Below are positions 1-64,000 of a DNA stretch of 64,000 bases, in pieces; positions within the stretch are counted from its first letter, which is position 1, and every line of letters begins with the position of its first letter. This DNA is from Escherichia coli (GTDB taxonomy: Bacteria > Pseudomonadota > Gammaproteobacteria > Enterobacterales > Enterobacteriaceae). The stretch is taken from NCBI RefSeq assembly GCF_003019035.1, contig NZ_CP027447.1. One strand, written 5' to 3'. A program made the translations under genes and the position numbers. The notes under the pieces are model-generated. The model was given only the letters and a program-made list of their open reading frames with translations, searched no databases and had not been told where the DNA came from.

Positions 1-258
1 GGCGTGAAAATGATCCCAGGCGTAAGTTACCAGAAGATCGACGATGACGGGCTGCATGTAGTGATCAACGGCGAACCGCAAATTTTGGCGGTAGATCATG
101 TGGTGATCTGCGCAGGGCAAGAGCCAAACCGCGCATTGGCGCAACCGCTGATTGATAGCGGGAAAACTGTGCATTTAATTGGCGGCTGCGATGTAGCTAT
201 GGAGCTGGACGCACGACGGGCAATTGCCCAAGGAACACGGCTGGCGCTGGAGATTTAA
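1..258 (+). CDS. fadH: 2,4-dienoyl-CoA reductase, C-terminal fragment (gene begins upstream of window)
   Basis: In-frame ORF running to TAA at 256-258; C-terminal sequence recognised as FadH; lies upstream of rlmG as in E. coli. Confidence 0.8.
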   Translation, partial: GVKMIPGVSYQKIDDDGLHVVINGEPQILAVDHVVICAGQEPNRALAQPLIDSGKTVHLIGGCDVAMELDARRAIAQGTRLALEI

Positions 259-269
259 ATTGTGCATTG

Positions 270-366
270 AAGTGCCGGATGCGACGCTTGCCGCGTCTTA
301 TCCGACCTGGGGGTAATGTGCTGAACGTATGCCAGATAAGGCGTTTACGCCTTATCTGGCAGGTAG
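270..366. repeat. REP/BIME-type palindromic repeats (two copies)
   Basis: gccggatgcgacgcttgccgcgtcttatccgacctg and gccagataaggcgtttacgccttatctggca, typical enterobacterial REP sequences in a convergent gene gap. Confidence 0.7.
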
Positions 367-375
367 CTGCCAATC

Positions 376-1512
376 TTACCGACGACGCCCCAGCTTCACT
401 GCTTTCAGCACCACAAATTTATTATTCGTGGCGATGGTGGTGCAGTTGCCGAAAATCTTCTTCAGTTTATGGAAGTAATCCAGGTGACGGTTGGCAACGA
501 TATACAGCTCGCCGTTGATTTTCAGGCAGCGGCGGGCATGGTGGAACATCTCCCAGGCGACGTTATCGGTCAGCGCATGTTGCTGATGAAACGGCGGGTT
601 GCAGAGCACAGCATTAAAGCGGAAAGGCTCCACGCCGGAGAGCGCGTTGTTGATCATAAACTCGCAGCGATCCAACGCCTCTGGCATGTTGGTTTCAACG
701 TTTAACCGGCTGGAAGCAACCGCCATCGGCGATTCATCGACAAACACCACTTTCGCCTGCGGGTTTTTATCAAGCAGCGTCAGGCCAATAACGCCATTAC
801 CGCAGCCGAGATCGACAATCTCACCCTCGAGATTCTCTGGCAGATGTTGCATAAAGAAGCGCGCGCCAATATCCAGCCCGGTGCGGGAGAAGACATTCGC
901 ATGGTTGTGGATAGTCCAGTCAGTGCCTTCCAGCTTCCAGCTAACGGTCTGCGGTGCATCAACCAGCGGCGGCTCGTTGAAAGTGCAGTTAATCAGGCGC
1001 GCTTTCTTCCATGCCAGTGTGGTGGTGGTCGGACCGAGCACTTTTTCGAACAGTTCCAGCGTGGAGGTGTGAATGTCACGGGCTTTAGCACCGGCAATAA
1101 TACGTGTATCCGGCGTGACCACTTTGCGCAGCGCACGCAGTTGTTGTTCCAGCAACGCCAGTGTTTTCGGTACTTTGATCAGTACCACGCCCGGCTGTTG
1201 CGGGTAGTCGGCGGTGCTGTCGAGAAACTTCACGCTCGATTCATCAATCCCGTTGAGGCGTAAATTCTCGCGCGTGGCCAGTTCACTGATGTATGAGTCG
1301 CCAATGCTGTACGGCTTATGTTCCGCCAGCGCACAACTTAACGCACCAAAGGCATCATTCAGGATCAACACCGGGCCGCGGATTTCTGTGTCGTCCAACT
1401 GTTGCAGCAAATATTCATCCGCCGCTTCCCACGCCTGTAGCGGGTTAACGTCATCCGTCGCCGGAAAACGTTGTAGTGTCAGTGAACGGAAACCGTTGTC
1501 TAAGTGGCTCAT
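376..1512 (-). CDS. rlmG: 23S rRNA m2G1835 methyltransferase RlmG
   Basis: 378 aa ORF; SAM-methyltransferase motifs ([16 protein letters not shown]); recognised as RlmG/YgjO. Confidence 0.88.
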
Positions 1513-1596
1513 CGGCCCTCCTGAATGATAAAATTTCGACGTTGCCCCTGAAAAGGGTGCGTGAGTATACCCTTTTTCTCTTTTTCGTGGGCGGTT

Positions 1597-2100
1597 ATGA
1601 GCAATCTTACTTATCTTCAGGGTTATCCCGAGCAGCTACTTTCCCAGGTGCGAACGCTGATTAACGAACAGCGTCTGGGCGATGTGCTGGCAAAACGCTA
1701 TCCGGGAACACACGACTACGCCACCGATAAAGCCCTCTGGCAATATACTCAGGATCTTAAAAATCAGTTTCTGCGCAATGCCCCGCCGATCAATAAAGTG
1801 ATGTATGACAACAAGATCCACGTGCTGAAAAACGCGCTCGGGTTACATACCGCTGTCTCGCGTGTGCAGGGCGGCAAGCTGAAAGCAAAAGCAGAGATCC
1901 GCGTCGCTACCGTGTTTCGCAACGCGCCGGAACCGTTTTTGCGCATGATCGTGGTGCACGAGCTGGCGCACCTGAAGGAGAAAGAGCATAACAAAGCGTT
2001 TTACCAGTTGTGCTGTCATATGGAACCGCAGTACCACCAGCTTGAGTTCGACACCCGGCTGTGGCTAACGCAGTTGTCGCTTGGGCAGGACAAAATCTGA
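1597..2100 (+). CDS. ygjP: metal-dependent hydrolase YgjP (HExxH motif)
   Basis: ORF 1561-2100 trimmed to internal Met (MSNLTYLQG..., 167 aa); [11 protein letters not shown] motif. Confidence 0.8.
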
Positions 2101-2176
2101 AAATGATGTCAGGCGTTATTTTTTCCTCCTTTAGCGCCTAAAATCGACCTCCCCCCTTTCGTTAAGGATAACGACC

Positions 2177-2869
2177 ATGCTGCGCGTATTTGCCCGCCTT
2201 CTTCTCCGTATTTGTTTTTCTCGCCGGACTCTTAAAATTGGCTGTTTATTGTTGCTTATAGCAGGAGCGACCATTTTTATTGCCGATCGCGTTATGGTCA
2301 ACGCCAGCCAACAACTGACCTGGAGCGATGTCAACGCCGTTCCGGCGCGGAACGTGGGTTTATTGCTGGGGGCGAGGCCGGGTAATCGCTACTTTACCCG
2401 ACGTATTGATAGCGCCGCAGCGTTGTACCACGCCGGAAAAGTGAAATGGCTATTGGTGAGCGGCGATAATGGACGTAAAAATTACGATGAAGCGTCAGGA
2501 ATGCAGCAAGCCTTGATCGCTAAAGGCGTACCGGCAAAAGTGATCTTCTGCGACTATGCCGGATTCTCAACGCTTGATTCGGTGGTGCGTGCCAACAAGG
2601 TGTTTAGTGAAAACCATATCACCATTATCTCGCAAGAATTTCATAACCAACGCGCCATCTGGCTGGCAAAACAGTATGGTATCGATGCTATCGGTTTTAA
2701 CGCGCCAGACCTGAATATGAAACACGGTTTATATACTCAACTGCGGGAAAAACTTGCCAGAGTCAGCGCGGTGATTGATGCGAAAATCCTCCATCGCCAG
2801 CCGAAATATCTCGGGCCGTTGGTTATGATTGGGCCGTTTAGTGAGCATGGCTGTCCGGCGAAAGAATAA
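2177..2869 (+). CDS. ygjQ: DUF218 family membrane-associated protein YgjQ
   Basis: 230 aa ORF with N-terminal hydrophobic segment; synteny. Confidence 0.8.
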
Positions 2870-2947
2870 TGCGTATCTGCGCACGTCGAAGATAAAAAAG
2901 GCGTGCTACAGTGACGAGAGAATCCCTTTATGGAGTATCCACGCGTT

Positions 2948-3934
2948 ATGATACGTTTCGCTGTGATTGGTACGAACTGGATCACTCGCCAGTTCGTCGA
3001 GGCCGCCCATGAGAGCGGTAAATACAAGTTAACTGCCGTTTATTCCCGCAGTCTTGAACAGGCCCAGCACTTCGCCAATGATTTTTCTGTCGAGCATCTG
3101 TTTACGTCGCTGGAAGCGATGGCAGAAAGCGATGCCATTGACGCGGTGTATATTGCCAGCCCGAATTCCCTGCACTTTTCCCAGACACAACTTTTCCTTA
3201 GTCACAAAATTCATGTGATTTGCGAGAAGCCACTGGCGTCGAATCTGGCGGAAGTGGATGCCGCCATTGCCTGTGCGCGGGAAAATCAGGTGGTGCTGTT
3301 TGAGGCATTTAAAACCGCCAGCCTGCCGAACTTTCATCTGTTGCGCCAGGCGCTGCCGAAAGTCGGCAAACTGCGTAAAGTCTTTTTTAACTATTGCCAG
3401 TATTCCTCGCGGTATCAACGTTACCTGGATGGTGAGAATCCCAACACCTTTAATCCGGCATTCTCTAACGGTTCAATTATGGATATCGGCTTTTACTGTC
3501 TGGCGTCAGCGGTGGCGTTATTTGGTGAGCCGAAAAGCGTGCAGGCAACCGCCAGTTTGTTGGCAAGCGGCGTAGATGCCCACGGCGTGGTGGTGATGGA
3601 TTACGGTGATTTCAGCGTTACGTTGCAGCACTCAAAAGTGAGCGATTCTGTCCTGGCAAGCGAGATTCAGGGCGAAGCGGGATCGCTGGTGATTGAAAAA
3701 CTGTCTGAATGCCAGAAAGTTTGCTTTGTTCCGCGTGGCAGCCAGATGCAGGATCTCACCCAACCGCAGCATATTAATACCATGCTCTACGAAGCAGAGC
3801 TGTTCGCTACCCTGGTGGATGAGCATCTGGTGGATCATCCAGGGCTGGCGGTCAGTCGCATCACCGCCAAACTGCTGACCGAGATCCGCCGCCAGACTAG
3901 GGTGATTTTTCCGGCAGATAGCGTAAAACTATAA
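2948..3934 (+). CDS. ygjR: Gfo/Idh/MocA-type NAD(P)-dependent oxidoreductase YgjR
   Basis: ORF 2930-3934; Rossmann N-terminus (IRFAVIGTNWI); start placed at MIRF (328 aa); start uncertain by 6 codons. Confidence 0.78.
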   Translation: MIRFAVIGTNWITRQFVEAAHESGKYKLTAVYSRSLEQAQHFANDFSVEHLFTSLEAMAESDAIDAVYIASPNSLHFSQTQLFLSHKIHVICEKPLASNLAEVDAAIACARENQVVLFEAFKTASLPNFHLLRQALPKVGKLRKVFFNYCQYSSRYQRYLDGENPNTFNPAFSNGSIMDIGFYCLASAVALFGEPKSVQATASLLASGVDAHGVVVMDYGDFSVTLQHSKVSDSVLASEIQGEAGSLVIEKLSECQKVCFVPRGSQMQDLTQPQHINTMLYEAELFATLVDEHLVDHPGLAVSRITAKLLTEIRRQTRVIFPADSVKL

Positions 3935-4007
3935 ATTGCCAAAGTAAAACAGTGTAAAAGGTATGTAACAGACCATTGACTGACTGAATGGTCTGTCATA
4001 CTTTGTT

Positions 4008-4217
4008 ACCTGCAAAGGGGAGTAACTTCATTGCCGGTCGATCGTCATTACGATGTGTGAAAAACCACATCCGGTCACCGGGCAACCCGAAAGGAATACG
4101 CAGACGTATTCCTTTTTTGTTGTAAGTGAGACCTTGCCGGAAGGCGAGGTCTATGCATAAAAAGCAGCGGCTGACGTCTTCCGACGTTGGCCGTTTTTTT
4201 ATGTGTAAGGAACTTCT
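4008..4217 (+). promoter_or_regulatory. alx 5' leader: structured RNA element (pH-responsive element / yybP-ykoY-type riboswitch) with an internal terminator-like hairpin plus U-tract at about 4168-4200
   Basis: About 210 nt untranslated leader before alx; hairpin cggctgacgtcttccgacgttggccg followed by ttttttt just upstream of the start codon; alx is known to carry such a leader. Confidence 0.55.
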
Positions 4218-5183
4218 ATGAATACTGTCGGCACGCCGTTGCTATGGGGCGGATTCGCTGTTGTTGTCACCATTATGCTGGCTATCGACCTGTTGTTGCA
4301 GGGGCGTCGTGGGGCACATGCCATGACCATGAAACAGGCTGCGGCCTGGTCGCTGGTCTGGGTGACGCTGTCGTTACTGTTTAACGCCGCTTTCTGGTGG
4401 TATCTGGTGCAAACCGAAGGTCGCGCCGTTGCCGATCCACAGGCACTGGCCTTCCTCACCGGTTATCTGATTGAGAAATCGCTGGCGGTCGATAACGTCT
4501 TTGTCTGGCTGATGTTGTTCAGCTATTTCTCTGTTCCGGCGGCATTACAACGTCGCGTGCTGGTGTATGGCGTGCTCGGGGCGATTGTTCTGCGTACCAT
4601 CATGATCTTCACTGGTAGCTGGCTGATTTCACAGTTCGACTGGATCTTGTATATCTTCGGTGCCTTCCTGCTGTTTACCGGCGTGAAGATGGCGCTCGCC
4701 CATGAAGATGAATCAGGCATTGGCGACAAGCCGCTGGTGCGCTGGCTACGCGGTCATTTACGCATGACCGACACCATCGACAACGAGCATTTCTTTGTGC
4801 GTAAGAATGGTTTGTTGTATGCCACGCCGCTGATGCTGGTGCTGATTCTGGTGGAGTTGAGCGACGTGATTTTCGCCGTGGATAGTATTCCGGCTATCTT
4901 CGCCGTGACCACCGATCCGTTTATTGTGCTGACCTCAAACCTGTTTGCGATCCTCGGCCTGCGTGCGATGTATTTCCTGCTGGCAGGTGTGGCAGAGCGT
5001 TTCTCGATGCTCAAATATGGTCTGGCGGTGATTCTGGTGTTTATCGGTATCAAGATGCTGATTGTCGACTTCTACCATATTCCGATCGCCGTCTCGCTGG
5101 GCGTGGTGTTTGGCATTCTGGTGATGACGTTTATTATCAACGCCTGGGTGAATTATCGGCATGATAAGCAGCGGGTTGGATGA
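4218..5183 (+). CDS. alx: TerC-family inner membrane protein Alx
   Basis: 321 aa multi-pass membrane ORF; recognised sequence; synteny. Confidence 0.88.
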
Positions 5184-5506
5184 TTTTTAATCTGCCCACG
5201 CCGTGTACCCTGTCATCAACATGAGCACCGTTTTCTCCCTCTCCCCAAAAGGGGCGAGGGGACTGACCGAGTACTTTTTTGACGTTGTCATCAGTCTGGA
5301 AGCTGCACGTTGGGCTTTATTTTTATGTCAAACAAATGTAACCATTAAGTTGCAAAATATGACCTCTCTTTAAAATCCAGCATTTTTCGCTTCCCGAAGC
5401 TGTAACTTTCCTTATACTCGACCTTGCAAACACTTTGTTACATCCTGAAAGATGCGTCGACAGAACGCACCAGGGATGTGCGACAACACAATGAAAGGAT
5501 CGAAAA

Positions 5507-6751
5507 ATGACTACGCAACGTTCACCGGGGCTATTCCGGCGTCTGGCTCATGGCAGCCTGGTAAAACAAATCCTGGTCGGCCTTGTTCTGGGGATTCTTC
5601 TGGCATGGATCTCAAAACCCGCGGCGGAAGCTGTTGGTCTGTTAGGTACTTTGTTCGTCGGCGCACTGAAAGCCGTTGCCCCCATCCTGGTGTTGATGCT
5701 GGTAATGGCATCTATTGCTAACCACCAGCACGGGCAGAAAACCAATATCCGCCCTATTTTGTTCCTCTATCTGCTGGGCACCTTCTCTGCTGCTCTGGCC
5801 GCAGTAATCTTCAGTTTTGCCTTCCCTTCTACCCTGCACTTGTCCAGTAGCGCGGGTGATATTTCGCCGCCGTCAGGCATTGTAGAAGTAATGCGCGGGC
5901 TGGTAATGAGCATGGTTTCCAACCCCATTGACGCGCTGCTGAAAGGTAACTATATCGGGATCCTGGTGTGGGCAATTGGCCTCGGTTTCGCACTGCGTCA
6001 CGGTAACGAGACCACCAAAAACCTGGTCAACGATATGTCGAATGCCGTCACCTTTATGGTGAAACTGGTCATTCGCTTCGCACCGATCGGTATTTTTGGT
6101 CTGGTTTCTTCTACCCTGGCAACCACCGGTTTCTCCACACTGTGGGGCTACGCGCAACTGCTGGTCGTGCTGGTTGGCTGTATGCTGCTGGTGGCGCTGG
6201 TGGTTAACCCCTTGCTGGTGTGGTGGAAGATTCGTCGTAACCCGTTCCCGCTGGTGCTGCTGTGCCTGCGCGAAAGCGGCGTGTATGCCTTCTTCACCCG
6301 CAGCTCTGCAGCGAACATTCCGGTGAATATGGCGCTGTGTGAAAAGCTGAATCTGGATCGCGATACCTATTCCGTTTCTATTCCGCTGGGAGCCACCATC
6401 AATATGGCGGGCGCAGCAATCACCATTACCGTGTTGACGCTGGCTGCGGTTAATACGCTGGGTATTCCGGTGGATCTGCCCACAGCGCTGCTGTTGAGCG
6501 TAGTGGCTTCTCTGTGTGCCTGTGGCGCATCCGGCGTGGCGGGGGGGTCTCTGCTGCTGATCCCACTGGCCTGTAATATGTTCGGTATTTCGAACGATAT
6601 CGCCATGCAGGTGGTTGCCGTCGGCTTTATCATCGGCGTATTGCAGGACTCTTGCGAAACCGCGCTGAACTCTTCAACTGACGTGCTGTTCACTGCGGCA
6701 GCTTGCCAGGCGGAAGACGATCGTCTGGCAAATAGCGCCCTGCGTAACTAA
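5507..6751 (+). CDS. sstT: Na+/serine-threonine symporter SstT
   Basis: 414 aa polytopic membrane ORF; recognised as SstT. Confidence 0.9.
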
Positions 6752-6754
6752 TAC

Positions 6755-7306
6755 TTAGCCCCTTTCGTCTACGGCGGAAGGGGTTTTCTCCACTTTAAAC
6801 GGATCAATTCCCCTTCTCTGCATACGCCAGAAACGAATGATATTCAGGCCATTCATTAGCAGAAAACTCCCCTCAATCATCGTGCCGCCTATCGACCCCG
6901 CCCAGAAGTTGTGAATCACCCAGCAACACGTTGAAAACCACATTACGCAGCGCATGGTCAGCCCTTTACAGCGGAACAGCGCCCAGGTACTGACAATCGT
7001 GCCGATTACCGGCAGTAGTTCGACAGGATGATGGAACTTCGCGAGGCCAATTCCGCCAGTCAGCACAATAAAAATCGCCATTACCCATAAGCTGCGCGTG
7101 CGTAAGGTAATCAATGTACGAATGGCATTAAGGATGGCACTGGCACCGGCAGGATAGGTGCCCAGAAGAAAAAAATGTACGCCAATAACGGCGCTATAGA
7201 CCGAAAGCTGCTTTTTGAAGCGACGTTCGTCACGATTGAAAAATGTTGTGATACCAATCAGAAAGGCGATGACACCCACGCCCTGGGCCAGCCAATACGC
7301 GGTCAT
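6755..7306 (-). CDS. ygjV: inner membrane protein YgjV
   Basis: 183 aa hydrophobic ORF; synteny between sstT and uxaA. Confidence 0.8.
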   Translation of the reverse strand: MTAYWLAQGVGVIAFLIGITTFFNRDERRFKKQLSVYSAVIGVHFFLLGTYPAGASAILNAIRTLITLRTRSLWVMAIFIVLTGGIGLAKFHHPVELLPVIGTIVSTWALFRCKGLTMRCVMWFSTCCWVIHNFWAGSIGGTMIEGSFLLMNGLNIIRFWRMQRRGIDPFKVEKTPSAVDERG

Positions 7307-7329
7307 GATAAATCCTTAGCAGGTATGGA

Positions 7330-7368
7330 AAAGCAAACGGCGCTTCACATTATGAAACGCCGTTTTTT
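7330..7368 (-). terminator. intrinsic terminator-like hairpin downstream of uxaA
   Basis: aaacggcg ... cgccgttt stem with flanking T/A runs immediately 3' of the uxaA stop. Confidence 0.45.
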
Positions 7369-7388
7369 ATTAACAACTCATTTCGACT

Positions 7389-8876
7389 TTATAGCGTTAC
7401 GCCGCTTTTGAAGATCGCCAGTTCGCGGAAGTCGTTACGCTCGTTGCAGGTTTGTTTACCATTGGCAAACTCAACGATGGTATCGATAAATTCTTCCAGC
7501 AACTGCGGCATCGCTTTACCGTGGATCAGCTGACCCGCGTCAAAGTCGATCCAGTGTTTTTTCTTCGCCGCCAGTTCACTGTTGGTGGCGATTTTCACCG
7601 TCGGCACAAATCCACCATACGGCGTGCCACGACCAGTACTGAACAGCACCATATGGCAGCCCGCACCCGCCAGGGCGCTGGTCGCTACGGCATCGTTACC
7701 CGGCGCACTTAACAAGTTCAGCCCCGGCGTTTTCAGACGCTCGCCGTAACGCAGCACGTCAACCACGACACTGGTACCCGCTTTCTGGGTACAGCCAAGT
7801 GATTTGTCTTCCAGCGTGGTGATACCGCCCGCTTTGTTCCCCGGTGATGGGTTTTCGTAGATCGGCTGGTCATGGGCAATAAAGTACTGTTTGAAGTCGT
7901 TGACCATGGTGACCAGTTTTTCAAACGTTGCTTCGTCGCGGCAATGGTCCATCAGCAACTGCTCTGCGCCAAACATCTCCGGCACTTCGGTCAGTACGGT
8001 AGTACCACCGTTAGCAATCACGTAGTCAGAGAAACGCCCCAGCATCGGGTTAGCAGTAATACCAGAAAGACCGTCAGAACCACCGCACTCCAGACCAAAC
8101 TTCAGTTCGCTGAGTTTGCCTGGCTCGCGTTTATCGTTGCGCATCACGTTATACAGCTGATGCAAATGCGCGATCCCGGCCTCGATTTCATCATCCTGCT
8201 GTTGGCAGATCATGAAATGAACGCGTTCAGGATCGATATCGCCCAACGTTTCACGGAATGCGGCAACCTGGTTGTTTTCACAGCCCAGACCAATCACCAG
8301 CACTGCACCCGCGTTCGGGTGGCGCACCATGTTTTGCAGCATGGTGCGAGTATTGATGTGATCGTCGCCCAGTTGTGAGCAGCCGTAGGTGTGGCTGAAG
8401 AGGAACACGCCGTCGGTACCTTCAGCGTTGTTGGTCTCTTTCAGGAAACGATTTTGGATCTGCCGCGCGATGCCGTTAACACAACCCACGGTTGGCAGGA
8501 TCCACAGCTCATTACGCACCCCGACATCGCCGTTCGCGCGACGATAGATCTGCACTTCACGATCTGCCGCTTGCGCAGGCAGATCCTGAAAATCAGGTTG
8601 ATAGCGATACTGATCCAGATCGCTCAGATTCGTGCGCGTATTGTGGGCGTGAACGTGTTCCCCCGCCGCAATATCCGCCAATGCATAACCAATCGGCAGG
8701 CCATATTTAATGACGTTGGCCCCTTTTGCGATATCCGTTAACGCAAATTTATGTCCACGAGCAACATCCTGGCGCAGCGTAACAGTCTGGTTATCGACAC
8801 TGACTTCTGTGCCTTCAGCCAAATCCGCTAAAGCAACCGCGACGTTATCCAGCGCATGGATCTTGATGTATTGCAT
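7389..8876 (-). CDS. uxaA: altronate dehydratase UxaA
   Basis: 495 aa ORF; recognised as UxaA; adjacent to uxaC. Confidence 0.9.
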   Translation of the reverse strand: MQYIKIHALDNVAVALADLAEGTEVSVDNQTVTLRQDVARGHKFALTDIAKGANVIKYGLPIGYALADIAAGEHVHAHNTRTNLSDLDQYRYQPDFQDLPAQAADREVQIYRRANGDVGVRNELWILPTVGCVNGIARQIQNRFLKETNNAEGTDGVFLFSHTYGCSQLGDDHINTRTMLQNMVRHPNAGAVLVIGLGCENNQVAAFRETLGDIDPERVHFMICQQQDDEIEAGIAHLHQLYNVMRNDKREPGKLSELKFGLECGGSDGLSGITANPMLGRFSDYVIANGGTTVLTEVPEMFGAEQLLMDHCRDEATFEKLVTMVNDFKQYFIAHDQPIYENPSPGNKAGGITTLEDKSLGCTQKAGTSVVVDVLRYGERLKTPGLNLLSAPGNDAVATSALAGAGCHMVLFSTGRGTPYGGFVPTVKIATNSELAAKKKHWIDFDAGQLIHGKAMPQLLEEFIDTIVEFANGKQTCNERNDFRELAIFKSGVTL

Positions 8877-8890
8877 ATCAACCCCAGACC

Positions 8891-10785
<1,895 letters not shown>

Positions 10786-12084
10786 ATGCGTAAAATTAAA
10801 GGGTTACGTTGGTATATGATCGCACTGGTGACGCTCGGCACCGTGCTTGGTTACCTGACGCGTAACACTGTGGCGGCAGCTGCGCCAACTCTGATGGAAG
10901 AGTTAAACATCTCCACCCAACAGTATTCCTATATCATCGCAGCGTATTCTGCTGCTTATACGGTCATGCAACCGGTAGCGGGTTATGTACTGGATGTGCT
11001 GGGTACGAAAATCGGTTATGCAATGTTTGCTGTACTGTGGGCCGTGTTCTGTGGTGCAACCGCGCTGGCAGGTAGTTGGGGTGGCCTGGCGGTTGCTCGT
11101 GGTGCGGTCGGTGCCGCGGAAGCCGCGATGATTCCGGCGGGTCTGAAAGCCAGCTCCGAATGGTTCCCGGCGAAAGAGCGTTCCATCGCGGTAGGTTACT
11201 TTAACGTAGGTTCTTCGATTGGTGCGATGATTGCGCCGCCGCTGGTGGTATGGGCAATCGTGATGCACAGCTGGCAGATGGCATTTATCATCTCCGGTGC
11301 GTTGAGCTTTATCTGGGCGATGGCATGGCTGATTTTCTACAAGCATCCGCGCGACCAGAAACATCTGACCGATGAAGAACGCGACTACATTATTAATGGT
11401 CAGGAAGCCCAGCACCAGGTTGACACAGCGAAGAAAATGTCCGTTGGTCAGATCCTGCGCAACCGTCAGTTCTGGGGTATCGCGCTGCCGCGCTTTCTGG
11501 CAGAACCGGCATGGGGTACTTTTAACGCGTGGATCCCGCTGTTCATGTTTAAAGTTTACGGCTTTAACCTGAAAGAGATCGCGATGTTTGCCTGGATGCC
11601 GATGCTGTTTGCTGACCTCGGTTGTATCCTCGGTGGTTACCTGCCGCCGCTGTTCCAGCGTTGGTTTGGTGTGAACCTGATCGTTTCCCGTAAGATGGTC
11701 GTAACGCTGGGTGCTGTGCTGATGATTGGCCCGGGTATGATCGGTCTGTTCACCAACCCGTATGTCGCGATTATGCTGCTGTGTATCGGTGGTTTTGCTC
11801 ACCAGGCACTGTCTGGCGCACTGATTACGCTCTCTTCTGACGTGTTCGGTCGTAACGAAGTGGCGACGGCGAACGGTTTAACCGGGATGTCCGCATGGCT
11901 GGCAAGTACGCTCTTTGCTCTGGTGGTTGGTGCACTGGCTGACACCATCGGCTTTAGCCCGCTGTTCGCAGTACTTGCGGTATTCGACCTACTGGGGGCA
12001 CTGGTTATCTGGACGGTATTGCAGAACAAACCGGCGATTGAGGTGGCGCAGGAATCACATAACGATCCCGCACCGCAACATTAA
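10786..12084 (+). CDS. exuT: hexuronate (galacturonate/glucuronate) MFS transporter ExuT
   Basis: ORF 10666-12084 trimmed to MRKIKGLRWYMIALV... (432 aa); MFS topology. Confidence 0.88.
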   Translation: MRKIKGLRWYMIALVTLGTVLGYLTRNTVAAAAPTLMEELNISTQQYSYIIAAYSAAYTVMQPVAGYVLDVLGTKIGYAMFAVLWAVFCGATALAGSWGGLAVARGAVGAAEAAMIPAGLKASSEWFPAKERSIAVGYFNVGSSIGAMIAPPLVVWAIVMHSWQMAFIISGALSFIWAMAWLIFYKHPRDQKHLTDEERDYIINGQEAQHQVDTAKKMSVGQILRNRQFWGIALPRFLAEPAWGTFNAWIPLFMFKVYGFNLKEIAMFAWMPMLFADLGCILGGYLPPLFQRWFGVNLIVSRKMVVTLGAVLMIGPGMIGLFTNPYVAIMLLCIGGFAHQALSGALITLSSDVFGRNEVATANGLTGMSAWLASTLFALVVGALADTIGFSPLFAVLAVFDLLGALVIWTVLQNKPAIEVAQESHNDPAPQH

Positions 12085-12104
12085 GACTTAACGTAAGTTG
12101 TAAT

Positions 12105-12147
12105 GACGAAGCCGCCTGTTCAGGCGGCTTCGTTGTTTAGTTTTTTC
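12105..12147. terminator. bidirectional intrinsic terminator between exuT and the fimbrial adhesin gene
   Basis: gacgaagccgcc tgttca ggcggcttcgt hairpin followed by tgtttagtttttt. Confidence 0.6.
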
Positions 12148-12159
12148 TGGTCTGCGAGG

Positions 12160-13242
12160 TCAATTGATCGTCGGCAATGACGGGGTAAAGATGACCGACA
12201 ATTTACCCATATAATATCCCGCCTGTTTTGCCGTCACGTTAAATTTGTCGACCACCAGCGTCAGCGGAGTGGGAACACACATCACAGCGTAACGGATGCC
12301 TGGAAGCACCACCGGGCGGACATGTTTAAGATTGATGTTGGTCCAGACCATGCTCTCATTGTTGCGCACATCAATTTGCCCACCTGATTCCGGGTCATAC
12401 ATTTTGACACGGTAATCAATACGCTCCCCTTCATCCGTTGAGCTCGCGCCCTGACGATAAATCGAAAACGCACCATTACTGCGTCCTGCCGCCGTTTTTC
12501 CCTCATCTTTTAGCAAAATTTCATAGCTAAGACCGTTACCGTTAAAGCCATCGTACAGGCACATATCCAACATCGTCAGATCTTGCGCGTAGTTGTTGCC
12601 GTTAACGCTGCCTGTTGGATGCAAATCCAGTTGTACGCGTGGCGTGGCGTGGGCGAACTCCGGGAAGAACACGTCGATATGGTTGGGATCGAGGGTGTTC
12701 AGGGTAATATCTGCAAAATAGTCCACTGAAGGGCTATTTGAGTGCAGCTTAACCTGCCCTTTCCAAACGCCGCCAATCGGCAACTTCTTCATTTCTGCCT
12801 GCTCAAGGTAAAGCGTAAGAAACTTCTTATCAGCATAATGTGGGGTTGAATCCCCTGATACGTAGCATTTATACCGATTTGAGTCCCTGAGATCCGTTTG
12901 TGCAACGTATCCTTCACACCCTGGAGCCCCGTCAGTGACATAAGCGTTTTTAAATCCTTTGAGCGTAATCGGCCAACGCATACCACTGCGCTGCTCCGTT
13001 AAATAAATTTGTACTGTCGAGAAATTTCCAGAGTCCGAGCAAGTTTGCTGGCTATTGGGATATGAACATTCATACCACATATACGCGTTATTTCCGGAGG
13101 ACTCTTCCTCGTTCCAGAAGTAATAATCCGCTCTGCCAGCGGCCAAATCATAAGTAATTTCAGCCGTCACATTTGGCGTAGCGTGCCCCCCCGCGACCAT
13201 GCCAAATAAGCATAAAACCATGGCAATTAATCGATTTCTCAT
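12160..13242 (-). CDS. class 5 (CS1/CFA-I-type) fimbrial minor/tip adhesin subunit (CooD/CfaE-like)
   Basis: 360 aa with signal peptide (MRNRLIAMVLCLFGMVAGGHA); last gene of a chaperone-pilin-usher-adhesin operon; size and position match CooD/CfaE. Confidence 0.65.
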   Translation of the reverse strand: MRNRLIAMVLCLFGMVAGGHATPNVTAEITYDLAAGRADYYFWNEEESSGNNAYMWYECSYPNSQQTCSDSGNFSTVQIYLTEQRSGMRWPITLKGFKNAYVTDGAPGCEGYVAQTDLRDSNRYKCYVSGDSTPHYADKKFLTLYLEQAEMKKLPIGGVWKGQVKLHSNSPSVDYFADITLNTLDPNHIDVFFPEFAHATPRVQLDLHPTGSVNGNNYAQDLTMLDMCLYDGFNGNGLSYEILLKDEGKTAAGRSNGAFSIYRQGASSTDEGERIDYRVKMYDPESGGQIDVRNNESMVWTNINLKHVRPVVLPGIRYAVMCVPTPLTLVVDKFNVTAKQAGYYMGKLSVIFTPSLPTIN

Positions 13243-15941
13243 GGTGCAACCTCCCTTTGCGCCGTCTGGACGTTTCCACGTAATTTAGGCTGTTTCAACT
13301 GTGCCTGAACCTGAATAGATTCCGGCAATTGTGAATAACTCACCACGCTACAATTCACATCCCCGCTATAGCGAATGCTGGCGCGTTTCTTCAAAACATT
13401 CAGCGGACATTTCAGGAACTGCTGCCCGGAAAGCAGATACAACTCTTTTTCACCACTGCTAATCTCAAGTGTAAATCCGCCATCTTCAGCCACCAGTAAC
13501 ATGGCGCTATTCAGACCCACCAGCGGGAACTTCTCTACCGATGCGGGTAATAACAAGCGACCAATATAGTTGTAATTAAAACTGGCAGACACTTCGCGAT
13601 AACGTAATTTGCCCGGCAACAGCATTAACTCACGATTTCCCGCACCGTTAATGATGTTGGTTGTTCCTTGCTGGTTACCCTGATTACTGTCGTTAACTTC
13701 AACAAAGCCAGACTGAAATCCAGGATAGGGGAATAACACGCTGTCGCTTTGACCAAGCTGCAATGTTCTGCTGCCAGCCACCCGCGCTTCGAGTTGCAGA
13801 CCCTGACTCTGTTCATCCTGTTCAGAGAAACCTTTCACATCCACCAACACCGCTCCCAGCAAATCATCTGAGCCGCTGGCCCCCAAATTGATGCCATAGC
13901 GACTCACCGCCAGCGTGGAGCTGTATGTCCCGGTGAAGGCCGAGAGATGATCATGGTTCTGGCGATCATAACTGTCTGAGACAGTAGCGTAGACATTTCC
14001 ATATTGGCCATCCCAACGCCCGTTAACCGCGCTGTTTATGGTATCGGTGTTCAAACCGCCGACGGTCACGCCAAGCTCTTTATGGCTGAATGAGTCGTTA
14101 TAAAAGGTATGCGATAACTGCCATGACGTTTGATCGCCATCCTGATCGCTATAACGATAATCAGTAGAAACATTGGTTGAATGGCTGTTGTTATTGCTGT
14201 CCATCGTTGGCGTATCAGATAACGAAAACGACAAGTACAAGCCGTTGTCATCGTTATCGCCACCGTTGTCGTTACGATGGAAAACCCCAAGGGAAGTACT
14301 CAAAATCCAGTCACGCATCACAAAAGCGCGAGAAGCGCTAAGTTGTACGGTCTCGGAAATGCTTTGAGCCGTAGTCTGGCGAAGATAGTTATTTTCAAAG
14401 CTCTGCTGTTTGTCCCAGCGCAAACTATCATCAGTGTTATTTTGTGTGCGGGTATAGCCCAGCATCATATTCCAGCCGACAAAATTCTGTGAAACCGTCG
14501 CGGAAATACTTTCATAACAGCTTAAGGCGTTGTAGCTCTCTCTGTTGTCGGTTGTACAAGCATCACCGTCAGAGTTGGTCCGATAAAAGCCCAACGTCGG
14601 CCATCCCGGATGACTCCAGTTGGCCTGTTGCATATCGCCTTTGCCGCCGTCATCGTTACGGAACACGCTGGCACTGATAGCCAGATTCCCCGCCCCGCCT
14701 AAATCCGCCGTCCAGTTATTACCTAACTCGAAAGCACTTACATCATCGGCATTCGCCAGCCCTGCGTAGAGCTCATATTGCGGATGTAATGGCAGACGAA
14801 CCCCTAGCTGATAAGCTGAACTTTCATCATCAGAAACCTGTGATGTGGTTTTACCTGCCTGCAAGAACCACTGGGCATTTCCGTCTGTCAGACCGCCGGT
14901 TTTGGTAAACGGTACAAGCTCGGTGCGGGTGAGTTGGTTATTTTCATAAACTTTTAACGCCACGCTGTAGCTGCCTGGCGGAAAGGAACTGGTATCAATA
15001 AATTGCGAACCACTATTGAGGTAAAACGATCCCAACAGTTGTTCATTACGATAAGCATCAACACGAGAATTGCGCGAAAGCAGGATCATTACCGGCGTAC
15101 CCTGCTGGCTTTGCGTCTGGTTTAAATAACTGAGTGTCGACCCGATACGCATTCCGTCTATTGCACCGAGTGGCAGGAAGTTAAAAGTAAAGTTTCCACC
15201 TTGCGCATTAAATAATGTGCGGTTGTCCATCCGCCCCGCCTGCACATAATAACGGCGTAAAAAATCATAGCGGTAATAGAGATCGCTGACATCGACATTG
15301 TTGTCGCTGACATCATCTGCATCATAACCGTCGAAATTCCAGTGCGCACCAATATAGCTATTTTCTGTTATTCCCAGTGCGCCATTACCCTGAATTGACA
15401 ACGATTGGTAATCATCCTGAACCAGCACATTAATATCTTGCTGATGTATAAAAGCGTTAACCGTATTTTTGTCTGGATTTAAATACAATGACTTCGAGTT
15501 AAACGCAGAACTCCATTGCGGATTAAGAAATAGCGTTGCTGAACTTTCTTCATCATTGTAGATTATTTCTACTGTCTCAGTATTAAGAAAACCGCATCCT
15601 GAATCAGTACGTACAAAACCACAAGCCAGTTCACCGTGGCGAGCTAAGGGTTGCGATAGTTTTTCTTTCACTGTATGAGCAATTTTTTGGTCGTCAGTGC
15701 TCAATTCAAGTTTGCTGTATAAACTTGATGAATCAAGAAAGGTTACGGTATCAAGATTAACCATAGCATAATATTTACCGAGACTTTTCCCTGCAAAATA
15801 AACCTCGATATACTCCTGCTGTCCCTGAGCAATAACCTCAAAACCAGCGGGAATTTTTGTTAATGTTGCCTTTGCCGGGCTGAGACTCGCCAGGATCAAA
15901 AGAGCCAGTAATTTTTTGTCCATGGCTGTCCTGTAATCCAT
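13239..15941 (-). CDS. class 5 fimbrial outer-membrane usher (CooC/CfaC-like)
   Basis: 900 aa with signal peptide; beta-rich with G/N/D/S/T-rich segments; 4 nt overlap with the downstream adhesin gene; size and operon position match alternate chaperone-usher ushers. Confidence 0.7.
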   Translation of the reverse strand: MDYRTAMDKKLLALLILASLSPAKATLTKIPAGFEVIAQGQQEYIEVYFAGKSLGKYYAMVNLDTVTFLDSSSLYSKLELSTDDQKIAHTVKEKLSQPLARHGELACGFVRTDSGCGFLNTETVEIIYNDEESSATLFLNPQWSSAFNSKSLYLNPDKNTVNAFIHQQDINVLVQDDYQSLSIQGNGALGITENSYIGAHWNFDGYDADDVSDNNVDVSDLYYRYDFLRRYYVQAGRMDNRTLFNAQGGNFTFNFLPLGAIDGMRIGSTLSYLNQTQSQQGTPVMILLSRNSRVDAYRNEQLLGSFYLNSGSQFIDTSSFPPGSYSVALKVYENNQLTRTELVPFTKTGGLTDGNAQWFLQAGKTTSQVSDDESSAYQLGVRLPLHPQYELYAGLANADDVSAFELGNNWTADLGGAGNLAISASVFRNDDGGKGDMQQANWSHPGWPTLGFYRTNSDGDACTTDNRESYNALSCYESISATVSQNFVGWNMMLGYTRTQNNTDDSLRWDKQQSFENNYLRQTTAQSISETVQLSASRAFVMRDWILSTSLGVFHRNDNGGDNDDNGLYLSFSLSDTPTMDSNNNSHSTNVSTDYRYSDQDGDQTSWQLSHTFYNDSFSHKELGVTVGGLNTDTINSAVNGRWDGQYGNVYATVSDSYDRQNHDHLSAFTGTYSSTLAVSRYGINLGASGSDDLLGAVLVDVKGFSEQDEQSQGLQLEARVAGSRTLQLGQSDSVLFPYPGFQSGFVEVNDSNQGNQQGTTNIINGAGNRELMLLPGKLRYREVSASFNYNYIGRLLLPASVEKFPLVGLNSAMLLVAEDGGFTLEISSGEKELYLLSGQQFLKCPLNVLKKRASIRYSGDVNCSVVSYSQLPESIQVQAQLKQPKLRGNVQTAQREVAP

Positions 15942-16013
15942 AATAAATACTAAAATAGTTAAAAGAAGGGAGGACTTGCCTCCCTTTATTGCATGTTAAT
16001 TCTGTTATCCAGA

Positions 16014-16514
16014 TTAGAGAGCCTGGGACAGATAAATGCTAACTACGCCACGGTAGATACCCGTTTCCAGAACACCTTTGGTAGCCTGGGAAAACATCAG
16101 TGGTTTAGCCAGCGAACCGTTAGTTAACGCATCGGAAGCAAAGATTTTCGTTGCGGTAAACGTGGTTGCCGCATCAGCTTTAATCTCTTCACCACCCCAG
16201 GTTACGGTCAGCGGAACAATTTTGCTGGCGTCCAGGCTCTGAACCAGTTGCGCAGGCGAAACTAACTGCATTTTCACGTCTTTGGTCGTGTCATTTGACC
16301 AGATTTTAGTCATTAACTGGTAAGATTGCAGACCCTGACCTGGCAGATATTGCATTTCTACTGCCTTCGGCAGTGCAGTATTATCGGTCTGCGTCATATC
16401 CAGAGCAGCATCAACGTTAGCAGTAACAGTGATATCTTTTTGTACTGCTAATGCAGAACCTGCAACGGAAAACATTGCCGCTACCAGAAGAGATTTTGCG
16501 AATACCTTTTTCAT
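16014..16514 (-). CDS. class 5 fimbrial major pilin subunit (CooA/CfaB-like)
   Basis: 166 aa; signal peptide MKKVFAKSLLVAAMFSVAGSALA; mature region resembles CS1/CFA-I major pilins (ITVTANVD..., C-terminal ...GVVSIYLSQAL). Confidence 0.72.
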   Translation of the reverse strand: MKKVFAKSLLVAAMFSVAGSALAVQKDITVTANVDAALDMTQTDNTALPKAVEMQYLPGQGLQSYQLMTKIWSNDTTKDVKMQLVSPAQLVQSLDASKIVPLTVTWGGEEIKADAATTFTATKIFASDALTNGSLAKPLMFSQATKGVLETGIYRGVVSIYLSQAL

Positions 16515-16543
16515 TACTATTCCTTGGTTTATTACAATGATAA

Positions 16544-17260
16544 TTAATGGACCGCCAGCTCAAACTCGCCATTGTCCTTGGTGATCCAGTTATTATATTT
16601 GACAACGATTTTATCGTAGCCAGATATGCTTTCTAAAACTCTTTCCTGACCAGGGAAAATGTTTTTATTTACGGTCTGTGTTCTGCACTCCGCAGAACCA
16701 CTATTTTTACAATAGGCAATGGTTAATATCTTCAGACGTTGATTGCCATTATTGATTAGCTTTTTATCGGCGTTAATATCTAACTTTGCCACAGGCTGCT
16801 GAGGTGGCACGCTGACAACAATCCCCCAAATTAAGTTAACCGTTAATTGCATGGAGAGATCTTTTTTATTATCTGTTGCATCATCAATGCTGGGTACAGC
16901 TTCAAATTTAACCCGATAGTTTTTTTCTTTTTGCTCAGGTTCCATTGCCACAAAACGCACGGTTTTGCTACTACCGCCAGGCAAAGCAAATTTGGGCGGC
17001 ATTATCACAAGTTGGTTTGCATCGCCTGAAGTTACTTCGATTTCTTTTTCTTGTGGTGTTGATGGATTATCGATACGAAATACGGTTGCCTTTATATATT
17101 GGACTTCATTCGTTTTCGATATTACACGAACACTTCCTTCTCCCTGACTGTTTATAGATACAGACATAGGATATACAGTCATATTAGATTGTGCGAAAAA
17201 TGATGTGCACAGAAGTAAGACAGGCCCGAGCCGTAATAATCGATTAATTTTCGCCACCAT
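16544..17260 (-). CDS. class 5 fimbrial periplasmic chaperone (CooB/CfaA-like)
   Basis: 238 aa with signal peptide; first gene of the operon; size and position match CooB/CfaA. Confidence 0.7.
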   Translation of the reverse strand: MVAKINRLLRLGPVLLLCTSFFAQSNMTVYPMSVSINSQGEGSVRVISKTNEVQYIKATVFRIDNPSTPQEKEIEVTSGDANQLVIMPPKFALPGGSSKTVRFVAMEPEQKEKNYRVKFEAVPSIDDATDNKKDLSMQLTVNLIWGIVVSVPPQQPVAKLDINADKKLINNGNQRLKILTIAYCKNSGSAECRTQTVNKNIFPGQERVLESISGYDKIVVKYNNWITKDNGEFELAVH

Positions 17261-17551
17261 TTAATCAGTTTTACATTATTTCATAAAAAGTTGGCGCATT
17301 AGAAATCATACTATTTTTCAAGTCAACACAAAAAAGCATCTTTAGATAAAATTATTTATTCTCAAAAAAATACAACCTACTGAAAAATATGTTTTTTCAC
17401 AATTCAACATAATCAATTTTAGGAATATATTAATATTCACAACATCAATAAATAATATTATTTCAATCATGCAATTTATATTTTAACAATGGCATACGCA
17501 TGCATAAAGTGGTATGATAACTTTGTCCGCATTCCACTCCTGGAGACGCAT
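17261..17551. promoter_or_regulatory. strongly AT-rich intergenic region: putative fimbrial operon promoter (leftward) and exuR promoter (rightward)
   Basis: About 290 bp of very low GC (runs such as ttatttattctcaaaaaaatacaacc, aatatattaatattcacaacatcaataaataatatt) between divergent genes. Confidence 0.45.
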
Positions 17552-18328
17552 ATGGAAATCACTGAACCACGCCGTTTGTATCAACAACTTGCCGCTGATC
17601 TGAAAGAGCGCATCGAACAGGGCGTCTATCTGGTGGGTGATAAACTGCCTGCCGAACGCTTTATTGCCGATGAAAAAAACGTCAGCCGCACCGTGGTTCG
17701 TGAAGCCATCATCATGCTGGAAGTTGAAGGCTATGTCGAAGTGCGTAAAGGTTCAGGTATTCATGTGGTTTCCAACCAGCCGCGCCATCAGCAATCGGCT
17801 GACAATAATATGGAGTTTGCCAATTACGGTCCGTTTGAGCTACTGCAAGCCCGCCAGCTCATCGAAAGTAATATTGCCGAGTTCGCGGCAACTCAGGTCA
17901 CAAAACAGGACATCATGAAATTGATGGCCATCCAGGAGCAGGCACGCGGCGAACAATGCTTCCGTGATTCCGAGTGGGATTTGCAGTTCCATATTCAGGT
18001 AGCCCTGGCGACGCAGAACTCCGCCCTGGCGGCTATCGTTGAAAAAATGTGGACCCAGCGTAGTCATAACCCGTACTGGAAAAAACTGCACGAACACATT
18101 GATGCCCGTACCGTCGATAACTGGTGTGATGACCACGATCAAATCCTCAAGGCGCTGATTCGCAAAGATCCTCATGCTGCTAAGCTGGCAATGTGGCAGC
18201 ACCTGGAAAACACCAAGATCATGTTATTTAACGAAACCAGCGACGATTTCGAGTTCAATGCCGACCGCTATCTGTTCGCCGAAAACCCGGTGGTGCATCT
18301 CGATACAGCCACCAGCGGCAGTAAATGA
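17552..18328 (+). CDS. exuR: GntR-family hexuronate regulon repressor ExuR
   Basis: ORF 17489-18328 trimmed to [21 protein letters not shown]... (258 aa); GntR-type helix-turn-helix N-terminus. Confidence 0.88.
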
Positions 18329-18672
18329 AATTCCTGTCCGACAGGCGCTACAGTGCGCCTGTTTGTCTCGTCGGTAAGCGAAAAGTATAAAGTGTCAGCC
18401 TGTGTAAATCCTCTCGCCTCCCTCCCCTGCATTCAGCAAAATCAGACTCCACGGACATGTAATTTTGATAACGAACAACGTTGACCTTTGTTACAATTAG
18501 ATTCAATTTGAATTTATGCTTTTGAATGCTTTCTTATCTCACGATTTAACAGGGAATAGTTCAGGCTGTGTTGATGTATCAAACCCGCAGAACATACCAA
18601 GACAGCAATAACATTGCGGTAGTGCATCATTTAAAACCAGCGTGGCGTTAACCGATTCACCAGGAATAATGA

Positions 18673-19335
18673 ATGGAACTTTTGACCCAATTGCTGCAAG
18701 CCCTGTGGGCGCAGGATTTTGAAACCCTGGCCAATCCGTCGATGATTGGCATGTTGTATTTTGTCTTGTTTGTCATTTTGTTCCTTGAAAACGGCTTGCT
18801 TCCGGCGGCCTTTTTACCGGGCGACAGTTTACTGGTACTGGTCGGCGTATTGATTGCGAAAGGCGCGATGGGCTATCCGCAAACGATTCTGCTGCTGACC
18901 GTTGCCGCCAGCCTCGGTTGCTGGGTCAGCTATATTCAGGGGCGATGGCTGGGCAATACCCGCACCGTACAAAACTGGCTATCTCATTTACCCGCGCATT
19001 ATCATCAACGCGCACACCATCTTTTTCATAAACACGGTTTATCGGCGCTGTTAATTGGTCGCTTTATTGCGTTTGTCAGAACACTGCTGCCGACGATTGC
19101 CGGGTTATCAGGGCTGAATAACGCGCGCTTTCAGTTCTTCAACTGGATGAGTGGTCTGCTGTGGGTATTGATCCTGACAACTCTGGGTTACATGCTCGGC
19201 AAAACGCCGGTATTTTTAAAGTACGAGGACCAGCTGATGTCATGCCTGATGCTGCTCCCGGTGGTGCTGCTGGTGTTTGGCCTGGCAGGTTCTCTGGTTG
19301 TGTTATGGAAAAAGAAATATGGAAATCGGGGGTAA
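18673..19335 (+). CDS. yqjA: DedA-family inner membrane protein YqjA
   Basis: 220 aa membrane ORF; recognised DedA-family sequence. Confidence 0.85.
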
Positions 19336-19338
19336 GGG

Positions 19339-19722
19339 ATGCAAATACCTCGCATGTCACTTCGCCAGCTAGCCTGGTCCGGCGCTGTTTTACTTCTGGT
19401 CGGCACGCTGTTGCTGGCCTGGTCCGCGGTTCGCCAGCAAGAGTCTACGCTGGCGATTCGTGCCGTTCATCAAGGGACAACGATGCCAGACGGTTTTTCA
19501 ATCTGGCATCACCTTGACGCTCACGGCATTCCTTTCAAAAGTATCACCCCCAAAAACGACACTCTGTTAATTACCTTTGACTCCAGCGACCAGAGCGCCG
19601 CCGCAAAAGCGGTCCTCGACAGAACATTGCCCCATGGCTACATCATTGCGCAGCAGGACAATAATAGTCAGGCTATGCAGTGGCTAACCCGATTGCGGGA
19701 TAACTCTCATCGCTTCGGATAA
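19339..19722 (+). CDS. mzrA: modulator of EnvZ/OmpR, MzrA
   Basis: 127 aa, single N-terminal transmembrane segment; immediately follows yqjA. Confidence 0.82.
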
Positions 19723-19868
19723 CTTCCTGTTATCCGAAACAGATCACTCACTTTGGTGATTTCACCGTAACTGTCTATGATTAATGGGGCGGTGGTTAAC
19801 ACGACCGCTTCGTTGTCTGGACAATCGTTCCTTTGTAATAGGTCCGAATCACAATGGAAGGTTCAAGA

Positions 19869-20237
19869 ATGAAATACCGCATCGCTTTAGCTGTTTCTCT
19901 CTTTGCTCTTAGTGCCGGTAGTTATGCCACTACCCTGTGTCAGGAAAAGGAGCAAAATATCCTTAAGGAGATCAGCTATGCCGAAAAACACCAAAACCAG
20001 AATCGTATTGACGGTCTGAATAAAGCCCTGAGTGAAGTCCGGGCCAACTGTTCAGATAGCCAACTGCGTGCCGATCATCAGAAGAAAATCGCAAAGCAGA
20101 AAGATGAGGTGGCGGAACGCCAGCAAGATTTAGCCGAGGCGAAGCAAAAAGGCGATGCAGATAAGATTGCCAAACGCGAACGGAAACTGGCAGAAGCGCA
20201 GGAAGAGCTGAAAAAGCTGGAAGCGCGCGACTACTAA
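19869..20237 (+). CDS. yqjC: DUF1090 periplasmic protein YqjC
   Basis: ORF 19854-20237 trimmed to MKYRIALAVSLFALSAGSYA (signal peptide); charged coiled-coil-like remainder. Confidence 0.8.
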   Translation: MKYRIALAVSLFALSAGSYATTLCQEKEQNILKEISYAEKHQNQNRIDGLNKALSEVRANCSDSQLRADHQKKIAKQKDEVAERQQDLAEAKQKGDADKIAKRERKLAEAQEELKKLEARDY

Positions 20238-20274
20238 CTCACAATAGTCACTACTTACTCACCTGGAGAAAACT

Positions 20275-20580
20275 ATGTCGAAAGAACACACTACGGAACA
20301 TCTGCGTGCTGAGTTGAAATCCCTTTCCGATACGCTGGAAGAGGTGCTTAGCTCATCTGGCGAGAAGTCGAAAGAAGAGTTGAGTAAGATTCGTAGCAAA
20401 GCGGAGCAGGCACTGAAACAGAGCCGTTATCGCCTGGGTGAAACCGGTGATGCCATCGCCAAACAAACCCGTGTCGCGGCGGCGCGTGCCGATGAGTATG
20501 TGCGTGAAAATCCGTGGACCGGCGTGGGCATTGGCGCTGCAATCGGTGTAGTGCTCGGCGTTCTGCTGTCGCGTCGTTAA
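20275..20580 (+). CDS. yqjD: ribosome-associated membrane-anchored protein YqjD (ElaB/YgaM family)
   Basis: 101 aa with C-terminal transmembrane segment (GVGIGAAIGVVLGVLLSRR). Confidence 0.82.
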   Translation: MSKEHTTEHLRAELKSLSDTLEEVLSSSGEKSKEELSKIRSKAEQALKQSRYRLGETGDAIAKQTRVAAARADEYVRENPWTGVGIGAAIGVVLGVLLSRR

Positions 20581-20582
20581 TT

Positions 20583-20987
20583 ATGGCGGACACTCATCAC
20601 GCGCAAGGGCCCGGTAAAAGCGTTCTGGGCATCGGGCAGCGAATTGTTTCCATCATGGTTGAAATGGTGGAAACACGTCTGCGGCTGGCGGTGGTGGAGC
20701 TGGAAGAGGAAAAAGCGAATCTCTTTCAACTTTTACTGATGCTGGGCCTGACGATGCTTTTCGCTGCATTTGGTCTTATGAGCCTGATGGTGCTAATTAT
20801 TTGGGCGGTTGATCCGCAATATCGCCTGAATGCGATGATTGCCACCACCGTGGTGTTGCTGCTACTGGCACTGATTGGCGGTATCTGGACGTTACGTAAA
20901 TCGCGTAAATCCACCTTGCTGCGCCATACACGCCATGAGCTGGCAAACGATCGGCAGCTGCTCGAGGAGGAGTCCCGTGAGCAGTAA
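20583..20987 (+). CDS. yqjE: inner membrane protein YqjE
   Basis: ORF 20514-20987 trimmed to MADTHHAQGPG... (134 aa); two hydrophobic segments. Confidence 0.75.
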   Translation: MADTHHAQGPGKSVLGIGQRIVSIMVEMVETRLRLAVVELEEEKANLFQLLLMLGLTMLFAAFGLMSLMVLIIWAVDPQYRLNAMIATTVVLLLLALIGGIWTLRKSRKSTLLRHTRHELANDRQLLEEESREQ

Positions 20988-21276
20988 AGTCGAACGTGAA
21001 CGACGTAAGGCGCAACTGCTTAGCCAGATCCAGCAACAACGGCTGGATCTTTCCGCCACTCGTCGTGAATGGCTGGAGGCAACAGGCGCTTACGATCGTC
21101 GCTGGAATATGCTGTTGAGTCTGCGCTCCTGGGCGCTGGTTGGCAGTAGCGTGATGGCTATCTGGACGATTCGCCATCCTAATATGCTGGTCCGCTGGGC
21201 CAGACGCGGTTTTGGTGTATGGAGCGCCTGGCGTCTGGTGAAAACAACCCTCAAGCAACAACAGCTTCGCGGTTAA
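20977..21276 (+). CDS. yqjK: small protein YqjK (GTG start, overlaps yqjE 3' end)
   Basis: In-frame GTG at 20977 giving VSSKVERERRKAQLL... (99 aa); the ATG-initiated ORF 20875-21276 would overlap yqjE extensively. Confidence 0.6.
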   Translation: MSSKVERERRKAQLLSQIQQQRLDLSATRREWLEATGAYDRRWNMLLSLRSWALVGSSVMAIWTIRHPNMLVRWARRGFGVWSAWRLVKTTLKQQQLRG

Positions 21277-21462
21277 CTTCCTCTCTGGCCGGAGAAATTC
21301 CGGCCTTATCCCTCAAATTTTTTGAAAATATTTGACAGTTTTCCTTGCTAACAATCACGCTTCGCCACGTTTATGATTCTCTCCATCGACAGCAACGACG
21401 CTAATAGCGCGCCCTTGCACAAAAAAACAATCAGCAGCCTGAGCGGCGCAGTGGAGAGTATG

Positions 21463-21855
21463 ATGAAAAAATTAGAAGATGTTGGTGTACTGGTAGCGCG
21501 TATTTTAATGCCGATTCTGTTTATTACCGCAGGCTGGGGAAAAATTACTGGCTACGCGGGTACCCAACAATATATGGAAGCAATGGGCGTCCCCGGCTTT
21601 ATGCTGCCGCTGGTGATTCTGCTTGAGTTTGGTGGTGGTCTGGCAATCCTGTTCGGTTTCCTGACACGTACCACAGCCCTGTTTACTGCGGGCTTTACGC
21701 TGCTGACGGCATTTTTATTTCACAGCAACTTTGCTGAAGGCGTCAACTCGCTGATGTTCATGAAAAACCTGACTATTTCTGGCGGATTCCTGCTGCTGGC
21801 AATTACCGGTCCAGGCGCATTCAGCATCGACCGCCTGCTGAATAAAAAGTGGTAA
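21463..21855 (+). CDS. yqjF: DoxX-family inner membrane protein YqjF
   Basis: ORF 21373-21855 trimmed to MKKLEDVGVLVARILMP... (130 aa). Confidence 0.8.
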   Translation: MKKLEDVGVLVARILMPILFITAGWGKITGYAGTQQYMEAMGVPGFMLPLVILLEFGGGLAILFGFLTRTTALFTAGFTLLTAFLFHSNFAEGVNSLMFMKNLTISGGFLLLAITGPGAFSIDRLLNKKW

Positions 21856-21894
21856 GCACGCGCTATACTTAACAATAAAAAACGAGGAGGAACA

Positions 21895-22060
21895 CTCCTC
21901 GTTTCAGATTGTTGACAAAGTGCGCGTTGTTCATGCCGGATGCGGCGTGAACGCCTTATCCGGCCTACAAAAACATGCAAATTCAATACATTGCAGAAAC
22001 CTCGTAGGCCTGATAAGCATAGCGCATCAGGCAGTTTTGCGTTTGCCATCAGTCTCAAAC
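21895..22060. repeat. REP/BIME module flanked by short hairpins
   Basis: gccggatgcggcgtgaacgccttatccggcctac ... gtaggcctgataagcatagcgcatcaggca; flanking hairpins cgaggaggaacactcctcg and cgaggagaaacgctcctcg. Confidence 0.7.
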
Positions 22061-22102
22061 GAGGAGAAACGCTCCTCGTTTTTGCTATTGGAGGAGAGAA
22101 AA

Positions 22103-23089
22103 ATGGGTCAACTGATTGACGGCGTCTGGCATGACACCTGGTACGATACCAAATCCACCGGCGGTAAATTTCAACGTTCAGCTTCCGCATTTCGTAACTG
22201 GCTCACTGCCGATGGCGCGCCAGGCCCCACTGGCAAAGGCGGTTTTATCGCAGAGAAAGATCGTTATCATCTCTATGTTTCACTCGCCTGCCCGTGGGCG
22301 CACCGCACGCTGATCATGCGTAAACTCAAAGGACTGGAACCGTTTATTTCCGTTTCCGTAGTGAACCCGCTGATGCTGGAAAACGGCTGGACCTTTGATG
22401 ACAGTTTTCCGGGAGCAACCGGAGACACGCTCTATCAACATGAATTTCTGTATCAGCTTTATCTCCACGCCGATCCACACTACAGCGGACGAGTTACTGT
22501 TCCCGTACTGTGGGACAAAAAGAACCACACCATCGTCAGCAACGAATCAGCAGAAATCATCCGCATGTTCAATACCGCGTTTGATGCGCTGGGTGCGAAA
22601 GCGGGAGATTACTACCCACCAGCTCTGCAACCGAAAATTGACGAACTTAACGGCTGGATTTACGACACCGTTAACAATGGCGTGTATAAAGCCGGTTTTG
22701 CCACCAGCCAGCAAGCCTACGACGAGGCGGTGGCGAAAGTGTTTGAATCGCTGGCGCGACTGGAACAGATTTTAGGTCAGCACCGTTACCTGACCGGCAA
22801 CCAGCTAACCGAAGCCGATATTCGCCTGTGGACCACGCTGGTGCGTTTTGATCCAGTGTATGTGACCCACTTCAAGTGTGATAAGCACCGCATCAGCGAT
22901 TACCTGAATCTGTATGGCTTCCTGCGCGATATCTACCAGATGCCGGGAATTGCCGAAACAGTCAATTTCGATCACATCCGTAATCATTACTTCCGCAGCC
23001 ATAAGACCATCAACCCTACGGGGATTATTTCAATTGGTCCGTGGCAGGATCTCGATGAACCGCATGGACGAGATGTTCGCTTCGGTTAA
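22103..23089 (+). CDS. yqjG: glutathionyl-hydroquinone reductase YqjG (Xi-class GST)
   Basis: ORF 21920-23089 trimmed to MGQLIDGVWHDTWYD... (328 aa); the long upstream extension overlaps the REP module so was rejected; CPWAHR motif. Confidence 0.85.
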   Translation: MGQLIDGVWHDTWYDTKSTGGKFQRSASAFRNWLTADGAPGPTGKGGFIAEKDRYHLYVSLACPWAHRTLIMRKLKGLEPFISVSVVNPLMLENGWTFDDSFPGATGDTLYQHEFLYQLYLHADPHYSGRVTVPVLWDKKNHTIVSNESAEIIRMFNTAFDALGAKAGDYYPPALQPKIDELNGWIYDTVNNGVYKAGFATSQQAYDEAVAKVFESLARLEQILGQHRYLTGNQLTEADIRLWTTLVRFDPVYVTHFKCDKHRISDYLNLYGFLRDIYQMPGIAETVNFDHIRNHYFRSHKTINPTGIISIGPWQDLDEPHGRDVRFG

Positions 23090-23124
23090 AAAAAGGCACC
23101 TTACGAGGTGCCTCTGATAATTAG

Positions 23125-23255
23125 CTAAGTGCGTGTTGTTCATGTCGGATGCGGCGTAAACGCCTTATCAAACCTACAAAACATTTATATTCAATATGTT
23201 GCAATGACCGCGCAGGCCAGATAAGCGTAGCGCATCTGGCAATTTTGCGCTTGCC
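23125..23255. repeat. REP/BIME module (second copy of the module upstream of yqjG)
   Basis: gttgttcatgtcggatgcggcgtaaacgccttatcaaacctacaaaacatttatattcaatatgttgcaatg ... ggccagataagcgtagcgcatctggca, near-identical in organisation to 21895-22060. Confidence 0.65.
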
Positions 23256-23371
23256 CCTATCCTTCACAGCGCCTTATTAATTCATAGAGATAATATTTAC
23301 TGCCATTTCATTCACGTCTATTCTTAATTTGCTGCTTTAAAAACAAGTGATTGAGCAAAATTGAGGCAAAA

Positions 23372-23737
23372 ATGGACTGGTATCTGAAAGTACTAAAAAA
23401 TTATGTCGGTTTCCGGGGTCGTGCGCGGCGCAAAGAGTACTGGATGTTTATTCTGGTCAACATCATCTTTACGTTCGTGCTGGGGCTACTGGATAAAATG
23501 TTAGGCTGGCAACGTGCCGGTGGCGAAGGCATCCTGACGACAATCTACGGTATTCTGGTGTTTTTACCATGGTGGGCAGTTCAGTTCCGCCGCCTGCACG
23601 ACACCGACCGCTCGGCGTGGTGGGCACTGCTGTTCTTAATCCCGTTTATCGGCTGGCTTATTATCATCGTCTTTAACTGTCAGGCGGGTACGCCAGGCGA
23701 AAACCGCTTTGGACCAGATCCGAAACTGGAACAGTAA
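23372..23737 (+). CDS. yhaH: DUF805-family inner membrane protein (YhaH/YhaI family)
   Basis: ORF 23351-23737 trimmed to MDWYLKVLKNYVGF... (121 aa); DUF805-like hydrophobic architecture; assignment to yhaH rather than its paralog yhaI is tentative. Confidence 0.7.
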   Translation: MDWYLKVLKNYVGFRGRARRKEYWMFILVNIIFTFVLGLLDKMLGWQRAGGEGILTTIYGILVFLPWWAVQFRRLHDTDRSAWWALLFLIPFIGWLIIIVFNCQAGTPGENRFGPDPKLEQ

Positions 23738-23773
23738 TAATAATTAAGCACCTTGTAAAAGGTGCTTAATCGA

Positions 23774-24670
23774 TTATTTTCCGCTAAAAAGTTTGGGAAT
23801 TTCCCGCAGACACCAGGATTTCGCTTCCCCCATACTGTCACGACGCCAGGCCATAATAATATCGATCTCGCTGGTCGATTCCGGGCTGACGACACGCAAC
23901 CGCCCTTCCGCAATATCTTTTTCGACCATCGGATACGGCATCGTCGCCACGCCAAGCCCCGCCAGTAATGCCTGACGTTTATCTTCAATCGTGCTCACCG
24001 TTAAGCGCGGCTGTTTGTCCAGCAGCTGTACGGTCAACACCGGGCGCTCACGAGCGGTATCCGCCACCGCAATTCCACGATATTTCACGCGCGTCACTTC
24101 AGATAACGGTTCCGGCTCCTGATGAATCGGGTGATCAGGCGCGGCAACATAGACGTTCATTAAGGTATAGAGTTTGCGCGAGTTGATCTCCGACGAGGAG
24201 CGAAAATGCATATCCGGCGCGATAACAATATCCGCCCGCCCCTGCTCCAGCCGTTCCCACGCCCCTGCCAGCACTTCGGTGATGATTGCCAGTTGGGTAT
24301 TGGCTTTTACCGCCAGTTTGTCGATTAACGGGAAAAAGGCAGGTGTCGGTACCAGCGCTTCGGTCACAATGGTGAGATGCGTTTCCCAACCGCGCGCGAG
24401 AGCTTCCGCATCGGTAGTCAGTTTATCTGCGGCTTCCAGCAAAACGCGCCCTCGCTCCAGCAACATCCTCCCGACATTGGTGAATTTGGTGCGATGGCCC
24501 GAGCGGTCAAACAGCACCACATCCAGCTCTTCTTCCAATTTTTGCATGGTGTAGCTAAGTGCGGAAGGCACGCGTCCCAGCTCATCCGCCGCCGCCGCAA
24601 AACTGCCCCGGCGATCGATCGCATCCATAACCCGTAGTGCTTCCAGCGTTAATGCCCTTTCTTTGGCCAT
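23774..24670 (-). CDS. yhaJ: LysR-family transcriptional regulator YhaJ
   Basis: 298 aa; N-terminal helix-turn-helix (LTLEALRVMDAIDRRGSFAAAADELGRVPSALSYTMQKLEEEL); divergent from yhaK. Confidence 0.85.
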   Translation of the reverse strand: MAKERALTLEALRVMDAIDRRGSFAAAADELGRVPSALSYTMQKLEEELDVVLFDRSGHRTKFTNVGRMLLERGRVLLEAADKLTTDAEALARGWETHLTIVTEALVPTPAFFPLIDKLAVKANTQLAIITEVLAGAWERLEQGRADIVIAPDMHFRSSSEINSRKLYTLMNVYVAAPDHPIHQEPEPLSEVTRVKYRGIAVADTARERPVLTVQLLDKQPRLTVSTIEDKRQALLAGLGVATMPYPMVEKDIAEGRLRVVSPESTSEIDIIMAWRRDSMGEAKSWCLREIPKLFSGK

Positions 24671-24774
24671 TTCGTTCTCATTCAGGAAATTTGAACATAC
24701 CGGGCAGAATATCTGGCTAACAATGTAGCGTCCAGCCCCTTACCATAAAAGGAAGTAAAGAGAGGTCAAGAATT

Positions 24775-25476
24775 ATGATTACTACCCGAACTGCCAGGCA
24801 GTGTGGACAAGCAGACTACGGATGGTTGCAGGCCCGGTATACTTTTTCCTTTGGACACTACTTCGACCCGAAATTGTTAGGCTATGCCTCCCTGCGCGTG
24901 CTTAACCAGGAAGTGCTGGCCCCAGGTGCCGCCTTTCAGCCGCGAACCTATCCCAAAGTCGATATTTTAAATGTGATTCTGGATGGAGAAGCTGAGTATC
25001 GCGACAGCGAAGGCAATCATGTTCAGGCCAGCGCCGGTGAGGTGTTGCTGCTCTCTACCCAGCCGGGTGTCAGCTATAGCGAACACAATCTCAGCAAAGA
25101 CAAATCGTTAACGCGAATGCAACTTTGGCTGGATGCCTGCCCACAACGAGAGAATCCGCTGATTCAAAAACTGGCGCTTAATATGAGCAAGCAGCAATTA
25201 ATCGCCTCGCCAGAAGGTGGGATGGGAAGCCTGCAATTGCGCCAGCAAGTGTGGCTGCACCATATCGTGCTCGACAAAGGCGAAAGTGCGAATTTCCAGT
25301 TGCATGGGCCACGCGCGTATTTGCAATCGATTCACGGGAAATTTCATGCGCTTACGCATCATGAAGAGAAAGCGGCGCTGACCTGCGGTGATGGGGCGTT
25401 TATTCGTGACGAGGCTAACATTACGCTGGTTGCCGATTCCCCACTGCGCGCTTTGCTGATAGATTTGCCTGTCTAG
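24775..25476 (+). CDS. yhaK: pirin-like bicupin protein YhaK
   Basis: 233 aa; recognised sequence; synteny. Confidence 0.85.
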   Translation: MITTRTARQCGQADYGWLQARYTFSFGHYFDPKLLGYASLRVLNQEVLAPGAAFQPRTYPKVDILNVILDGEAEYRDSEGNHVQASAGEVLLLSTQPGVSYSEHNLSKDKSLTRMQLWLDACPQRENPLIQKLALNMSKQQLIASPEGGMGSLQLRQQVWLHHIVLDKGESANFQLHGPRAYLQSIHGKFHALTHHEEKAALTCGDGAFIRDEANITLVADSPLRALLIDLPV

Positions 25477-25498
25477 TTGTTTTTACAGGGAGATGATG

Positions 25499-25663
25499 AT
25501 GAGTAAAAAATCGGCCAAAAAGCGTCAGCCAGTGAAGCCCGTGGTGGCGAAAGAACCTTCTCGCACCGCCAAAAATTTTGGCTATGAAGAGATGTTGAGC
25601 GAGCTGGAAGCCATCGTCGCGGATGCTGAAACGCGTTTAGCCGAGGATGAAGCTACCGCGTAA
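25499..25663 (+). CDS. yhaL: small protein YhaL (54 aa)
   Basis: Short ORF below the track cutoff: MSKKSAKKRQPVKPVVAKEPSRTAKNFGYEEMLSELEAIVADAETRLAEDEATA; three in-frame ATGs at 25493-25501, start ambiguous. Confidence 0.6.
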   Translation: MSKKSAKKRQPVKPVVAKEPSRTAKNFGYEEMLSELEAIVADAETRLAEDEATA

Positions 25664-25669
25664 AGACAA

Positions 25670-25704
25670 GTGCCGGATGTGGCGTAAACGCCTTATCCGG
25701 CACG
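25670..25704. repeat. REP element
   Basis: gccggatgtggcgtaaacgccttatccggca. Confidence 0.65.
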
Positions 25705-25722
25705 ATACCCAAAACCTGGCGT

Positions 25723-27033
25723 TTATCTGGCCTTGCTCGCCATAATCTCGATAATCTGCCGATCCGTTTGCTGCATCGAATGGCTTGCTAACGCACACAG
25801 GTTGGCAATCGACTGCTCAACATCATGCGCCACAATCCCTTCATTGCCGGTCACTGCGGTATCATCCAGCGCCATTAACACCGCTTTCCACGCAGCCGAA
25901 GCACTGGTCGAAACCTTCATCGCGCAGCTGTTCGACGCTCCATCGCAAATCATGCCGCTGACATCGCCGATCATACTGCTGATCGCCATCGAAATGGTTT
26001 CATAACGCCCATCCACCAGCCATGCCATCCCGGCGGCGGCCCCCATTGCTGCGGTCGTTGCGGCACAAAGCGCAGACAAACGCGGTAACTGGTTATGGAT
26101 GTAAATCGCGCTCAAATGCGAAAGCATCAGCGCACGCGCCAGCCGTTCATCATCGGCCCCGAAGTGTTCTGCTACCACCACCACAGGCATTGTTGCGGTG
26201 ATCCCCTGGTTACCCGAGCCGGAGTTACTCATTGCCGGAAGCGTAGCGCCGCCCATACGCGCATCGGATGCCGCGCTGGTACGAATCACAATGGATGAAG
26301 AGAGATCTTTCGCCAGCAAGCCGCGCGCGCACTGTTTTTCCAGCGTCGCGCCAATATGCAGCCCCCAGTTACCGCTCAAGCCTTCCTGCGATAACGCGCA
26401 ATTTAACTTCGCGGAATCGAGAATAAAGCGGATCGCCGCAAACGGGACTTCATTGACGAACTTCAGGATCTCAGCCAGCGTCGTCCTGGAAAGCACCGTC
26501 AGCGGCGACTCTTGCTCGCCCTCTGTCACACACGCCTGCTGGGTAAACACCACACCATTGTGCGTCTCAATATGCACAATGTTGGTATGCCCGCCGACGA
26601 TGGTGACACACGCCCACTTCTCACCGTTCCAGACTTTGGCGCGTGAGAAGAGGATTTCATCGCAAGGTTCCTGGATCTTAACTGAGACTTTCCCCGCCGC
26701 CAGCAGTGCTTTGGCATCGGCAATTGCCTGCGCAGTTGCGTCTTTCAGCACTTCCAGCCCGGCGTTAGCATTTCCACCTAACGCCCCAAGCGCCGCCGCA
26801 ATCGGCAGCCCCACCATTCCCGTGCCGGGAACGGTGACGCCCAGACCGTTCTTCATCAGATTTGGCGAAACCCAGGCTTCTACACGTTCAACCGGACCTT
26901 CCAGTTCTGCCGCAGCAACCGCCGCCGCCAGCGCCAGTGAAATCGGTTCAGTACATCCCAGCGCCGGTTTTACTTCCTCCTGAACGGCGAGGATGTAACG
27001 CTGCCATAACGGATTTAAAGTCGAATCAAACAT
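25723..27033 (-). CDS. cyuA: L-cysteine desulfidase CyuA (YhaM)
   Basis: 436 aa ORF; recognised as YhaM/CyuA (UPF0597); forms an operon with cyuP. Confidence 0.85.
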
Positions 27034-27060
27034 ATTAAAAACCTTAAAATTTCAGGTAAA

Positions 27061-28392
27061 TCAAGAAAATGCCAGGAACGGAGAAACACAAAGCAACAAA
27101 CCAGTGACGATAATCAGGTACAGAGACATCCCTTTGTATTTGTGCAATGCCGGTACTTTGTAAACCAGCCACGCCGGGATCAGGCACCCTACCATGCCGA
27201 AAATCGGGCTACAGATAGAGGTGAAGCTCAACACCGGTGCGTTCAGTACGATGGCGCTCCAGGCCAGCAAAATGGCGAAAATCATGATGCCGCGCTGAAC
27301 GAGATTTTCGTTAATCTTCTCGGCAGGCATCTTGCGACGCAGGATGTTCATTACGATCCCTTGCGTTGCTTCGCGAAAGCCTAAATAGACGCCAAAAAAC
27401 GCGGTCATTACTGCAAAGATATTGAGAATGACGCTGACCACTTTCACCCACGCTGCGCCGTCACCGCTAATAAACTGCGCCGCAATTGCCAGCGCGGAAA
27501 TATTCTGCTCGTAGGCTTTTACCGCTTCGTCATGTCCCATCGCCAGCGTGAACGACACGGCGTAGAAAAAGACGGTGACAAACAAAATACCAAAAGCGAT
27601 ATTCATTGCCCGCAATGCTTTATGCCGCGCCACTTCAATCGATTTTTCCCGCGAGCGATAAGAGATCACCATCGGGCTTAACGTCTGGATAAACAGAATC
27701 GACGTCAGGGTAAACGGCAGCGTAATAATGGCGTTTTTCACCAGCAGCCCCAGCGGCGGTAGCGAACCGACGTTATACAGATGCCACATTCCCACCATCG
27801 ACACGCCCAGCGCCGCGACCACCAGCAGCTTGGTCAGCACCATGCCGGTCGAAATTTTGAATAACAATTTCTCGCCGCGTGAAGAGATCGCCACCAGAAT
27901 GCAAATCAGTACCAGACCATAAAAGGGACTGTCTGACAGCAACCCTTCCGTCACGCCGAAGGTATGCAGGTAGGAAGCACTATCGTTGGTGATGGCGGTG
28001 GAATAGACGAACATCCAAATCACCAGCATTACGAAATAGAGTGCACCTAACAGGATGCCCCAGTTTTTACCTAAATAACCGCTAATGACGCTCGGGTAAT
28101 CTTTACATTCTGGTGATTCTGCCAGCGTATTAATAAACAACCGCTGAAACAGATACATTGCCGGGTAACCAATCACCGATGAGAGCAAAAATACCCACAA
28201 CCCCATCAAACCGACCTGCACCGGGAGAAAAACAATCCCCGCGCCAATCGCCATCCCGATACTCATAATCACCCAGCCGGTGTCAGTACTGTCGAATTTG
28301 ATCGCTTCTCGCCACTCGCTCTCACTCATTCCAGCACGACCCGCCGGGGTCGAAGCGTCTGCAATGACGCCTTTATTCGATGCAATTTCCAT
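27061..28392 (-). CDS. cyuP: cysteine (serine-family) transporter CyuP (YhaO)
   Basis: 443 aa polytopic membrane ORF; upstream of cyuA. Confidence 0.85.
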   Translation of the reverse strand: MEIASNKGVIADASTPAGRAGMSESEWREAIKFDSTDTGWVIMSIGMAIGAGIVFLPVQVGLMGLWVFLLSSVIGYPAMYLFQRLFINTLAESPECKDYPSVISGYLGKNWGILLGALYFVMLVIWMFVYSTAITNDSASYLHTFGVTEGLLSDSPFYGLVLICILVAISSRGEKLLFKISTGMVLTKLLVVAALGVSMVGMWHLYNVGSLPPLGLLVKNAIITLPFTLTSILFIQTLSPMVISYRSREKSIEVARHKALRAMNIAFGILFVTVFFYAVSFTLAMGHDEAVKAYEQNISALAIAAQFISGDGAAWVKVVSVILNIFAVMTAFFGVYLGFREATQGIVMNILRRKMPAEKINENLVQRGIMIFAILLAWSAIVLNAPVLSFTSICSPIFGMVGCLIPAWLVYKVPALHKYKGMSLYLIIVTGLLLCVSPFLAFS

Positions 28393-28611
28393 AATTTCTC
28401 GCTCAATATTTTGTAGGGCTTATTATTTTTTTCCGAGCCGCATCAAGGCGATATGCGGTCTACGTTTTTGCAGGCGAGTTATTAGAATAAAGAAATGATA
28501 CGCGCGAGGTCAGAGAAAATCTTCACAATCAAGACTTTGAAATAACGGAGATGGATAAGAATTTTCTACTAAATTAATCGCAAGAGAATATTCATTCTCT
28601 ATTTGCGGCAG

Positions 28612-28642
28612 ATCACAAAAAAAAGGTGCACATTTGTGCACC
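28612..28642 (-). terminator. intrinsic terminator downstream of tdcG
   Basis: On the minus strand, hairpin gggtgcacaaatgtgcacc followed by tttttttt. Confidence 0.65.
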
Positions 28643-28666
28643 CAAGGATGAAAGCTGACAGCAATG

Positions 28667-30031
28667 TCAGCCACAGACCACTTTAATAGCCAGTCCTCCG
28701 CGTGATGTTTCGCGGTATTTATCGTTCATATCTTTGCCGGTTTCATACATCGTCTCGATCACTTTATCGAGTGAAACACGCGGTGCCGAGGTGCGGCGCA
28801 TCGCCATCCGCGCGGCGTTTACTGCTTTCACGGCATTAATGGCATTACGTTCAATGCACGGGATTTGTACCTGTCCGGCAACCGGATCGCAGGTCAGCCC
28901 AAGGTTATGCTCCATCGCGATTTCCGCCGCATTGCACACCTGCGCCGGACTGCCGCCCAGTAGTTCAGTTAACCCTGCCGCCGCCATTGAACAGGCCACG
29001 CCAATCTCCCCCTGACAGCCGACTTCCGCGCCAGAGATGGAGGCGTTCATTTTATACAGCGCGCCAATAGCCCCCGCAGCCAGAAAATAGCGGGCAATTG
29101 ACCGCTCGTTTACCGGACGACGGAACTTATCGTAATAAGCCAGCACTGCCGGAATAATGCCGCACGCACCGTTAGTCGGTGCCGTTACCACGCGCCCGCC
29201 AGCTGCGTTTTCTTCACTAACCGCCAGCGCGTACATGTTGATCCAGTCGATGACATTCATCGGATCGTTAGAGATGTTATCGCTGGAAACCAGCTGACGA
29301 CGCAGCGCTACGGCACGGCGCGGCACATTGAGCGGACCAGGCAGCACGCCTTCAGTGTTCATCCCGCGTTCAATACCGTCATGCATCACTTGCCAGATAC
29401 GGGCAAACCCGGCATCAATTTCCGCTTTACTGCGCAGCGCCAGCTCGTTGTGCATCATCAGGCCAGAAATAGACAGGCCGTTGTAATCACACATTTTCAG
29501 CAGTTCACCTGCTGAGTGGAAATCGTAAGGTACGGACGTTTCGACATCGTGCGACAGGCCGAAGTGTTCTTCTTCGACAATAAACCCGCCGCCGACAGAG
29601 TAATAGGTTTTGCTTAATAGATCTTCCTGTCCCTTCCAGGCAGTGATCCGCATTCCGTTCTCATGGCGAGGCAACATTTCGGGATGGAAGATAATGTTCT
29701 TTGCTACAGGAAAATCAACAATATGCGCGCCAGAAGCCACCGGCAACCGCCCGCTGCGCGTCACTAACTCTATAAATGCAGGGATCTCATCAATGACAAC
29801 ATCCTGCGGACTGTTTCCTGCCAGTCCCATGATGATGGCGACATCCGTGGCATGGCCTTTGCCCGTCAGTGACAACGACCCGTACAGATCGACCACAATA
29901 TGGCTCGTCGCGGTTAATAAGCCGCTACTTTCCAGCCGATCAATAAAACTTTTTCCGGCATTCATTGGCCCCACTGTATGCGAACTGGAGGGACCAATCC
30001 CAATTTTGAAAATATCGAATGCACTAATCAT
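28667..30031 (-). CDS. tdcG: L-serine dehydratase TdcG
   Basis: ORF 28667-30037 trimmed to [23 protein letters not shown]... (454 aa). Confidence 0.88.
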
Positions 30032-30102
30032 ATCCACACCCTCGGATTGCCGTTCAGTAAAGTGGAGCGGAACGACCTTGCGACCGTCCCGCTCACGAGG
30101 CC

Positions 30103-30492
30103 TTACGCACTACGTACTGCGATGGCTTCAATTTCCAACTTCACATCTTTCGGCAAACGCGCGACCTGCACACAGCTCCGGGTCGGGTAGGTCGCCTGAT
30201 GTTCATCGAAGAACTGCTTATAGACTTCATTGATGGTGGCAAAATCATTCAGATCGGTGATGAACACGGTCATCTTGATGATATCGCCCACACTCAGCCC
30301 GGCAGCAACCACGATCGCTTTGACGTTTTCGAGGCTTAAACGCGCCTGATCTTGCACATCAGCCGGGATCTCACCGGTCTGTGGGCAAACCGGAATTTGC
30401 CCGGAGGTGAAGACCATGCTGCCTAAATCAACGCCCTGAACATAAGGGCCGATTGCGCCTGGGGCACGTTGCGTTTCGATAATCTTTTTCAT
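30103..30492 (-). CDS. tdcF: RidA-family enamine/imine deaminase TdcF
   Basis: ORF trimmed to MKKIIETQRAPGAIGPYVQG... (129 aa). Confidence 0.88.
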   Translation of the reverse strand: MKKIIETQRAPGAIGPYVQGVDLGSMVFTSGQIPVCPQTGEIPADVQDQARLSLENVKAIVVAAGLSVGDIIKMTVFITDLNDFATINEVYKQFFDEHQATYPTRSCVQVARLPKDVKLEIEAIAVRSA

Positions 30493-30505
30493 ACATCCTC
30501 CGGCG

Positions 30506-32800
30506 TCAGAGCGCCTGGGTAAAGGTACGTGAAATAACATCCTGTTGCTGTTCACGGGTCAGTGCGTTAAAGCGCACGGCGTAGCCAGAGACACGGATTG
30601 TCAGGTTAGGATATTTTTCCGGGTGCTCGATGGCATCCAGCAGCATTTCCCGATTCATTACGTTGACGTTGAGGTGTTGACCGCCTTCGACATCCGCTTC
30701 GTGGTGGAAATACCCATCCAGCAGGCCGACAAGGTTCGTTTTACGTATCGGATCTTCTTTGCCCAGCGCCGCAGGGACGATGGAGAAGGTGTACGAGATC
30801 CCGTCTTTGGCGTAGGTGAACGGCAGTTTCGCCACCGACGTCAATGAGGCCACGGCGCCTTTGCGATCACGACCGTGCATCGGGTTAGCGCCCGGCGCGA
30901 ACGGTGTTCCGGCGCGGCGACCGTCCGGCGTGTTCCCGGTTTTCTGACCGTACACCACGTTAGAGGTGATAGTCAGAATCGATTGGGTCGGCACAGCATT
31001 GCGATAGGTTGGCAAAGCTTTAATTTTCTTCATAAAGCGTTCAACCAGATCGCAGGCAATGCTGTCTACGCGCTCGTCGTTGTTGCCATACTGCGGATAT
31101 TCGCCGTCAATCTCGAAATCCACCGCCAGGCCGTTTTCATCACGGATTGGTTTCACACGAGCATATTTGATGGCAGACAGGGAGTCCGTTGCCACCGACA
31201 GGCCCGCGATGCCGCACGCCATGGTGCGATAGACATCACGATCATGTAGCGCCATCAGCGAAGCTTCGTAGCTGTACTTGTCGTGCATGTAGTGAATGAT
31301 ATTCAGCGCGCTGATGTACTGTACCGCCAGCCAGTCCATGAAGTGGTCGAGGCTATCCATCACTTTGTCGTAGTCCAGCACGTCATCCATCAACGGAGCC
31401 GTTTTCGGGCCAACCTGAATCTTCAGCTTCTCGTCCATTCCGCCGTTGATTGCGTACAGTAGCGTTTTCGCCAGGTTAGCGCGTGCACCAAAGAACTGCA
31501 TTTGCTTACCAATCACCATTGGGCTGACGCAACAGGCAATCGCGTAATCGTCGCTATTGAAGTCAGTACGCATCAGATCGTCGTTTTCATACTGCAAAGA
31601 GGATGTGACGATAGACACCTGCGCGGCATATTTTTTGAAGGCAATCGGCAAGGCTTCCGACCACAGAATGGTCAGGTTAGGTTCCGGTGCAGGCCCCATA
31701 GTGTGCAGGGTGTGCAAATAGCGGAAGGAGTTTTTGGTCACCAGGGTTCGACCGTCCAGCCCCATCCCGCCGATCACTTCCGTCGCCCAGATCGGGTCGC
31801 CGGAGAACAGCGAATCAAATTCCGGCGTACGCAAGAAGCGCACCATACGGATCTTCATGATGAAGTGGTCGATCAGTTCCTGTGCCTGCTGCTCATTGAG
31901 TACGCCTGCTTTAAAGTCGCGCTCAATGTAGATATCGAGGAACGATGCCGTGCGCCCCAGCGACATCGCGCCGCCATTTTGCGATTTCACTGCCGCCAGG
32001 TAAGCGAAGTAGAGCCACTGCACCGCTTCCTGTGCATTCTGCGCCGGACGGGAGATGTCAAAACCGTATTTCGCCGCCATTTCTTGAATCTGCAACAGCG
32101 CACGACGATGTTCCGCCAGCTCCTCACGCAGACGGATCGTAGCTTCGAGATCTTCGCCTTTTTCCAGACGGGACTGGAGATCGGCAAACTGCAGTTCGCG
32201 TTCACGTACCAGATAACTGATGCCGTACAGCGCCACGCGGCGGTAGTCACCGATGATACGCCCACGACCATAACCATCTGGTAAACCGGTCAGTACACCA
32301 GATTTACGGCAGCGCAGCATATCCGGTGAGTAAACATCAAATACGCCCTGGTTATGGGTTTTACGCAGATCGGTAAAGATGTATTCAAATTCGCTATCCA
32401 TTTCACGACCATACGCGTGGAATGAACTTCTAATCATATTAATGCCGCCGAACGGATGCAGCGCACGCTTTAATGGCGCATCCGTTTGCAGACCCACTAT
32501 TTTTTCCAGCGGCTGGTCAATATATCCTGCATCATGAGCGGTAATTGTGGTGGCAATATTGGTATCGAAATCCAATGGCGCGTGAGTCGCATTTTCGATA
32601 CGGATGCCTTCCATGACTTTTTCCCACAATTCCGTGGTGGCAGGCGTCGCTTCGGCGAGAAAAGATTCATCGCCTTCATACGGTGTATAGTTATGTTGAA
32701 TAAAATCGCGGACATTAATTTCGTTTTTCCAGTCCGTACCTTTAAAGCCAAGCCATGCGTCGGCGTACAGCTTATCGCTGGTATCAATATCTACCTTCAT
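30506..32800 (-). CDS. tdcE: 2-ketobutyrate/pyruvate formate-lyase TdcE (glycyl radical enzyme)
   Basis: 764 aa; glycyl-radical C-terminal motif (...[19 protein letters not shown]). Confidence 0.9.
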
Positions 32801-32833
32801 GAAAAATAATCTCTCTACAATACTTCAACTAAA

Positions 32834-34042
32834 TTATGCAAATTCTGCGGGCGCGTTAACTTTGCCTAAATGAATGGCATCCAAAGCAATCATTTTTTCT
32901 TCGTTAGTCGGAATAACGGCGCAAATGACACGCGCATTTTCACTGGAAACAATTCGCTCTCCACAGGAGTTAGAGCGATTATTCATTTCTGTATCAATCT
33001 CTACGCCTAATACAGCCAAATGTTCCATGACCAGACGACGAATTAAACTTGAATTCTCTCCTATTCCGCCGGTGAATATAATTCCATCCAGGCGACGTAA
33101 TGAAGCTGCGTGTCCGGCAATATGACGGGCAATTCGGTGAACAAAGGTTTTAATTGCCAGTTGCGCGCGTTCGTGACCTTCATGCCAGGCTTTTTCCAGA
33201 ACACGTAAATCCGAAGAAAGACCGGAAATACCTAATAATCCCGACTCTTTATTCACTACGCGTTCCAGGTCACCCAGGCTCTGGTTGGTTTGGCTGGCGA
33301 CCCAGGACATCGCACCAAAGTCGACATCGCCACTGCGGGTACCCATCATCAAGCCTTCCAGCGGCGTCATTCCCATTGAGGTATCAACACTCTGACCGTT
33401 GCGAACTGCGCAGATTGACGCGCCATTGCCAAGATGCGCCACAACCAGGCCGGAGTCATCTTCCGCCAGATTCAGCAAAGAATGTGCGCGCTGGGAAACA
33501 TAGCGGTGCGACGTGCCGTGGAAACCATAACGACGTACACCTAACTCTTCATAATATTTCCACGGCAGGCCGTATAAATAAGCTTCCGGAGCCATCGTCT
33601 GGTGGAAACTGGTATCAAATACCGCCACCTGAGTTACGCCCGGAAATAATTGCTGCGCCGATTCAATACCGCTTAAATTGGCGTAATTATGCAGGGGTGC
33701 CAGTGGAGAAACGCGACGGATATTATCAATGACTTCATCGGTAATAATGGCGGACTCGGTAAAAATACTGCCGCCGTGAGCGATGCGGTGGCCAATTAAG
33801 GCCACACTGTCATTTAAATTCCGTTTTTCCAGTTCAAATGCAATTGCCTTCAATGCACCTTCGTAGCTGTGGTGAGCCAGCGGTGCTGGCTCTCCCCCAT
33901 TTACGGATAAGAATGCATTTTCCGAGTTAATACCGTCGGCAATACCTGACATTAATACTTCACAGTCGCTGGCATCGAGTACGGAAAACTTAATCGAAGA
34001 CGAACCACAGTTAATAACCAAAACAACCGGAAATTCATTCAT
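32834..34042 (-). CDS. tdcD: propionate/acetate kinase TdcD
   Basis: ORF trimmed to [21 protein letters not shown]... (402 aa); acetate-kinase family N-terminus. Confidence 0.88.
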
Positions 34043-34067
34043 CTCTTTTCTCATCCTGAGTTACGGA

Positions 34068-35402
<1,335 letters not shown>

Positions 35403-35420
35403 CTATCCTCAACGAATTAA

Positions 35421-36410
35421 TTAAGCGTCAACGAAACCGGTGATTTGAGAGACGCGAGAAAGATCGATATTGCCGCCGGAAATAATACTGACGGTTTTTC
35501 TGTTTTGAATATATTGGTCTAATTTACCGCTTAATAATGCAGCACATGCCAGAGCGCCTGCGCCTTCGGTGACGACTTTATTGCGCTGAATTAAGGCAAT
35601 CATACTGTTTCTGATTTCGTCTTCGCTGACCAGCACGATGTCATCGACTAATTCACGAACGATTTCGTAAGTTAAATTACCCGGGCGGGAGACATCACAA
35701 CCATCCGCCAGGGTGCCGGTAGTTCGGTGCGTGGTTATTTCTCCGGAGTGGAAAGAAGCCGCCATGCCGTGAACGTTTTCAGACTGTACGCCAATAACAC
35801 GAATGGTCGGGTTAATAGATTTAATTGCCACCGCAATACCAGCAATTAAACCGCCACCACCAATTGGCACAATCACGTTATCGACATCATAGAGATCTTC
35901 CATAATTTCCAGACCAATCGTTCCCTGACCGGCAATCACTTTCGGATCATCGTAAGGTGGGATAAAAATACGGCCTTCCATTTCGACAATTTCGCTCACT
36001 TTAGCGATAGTGTCGTTGAAGTTATCACCATGCAGAACGACTTCTGCGGAGTAGTCGCACGTTGCCGCTACTTTGGATTTTGGTGCACCTTTTGGCATCA
36101 CCACTTTACCGTCGATGCCCAGCATCGCGCAGGAGAGCGAAACCCCTTGCGCATGGTTGCCCGCAGAGCAGGCCACTACACCTTTACGTTTTTCCGCATC
36201 GGTCAGTGAACTTAATTTATTAAATGCGCCACGAATTTTAAATGAACCGGTACGCTGCATGTTTTCGAATTTGAGGAATATTTCACCTTTGCAACGTTCA
36301 CTAAAATAGTTGGAGCGAGGCATGCCTGTTTTATAAATTCGCCCAGCCAGTCGTTGTTTTGCTTCAATGATGTCATCAATAGCAACCGGGAGATCGTATG
36401 TAATATGCAT
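35421..36410 (-). CDS. tdcB: catabolic threonine dehydratase TdcB (PLP-dependent)
   Basis: 329 aa; PLP lysine motif region (SFKIRGA). Confidence 0.9.
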
Positions 36411-36508
36411 TATAAAACCTCTTAGCCTGAATTAAATATGTAGGTAACTGTAACCGACACCTGCAAAACAGACAGGTGGATTATTTATGTTTAAATAAAA
36501 ACAAATAA

Positions 36509-37447
36509 CTAACCAACTTCAATTAATTGCCTTCGTCTACACCCATTATAAGATGAATACTCTTTGGCTAATTCCACCAAAACCGATGCTGCTTTTTTAA
36601 TACGATAATTTTTCGACCATACCGCGGCATATTGTGCCACAGGTAATGTTTCTTCAACCGGAATAGTAATAAATTGATTAGAACCAAAAGGTGATGTCAT
36701 ATCACATGGAATTACAGTTAAGAAATCAGCATTGAGAACAAGATTATAAATTGTCACGACTGAGTCGGTTTTAACGATGTTTTCAATACTGATGCCATTT
36801 CTTTGTAACGTAGTAAGTAGCTCGCTGTAGTACCCCATATTGGTTTGTGGCAACACCCACTGTTCGTTCTTCAACGACTCCAGCGTGGTGGTGCCGGTGC
36901 ATGTTCGGGACTTACTGGCTACCAGCACAAACTCGGACTCGAACAGCGGCTCAACATGTAAATCCTGAAGCTTCATTTCTGCGCTTAACGTACCAATCGC
37001 AAAATCAAGTCGACCGTCGCGGATTGCCGGTAAGAACGAAGACAGTTGCGCTTCATACATAGAAACCTGCGCTTTCGGGAACACCTCTTTGAACTTGTTG
37101 ATCATCCCTGACATAAAAGTAAAACCAATCAATGAAGGAAAACCAAATGAGACTTCCACCACCGCCTCAGAAGACATACCGCTTATCTCATTAACCATAT
37201 TTTTCATTTCACGGGTAATGGATTCGGAACGAGAGAGTAACAATTGACCGGCAGGTGTTAATGTTACACCGGTATTTTTCCGCACCACTAATTCCACACC
37301 AAAATAATCTTCAATATCGTTAATGATTTTACTGACGGCCGGTTGAGTTAACCCTAATTCTTTTGCAGCCGAGCCGATAGAACCACTTCTAATGACTTCC
37401 TGAAAGACTACCAGGTGCTGCGTTTTCGGAAGAAGAATAGTGCTCAT
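36509..37447 (-). CDS. tdcA: LysR-family activator of the tdc operon, TdcA
   Basis: 312 aa; N-terminal helix-turn-helix; first gene of the tdc operon. Confidence 0.88.
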   Translation of the reverse strand: MSTILLPKTQHLVVFQEVIRSGSIGSAAKELGLTQPAVSKIINDIEDYFGVELVVRKNTGVTLTPAGQLLLSRSESITREMKNMVNEISGMSSEAVVEVSFGFPSLIGFTFMSGMINKFKEVFPKAQVSMYEAQLSSFLPAIRDGRLDFAIGTLSAEMKLQDLHVEPLFESEFVLVASKSRTCTGTTTLESLKNEQWVLPQTNMGYYSELLTTLQRNGISIENIVKTDSVVTIYNLVLNADFLTVIPCDMTSPFGSNQFITIPVEETLPVAQYAAVWSKNYRIKKAASVLVELAKEYSSYNGCRRRQLIEVG

Positions 37448-37761
37448 AACGACCTACGTTAATTACCTCATTGACGGCATGAAGTGTATCAAAATGAAAT
37501 GAACAGGATATGTGCGACCACTCACAAATTAACTTTCAATACTTTCCAGGGTAACTTCACGTCAATTAAATACCTTTAAATATCAATAAGTTAAAGTATA
37601 AAAATCAGCATAAACCCTGATTTTTGTCAAAAAAAATGACGGGGATAACCATATTTTATGGCGATAACATCATTCGTTATGTGGTTAATACAAAAAAGGG
37701 GCTGAGACCATATTTCAAGCAATTACCGGATAATTACCAGGCAAAATTTGAGTTAAATTTA

Positions 37762-37980
37762 ATGAGCAAGTTCTCAAATTTTATTATAAATAAACCATTT
37801 TCAGCGATAAATAATGCGGCACGTCACATTTTTTCACGCTATTTGTTGGAGAACAAACATTTATTTTATCAATATTTTAAAATTTCGAATACAGGTATTG
37901 ATCATCTCGAACAATTGATTAACGTCAACTTTCTCCCTCATGACAGGACGTCATTTTGTGAATGCAATCGTTTTCCATAA
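37762..37980 (+). CDS. tdcR: small tdc operon regulatory protein TdcR
   Basis: ORF 37624-37980 (118 aa) trimmed to MSKFSNFIINKPF... (72 aa); divergent from tdcA; start uncertain. Confidence 0.55.
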   Translation: MSKFSNFIINKPFSAINNAARHIFSRYLLENKHLFYQYFKISNTGIDHLEQLINVNFLPHDRTSFCECNRFP

Positions 37981-38235
37981 ATTCTTCTCCCCTCATAGGT
38001 GACGAATAGCATTTTGTGTTGAGGATCACAAAACGAATAATTGCTGGTCGCCGCGATAAGGTCAGCCAAAGACAACAAGGGGAATTTTCACAGAGCTTTT
38101 GATCGGCGTAGGCCACAGAATGTTGCTTCGTTTACTGTAATGCCGGGTAAATGAGCGTTTTTTGATAGTGCGAAAGTGCCGTGCGAGGAAAATAAGCATC
38201 TATTATTGTTTGTCATGATGACAAGGCAGGCATCA

Positions 38236-38775
38236 ATGAAAGGCTTCCCAATTGCACATATTTTTCACCCTTCAATCCCGCCAATGCACGCAGTGGTTAA
38301 CAATCACAACAGAAATATTGATTATTGGACGGTAAAAAGAAAGTTTGCAGAAATTGTCTCCACCAATGACGTTAATAAAATATACAGTATAAGTAATGAA
38401 CTGCGGAGAGTATTATCTGCAATTACTGCATTGAATTTCTATCAAGGCGATGTTCCTTCTGTCATGATTCGAATCCAACCGGAAAATATGAGTCCATTCA
38501 TCATAGATATTTCTACAGGAGAACATGACGATTATATCATACAAACATTAGATGTAGGCACTTTTGCACCTTTTGGCGAACAATGTACTTGCTCAGCCGT
38601 CAATAAAAAAGAGCTGGAGTGTATTAAGGAAACGATTTCTAAGTATTGTGCAAAATTCACCCGAAAAGAAGCCATCTTACCCCCCCCTACGTATTTTAAT
38701 AAAACATCCATTCCTTCAGATTGTTGGCAAATTCTCTTTTTTTCACCCGATCATTTTAATAATGATTTTTATTGA
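38236..38775 (+). CDS. yhaB: uncharacterized protein YhaB
   Basis: ORF 38176-38775 trimmed to MKGFPIAHIF... (179 aa); low-GC gene; start uncertain. Confidence 0.6.
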   Translation: MKGFPIAHIFHPSIPPMHAVVNNHNRNIDYWTVKRKFAEIVSTNDVNKIYSISNELRRVLSAITALNFYQGDVPSVMIRIQPENMSPFIIDISTGEHDDYIIQTLDVGTFAPFGEQCTCSAVNKKELECIKETISKYCAKFTRKEAILPPPTYFNKTSIPSDCWQILFFSPDHFNNDFY

Positions 38776-38796
38776 TTATTTATAAAGGATAAAATA

Positions 38797-39984
38797 ATGT
38801 CCCCTGTTTCATCAATTGGTAATGATATTAGTAGTGATTTAGCCCGTCGAAAAATGAATGACCTTCCTGAAAGCCCCATAGGAAATAACCTCGAAGCACT
38901 AGCACCAGGCATAGAAAAACTAAAACAGACCTCTGTTCAAATGGTCACTTTACTTAACGCGTTACAACCAGGAGGGAAATGTGTTATCACTGGTGATTTT
39001 CAAAAAGAATTAGCGTACTTACAAAATGTAATTCTTTATAATGACTCCTCTCTTCGTCTGGATTTTTTTGATTATAACGCCCGAATTATTCAACGATCAG
39101 ACAATACCTGTGAACTTACAATTAATGAACCGTTAAAAAACCAGGAAATATCCACAGGCAATATCAATGTTAATTGCCCATTGAAAGACATTTACAATGA
39201 AATCAGGAGGTTGAACGTAATCTTTAGTTGTGGGAGTGGAGGTATAGTTGATCTATCCTCTCTGGACTTACGGAATGTCGATTTAGAACTTTATGATTTT
39301 ACAGATAAACATATGGCCAATACAATTTTAAATCCTTTTAAATTGGATGACACAGATTTTACTAATGCCAACATGTTTCAGGTAAATTTCGTTAGTTCAA
39401 AACAAAACGCCACAATCTCATGGGATTATTTACTAAAAATAACGCCTGTTATAACAAGCATTAACGATATGTATTCTGAAGAAAAAATTAAGCTTGTCGA
39501 AAGTTGTTTAAATGCGCTTGGAGATATTACCGAAGAACAATTAAAAATCATGAGACTTGCAATTATAGAATCTATACCAAGAGCAACTCTAACAGATCAA
39601 TTAGAAAATGAATTAACAAAAGAAATATATAAAAGCTCATCGAAAATTAACAATTACTTGAACAGAATTAAATTACCAGAGATGAAAGGATTCTCATCAA
39701 AAAAAATAGATTATTACATCGATATAATCATTAAAGATTATGAAAGCGTCAAAGAAAATGCTTATCTTATCGATCCAAAAATTAATTACAATACAGATTT
39801 AAACATAGAGGATTCTAGCTCAGAGGAATTCCTTTCAGATAATACACTAGAGAAAGACGAAAATTCTCCTGACAATTGCTTTGAGGTCGTAAAATATAAC
39901 ACATATGAAGCTTATAACTCAGAGAAGCAATATTTTACCAGAGAGGACTATACGTATGATTACGACCTTTTAAATGCAATATAG
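38797..39984 (+). CDS. yhaC: uncharacterized protein YhaC
   Basis: 395 aa; low-GC, N/K/I/D-rich; Ser-rich N-terminus; repeat-like central segment. Confidence 0.7.
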   Translation: MSPVSSIGNDISSDLARRKMNDLPESPIGNNLEALAPGIEKLKQTSVQMVTLLNALQPGGKCVITGDFQKELAYLQNVILYNDSSLRLDFFDYNARIIQRSDNTCELTINEPLKNQEISTGNINVNCPLKDIYNEIRRLNVIFSCGSGGIVDLSSLDLRNVDLELYDFTDKHMANTILNPFKLDDTDFTNANMFQVNFVSSKQNATISWDYLLKITPVITSINDMYSEEKIKLVESCLNALGDITEEQLKIMRLAIIESIPRATLTDQLENELTKEIYKSSSKINNYLNRIKLPEMKGFSSKKIDYYIDIIIKDYESVKENAYLIDPKINYNTDLNIEDSSSEEFLSDNTLEKDENSPDNCFEVVKYNTYEAYNSEKQYFTREDYTYDYDLLNAI

Positions 39985-40050
39985 ACTTAATAATTTCTTA
40001 CAAAGTCTATTATTAATACCGTAGATATTTATTCATCTTACACTATGCTC

Positions 40051-40082
40051 CAAAAGCAAAAACCCGCCGAAGCGGGTTTTTA
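40051..40082. terminator. bidirectional intrinsic terminator shared by rnpB (minus) and yhaC (plus)
   Basis: aaaaacccgccgaagcgggttttt hairpin with flanking T/A runs on both strands. Confidence 0.75.
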
Positions 40083-40090
40083 CGTAAAAC

Positions 40091-40467
<377 letters not shown>

Positions 40468-40503
40468 GGCGCGCAGTATAGAGGGTTTGCGCGCCCTTGT
40501 CAC
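40468..40503 (-). promoter_or_regulatory. rnpB promoter (-35 GTGACA, 17 bp spacer, -10 TATACT) embedded in the 3' end of garK
   Basis: On the minus strand, TATACT at 40475-40480 and GTGACA at 40498-40503 at canonical spacing from the M1 RNA 5' end at 40467. Confidence 0.6.
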
Positions 40504-41645
40504 CCCGCGTTGCGCATTCCAATCGCCAGTGTCGCGGCGATATTACGTGAAGCACGGTAAATATTGTCATAAGCCCCGCGGAATGCTTCGTCCAACGTAC
40601 CAATACTGGTCAATACGCTGAAGACCGCATCAATGCCATGCTGATGTACAACGCCAACATCATTGGTCAGGCTACCCGCAATGCCAATCACCGGTTTATG
40701 GTACTTTTTCGCCACGTTTGCGACGCCAATCGGAACCTTGCCGTGTATACTCTGGCTGTCAATACGCCCTTCACCGGTGATCACCAGCGTACAATCGTGA
40801 ATATGTTCCTCCAGATTCAGCGCCGTCGTGACGATTTCAATACCGCTTTTCAGTTCCGCACCAAGAAACGCCATCAGCGCCGCGCCCATACCGCCCGCAG
40901 CTCCTGCGCCGGGGACATCTTTCACATCAACATGCAGCGCTTTTTTAATGACATCGGCATAGTGAGAGAGGTTATTGTCCAGCTCGACAATCATCGCTTC
41001 ACTGGCTCCCTTTTGTGGGCCAAAGATGCGCGATGCGCCGTTATCGCCCACCAGCGGATTGGTGACATCACAAGCGACGCGAATGACGCAATCTTTTAAG
41101 CGCGGATCGAGGCCGGAAATATCAATATCATTCAGAGTATTAAGACTACCGCCGCCAAAACCAATTTCATTGCCGTTGGCGTCGCATAATTTCGCCCCCA
41201 GCGCCTGTACCATGCCTGCACCGCCATCATTTGTAGCGCTACCGCCAATGCCGATAATAATGTTTGTCGCGCCGCTCTCCAGCGCCTGCAGAATTAACTC
41301 GCCTGTGCCGCGTGAAGTGGTCACGAGTGGATCACGTTTTTCCGCAGGTACCAGCTCCAGCCCACTGGCCGCCGCCATTTCAATAAACGCGGTTTTGCCA
41401 TCGCCGGAGATCCCCCAACTGGCATTCACCTTCTCGCCCAGCGGCCCTGTAACCCAGGCGTGACGTTCGGAACCCTGGGTGGCTGCAATCATCGCTTCCA
41501 CCGTTCCTTCGCCACCGTCGGCAACAGGAACAGAAACGTACTGTGCATCAGGAAAAATTTCCCGAAATCCTTTTTCTATCGCCTGCGCAACCTCGCTGGC
41601 AGATAAACTTTCTTTATAAGAGTCTGGGGCGATTACGATTTTCAT
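40500..41645 (-). CDS. garK: glycerate 2-kinase GarK
   Basis: ORF 40500-41726 trimmed to MKIVIAPDSYKESLSA... (381 aa). Confidence 0.88.
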   Translation of the reverse strand: MKIVIAPDSYKESLSASEVAQAIEKGFREIFPDAQYVSVPVADGGEGTVEAMIAATQGSERHAWVTGPLGEKVNASWGISGDGKTAFIEMAAASGLELVPAEKRDPLVTTSRGTGELILQALESGATNIIIGIGGSATNDGGAGMVQALGAKLCDANGNEIGFGGGSLNTLNDIDISGLDPRLKDCVIRVACDVTNPLVGDNGASRIFGPQKGASEAMIVELDNNLSHYADVIKKALHVDVKDVPGAGAAGGMGAALMAFLGAELKSGIEIVTTALNLEEHIHDCTLVITGEGRIDSQSIHGKVPIGVANVAKKYHKPVIGIAGSLTNDVGVVHQHGIDAVFSVLTSIGTLDEAFRGAYDNIYRASRNIAATLAIGMRNAG

Positions 41646-41741
41646 ACCTATGCCTGTTACCACATGACGCCGGAGGGCGTTTCTCTTATTCGGCCTGGAT
41701 TCCAGGCCCGGATTGCAATACGCCATCCGGGCACGACGTCA

Positions 41742-42626
41742 TTAACGAGTAACTTCGACTTTCGCCAGTTTTTCGTAGTAGCACGCCAGGGCGCTATGAT
41801 CTGCCGTTCCTAAACCATCTGCTCGCAGTGCCTGCATCATCTCCATAACCGCAGCTGTGAGCGGCAGTTGCGCGCCGACGCCGTGGGAAGTATCCAGCGC
41901 ATTTGCCAGATCCTTAATATGCAGATCAATACGGAAGCCCGGCTTGAAGTTGCGGTCCATCACCATCGGCGCTTTGGCATCCAGCACGGTACTGCCCGCC
42001 AGTCCACCGCGAATTGCCTGATACACCAAATCCGGGTTAACGCCCGCTTTGGTTGCCAGCGTTAACGCTTCTGACATCGCGGCAATATTCAGCGCCACAA
42101 TGACCTGATTCGCCAGTTTGGTAACGTTACCTGCACCAATTTCCCCGGTATGCACCACGGAACCCGCCATTGCTTTCATCAAATCATAGTATTTGTCGAA
42201 AATAGCCTTGTCGCCGCCCACCATCACTGACAGCGTACCGTCGATAGCTTTCGGTTCACCGCCGCTCACCGGAGCATCCAGCATATCAATGCCTTTCGCT
42301 TTCAGCGCTTCGCTGATTTCACGGCTTGCCAGCGGTGCGATAGAACTCATATCGATCAATACCGTACCAGGCTTCGCGCCTTCAATAATCCCATTCTCAC
42401 CCAGCGCCACCTCTTTCACATGAGGGGAGTTTGGCAGCATGGTTATGATGACGTCGCACTGTTCAGCGATCGCTTTAGCCGTAGAGGCTGTTTCTGCACC
42501 TGCAGCAATCACGTCAGCAATAGCTTCTGGGTTACGGTCAGCAACCACCAGCGAGTAACCTGCTTTCAGAAGGTTTTTACTCATTGGTTTACCCATAATC
42601 CCCAGGCCAATAAAACCAACTTTCAT
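41742..42626 (-). CDS. garR: tartronate semialdehyde (2-hydroxy-3-oxopropionate) reductase GarR
   Basis: ORF trimmed to MKVGFIGLGIMGKPM... (294 aa); NAD-binding GxGxxG. Confidence 0.88.
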   Translation of the reverse strand: MKVGFIGLGIMGKPMSKNLLKAGYSLVVADRNPEAIADVIAAGAETASTAKAIAEQCDVIITMLPNSPHVKEVALGENGIIEGAKPGTVLIDMSSIAPLASREISEALKAKGIDMLDAPVSGGEPKAIDGTLSVMVGGDKAIFDKYYDLMKAMAGSVVHTGEIGAGNVTKLANQVIVALNIAAMSEALTLATKAGVNPDLVYQAIRGGLAGSTVLDAKAPMVMDRNFKPGFRIDLHIKDLANALDTSHGVGAQLPLTAAVMEMMQALRADGLGTADHSALACYYEKLAKVEVTR

Positions 42627-42661
42627 AGTCATATCAATCATCTCTCTTGTTGCGGTGGTGG

Positions 42662-43432
42662 TTATTTTTTAAAGGTATCAGCCAGTTTCTGAGTGGCAGA
42701 GCGGAAGACGCCGAGATCGCTGCCGACAGCCACAAACGTCGCCCCCCATTCCAGATAACGACGCGCATCGGCTTCGACCGGTGCGAGGATACCGCTGGGT
42801 TTGCCGTGCGCACTGGCACGGTTAAAAATATGCTGAATTGCTTTTTGTACATCCGGGTGCGAGGCATTGCCGAGATGGCCTAATGCCGCAGCCAGATCGC
42901 TGGGGCCGACGAAGATACCGTCTACGCCTTCGGTAGCGGCAATGGCATCGACGTTATCTACGCCCTGCTGACTTTCTATCTGGACCAGAATGGTGATGTT
43001 CTTGTTCGACTGAGCGAAATAATCCGCCACGGTGCCAAACATATTGGCGCGGTGAGAAACGGAGACGCCGCGAATGCCTTCCGGTGGGTAACGGGTTGAT
43101 GCCACCGCCTGCTCTGCTTCCTCTTTTGTTTCTACAAAAGGAATCAAGAAGTTATAGAAACCGATATCCAGAAGACGCTTTATAATTACCGGCTCGTTGG
43201 TCGGCACTCGCACTACTGGCGCGCTGGCGCTGCCTTTCAGGGCCATTAACTGCGGAATAAACGTGGAGATATCGTTTGGCGCATGTTCGCCATCCAGCAC
43301 CAGCCAGTCAAACCCAGCCAAACCAAGAACTTCAGTGCTAATCGGGTTAGAGAGTGCTGACCAGCAACCAATTTGTACCTGTTTCGCAGCCAGTGCGGCT
43401 TTGAATTTATTCGGGAAAACATCGTTATTCAT
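42662..43432 (-). CDS. garL: 5-keto-4-deoxy-D-glucarate aldolase GarL
   Basis: 256 aa; recognised HpcH/HpaI-type aldolase. Confidence 0.88.
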
Positions 43433-43447
43433 CGCTTATACCTTTGC

Positions 43448-44782
43448 TTATTTCTGCAATTCCATACGTTTAATGTCGCCAACTACGAAGAGGTAGCAGA
43501 CCATCGCCATCAGCGCTGAACATCCCACGAAAACCAGTGCTGCATTGAAGGAGTGCAGTTCACTTACCAGGTAGCCAATCACCAGTGGAGTGACAATGGA
43601 GGCAACATTGCCAAAGACGTTAAAGACGCCGCCGCAGAGGCCAACAATCTCTTTCGGCGCGGTGTCAGAAATCACTGGCCAGCCCAACGCACCAAATCCT
43701 TTGCCAAAGAAAGCCAGCGCCATCAGCATGACCACCAGCGTGGTGTTGTTGGTGTAGTTACATAAGATGATGGTGGAAGCCAGCAACATTCCCAGCACAA
43801 TCGGTAGCTTACGTGCCAGGGTCAGGGATAAACCGCGTTTGATCAGATAATCCGAGAAGACACCTCCCAGCACGCCGCCCGCAAAGCCACACAGTGCCGG
43901 AATCGAGGCGACCAGACCCACTTTCAGAATCGACATGCCTTTTTCCTGCACCAGATAAATTGGGAACCAGGTGAGGAAGAACCAGGTGATGGTGTTGATA
44001 AAATATTGTCCGAAAAATACGCCCAGCATCATGCGGTTAGAGAGCAATTGCTTGATGTAATGCAGTTTGGGACCGCTTGCTGCCGCACTGCCCGGCTTTT
44101 TGTGGTCCATATCGACCACCGCGCCATTTTCTGAGATAAACTTCAGCTCTTCCGCAGACATACGTGGGTGATCTGTCGGGTTATGAATCAACTTGATCCA
44201 CAGCGCCGTCAGCACAAAACCAATCACCCCCATAACGGTGAAGACGTGCTCCCAGCCCCAGGCGAAAGTCAGCCAGCCAAGCAGCGGCGAAAAGAGCGCC
44301 AGCGAGAAATATTGCGCCGAGTTAAAGATGGCGGAGGCAGTACCACGTTCTTTTGTCGGAAACCAGGCGGCGACAATACGGGCGTTCGCCGGGAATGATG
44401 GCGCTTCCGAGAACCCCAGCATAAAGCGCATAAAGAACATGGAGATCCCTGCCCAGGCCAGCGGGAACATATCAACAAAGCCTTGCAGGAAGGTGAACAG
44501 CGACCAGAAAAAGAGGCTGTAGGTGTAAACTTTTTTCGAGCCAAACTTATCAAGCAGCCAGCCGCCGGGAATTTGCATCAGCAGGTAGGCCCAGCCAAAA
44601 GCGGAGAAGATGTAACCCATCGAAACCGCACTTAACTGCAACTCTTTTGCCACTTCGGTACCAGCAATAGACAGCGTTGCACGATCGGCGTAGTTAACGG
44701 CGGTAACAATAAAAATAATCAGTAATATTAAATAGCGGGTATGCACGCCTTTCTTTTTTACGTCAACGGTGTCCAGAATCAT
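43448..44782 (-). CDS. garP: galactarate/glucarate MFS transporter GarP
   Basis: 444 aa MFS membrane ORF; first gene of garPLRK. Confidence 0.88.
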   Translation of the reverse strand: MILDTVDVKKKGVHTRYLILLIIFIVTAVNYADRATLSIAGTEVAKELQLSAVSMGYIFSAFGWAYLLMQIPGGWLLDKFGSKKVYTYSLFFWSLFTFLQGFVDMFPLAWAGISMFFMRFMLGFSEAPSFPANARIVAAWFPTKERGTASAIFNSAQYFSLALFSPLLGWLTFAWGWEHVFTVMGVIGFVLTALWIKLIHNPTDHPRMSAEELKFISENGAVVDMDHKKPGSAAASGPKLHYIKQLLSNRMMLGVFFGQYFINTITWFFLTWFPIYLVQEKGMSILKVGLVASIPALCGFAGGVLGGVFSDYLIKRGLSLTLARKLPIVLGMLLASTIILCNYTNNTTLVVMLMALAFFGKGFGALGWPVISDTAPKEIVGLCGGVFNVFGNVASIVTPLVIGYLVSELHSFNAALVFVGCSALMAMVCYLFVVGDIKRMELQK

Positions 44783-45156
44783 TTTATTTACCTCGGGTAC
44801 TTATGCTGATTTTTATTATTATGGGGAAGGTGTTATTTATGAGTTTTATTTATGCCGTTACGGCAATGAACTCGGGAATTAGTATAAGCAGCGCGAGAAT
44901 AATAATCATTGTGCAAATGCTAATTTAATTAATACTATTTAAATATTATTTTGAGCATATGCACATAAGGTTGCGCGCTAAAGCACAGATTTGCGCTTTA
45001 CCTTGCCGGACGGCACTGCAATCCCTGAAATGATTGACATTGATCACATTTCTGCGTTTAAACTCCTGACATTCTTATTTCACCCAATGAAGTCATTTAT
45101 TTTTAAATGAGACCAGGTCCTCATTTTAATAACCCCTGGCTGGAGAATATTGCACA

Positions 45157-46728
45157 ATGGCCAACATCGAAATCAGACAAGAAACGCCAACTGCGTTTTA
45201 TATAAAAGTTCACGACACAGATAATGTGGCAATTATTGTTAATGATAATGGCCTGAAAGCAGGAACGCGTTTTCCGGATGGGCTGGAATTAATTGAACAT
45301 ATTCCCCAGGGGCATAAAGTCGCATTGCTGGACATTCCAGCTAATGGTGAAATTATTCGTTATGGCGAAGTGATTGGTTACGCCGTGCGCGCAATCCCAC
45401 GCGGAAGCTGGATCGACGAATCAATGGTTGTACTACCGGAAGCGCCGCCGTTACACACGCTGCCACTGGCAACCAAAGTCCCGGAACCCTTACCGCCGCT
45501 GGAAGGATACACCTTTGAGGGCTATCGCAATGCCGATGGCAGCGTGGGCACTAAAAACCTGCTCGGCATCACCACCAGCGTCCACTGTGTAGCAGGCGTG
45601 GTGGACTATGTAGTAAAAATCATTGAACGCGATCTGCTACCGAAATACCCGAACGTCGATGGCGTGGTGGGGCTGAATCATTTGTACGGCTGTGGCGTGG
45701 CGATTAACGCACCGGCGGCAGTTGTGCCTATTCGTACCATCCACAATATTTCGCTGAACCCTAACTTTGGCGGCGAAGTAATGGTGATTGGTCTGGGTTG
45801 TGAAAAGTTGCAGCCTGAGCGCCTGCTGACTGGAACGGATGATGTGCAAGCTATTCCAGTAGAAAGCGCCAGCATTGTCAGTTTGCAGGATGAAAAGCAT
45901 GTCGGCTTTCAGTCCATGGTCGAGGATATTTTGCAGGTCGCCGAACGCCATTTGCACAAACTGAATCGACGGCAGCGAGAAACCTGTCCGGCTTCAGAAC
46001 TGGTTGTCGGCATGCAGTGCGGTGGCAGCGATGCGTTTTCTGGCGTAACGGCAAACCCGGCGGTTGGGTATGCGTCTGATCTACTGGTGCGCTGCGGCGC
46101 AACGGTGATGTTTTCAGAAGTCACGGAAGTGCGTGACGCGATCCATCTGCTGACACCACGCGCAGTGAACGAAGAGGTCGGCAAACGGCTGCTGGAGGAG
46201 ATGGAGTGGTACGATAACTATCTCAATATGGGAAAAACCGACCGCAGCGCCAACCCTTCGCCGGGCAACAAGAAAGGCGGTCTGGCAAATGTGGTGGAGA
46301 AAGCGCTCGGCTCCATTGCTAAATCGGGTAAAAGCGCAATTGTTGAAGTGCTGTCGCCTGGTCAACGCCCGGCTAAACGCGGATTAATTTACGCCGCGAC
46401 GCCAGCCAGCGATTTTGTCTGTGGCACGCAACAGGTGGCTTCGGGTATCACCGTGCAAGTGTTTACGACCGGTCGCGGTACGCCGTACGGCCTGATGGCG
46501 GTACCCGTCATTAAAATGGCAACCCGCACCGAGCTGGCGAACCGCTGGTTTGATTTAATGGATATTAATGCGGGCACCATCGCTACCGGCGAAGAAACTA
46601 TTGAAGAGGTGGGCTGGAAGTTGTTCCACTTTATTCTCGACGTCGCCAGCGGGAAGAAGAAAACCTTCTCAGATCAATGGGGACTGCATAACCAGCTGGC
46701 GGTGTTTAACCCGGCACCGGTGACCTGA
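45157..46728 (+). CDS. garD: galactarate dehydratase GarD
   Basis: 523 aa; related to altronate dehydratase (SAF/UxaA family); divergent from garP. Confidence 0.88.
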
Positions 46729-46876
46729 TTTCTTTTGGAACGTCCCTCGCAAAACATGGCCTTAGTGCCATGTTTTTATTGTTTAAAGTCCCCACGTCCA
46801 TTAATAATGCATTTGCATTACCTTAGTTCAAGCTTATAATTTGAGCAGAAAACAGGCTGTAAAAGGACAGTGAATC

Positions 46877-47212
46877 ATGCCCGCTAATGCTCGCTCTCAC
46901 GCTGTACTGACCACTGAATCAAAGGTCACGATACGCGGACAAACAACTATCCCCGCGCCAGTGCGTGAGGCCTTAAAACTGAAGCCAGGCCTGGACAGCA
47001 TTCATTACGAAATTCTGCCTGGTGGGCAAGTATTTATGTGCCGACTGGGAGATGAACAGGAGGATCATACTATGAATGCATTTTTGCGTTTTCTGGATGC
47101 AGATATCCAGAACAACCCGCAAAAAACTCGTCCATTCAACATTCAACAAGGAAAGAAACTTGTCGCTGGCATGGACGTCAACATTGATGATGAGATTGGC
47201 GACGACGAATAA
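46877..47212 (+). CDS. prlF: antitoxin PrlF (SohA), AbrB/SpoVT-type
   Basis: 111 aa; acidic C-terminal tail (DDEIGDDE); stop overlaps the yhaV start. Confidence 0.88.
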   Translation: MPANARSHAVLTTESKVTIRGQTTIPAPVREALKLKPGLDSIHYEILPGGQVFMCRLGDEQEDHTMNAFLRFLDADIQNNPQKTRPFNIQQGKKLVAGMDVNIDDEIGDDE

Positions 47213-47676
47213 TGGATTTTCCACAAAGGGTTAATGGTTGGGCGCTATATGCTCATCCCTGTTTCCAGGAAACCTACGACGCTTTAGTTGCCGAAGTCGA
47301 GACATTAAAGGGAAAAGATCCTGAAAATTATCAGAGAAAAGCCGCCACAAAGTTATTGGCGGTAGTCCATAAAGTGATTGAGGAGCATATCACGGTCAAT
47401 CCATCATCACCGGCATTCCGTCATGGCAAGTCGTTAGGCTCTGGGAAAAATAAAGACTGGTCACGGGTAAAATTTGGTGCTGGTCGTTATCGTCTCTTCT
47501 TTCGTTATAGTGAAAAAGAGAAAGTCATCATTCTGGGATGGATGAACGATGAAAACACTCTGCGCACCTACGGTAAAAAAACAGATGCCTATACCGTATT
47601 CAGCAAAATGTTAAAAAGAGGACATCCTCCTGCCGACTGGGAAACCCTCACCCGAGAGACAGAAGAAACCCATTGA
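47212..47676 (+). CDS. yhaV: ribonuclease toxin YhaV (RelE/ParE superfamily)
   Basis: 154 aa; ATG overlaps the prlF stop (ATGA-type overlap at 47212). Confidence 0.88.
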   Translation: MDFPQRVNGWALYAHPCFQETYDALVAEVETLKGKDPENYQRKAATKLLAVVHKVIEEHITVNPSSPAFRHGKSLGSGKNKDWSRVKFGAGRYRLFFRYSEKEKVIILGWMNDENTLRTYGKKTDAYTVFSKMLKRGHPPADWETLTRETEETH

Positions 47677-47730
47677 TGGTGTTCACAATGCCCGCCGAAC
47701 GCATTCGTGTTGACCAGCGGGCACCCTTTC

Positions 47731-48540
47731 TCACTCCCCGACCAGAATCACTTCAACCCCAGCCTTTCGCAGGCCTTCCAGACTATCCGCAGGAATGCCT
47801 TCATCAACAATGATCATGTCGATACGTTGAGTATCAATGATCTTATGTAAACTGGAACGATTGAACTTACTGGAATCGGTGACCACGATGATCCGTTCCG
47901 CAACTTCGCACATCCGACGGTTTAAACGGGCTTCATCTTCATTATGCGTGCTGACGCCGCGCTCCAGATCGATCGCATCTACACCAAGAAACAGCATATC
48001 GAAGTGGTAATTTTGCAGCGATTGCTCAGCCTGATCACCGTAAAAAGATTGCGACTGACGGCGCAAATGCCCTCCGGTCATCAGCAGCTCAACGCCTTCC
48101 GCTTCCAGCAACGCATTAGCCACGTTCATACCGTTGGTCATCGCAATTACGTCGGTGTGCTTGCGCATCAGACGAGCAATCTCAAAAGTGGTGGTCCCGG
48201 AATCGAGGATCACCCGATGACCTGGCTGAATCAACTCAACGGCAGCTTTCGCAACGCTGCGTTTCATTGCGGTGTTCAGCGCGCTTTTATCTTCCACTGA
48301 TGGCTCGACTGACGGCGTCGTGCTATCGCAGATCAACGCGCCGCCATAGGCACGCACAGCGATCCCCTGCTTTTCCAGAAACGCCAGATCGTTGCGGATC
48401 GTCACAGTAGATACGCCATACAATGCCGACAGATCGTTAACCTGCACACTTCCTTGCTGGCGCAGGCGTTGAATGATCTGCTCTCGTCGCTCACTGGTGC
48501 CTGTCACTCGCTTCTCGCCTGAAGCGTCGGTATTACTCAT
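47731..48540 (-). CDS. agaR: DeoR-family repressor of the aga regulon, AgaR
   Basis: 269 aa; DeoR-type N-terminal helix-turn-helix and sugar-binding C-terminus. Confidence 0.88.
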
Positions 48541-48788
48541 AGTAAGTCCTTTCGTAAAACTTTCGTTTCATTTCGTTTTGCCTATTAACGCCTTTCTATT
48601 AAGCAAATGCAAGCCCACCTTACCCATTGGCGCAAGCTACTCTCGTTTCAGTGGCTTTCATTATGTTTCTTTTGTGAATCAGATCAGAAAACTATTATCT
48701 TTCGTTTTATTTTTATCTCACCATGGCGCAGTATCAACTGAAACAAAACGAAAGATTAATATCGCAGTAATCTGAACTGGAGAGGAAA
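48541..48788. promoter_or_regulatory. agaR / kbaZ divergent promoter region with repeated CTTTCGTTT-type motifs (AgaR-operator-like)
   Basis: Repeats ctttcgtaaaactttcgtttcatttcgtttt, tctttcgttttat and aaacaaaacgaaag in the intergenic region. Confidence 0.5.
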
Positions 48789-50069
48789 GTGAAACATCTG
48801 ACAGAAATGGTGAGACAGCACAAAGAGGGCAAAACAAATGGGATTTATGCCGTTTGTTCCGCACATCCGCTGGTGCTGGAAGCTGCAATCCGCTACGCCA
48901 GTGCAAACCAAACGCCGTTACTGATTGAAGCAACCTCCAATCAGGTGGACCAGTTCGGCGGTTATACCGGAATGACGCCCGCCGATTTTCGCGGCTTTGT
49001 TTGTCAGCTCGCCGACTCGTTGAATTTCCCACAGGATGCGTTGATTCTGGGTGGCGACCATCTGGGGCCAAACCGCTGGCAAAACCTGCCTGCCGCTCAG
49101 GCAATGGCCAATGCCGATGATTTGATTAAAAGCTACGTGGCGGCAGGATTCAAAAAAATTCACCTTGATTGCAGCATGTCCTGTCAGGACGATCCGATTC
49201 CCTTAACTGATGACATCGTGGCCGAACGCGCCGCTCGTCTGGCGAAAGTGGCGGAAGAAACCTGCCGTGAACATTTTGGCGCGGCCGATCTGGAGTATGT
49301 CATTGGTACCGAAGTGCCGGTGCCTGGCGGCGCGCATGAAACCTTAAGCGAGCTGGCGGTCACCACGCCGGATGCCGCCCGCGCCACACTGGAAGCCCAT
49401 CGCCACGCCTTTGAAAAGCAGGGCCTGAATGCCATCTGGCCACGCATTATTGCCCTGGTGGTTCAACCCGGCGTCGAATTCGATCACACCAACGTTATTG
49501 ATTATCAGCCAGCTAAAGCGACCGCCTTAAGCCAGATGGTCGAAAACTACGAAACGCTGATTTTCGAAGCGCACTCAACCGATTACCAAACGCCGCAATC
49601 GTTGCGCCAGCTGGTGATTGACCACTTTGCCATTCTGAAAGTTGGCCCGGCGCTGACCTTCGCCCTGCGTGAAGCTCTGTTCTCTCTGGCGGCGATTGAA
49701 GAAGAACTGGTACCAGCAAAAGCCTGTTCTGGTCTGCGTCAGGTGCTGGAAAACGTGATGCTCGACCGCCCGGAATACTGGCAAAGCCACTACCACGGTG
49801 ACGGCAACGCGCGTCGTCTGGCGCGTGGTTATAGCTACTCGGATCGCGTGCGCTATTACTGGCCGGACAGCCAGATTGATGACGCTTTCGCTCATCTGGT
49901 TCGTAATCTGGCGGATTCACCAATTCCGCTACCGCTCATCAGCCAGTATTTGCCGCTGCAATACGTGAAAGTTCGCTCCGGCGAGCTGCAGCCAACACCA
50001 CGGGAACTCATTATCAACCATATTCAGGACATCCTGGCGCAGTACCACACAGCCTGTGAAGGCCAATAA
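48789..50069 (+). CDS. kbaZ: tagatose-bisphosphate aldolase non-catalytic subunit KbaZ (AgaZ)
   Basis: 426 aa; recognised sequence. Confidence 0.88.
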
Positions 50070-50091
50070 GCAAAACAAAGAGGAACACGCT

Positions 50092-50565
50092 ATGCCAAAT
50101 ATTGTTTTAAGCCGGATTGATGAGCGTTTGATTCACGGTCAGGTCGGCGTTCAGTGGGTCGGATTTGCGGGGGCAAATCTGGTGCTGGTAGCCAACGATG
50201 AGGTTGCCGAAGATCCGGTACAACAAAACCTGATGGAAATGGTACTGGCAGAAGGGATCGCCGTACGTTTCTGGACGCTGCAAAAAGTCATCGACAACAT
50301 TCATCGCGCCGCCGATCGACAGAAAATCCTGCTGGTTTGTAAAACACCTGCCGATTTCCTGACGCTGGTAAAAGGTGGCGTTCCGGTGAATCGCATTAAC
50401 GTTGGCAATATGCACTACGCCAATGGCAAGCAACAAATCGCCAAAACGGTTTCTGTGGATGCGGGTGATATCGCAGCATTTAACGACCTGAAAGCCGCTG
50501 GGGTGGAATGCTTCGTTCAGGGCGTCCCGACAGAGCCTGCAGTGGACCTCTTTAAATTACTTTGA
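50092..50565 (+). CDS. agaV: PTS N-acetylgalactosamine-specific IIB component AgaV
   Basis: ORF trimmed to MPNIVLSRIDERLIHGQVG... (157 aa); mannose-family IIB. Confidence 0.85.
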   Translation: MPNIVLSRIDERLIHGQVGVQWVGFAGANLVLVANDEVAEDPVQQNLMEMVLAEGIAVRFWTLQKVIDNIHRAADRQKILLVCKTPADFLTLVKGGVPVNRINVGNMHYANGKQQIAKTVSVDAGDIAAFNDLKAAGVECFVQGVPTEPAVDLFKLL

Positions 50566-50575
50566 GGGATTCATC

Positions 50576-51355
50576 ATGGAAATCAGTCTGTTGCAGGCAT
50601 TCGCGTTGGGCATTATCGCCTTTATCGCTGGCCTGGATATGTTTAACGGCCTAACCCATATGCACCGCCCGGTGGTCCTCGGCCCGTTGGTCGGGCTGGT
50701 ACTTGGCGATCTGCATACCGGTATTTTAACCGGCGGTACGCTGGAACTGGTGTGGATGGGGCTGGCCCCGCTGGCGGGCGCACAGCCGCCTAACGTGATT
50801 ATCGGTACTATCGTCGGCACGGCGTTTGCCATTACTACTGGCGTGAAACCCGATGTCGCGGTCGGTGTCGCCGTACCTTTCGCTGTCGCAGTACAGATGG
50901 GGATTACCTTCCTGTTCTCGGTGATGTCCGGCGTGATGTCCCGATGCGACCGGATGGCGGAGAACGCCGATACTCGCGGCATTGAACGCGTGAACTATCT
51001 GGCACTGCTGGCACTCGGCACTTTCTATTTTCTCTGCGCTTTCCTGCCTATCTACTTCGGCGCGGAACATGCAAAAACCATCATTGATGTCCTGCCGCAA
51101 CGATTAATCGACGGCCTCGGCGTCGCGGGCGGCATCATGCCAGCAATCGGTTTTGCCGTGTTGCTGAAAATCATGATGAAAAACGTCTACATCCCCTACT
51201 TCATCCTGGGCTTTGTTGCCGCAGCCTGGCTCAAGTTACCGGTGTTGGCTATTGCTGCCGCTGCGCTGGCGATGGCGCTGATCGACCTGCTGCGTAAATC
51301 TCCTGAACCGACTCAACCTGCGGCACAGAAAGAGGAATTTGAAGATGGCATCTAA
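50576..51355 (+). CDS. agaW: PTS N-acetylgalactosamine-specific IIC component AgaW (full length)
   Basis: 259 aa mannose-family IIC; intact here, whereas K-12 retains only a truncated remnant as I recall. Confidence 0.8.
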   Translation: MEISLLQAFALGIIAFIAGLDMFNGLTHMHRPVVLGPLVGLVLGDLHTGILTGGTLELVWMGLAPLAGAQPPNVIIGTIVGTAFAITTGVKPDVAVGVAVPFAVAVQMGITFLFSVMSGVMSRCDRMAENADTRGIERVNYLALLALGTFYFLCAFLPIYFGAEHAKTIIDVLPQRLIDGLGVAGGIMPAIGFAVLLKIMMKNVYIPYFILGFVAAAWLKLPVLAIAAAALAMALIDLLRKSPEPTQPAAQKEEFEDGI

Positions 51356-52223
51356 TCAAACCACCCTGCCGAACGTCAGCGAAAATGAAGAAACACTGCT
51401 GACTGGCGTCAATGAAAACGTGTATGAAGATCAGAGCATTGGCGCGGAGCTGACGAAAAAAGATATCAACCGCGTCGCCTGGCGTTCCATGTTGTTACAG
51501 GCTTCTTTCAACTACGAACGTATGCAGGCTTCCGGCTGGCTGTACGGCCTGCTGCCAGCACTGAAAAAGATCCACACTAATAAACGCGACCTGGCGCGCG
51601 CTATGAAGGGGCATATGGGTTTCTTCAATACCCATCCGTTTCTGGTGACGTTTGTTATCGGCATTATCCTTGCGATGGAGCGTTCTAAGCAGGACGTTAA
51701 CAGTATTCAGAGCACCAAAATTGCCGTCGGTGCGCCGCTCGGCGGGATTGGCGATGCGATGTTCTGGCTAACGCTACTGCCGATTTGTGGCGGGATAGGT
51801 GCAAGCCTCGCGCTACAAGGCTCTATTCTTGGCGCTGTCGTCTTTATTGTGCTGTTCAACGTGGTGCACCTGGGGCTGCGTTTTGGTCTGGCGCATTATG
51901 CTTACCGCATGGGCGTGGCGGCGATTCCACTCATTAAAGCAAATACCAAAAAAGTCGGCCATGCTGCGTCTATCGTTGGGATGACGGTAATCGGCGCGCT
52001 GGTGGCAACCTATGTTCGTTTAAGCACCACGCTGGAAATCACAGCGGGCGACGCAGTGGTTAAGTTACAGGCTGATGTTATCGACAAACTGATGCCTGCC
52101 TTCTTACCACTGGTCTACACCCTGACCATGTTCTGGCTGGTACGCCGCGGCTGGAGTCCGCTGCGCCTGATTGCAGTTACCGTGGTTCTCGGCATCGTCG
52201 GTAAATTCTGCCATTTCCTTTAA
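51339..52223 (+). CDS. agaE: PTS N-acetylgalactosamine-specific IID component AgaE
   Basis: 294 aa mannose-family IID; start may be a few codons downstream. Confidence 0.8.
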   Translation: MKMASNQTTLPNVSENEETLLTGVNENVYEDQSIGAELTKKDINRVAWRSMLLQASFNYERMQASGWLYGLLPALKKIHTNKRDLARAMKGHMGFFNTHPFLVTFVIGIILAMERSKQDVNSIQSTKIAVGAPLGGIGDAMFWLTLLPICGGIGASLALQGSILGAVVFIVLFNVVHLGLRFGLAHYAYRMGVAAIPLIKANTKKVGHAASIVGMTVIGALVATYVRLSTTLEITAGDAVVKLQADVIDKLMPAFLPLVYTLTMFWLVRRGWSPLRLIAVTVVLGIVGKFCHFL

Positions 52224-52240
52224 ATACAATGAGGTATTAG

Positions 52241-52675
52241 ATGTTAAGTATTATTTTGACAGGGCATGGCGGGTTTGCCAGCGGCATGGAAAAAGCAATG
52301 AAGCAAATCCTCGGCGAGCAATCGCAGTTTATTGCCATCGATTTTCCCGAAACCTCAAGCACCGCGCTGCTTACATCGCAGCTTGAAGAGGCCATCGTCC
52401 AACTGGATTGTGAAGACGGCATTGTTTTTCTGACGGATTTGCTGGGCGGCACGCCGTTTCGCGTAGCTTCAACGCTGGCGATGCAAAAACCGGGCTGTGA
52501 AGTGATCACCGGCACAAATTTGCAACTATTACTGGAAATGGTGCTGGAGCGCGAAGGGTTAAGCGGTGAAGAGTTCCGTGTGCAGGCGCTGGAGTGTGGA
52601 CACCGTGGGCTGACCAGTCTGGTGGACGAACTTGGTCGCTGCCATGAGGAATGTCCGGTCGAGGAAGGAATATGA
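52241..52675 (+). CDS. agaF: PTS mannose-family IIA component AgaF
   Basis: 144 aa; N-terminal MLSIILTGHGGFA IIA-type motif. Confidence 0.8.
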   Translation: MLSIILTGHGGFASGMEKAMKQILGEQSQFIAIDFPETSSTALLTSQLEEAIVQLDCEDGIVFLTDLLGGTPFRVASTLAMQKPGCEVITGTNLQLLLEMVLEREGLSGEEFRVQALECGHRGLTSLVDELGRCHEECPVEEGI

Positions 52676-53805
52676 CACACGTTCTGCGCGCCAGAAGGCT
52701 GCTGACCGAAGAGGGATGGCTCGATGACCATCAGTTGCGTATTGCTGACGGTGTAATCGCAGCAATCGAACCGATTCCAGTGGGCGTGACTGAACGCGAT
52801 GCGGAACTGCTCTGCCCCGCTTACATCGACACCCATGTACACGGTGGTGCGGGCGTTGATGTAATGGATGACGCGCCGGATGCGCTCGACAAGCTGGCAA
52901 TGCACAAGGCACGCGAAGGTGTCGGCAGTTGGTTACCGACCACCGTAACCGCGCCGCTTAATACCATTCATGCGGCGCTGAAACGTATTGCTCTACGCTG
53001 CCAGCGTGGCGGACCTGGTGCGCAAGCGCTGGGGAGTTATCTCGAAGGACCGTACTTCACGCCGCAGAATAAAGGCGCGCATCCGCCGGAGCTGTTTCGC
53101 GAGCTGGAAATTGCCGAGCTGGATCAATTGATTGCCGTTTCTCAGCACACCTTGCGCGTGGTAGCGCTGGCACCAGAAAAAGAAGGGGCATTGCAGGCCA
53201 TCCGCCATCTTAAACAGCAAAACGTACGGGTGATGCTGGGGCATAGCGCGGCGACCTGGCAACAAACCCGTGCCGCGTTTGACGCTGGTGCCGACGGCCT
53301 GGTGCATTGCTATAACGGGATGACAGGTTTACATCACCGCGAACCGGGAATGGTTGGCGCGGGATTAACGAACAAGCGCGCCTGGCTGGAACTGATAGCC
53401 GATGGTCATCATGTACATCCGGCGGCGATGTCGCTGTGTTGTTGCTGTGCGAAAGAGAGAATCGTGCTGATCACCGACGCGATGCAGGCAGCCGGGATGC
53501 CGGATGGTCGCTATACGTTATGTGGTGAAGAAGTGCAGATGCACGATGGCGTTGTCCGTACCGCGTCCGGTGGGCTGGCGGGCAGTACGCTGTCTGTCGA
53601 TGCGGCAGTGCGCAACATGGTCGAGTTGACGGGCGTAACGCCTGCGGAAGCCATCCATATGGCATCGCTGCATCCGGCGCGTATGCTGGGTGTTGATGGT
53701 GTTCTGGGATCGCTTAAACCGGGCAAACGCGCCAGCGTCGTTGCGCTGGATAGCGGGCTGCATGTGCAACAAATCTGGATTCAGGGTCAATTAGCTTCGT
53801 TTTGA
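52672..53805 (+). CDS. agaA: N-acetylgalactosamine-6-phosphate deacetylase AgaA (full length)
   Basis: ORF trimmed to MTHVLRARRLL... (377 aa); start overlaps the agaF stop; NagA-like amidohydrolase. Confidence 0.82.
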   Translation: MTHVLRARRLLTEEGWLDDHQLRIADGVIAAIEPIPVGVTERDAELLCPAYIDTHVHGGAGVDVMDDAPDALDKLAMHKAREGVGSWLPTTVTAPLNTIHAALKRIALRCQRGGPGAQALGSYLEGPYFTPQNKGAHPPELFRELEIAELDQLIAVSQHTLRVVALAPEKEGALQAIRHLKQQNVRVMLGHSAATWQQTRAAFDAGADGLVHCYNGMTGLHHREPGMVGAGLTNKRAWLELIADGHHVHPAAMSLCCCCAKERIVLITDAMQAAGMPDGRYTLCGEEVQMHDGVVRTASGGLAGSTLSVDAAVRNMVELTGVTPAEAIHMASLHPARMLGVDGVLGSLKPGKRASVVALDSGLHVQQIWIQGQLASF

Positions 53806-53874
53806 TGGTTTGCTCCTTTATTGGGCCTTCACTTCCCCCGTAAGGCCTTTCTTTTTCTTTCGTTGTGCTCTGTG

Positions 53875-53940
53875 CAGGGTGTCGGATGCGACGCTGACGC
53901 GTCTTCTTCGACCTACGGTACGCCGCATCCGGCAATCGGT
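53875..53940. repeat. REP-like palindromic repeats
   Basis: gtcggatgcgacgctgacgcgtcttcttcgacc ... acggtacgccgcatccggca. Confidence 0.6.
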
Positions 53941-53989
53941 GAACATAGCGACGTTATCACGCAATCCTTTAATCTTCCCTTGTCTTTTC

Positions 53990-54154
53990 TTTCAATGATC
54001 ACAAATTTCGTTTTATTTCTTTTTTCTCCATTGAACTTTCAGTTTCTTTTCTATAGATTTTAATCAACGAAAGACATCACCAAGTGAAATGAAACGAAAG
54101 GTAAGCGAAAGCGACAACGCCCGACGTCAAGTTCATCAGACTAAGGATTGAGTT
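53990..54154 (+). promoter_or_regulatory. agaS promoter region with AgaR-operator-like repeats
   Basis: AT-rich region with ctttcagtttctttt, gaaatgaaacgaaag and gcgaaagcg motifs similar to those at agaR/kbaZ. Confidence 0.45.
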
Positions 54155-55309
54155 ATGCCAGAAAATTACACCCCTGCTGCTGCCGCAACCGGTACATGGA
54201 CTGAAGAAGAGATCCGCCATCAGCCTCGCGCATGGATCCGTTCACTCACCAACATCGACGCGCTACGTTCCGCGCTCAATAACTTCCTTGAACCGTTACT
54301 GCGCAAAGAGAATCTGCGGGTAATCCTGACCGGAGCCGGAACCTCGGCATTTATCGGTGACATCATCGCGCCGTGGCTCGCCAGCCATACCGGTAAAAAC
54401 TTCAGCGCCGTACCGACCACCGATCTGGTCACTAATCCGATGGACTACCTGAATCCAGCTCATCCGCTACTGTTGATCTCCTTCGGTCGATCCGGCAACA
54501 GCCCGGAAAGCGTCGCCGCCGTGGAACTGGCGAATCAGTTTGTACCGGAATGCTATCACCTGCCGATCACCTGCAACGAAGCGGGCGCTCTTTACCAAAA
54601 CGCGATCAACAGCGACAACGCGTTTGCCCTGCTGATGCCCGCAGAAACGCACGATCGCGGCTTTGCGATGACCAGCAGCATTACCACCATGATGGCCAGC
54701 TGCCTCGCGGTTTTCGCACCTGAGACGATCAACAGCCAGAGCTTCTGCGACGTGGCGGATCGTTGCCAGGCGATCCTGACCTCACTGGGCGATTTCAGCG
54801 CAGGTGTGTTTGGTTACGCACCGTGGAAACGGATCGTTTATCTCGGCAGCGGTGGCTTACAGGGCGCAGCACGCGAGTCGGCGCTGAAAGTACTGGAACT
54901 GACGGCGGGTAAACTGGCGGCCTTTTATGATTCCCCGACCGGATTCCGTCATGGCCCGAAATCGCTGGTCGATAACGAAACGCTGGTGGTGGTGTTTGTC
55001 TCCAGCCACCCTTACACCCGTCAGTATGATCTTGATCTGCTGGCAGAACTCCGCCGCGATAACCAGGCATTGCGCGTAATCGCCATCGCCGCGGAAAGCA
55101 ACGACGTTATTACCGCCGGTCCACATATCATCCTGCCGCCGTCCCGTCACTTTATCGACGTTGAGCAGGCATTTTGCTTCCTGATGTACGCCCAGACATT
55201 TGCACTGATGCAGTCGCTGCACATGGGTAATACGCCGGATACCCCATCAGCCAGTGGCACCGTTAACCGCGTGGTGCAAGGCGTAATCATTCATCCGTGG
55301 CAGGCATAA
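54155..55309 (+). CDS. agaS: SIS-domain galactosamine-6-phosphate deaminase/isomerase AgaS
   Basis: 384 aa; recognised sequence. Confidence 0.88.
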   Translation: MPENYTPAAAATGTWTEEEIRHQPRAWIRSLTNIDALRSALNNFLEPLLRKENLRVILTGAGTSAFIGDIIAPWLASHTGKNFSAVPTTDLVTNPMDYLNPAHPLLLISFGRSGNSPESVAAVELANQFVPECYHLPITCNEAGALYQNAINSDNAFALLMPAETHDRGFAMTSSITTMMASCLAVFAPETINSQSFCDVADRCQAILTSLGDFSAGVFGYAPWKRIVYLGSGGLQGAARESALKVLELTAGKLAAFYDSPTGFRHGPKSLVDNETLVVVFVSSHPYTRQYDLDLLAELRRDNQALRVIAIAAESNDVITAGPHIILPPSRHFIDVEQAFCFLMYAQTFALMQSLHMGNTPDTPSASGTVNRVVQGVIIHPWQA

Positions 55310-56182
<873 letters not shown>

Positions 56183-56348
56183 TCATTAGTTTTTTATGAT
56201 TTATCCCAATGTACTTCCCGATTAATATCGGGAAGTGCCTTAATGGAAAAGGAGATGACTAAACCTTAATAAATACATCAGTACAATATCGCAACAATAA
56301 TATATTTAAAAAAATTATATTATTCAACTTTATGGTGAGGATTACACA

Positions 56349-56825
56349 ATGAGCAGTCCAAATATTCTCTTAACCCGTATTGATAACCGTCTGGTTCACG
56401 GTCAGGTTGGCGTGACCTGGACATCCACCATCGGTGCGAATCTGTTGGTAGTCGTGGATGATGTTGTCGCTAACGATGATATTCAACAGAAATTAATGGG
56501 TATTACCGCAGAAACCTACGGCTTTGGCATTCGTTTCTTTACTATCGAAAAAACCATTAACGTCATCGGCAAAGCTGCACCGCATCAGAAGATCTTCCTG
56601 ATTTGCCGTACGCCACAAACGGTACGTAAATTGGTAGAAGGTGGTATTGACCTGAAAGATGTCAACGTCGGCAATATGCATTTCTCGGAAGGGAAAAAGC
56701 AAATCAGCAGTAAAGTTTATGTCGATGACCAGGATCTCACGGACTTACATTTTATTAAACAACGTGGCGTGAATGTTTTCATTCAGGACGTCCCTGGCGA
56801 TCAAAAAGAACAAATCCCTGACTAA
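56349..56825 (+). CDS. agaB: PTS galactosamine-specific IIB component AgaB
   Basis: 158 aa; paralogous to agaV (ILLTRIDNRLVHGQVGV). Confidence 0.88.
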   Translation: MSSPNILLTRIDNRLVHGQVGVTWTSTIGANLLVVVDDVVANDDIQQKLMGITAETYGFGIRFFTIEKTINVIGKAAPHQKIFLICRTPQTVRKLVEGGIDLKDVNVGNMHFSEGKKQISSKVYVDDQDLTDLHFIKQRGVNVFIQDVPGDQKEQIPD

Positions 56826-56863
56826 ATCTAAAATCGCCTTAATATTGGTTTGAGGTAATAAAA

Positions 56864-57667
56864 ATGCATGAAATAACCCTACTCCAGGGATTATCCCTGG
56901 CGGCGTTAGTTTTCTTTCTGGGGATTGATTTTTGGCTGGAAGCCTTATTTTTATTCCGCCCGATAATCGTTTGTACCCTTACAGGTGCTATTCTCGGTGA
57001 TATTCAGACTGGCTTAATTACCGGTGGCCTGACAGAGTTGGCTTTCGCCGGATTAACCCCTGCAGGTGGTGTTCAGCCGCCCAACCCGATTATGGCGGGT
57101 CTGATGACCACCGTCATTGCATGGTCTACGGGCGTTGATGCCAAAACGGCAATTGGTCTTGGCCTGCCGTTTAGTTTGTTAATGCAGTACGTCATTCTGT
57201 TCTTCTATTCCGCTTTCTCATTATTTATGACCAAAGCCGATAAATGCGCAAAAGAGGCGGATACGGCAGCATTTTCCCGACTTAACTGGACAACGATGCT
57301 CATCGTCGCTTCAGCGTATGCGGTGATTGCTTTCCTCTGTACTTACCTGGCACAAGGGGCGATGCAGGCGCTGGTGAAAGCGATGCCCGCCTGGCTGACC
57401 CACGGCTTTGAAGTGGCTGGCGGTATTCTGCCTGCCGTTGGTTTTGGCTTGCTGCTGCGCGTGATGTTCAAAGCGCAATATATCCCTTACCTGATCGCCG
57501 GTTTCCTGTTCGTTTGCTACATCCAGGTCAGCAACCTGTTGCCGGTTGCCGTGCTGGGCGCAGGCTTTGCGGTGTATGAGTTTTTCAATGCGAAATCCCG
57601 GCAGCAAGCGCAACCGCAGCCCGTTGCCAGTAAAAATGAAGAAGAGGACTACAGCAATGGGATCTGA
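56864..57667 (+). CDS. agaC: PTS galactosamine-specific IIC component AgaC
   Basis: 267 aa; paralogous to agaW. Confidence 0.88.
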   Translation: MHEITLLQGLSLAALVFFLGIDFWLEALFLFRPIIVCTLTGAILGDIQTGLITGGLTELAFAGLTPAGGVQPPNPIMAGLMTTVIAWSTGVDAKTAIGLGLPFSLLMQYVILFFYSAFSLFMTKADKCAKEADTAAFSRLNWTTMLIVASAYAVIAFLCTYLAQGAMQALVKAMPAWLTHGFEVAGGILPAVGFGLLLRVMFKAQYIPYLIAGFLFVCYIQVSNLLPVAVLGAGFAVYEFFNAKSRQQAQPQPVASKNEEEDYSNGI

Positions 57668-58448
57668 AATCAGTAAAAAAGATATCACCCGTCTGGGCTT
57701 TCGTTCGTCACTGCTACAAGCAAGCTTTAACTACGAAAGGATGCAGGCGGGCGGTTTTACCTGGGCGATGTTGCCGATCCTGAAAAAGATTTATAAGGAC
57801 GACAAACCGGGCCTAAGCGCGGCGATGAAAGATAACCTCGAATTTATTAATACCCACCCGAATCTGGTCGGATTTCTGATGGGGTTATTAATTTCGATGG
57901 AAGAAAAAGGAGAAAACCGCGACACCATTAAAGGCCTCAAAGTGGCACTGTTTGGCCCAATCGCCGGGATTGGCGATGCGATTTTCTGGTTTACCTTATT
58001 GCCGATTATGGCGGGAATTTGCTCATCATTTGCCAGCCAGGGAAACTTGCTGGGGCCGATTCTATTTTTCGCCGTTTACCTGCTTATCTTCTTCCTGCGC
58101 GTCGGCTGGACCCACGTCGGTTATTCAGTCGGCGTGAAGGCGATCGATAAAGTGCGAAAGAACTCGCAGATGATTGCTCGTTCGGCAACCATCCTCGGGA
58201 TCACGGTAATCGGCGGGCTGATCGCTTCGTATGTGCATATTAACGTGGTGACATCGTTTGCCATCGACAGTACCCACAGCGTCGCACTGCAGCAGGATTT
58301 CTTCGATAAAGTCTTCCCGAACATTTTACCGATGGCCTACACCCTGCTGATGTATTACTTCCTGCGGGTGAAAAAAGCGCATCCGGTGCTGTTAATCGGC
58401 GTGACTTTTGTGCTCTCTATTGTTTGTTCCGCATTCGGCATTTTGTAA
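57657..58448 (+). CDS. agaD: PTS galactosamine-specific IID component AgaD
   Basis: ORF 57546-58448 trimmed to MGSEISKKDITRLGFRSS... (263 aa); 11 nt overlap with agaC. Confidence 0.85.
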   Translation: MGSEISKKDITRLGFRSSLLQASFNYERMQAGGFTWAMLPILKKIYKDDKPGLSAAMKDNLEFINTHPNLVGFLMGLLISMEEKGENRDTIKGLKVALFGPIAGIGDAIFWFTLLPIMAGICSSFASQGNLLGPILFFAVYLLIFFLRVGWTHVGYSVGVKAIDKVRKNSQMIARSATILGITVIGGLIASYVHINVVTSFAIDSTHSVALQQDFFDKVFPNILPMAYTLLMYYFLRVKKAHPVLLIGVTFVLSIVCSAFGIL

Positions 58449-59216
58449 ATGGAACGAGGCACTGCGTCTGGCGGTGCCTCTTTACTTAAGGAATTTCATC
58501 CTGTGCAAACCCTTCAACAAGTTGAAAACTATACGGCGTTAAGTGAACGTGCCAGCGAATATTTATTGGCCGTGATCCGTAGTAAACCGGATGCCGTGAT
58601 TTGCCTGGCGACCGGAGCCACGCCATTACTGACGTATCATTATCTGGTAGAAAAAATCCACCAGCAGCAGGTTGATGTCAGCCAGCTCACCTTCGTGAAG
58701 CTCGACGAATGGGTGGATCTGCCATTAACAATGCCTGGCACCTGCGAAACTTTCCTACAACAGCATATCGTGCAGCCGCTGGGGCTGCGTGAAGACCAGC
58801 TCATCAGCTTTCGCTCTGAAGAGATAAATGAGACAGAGTGCGAACGGGTAACGAACCTGATTGCGCGCAAAGGCGGTCTGGATTTATGCGTTCTCGGATT
58901 GGGGAAAAACGGTCATCTTGGGCTGAACGAACCGGGAGAAAGCCTGCAACCGGCCTGCCATATCAGTCAACTTGATGCCAGAACACAGCAACATGAGATG
59001 TTAAAAACCGCGGGCCGTCCCGTGACTCGTGGGATCACCTTAGGCCTGAAGGATATTCTCAATACCCGCGAAGTTTTGCTACTGGTGACTGGCGAAGGAA
59101 AGCAGGATGCGACAGAACGTTTTCTCACGGCTAAAGTCTCTACCGCTATCCCGGCTTCGTTTTTATGGCTGCATAACCATTTCACATGCGTGATTGATGA
59201 AATGTGTCGTCGTTAA
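58449..59216 (+). CDS. agaI: putative galactosamine-6-phosphate deaminase/isomerase AgaI (NagB family)
   Basis: 255 aa; ATG immediately follows the agaD stop; NagB/glucosamine-6-P deaminase-like. Confidence 0.82.
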   Translation: MERGTASGGASLLKEFHPVQTLQQVENYTALSERASEYLLAVIRSKPDAVICLATGATPLLTYHYLVEKIHQQQVDVSQLTFVKLDEWVDLPLTMPGTCETFLQQHIVQPLGLREDQLISFRSEEINETECERVTNLIARKGGLDLCVLGLGKNGHLGLNEPGESLQPACHISQLDARTQQHEMLKTAGRPVTRGITLGLKDILNTREVLLLVTGEGKQDATERFLTAKVSTAIPASFLWLHNHFTCVIDEMCRR

Positions 59217-59265
59217 CTCGCCTAGTAAAGGCGTTGTAGCGCTATTCCTGCTGCAACGCCTGTAA

Positions 59266-60129
59266 TCACTCTCCCTGCTGCTCCAGTGCATACTTATACA
59301 GCGCATTTTTCTTCACGCCGTGAATTTCTGCTGCCAGCGCCGCCGCTTTTTTCAGTGGCAGTTCTGCCTGCAACAGCGCCAGCGTGCGCAGGGCATCGGC
59401 GGGTAAGTCTTCTTCCTGTGCTTTATGGCCTTCGACAATCAGTACCATTTCGCCTTTGCGACGGTTTTCATCTTCTTTGACCCACGCCAGCAGCTCGCCA
59501 ACGGGCGCGCCGTGAATGGTTTCCCAGGTTTTGGTCAGCTCACGCGCCAGAACGACGTAGCGGGATTCGCCTAATACCGCAACGATATCTTCCAGGCTAT
59601 CTAACAGACGGTGGGTAGATTCATAAAAAATCAGCGTGCGCGGCTCCGCTTCAATGGCTTTTAGCGCATCACGGCGGCCTTTTGATTTGGCAGGTAAAAA
59701 GCCTTCATAACAAAAACGATCGGATGGTAAACCCGCGGCGCTTAACGCAGTGATAGCAGCACACGGCCCGGGTAGCGGCACCACGCGAATCCCCGCTTCA
59801 CGGCAGGTACGCACCAGATGGTAGCCAGGATCGTTAATTAGCGGCGTTCCGGCATCGGAAACCAGCGCAATGTTTTGCCCCTCTTGCAGCTTCGCCAGCA
59901 GCGTTTCGGCTTTTTGTTGTTCGTTATGGTCGTGCAGCGCAAACAACCGAGCATTAATCCCAAAATGTTGCAGCAATAAACCGGTGTGACGCGTATCCTC
60001 GGCGGCAATCAGATCAACGGCCTGTAATACCTCCAACGCACGCTGGGTGATATCCGCCAGATTGCCGATTGGCGTCGGTACAATGTAAAGCTGGCCCTGA
60101 GAATTATCCGCCGATTGGTGTTGTTTCAT
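59266..60129 (-). CDS. rsmI: 16S rRNA C1402 2'-O-methyltransferase RsmI
   Basis: 287 aa; recognised sequence; divergent from lpoA. Confidence 0.88.
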
Positions 60130-60193
60130 TGTGTCGTCCGTATTGCCGATTTAATATTGAGCATTGCGTAAAAAAAATATCACTGGATACATT

Positions 60194-62230
60194 ATGGTAC
60201 CCTCAACATTTTCTCGTTTGAAAGCCGCGCGTTGTCTGCCTGTTGTTCTGGCAGCCCTGATTTTCGCCGGTTGTGGCACCCATACTCCCGATCAGTCCAC
60301 TGCTTATATGCAGGGCACGGCGCAGGCTGATTCTGCCTTTTACCTGCAACAGATGCAGCAAAGTTCTGATGATACCAGGATCAACTGGCAATTACTCGCC
60401 ATTCGTGCACTGGTGAAAGAAGGTAAAACCGGACAGGCGGTGGAGTTGTTTAACCAACTACCGCAAGAACTGAACGATTCTCAGCGTCGCGAGAAAACAC
60501 TGCTGGCGGCAGAGATTAAACTGGCGCAGAAAGATTTTGCTGGCGCGCAAAACTTGCTGGCGAAAATCACACCTGCAGATTTAGAACAAAACCAGCAAGC
60601 GCGTTACTGGCAGGCAAAAATCGATGCCAGCCAGGGGCGTCCTTCCATTGATTTACTGCGCGCGTTAATTGCTCAGGAACCGCTGCTCGGCGCGAAAGAA
60701 AAGCAGCAGAATATTGACGCCACCTGGCAGGCGCTCTCCTCCATGACTCAGGAACAGGCGAATACGCTGGTGATCAATGCCGACGAAAATATTCTGCAAG
60801 GCTGGTTGGATCTGCAGCGCATCTGGTTTGATAACCGTAACGATCCCGACATGATGAAAGCCGGGATCGCCGACTGGCAGAAACGTTATCCGAACAACCC
60901 GGGCGCGAAAATGCTGCCAACGCAGTTGGTTAACGTAAAAGCGTTTAAACCCGCATCGACCAACAAAATCGCCCTGCTGTTGCCACTGAATGGCCAGGCA
61001 GCGGTATTTGGTCGCACTATTCAGCAAGGCTTTGAAGCGGCGAAAAATATCGGCACTCAGCCAGTGGCGGCCCAGGTAGCTGCCGCACCTGCCGCAGACG
61101 TAGCAGAACAACCTCAGCCGCAAACCGTGGATGGCGTTGCCAGCCCGGCACAAGCCTCGGTTAGCGATCTGACCGGTGAACAACCTGCGGCCCAGCCGGT
61201 GCCTGTAAGCGCCCCGGCGGCAACCACCGCAGCGGTAAGCGCACCCGCGAATCCATCCGCAGAGCTGAAAATCTACGATACATCATCACAACCACTTAGC
61301 CAGATCCTCAACCAGGTTCAACAGGATGGCGCGAGTATTGTGGTCGGTCCGTTGCTGAAAAATAACGTTGAAGAGTTGCTGAAGAGCAACACCCCGCTGA
61401 ACGTGCTGGCACTGAACCAGCCGGAGAACATCGAAAACCGCGTCAATATTTGTTACTTCGCGCTTTCACCGGAAGACGAAGCGCGCGATGCAGCGCGTCA
61501 TATTCGTGACCAGGGTAAACAAGCGCCGCTGGTGCTGATCCCACGCAGTTCATTGGGCGATCGCGTAGCCAATGCGTTTGCGCAAGAGTGGCAGAAACTG
61601 GGTGGCGGCACCGTTCTGCAACAAAAATTTGGTTCCACCAGCGAATTACGCGCAGGTGTTAACGGCGGTTCGGGTATTGCTTTAACGGGTAGCCCGATTA
61701 CTCCCAGAGCGACAACCGACTCCGGCATGACGACCAACAATCCAACGCTGCAAACCACGCCAACCGATGACCAGTTCACCAATAATGGCGGCCGTGTCGA
61801 TGCGGTGTACATTGTGGCAACGCCGGGCGAAATCGCTTTTATCAAACCGATGATCGCCATGCGTAACGGTAGCCAGAGCGGTGCAACGCTGTACGCAAGC
61901 TCCCGAAGCGCACAAGGCACCGCGGGTCCGGATTTCCGTCTGGAAATGGAAGGTTTGCAATATAGCGAAATCCCGATGCTGGCGGGCGGTAATCTGCCAT
62001 TAATGCAGCAGGCGCTCAGCGCGGTGAACAACGATTATTCGCTGGCTCGCATGTATGCGATGGGCGTTGATGCCTGGTCGTTGGCAAATCATTTCTCACA
62101 AATGCGCCAGGTTCAGGGTTTCGAAATCAACGGTAATACCGGAAGTCTGACGGCTAACCCGGATTGCGTGATTAACAGGAAGTTATCATGGCTACAGTAC
62201 CAACAAGGTCAGGTAGTCCCCGCCAGTTAA
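60194..62230 (+). CDS. lpoA: outer membrane lipoprotein activator of PBP1A, LpoA
   Basis: ORF trimmed to [27 protein letters not shown]... (678 aa, lipobox LIFAGC); A/P/Q-rich linker. Confidence 0.88.
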
Positions 62231-62583
62231 CCACCAAACAGACCGGCGATGCGTGGGAAGCACAAGCGCGTCGCTGGCTGGAAGGCAAAGGACTGCGGTT
62301 TATCGCCGCTAACGTGAACGAGCGTGGCGGCGAGATCGATCTGATAATGCGTGAAGGCAGGACCACCGTTTTTGTCGAGGTGCGTTACCGCCGCTCTGCG
62401 CTTTATGGCGGCGCGGCAGCCAGTGTGACCCGCAGCAAACAACACAAATTATTACAGACTGCCCGCTTGTGGCTCGCGCGTCATAATGGGAGTTTTGATA
62501 CTGTGGATTGCCGGTTCGATGTGGTAGCCTTCACCGGGAATGAGGTTGAGTGGATTAAGGATGCCTTTAATGACCACTCATAA
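62188..62583 (+). CDS. yraN: UPF0102 family protein YraN
   Basis: 131 aa; overlaps the lpoA 3' end; synteny. Confidence 0.82.
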
Positions 62584-62602
62584 TTAAGGTTTAAGGATTA
62601 GC

Positions 62603-63193
62603 GTGCAAGAAAGAATTAAAGCTTGCTTCACTGAAAGCATTCAAACTCAAATTGCGGCGGCAGAGGCGCTTCCGGATGCCATCTCGCGTGCAGCTATGAC
62701 GCTGGTTCAGTCTCTGCTCAATGGCAACAAAATCCTCTGTTGTGGTAATGGAACTTCCGCTGCCAATGCACAGCATTTTGCTGCCAGCATGATCAACCGT
62801 TTCGAAACGGAGCGGCCCAGCTTACCTGCCATTGCACTAAATACTGATAATGTTGTCTTAACGGCGATTGCCAACGATCGCTTACATGATGAAGTGTATG
62901 CAAAACAGGTGCGGGCGCTGGGTCATGCGGGAGATGTATTGTTAGCCATTTCCACCCGTGGCAACAGCCGCGATATTGTAAAAGCGGTAGAAGCTGCCGT
63001 TACGCGTGATATGACCATTGTGGCATTAACCGGCTATGACGGCGGTGAACTTGCAGGTTTGTTAGGGCCACAGGATGTGGAGATCCGCATTCCTTCGCAT
63101 CGTAGTGCTCGCATTCAGGAGATGCATATGCTGACGGTAAATTGCCTGTGCGATCTGATCGATAACACGCTTTTCCCTCACCAGGATGTTTAA
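62603..63193 (+). CDS. diaA: DnaA initiator-associating protein DiaA (SIS domain)
   Basis: 196 aa; recognised sequence. Confidence 0.9.
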
Positions 63194-63202
63194 GGAGAAT
63201 AC

Positions 63203-63778
63203 ATGAAGGCATTATCGCCAATCGCAGTCCTTCTTTCCGCGCTGCTGTTGCAAGGTTGTGTTGCCGCTGCCGTAGTGGGTACCGCTGCTGTGGGTACCAA
63301 AGCCGCAACGGACCCACGCAGTGTCGGCACCCAGGTGGACGATGGTACCCTGGAAGTGCGCGTAAACAGCGCATTGTCGAAAGACGAACAGATTAAGAAA
63401 GAAACCCGTATTAATGTCACGGCGTATCAGGGCAAAGTGCTGTTGGTTGGGCAGTCACCAAACGCTGAACTTTCGGCTCGCGCTAAACAAATTGCGATGG
63501 GCGTAGACGGTGCCAACGAAGTGTATAACGAGATTCGTCAGGGCCAGCCGATTGGTCTGGGCGAAGCGTCTAACGATACGTGGATCACCACCAAAGTGCG
63601 TTCGCAGCTGTTAACCAGCGACCTGGTGAAATCGTCCAACGTGAAAGTGACCACCGAAAACGGTGAAGTGTTCCTGATGGGGCTGGTGACTGAACGTGAA
63701 GCGAAAGCGGCGGCAGATATTGCCAGCCGGGTGAGCGGCGTAAAGCGTGTAACTACGGCGTTTACGTTTATTAAATAG
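63203..63778 (+). CDS. dolP: BON-domain outer membrane lipoprotein DolP (YraP)
   Basis: 191 aa; lipoprotein signal (LLLQGC); two BON-like halves. Confidence 0.88.
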   Translation: MKALSPIAVLLSALLLQGCVAAAVVGTAAVGTKAATDPRSVGTQVDDGTLEVRVNSALSKDEQIKKETRINVTAYQGKVLLVGQSPNAELSARAKQIAMGVDGANEVYNEIRQGQPIGLGEASNDTWITTKVRSQLLTSDLVKSSNVKVTTENGEVFLMGLVTEREAKAAADIASRVSGVKRVTTAFTFIK

Positions 63779-63789
63779 CTGCCCTTGTA

Positions 63790-63880
63790 ATGCCTGATGC
63801 GACGCTTGCAGCGTCTTATCAGGCCTACAACGATGCAAACCGTAGGTCGGATAAGGCGTTTACGCCGCATCCGACATGTT
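63790..63880. repeat. REP/BIME pair
   Basis: gcctgatgcgacgcttgcagcgtcttatcaggcctac and gtaggtcggataaggcgtttacgccgcatccgacatg. Confidence 0.7.
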
Positions 63881-63890
63881 TTCCCTCAAA

Positions 63891-64000
63891 TCAAGCCAAC
63901 AGCGCCAACCCGCCGACAATCACACCAGACACTGCCACCATCGCCCCTGTCAGCCATAAGGCTTTCGCCGGGAACGCTTTGCGCAGCATAATCAGTGACG
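63891..64000 (-). CDS. yraQ: permease YraQ, C-terminal fragment (gene continues beyond window end)
   Basis: Minus-strand frame gives ...SLIMLRKAFPAKALWLTGAMVAVSGVIVGGLALLA-stop, a hydrophobic membrane C-terminus; position convergent with dolP. Confidence 0.5.
   Translation of the reverse strand, partial: SLIMLRKAFPAKALWLTGAMVAVSGVIVGGLALLA

Follow-up and report, generated by a model that had tools for sequence, protein, structure and literature searches.

The Ala/Pro/Gln-rich stretch inside the lpoA gene of Escherichia coli is region 1 of the LpoA protein, a feature already known from the work of Jean et al. (2014, Structure 22:1047; PMC4111904). We are confident in this account of the segment's identity, topology, and evolutionary behavior taken together, a confidence that leaves aside the function of any motif within it. 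The segment is a disordered, Ala/Pro/Val/Gln-rich surface loop of ~70 residues that interrupts the periplasmic-binding-protein-like C-terminal domain after its first helix and before its second strand. The loop evolves through in-frame insertions and deletions and through fast amino acid replacement, under selection that is relaxed yet purifying, and for that reason is hypervariable between genera. As a feature it is ordinary: its disorder was described in 2014, and the length variation that an earlier note on this DNA had proposed for E. coli is not present. The published region 1 matches our segment in protein, residues, disorder, and absence from Haemophilus influenzae; what we add to it are population and comparative data and a conserved island within the loop. 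The comparative picture is of a loop whose length is fixed in E. coli, hypervariable between genera, and repeat-driven in Enterobacter.

The lpoA gene and the position of the loop

In the window, the 64,000-nucleotide stretch of E. coli DNA that we analyzed, lpoA occupies positions 60194 to 62230 on the plus strand and encodes 678 amino acids plus a stop codon. The ATG at 60194 gives the 2,037 nt of the RefSeq lpoA annotation, a start that differs from the one listed for the longest open reading frame (TTG at 60164). The gene carries the name lpoA in 5,424 RefSeq genomes, and the neighborhood rsmI, lpoA, yraN, diaA, and a BON-domain gene is present, as judged from the open reading frames of the window and the RefSeq annotation of matching loci. 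The product belongs to the LppC family of Pfam (PF04348; E = 1.2e-135), and a scan of LpoA against NCBIfam gave no match. Its N-terminal domain is ~99% identical to the PDB entries 2mhk and 6dr3, which cover this domain of E. coli LpoA, and H. influenzae LpoA (5kcn) matches the protein at E = 1e-83. As read from the sequence, the N terminus contains the lipobox FAGC with Cys27 encoded at 60272 to 60274, marking LpoA as a lipoprotein, and this cysteine is nearly invariant across the family alignment. LpoA of E. coli K-12, to which the protein of the window is ~99% identical, has been reported to bind and stimulate PBP1A (PMC4111904).

The 70-residue peptide singled out in the earlier note corresponds exactly to LpoA residues 289 to 358, encoded at 61058 to 61267 on the plus strand. 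The peptide is thus real, but the positions assigned to it, 61060 to 61270, are off by 2 to 3 nt; translation of 61061 to 61270 runs from PVAAQ to SAELK. Its description as an Ala/Pro/Gln-rich segment of low complexity holds: Ala makes up 30% of the residues (11% in the rest of LpoA), Pro 16% (5%), Val 13% (5%), and Gln 11%. The residues F, W, Y, I, L, M, C, H, K, R, and N together account for 3 of the 70 positions versus 41% elsewhere in the protein; Lys and Arg are absent altogether, and the segment is net acidic. Shannon entropy over 40 residues reaches its minimum for LpoA here, at 2.98 to 3.1 bits compared to ~3.3 to 4.1 bits in the remainder. The DNA is likewise GC-rich, as had been proposed, with a GC peak of 0.67 against ~0.52 for the gene.

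We delimit region 1 as residues 285 to 358 (61046 to 61267, plus strand) from the translation, the nuclear magnetic resonance (NMR) literature, and an AlphaFold2 (AF2) model; Jean et al. gave it as N285 to P351 (PMC4111904). An alignment of 122 sequences served as input for the AF2 model, whose mean pLDDT is 86.6. The model contains a helix at residues 270 to 286, coil at 287 to 356, and a strand at 357 to 362. The loop is anchored on its N-terminal side by the helix, which is alpha1 of the C-terminal domain (61001 to 61051, plus strand; assigned by DSSP on the AF2 model and conserved in the family), and on its C-terminal side by the strand, which is beta2 with the sequence ELKIYD (61262 to 61279, plus strand; AF2 model and alignment). 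Residues 295 to 343 have pLDDT values below 50 and no secondary structure, which, together with the depletion of order-promoting residues and the NMR data, identifies the segment as disordered. Indeed, the NMR resonances of region 1 and of a second region in the same domain were assigned as flexible, and both regions are absent from H. influenzae LpoA (PMC4111904). The flexibility claimed for the segment in the earlier note is thus borne out by both NMR and the model.

Comparison with the H. influenzae protein leads to the same boundaries. A phmmer alignment of E. coli LpoA against 5kcn is broken into three parts (E. coli residues 37 to 291 with H. influenzae 4 to 259, 352 to 472 with 253 to 376, and 530 to 677 with 395 to 541), and E. 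coli LpoA therefore has two insertions, at ~292 to 351 and 473 to 529. Opposite residues 292 to 351 the H. influenzae protein has ~7 residues. The other insertion corresponds to region 2, the second disordered insertion of the C-terminal domain, which we place at residues 493 to 531 (61670 to 61786, plus strand) from the NMR literature, AF2, and alignments, and which Jean et al. gave as S493 to N531 (PMC4111904). H. influenzae LpoA (3ckm, 5kcn) and the LppC family (PF04348) share with E. coli LpoA the TPR-like N-terminal domain and the periplasmic-binding-protein-like C-terminal domain; they differ from it in having a turn of 5 to 13 residues where E. coli has ~70, and region 2 is shorter.

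These positions bear on the proposal that LpoA spans the periplasm by means of this segment as a flexible linker, whose repetitive, GC-rich DNA slips and so gives it different lengths in different strains, an explanation we regard as extremely improbable. The segment is disordered and GC-rich, as that explanation has it. However, it is internal to the C-terminal domain, where helix 270-286 precedes it and strand 357-362 follows it, with both ends in one beta-alpha-beta unit. The true linker, joining the N-terminal domain to the C-terminal one, is K249 to K258 (60938 to 60967, plus strand), which was found to be rigid (PMC4111904) and is modeled by AF2 with pLDDT above 90. Since both ends of the loop are anchored in a single beta-alpha-beta unit, we infer that it adds no reach; LpoA spans the periplasm as an elongated and rigid protein of two domains. 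This agrees with the literature, in which LpoA is described as using no flexible region for its reach across the periplasm (PMC4111904, PMC4632607) and as reaching PBP1A as a rigid elongated protein (PMC4632607).

A disordered spanning linker belongs instead to LpoB, and to read the LpoA segment as a linker is to confuse the two proteins. The N-terminal region of LpoB is likewise proline-rich and disordered, and LpoB, too, is a lipoprotein of the outer membrane and the activator of a class A PBP. Its disordered region supplies ~145 Å of periplasmic reach (Egan et al. 2014, summarized in PMC4632607). In LpoB, however, that region connects the lipid anchor to the globular domain, whereas the segment of LpoA is a loop inside a domain; it is not placed between anchor and globular domains, where a linker of the LpoB type would add reach. 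Jean et al. and the 2015 review alike give the function of region 1 as unknown (PMC4111904, PMC4632607), and the terms "disordered," "flexible," and "unstructured" were not found in two later LpoA papers.

Loop length within E. coli and between genera

Within E. coli the length of region 1 is essentially fixed, rare deletions excepted. A 451-nt query around the segment matched 5,424 of 5,426 genomes, always over at least 80% of the query, and the span in the record equaled that of the query in all 60 of the rows we took at even spacing down the ranking. With a 901-nt query over both disordered regions the spans were equal in 59 of 60 evenly spaced rows. The exception, the weakest row, was the O103 strain WL1467, which lacks 48 nt in region 2 and has region 1 intact. 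Small insertions and deletions were assessed on these two samples of 60 rows, and none fell in region 1 in the 120 evenly sampled rows of complete E. coli genomes (5,424 in total). At the protein level, the main cluster at 90% identity holds 10,877 distinct sequences, of which all 14 listed full-length members are 678 amino acids long, and the exact LpoA protein of the window occurs on at least 1,000 contigs. The expectation that length would differ between E. coli strains therefore fails on these samples and on the coverage of at least 80% in all 5,424 matching genomes. The earlier note had named identical length and sequence across diverse strains as the contrary outcome; for length that is what we found, but the sequence is polymorphic.

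The DNA of the segment offers little for slippage to act on. Tandem Repeats Finder (minimum score 30) reported one tandem repeat in the whole of lpoA, a degenerate 30-nt unit in 1.9 copies at 61205 to 61262 on the plus strand (79% match; 71% as direct-repeat family D1), and no microsatellite or short-unit tract in the E. coli segment. The remaining direct repeats, where exact, have 9 nt or fewer. To call the segment repetitive is thus weakly true, in that it has this one degenerate repeat and a few exact 9-mers, but it contains no short-unit tract.

E. coli LpoA does have length variants, which form clusters of no more than two sequences each. One allele, P0008, lacks 40 amino acids (120 nt), with its junction exactly between two copies of the 9-nt direct repeat GCGGCCCAG at 61067 to 61075 and 61187 to 61195 (plus strand). 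Another, P0013, lacks 77 amino acids (231 nt), and here the junction falls between two copies of GCAGCGGTA, also a 9-nt direct repeat, at 60998 to 61006 and 61229 to 61237 (plus strand). Both of these rare deletions have the form expected from replication slippage or from microhomology deletion. The allele P0006, from a metagenome-assembled genome, lacks 34 amino acids and shows little microhomology at the junction. P0004 lacks 3 amino acids (9 nt) of region 1 as well as 16 (48 nt) of region 2, the latter between the 7-nt repeats CAACCGA at 61713 and 61761. Every one of the best 30 complete-genome matches to P0004 is 57 nt longer than the query, so none of these carries both of its deletions; the 48-nt region 2 deletion occurs in at least one complete genome and in fewer than ~92, which is one sampling step of the 901-nt ranking. 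In Salmonella, a single-isolate allele (P0064) lacks 45 amino acids of region 1.

The proposal that the tract is slippage-prone thus retains weak support in E. coli: there are rare single-isolate deletions, two of them exactly between 9-nt repeats, but the microsatellite type of polymorphism is found in Enterobacter and not in E. coli. In Enterobacter sichuanensis, LpoA alleles range from 708 to 729 amino acids, and the long allele has in region 1 a (CAGGCG)x5.5 repeat and a 12-nt repeat in 2.2 copies, neither of which is present in the short allele. The general expectation of length polymorphism therefore holds for the loop in Enterobacter but is false in E. coli. A similar division appears on comparison with contingency-type simple sequence repeat loci, which share with lpoA the in-frame insertions and deletions in a low-complexity coding tract. 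The long E. sichuanensis allele, with its (CAGGCG)x5.5 repeat, behaves like such loci, whereas the E. coli tract differs from them in having neither a short-unit tandem repeat nor common length alleles. Given that the E. coli segment has no microsatellite, no length change in 120 sampled genomes, and coverage of at least 80% in 5,424, we consider the spanning-linker and slippage explanation refuted for E. coli, the rare deletions between 9-nt repeats and the E. sichuanensis repeats being the observations on its side.

Across the family, the loop is a lineage-specific expansion. Among 105 full-length representatives of clusters at 50% identity, the loop between alpha1 and beta2 has 5 to 13 residues in most, and ~20, which are among those most similar to E. 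coli LpoA, have 40 to 104 residues with no conserved length. With taxon names taken from cluster look-ups, so that the taxonomic distribution is a sketch, the expansion is present in Sodalis (96 residues), Xenorhabdus (79), and "Ca. Hoaglandella" (66) and absent from Limnobaculum, Mergibacter, and Ursidibacter. Those representatives of the Enterobacterales that are nearest to E. coli thus have it, and it is absent from Pasteurellaceae, Budviciaceae, and most LppC proteins. A candidate for natural deletion of the whole loop, the 598-amino-acid protein P0138 labeled Enterobacter kobei, was rejected because its folded domains are 54 to 59% identical to those of Enterobacter cloacae LpoA; it is a divergent homologue without the expansion.

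Between genera the loop varies from ~40 to 150 residues, and length differences among aligned Enterobacteriaceae LpoA proteins fall largely in region 1. Total length is 677 to 678 amino acids in Escherichia, 680 in Salmonella, mostly 683 to 685 in Citrobacter, 706 in Pseudescherichia, and 708 to 729 in Enterobacter and Lelliottia, and one LpoA of 748 amino acids carries an internal duplication of ~33. The E. coli version of region 1 is among the shortest and least repetitive. Every Enterobacteriaceae homologue that we saw keeps at least ~70 loop residues, rare deletion alleles excepted.

Selection on region 1 and a conserved island

We estimated selection by the Nei-Gojobori method on eight diverse E. 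coli alleles. The ratio piN/piS was 0.18 in region 1, 0.18 in region 2, 0.04 in the N-terminal domain, and 0.02 in the folded C-terminal domain, so that region 1 stands at 5 to 9 times the folded domains; the alleles were picked from an identity ranking over this same segment, which inflates the diversity of the segment and affects the N/S ratio much less. Nonsynonymous and synonymous polymorphic codons numbered 15 and 25 in region 1 compared to 11 and 115 in the folded parts (Fisher P = 6e-5). Between species, where the values are free of the bias from allele choice, dN against Salmonella was 0.31 in region 1 and 0.08 to 0.11 in the folded parts. Selection on region 1 is relaxed yet still purifying.

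This rate pattern is compatible with a nearly neutral expansion at a surface turn that has no function of its own, any conserved residues being a remnant or the trace of a weak folding or export constraint. The absence of the loop from most of the family, H. influenzae LpoA included, fits such an expansion, as do its hypervariable length and sequence, its piN/piS of 5 to 9 times that of the folded domains, and the deletion alleles in natural E. coli and Salmonella isolates. Nevertheless, we judge it unlikely: at least ~70 residues are kept across the Enterobacteriaceae homologues seen, save for the rare deletion alleles; the piN/piS of 0.18 is far below 1; and, as set out below, the amino acids of one motif are kept through synonymous changes. 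The natural deletion alleles do imply that neither loop nor motif is needed for viability. That argument is weak, however, because lpoA is itself dispensable when PBP1B-LpoB is intact.

Alternatively, the loop might act as an entropic bristle or spacer, for which composition (Ala, Pro, Gln, Thr, and Ser, an acidic character, and no residues that are basic or bulky) and approximate length alone would matter. A spacer of this kind might shield the surface of the C-terminal domain or tune passage through the pores of peptidoglycan. Its similar composition and dissimilar sequence across genera speak for this view, as do its net acidic character, its lack of Lys and Arg, and the occurrence of purifying selection without positional conservation in parts of the loop. 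Against it stand the two-fold variation in length between genera and a position-specific conserved island that it leaves unexplained, and we regard it as quite unlikely.

The island comprises residues 313 to 327 (61130 to 61174, plus strand), and an alignment of 109 Enterobacteriaceae homologues shows it surrounded by hypervariable flanks. Its core pattern, V-x-S-P-x-x-A-x-V-x-D-L-T, covers residues 316 to 328 (61139 to 61177, plus strand). In a panel of 19 sequences, V316, S318, P319, A322, L326, and T327 are each conserved in at least 90%, while the flanks average ~50%. Of 120 close homologues, 111 carry the pattern V.SP..A....LT, compared to 1 of 2,000 shuffled proteins, numbers that weigh against the nearly neutral expansion. 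Deletion alleles account for five of the nine exceptions, namely, four from E. coli and P0064 from Salmonella. Beyond the closest genera, P0135 alone has the pattern, and P0136 has a degenerate form of it. None of the 15 nonsynonymous E. coli polymorphisms of region 1 lies inside the island.

Comparison of E. coli, Salmonella, Citrobacter, and Enterobacter shows synonymous codon differences in the island, and the constraint therefore acts on the protein. An RNA element or other nucleotide constraint beneath the motif was considered and rejected on the same synonymous changes between species and on an Rfam scan of 59900 to 62400, which found no RNA element. In the AF2 model the motif has a pLDDT of ~32 and is neither folded nor docked in the LpoA monomer. 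Protein-level conservation of so short an island amid flanks that are disordered and variable is the pattern of a short linear motif. Jean et al. (PMC4111904), the 2015 review (PMC4632607), and two later LpoA papers make no mention of the island; it may be the new part of a feature that is otherwise already described.

The island may be a short docking motif. A tentative interpretation, which we consider less likely than not, is that the island is the functional element of the loop, a short linear motif on a tether, docking either a partner in the periplasm or LpoA's own C-terminal domain. The variable flanks would then display the island while being only compositionally constrained spacers. 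More specifically, and with more doubt, the island could be an Enterobacteriaceae-specific tethered motif for PBP1A, PBP4, NlpI, another peptidoglycan enzyme, or the cleft of the LpoA C-terminal domain. Were the motif to bind a partner, it would provide an extra regulatory contact in the PBP1A-LpoA machinery of cell wall synthesis in enteric bacteria, and docking by the island would give region 1 a regulatory role in the activation of PBP1A. It offers a testable lead, a conserved motif within a region listed for a decade as being of unknown function. Against a function of the motif stand natural alleles that lack it, in E. coli P0006 (without 34 amino acids) and P0008 (without 40) and in Salmonella P0064 (without 45), as well as the missing loop of H. 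influenzae LpoA and the AF2 monomer model, which predicts no docking.

On the opposite strand, an antisense open reading frame of 172 amino acids extends over 60665 to 61183. It lies opposite the conserved coding sequence and its GC-rich, low-complexity tract, and the pattern of substitutions fits coding on the plus strand.

Length changes in the region 1 loop outside E. coli

The disordered loop of the LpoA C-domain (region 1) varies in length in other genera. In the Enterobacter sichuanensis lpoA allele L016, region 1 contains a hexanucleotide repeat, (CAGGCG)x5.5, followed by a 12-nt repeat present in 2.2 copies (L016 positions 1308-1366). LpoA alleles from genomes carrying this species name range from 708 to 729 aa, and it is through indels at the region 1 repeats that this range arises (L016 versus a second allele, L017). 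To judge from these alleles, loop length polymorphism in E. sichuanensis, which belongs to a genus other than that of E. coli, is truly repeat-driven. A larger change was observed in P0047, a 748-aa homologue from an ENA contig, in which approximately 33 aa within region 1 are tandemly duplicated (…PAPAETQAAPATDAASEQPQPQN… x2); the resulting loop of ∼150 residues is the longest version of region 1 among those seen. Loss of sequence was found in a Salmonella enterica LpoA from a single isolate (P0064, 638 aa), whose region 1 is missing 45 aa, the conserved island included, making it the counterpart of the rare E. coli deletion alleles.

A deletion allele in region 2

The second disordered region of LpoA (region 2; window 61670-61786) has an in-frame deletion allele of 48 nt, or 16 aa, that falls exactly between two 7-nt CAACCGA repeats within it (61713-61719 and 61761-61767). 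E. coli O103 strain WL1467, whose genome sequence is complete, carries this deletion (locus L005) and has an lpoA product of 662 aa (WP_000249179.1); the same 48 nt are absent from two draft-genome alleles, P0004 and P0010, on an identical sequence background. This common background indicates that the three carriers represent one lineage.

Gene boundaries and neighborhood

Whereas a mechanical ORF list begins lpoA at a TTG (60164; 688 aa), the annotated start is the ATG at 60194 (678 aa, MVPSTF…), which is conserved among aligned homologues. At its 3′ end, lpoA overlaps the yraN ORF, whose ATG lies at 62188, by 43 nt (62188-62230), and the RefSeq genomes examined are annotated likewise. Upstream, an agaI-like gene (Glucosamine_iso) immediately adjoins rsmI in the window (58449-60129) and in the matching locus L001, whereas in loci L002 and L004 that place is taken by a 363-aa fimbrial-family gene (PF00419), a pattern suggesting that a fimbrial gene cluster immediately 5′ of rsmI-lpoA is present in some genomes and absent from others.
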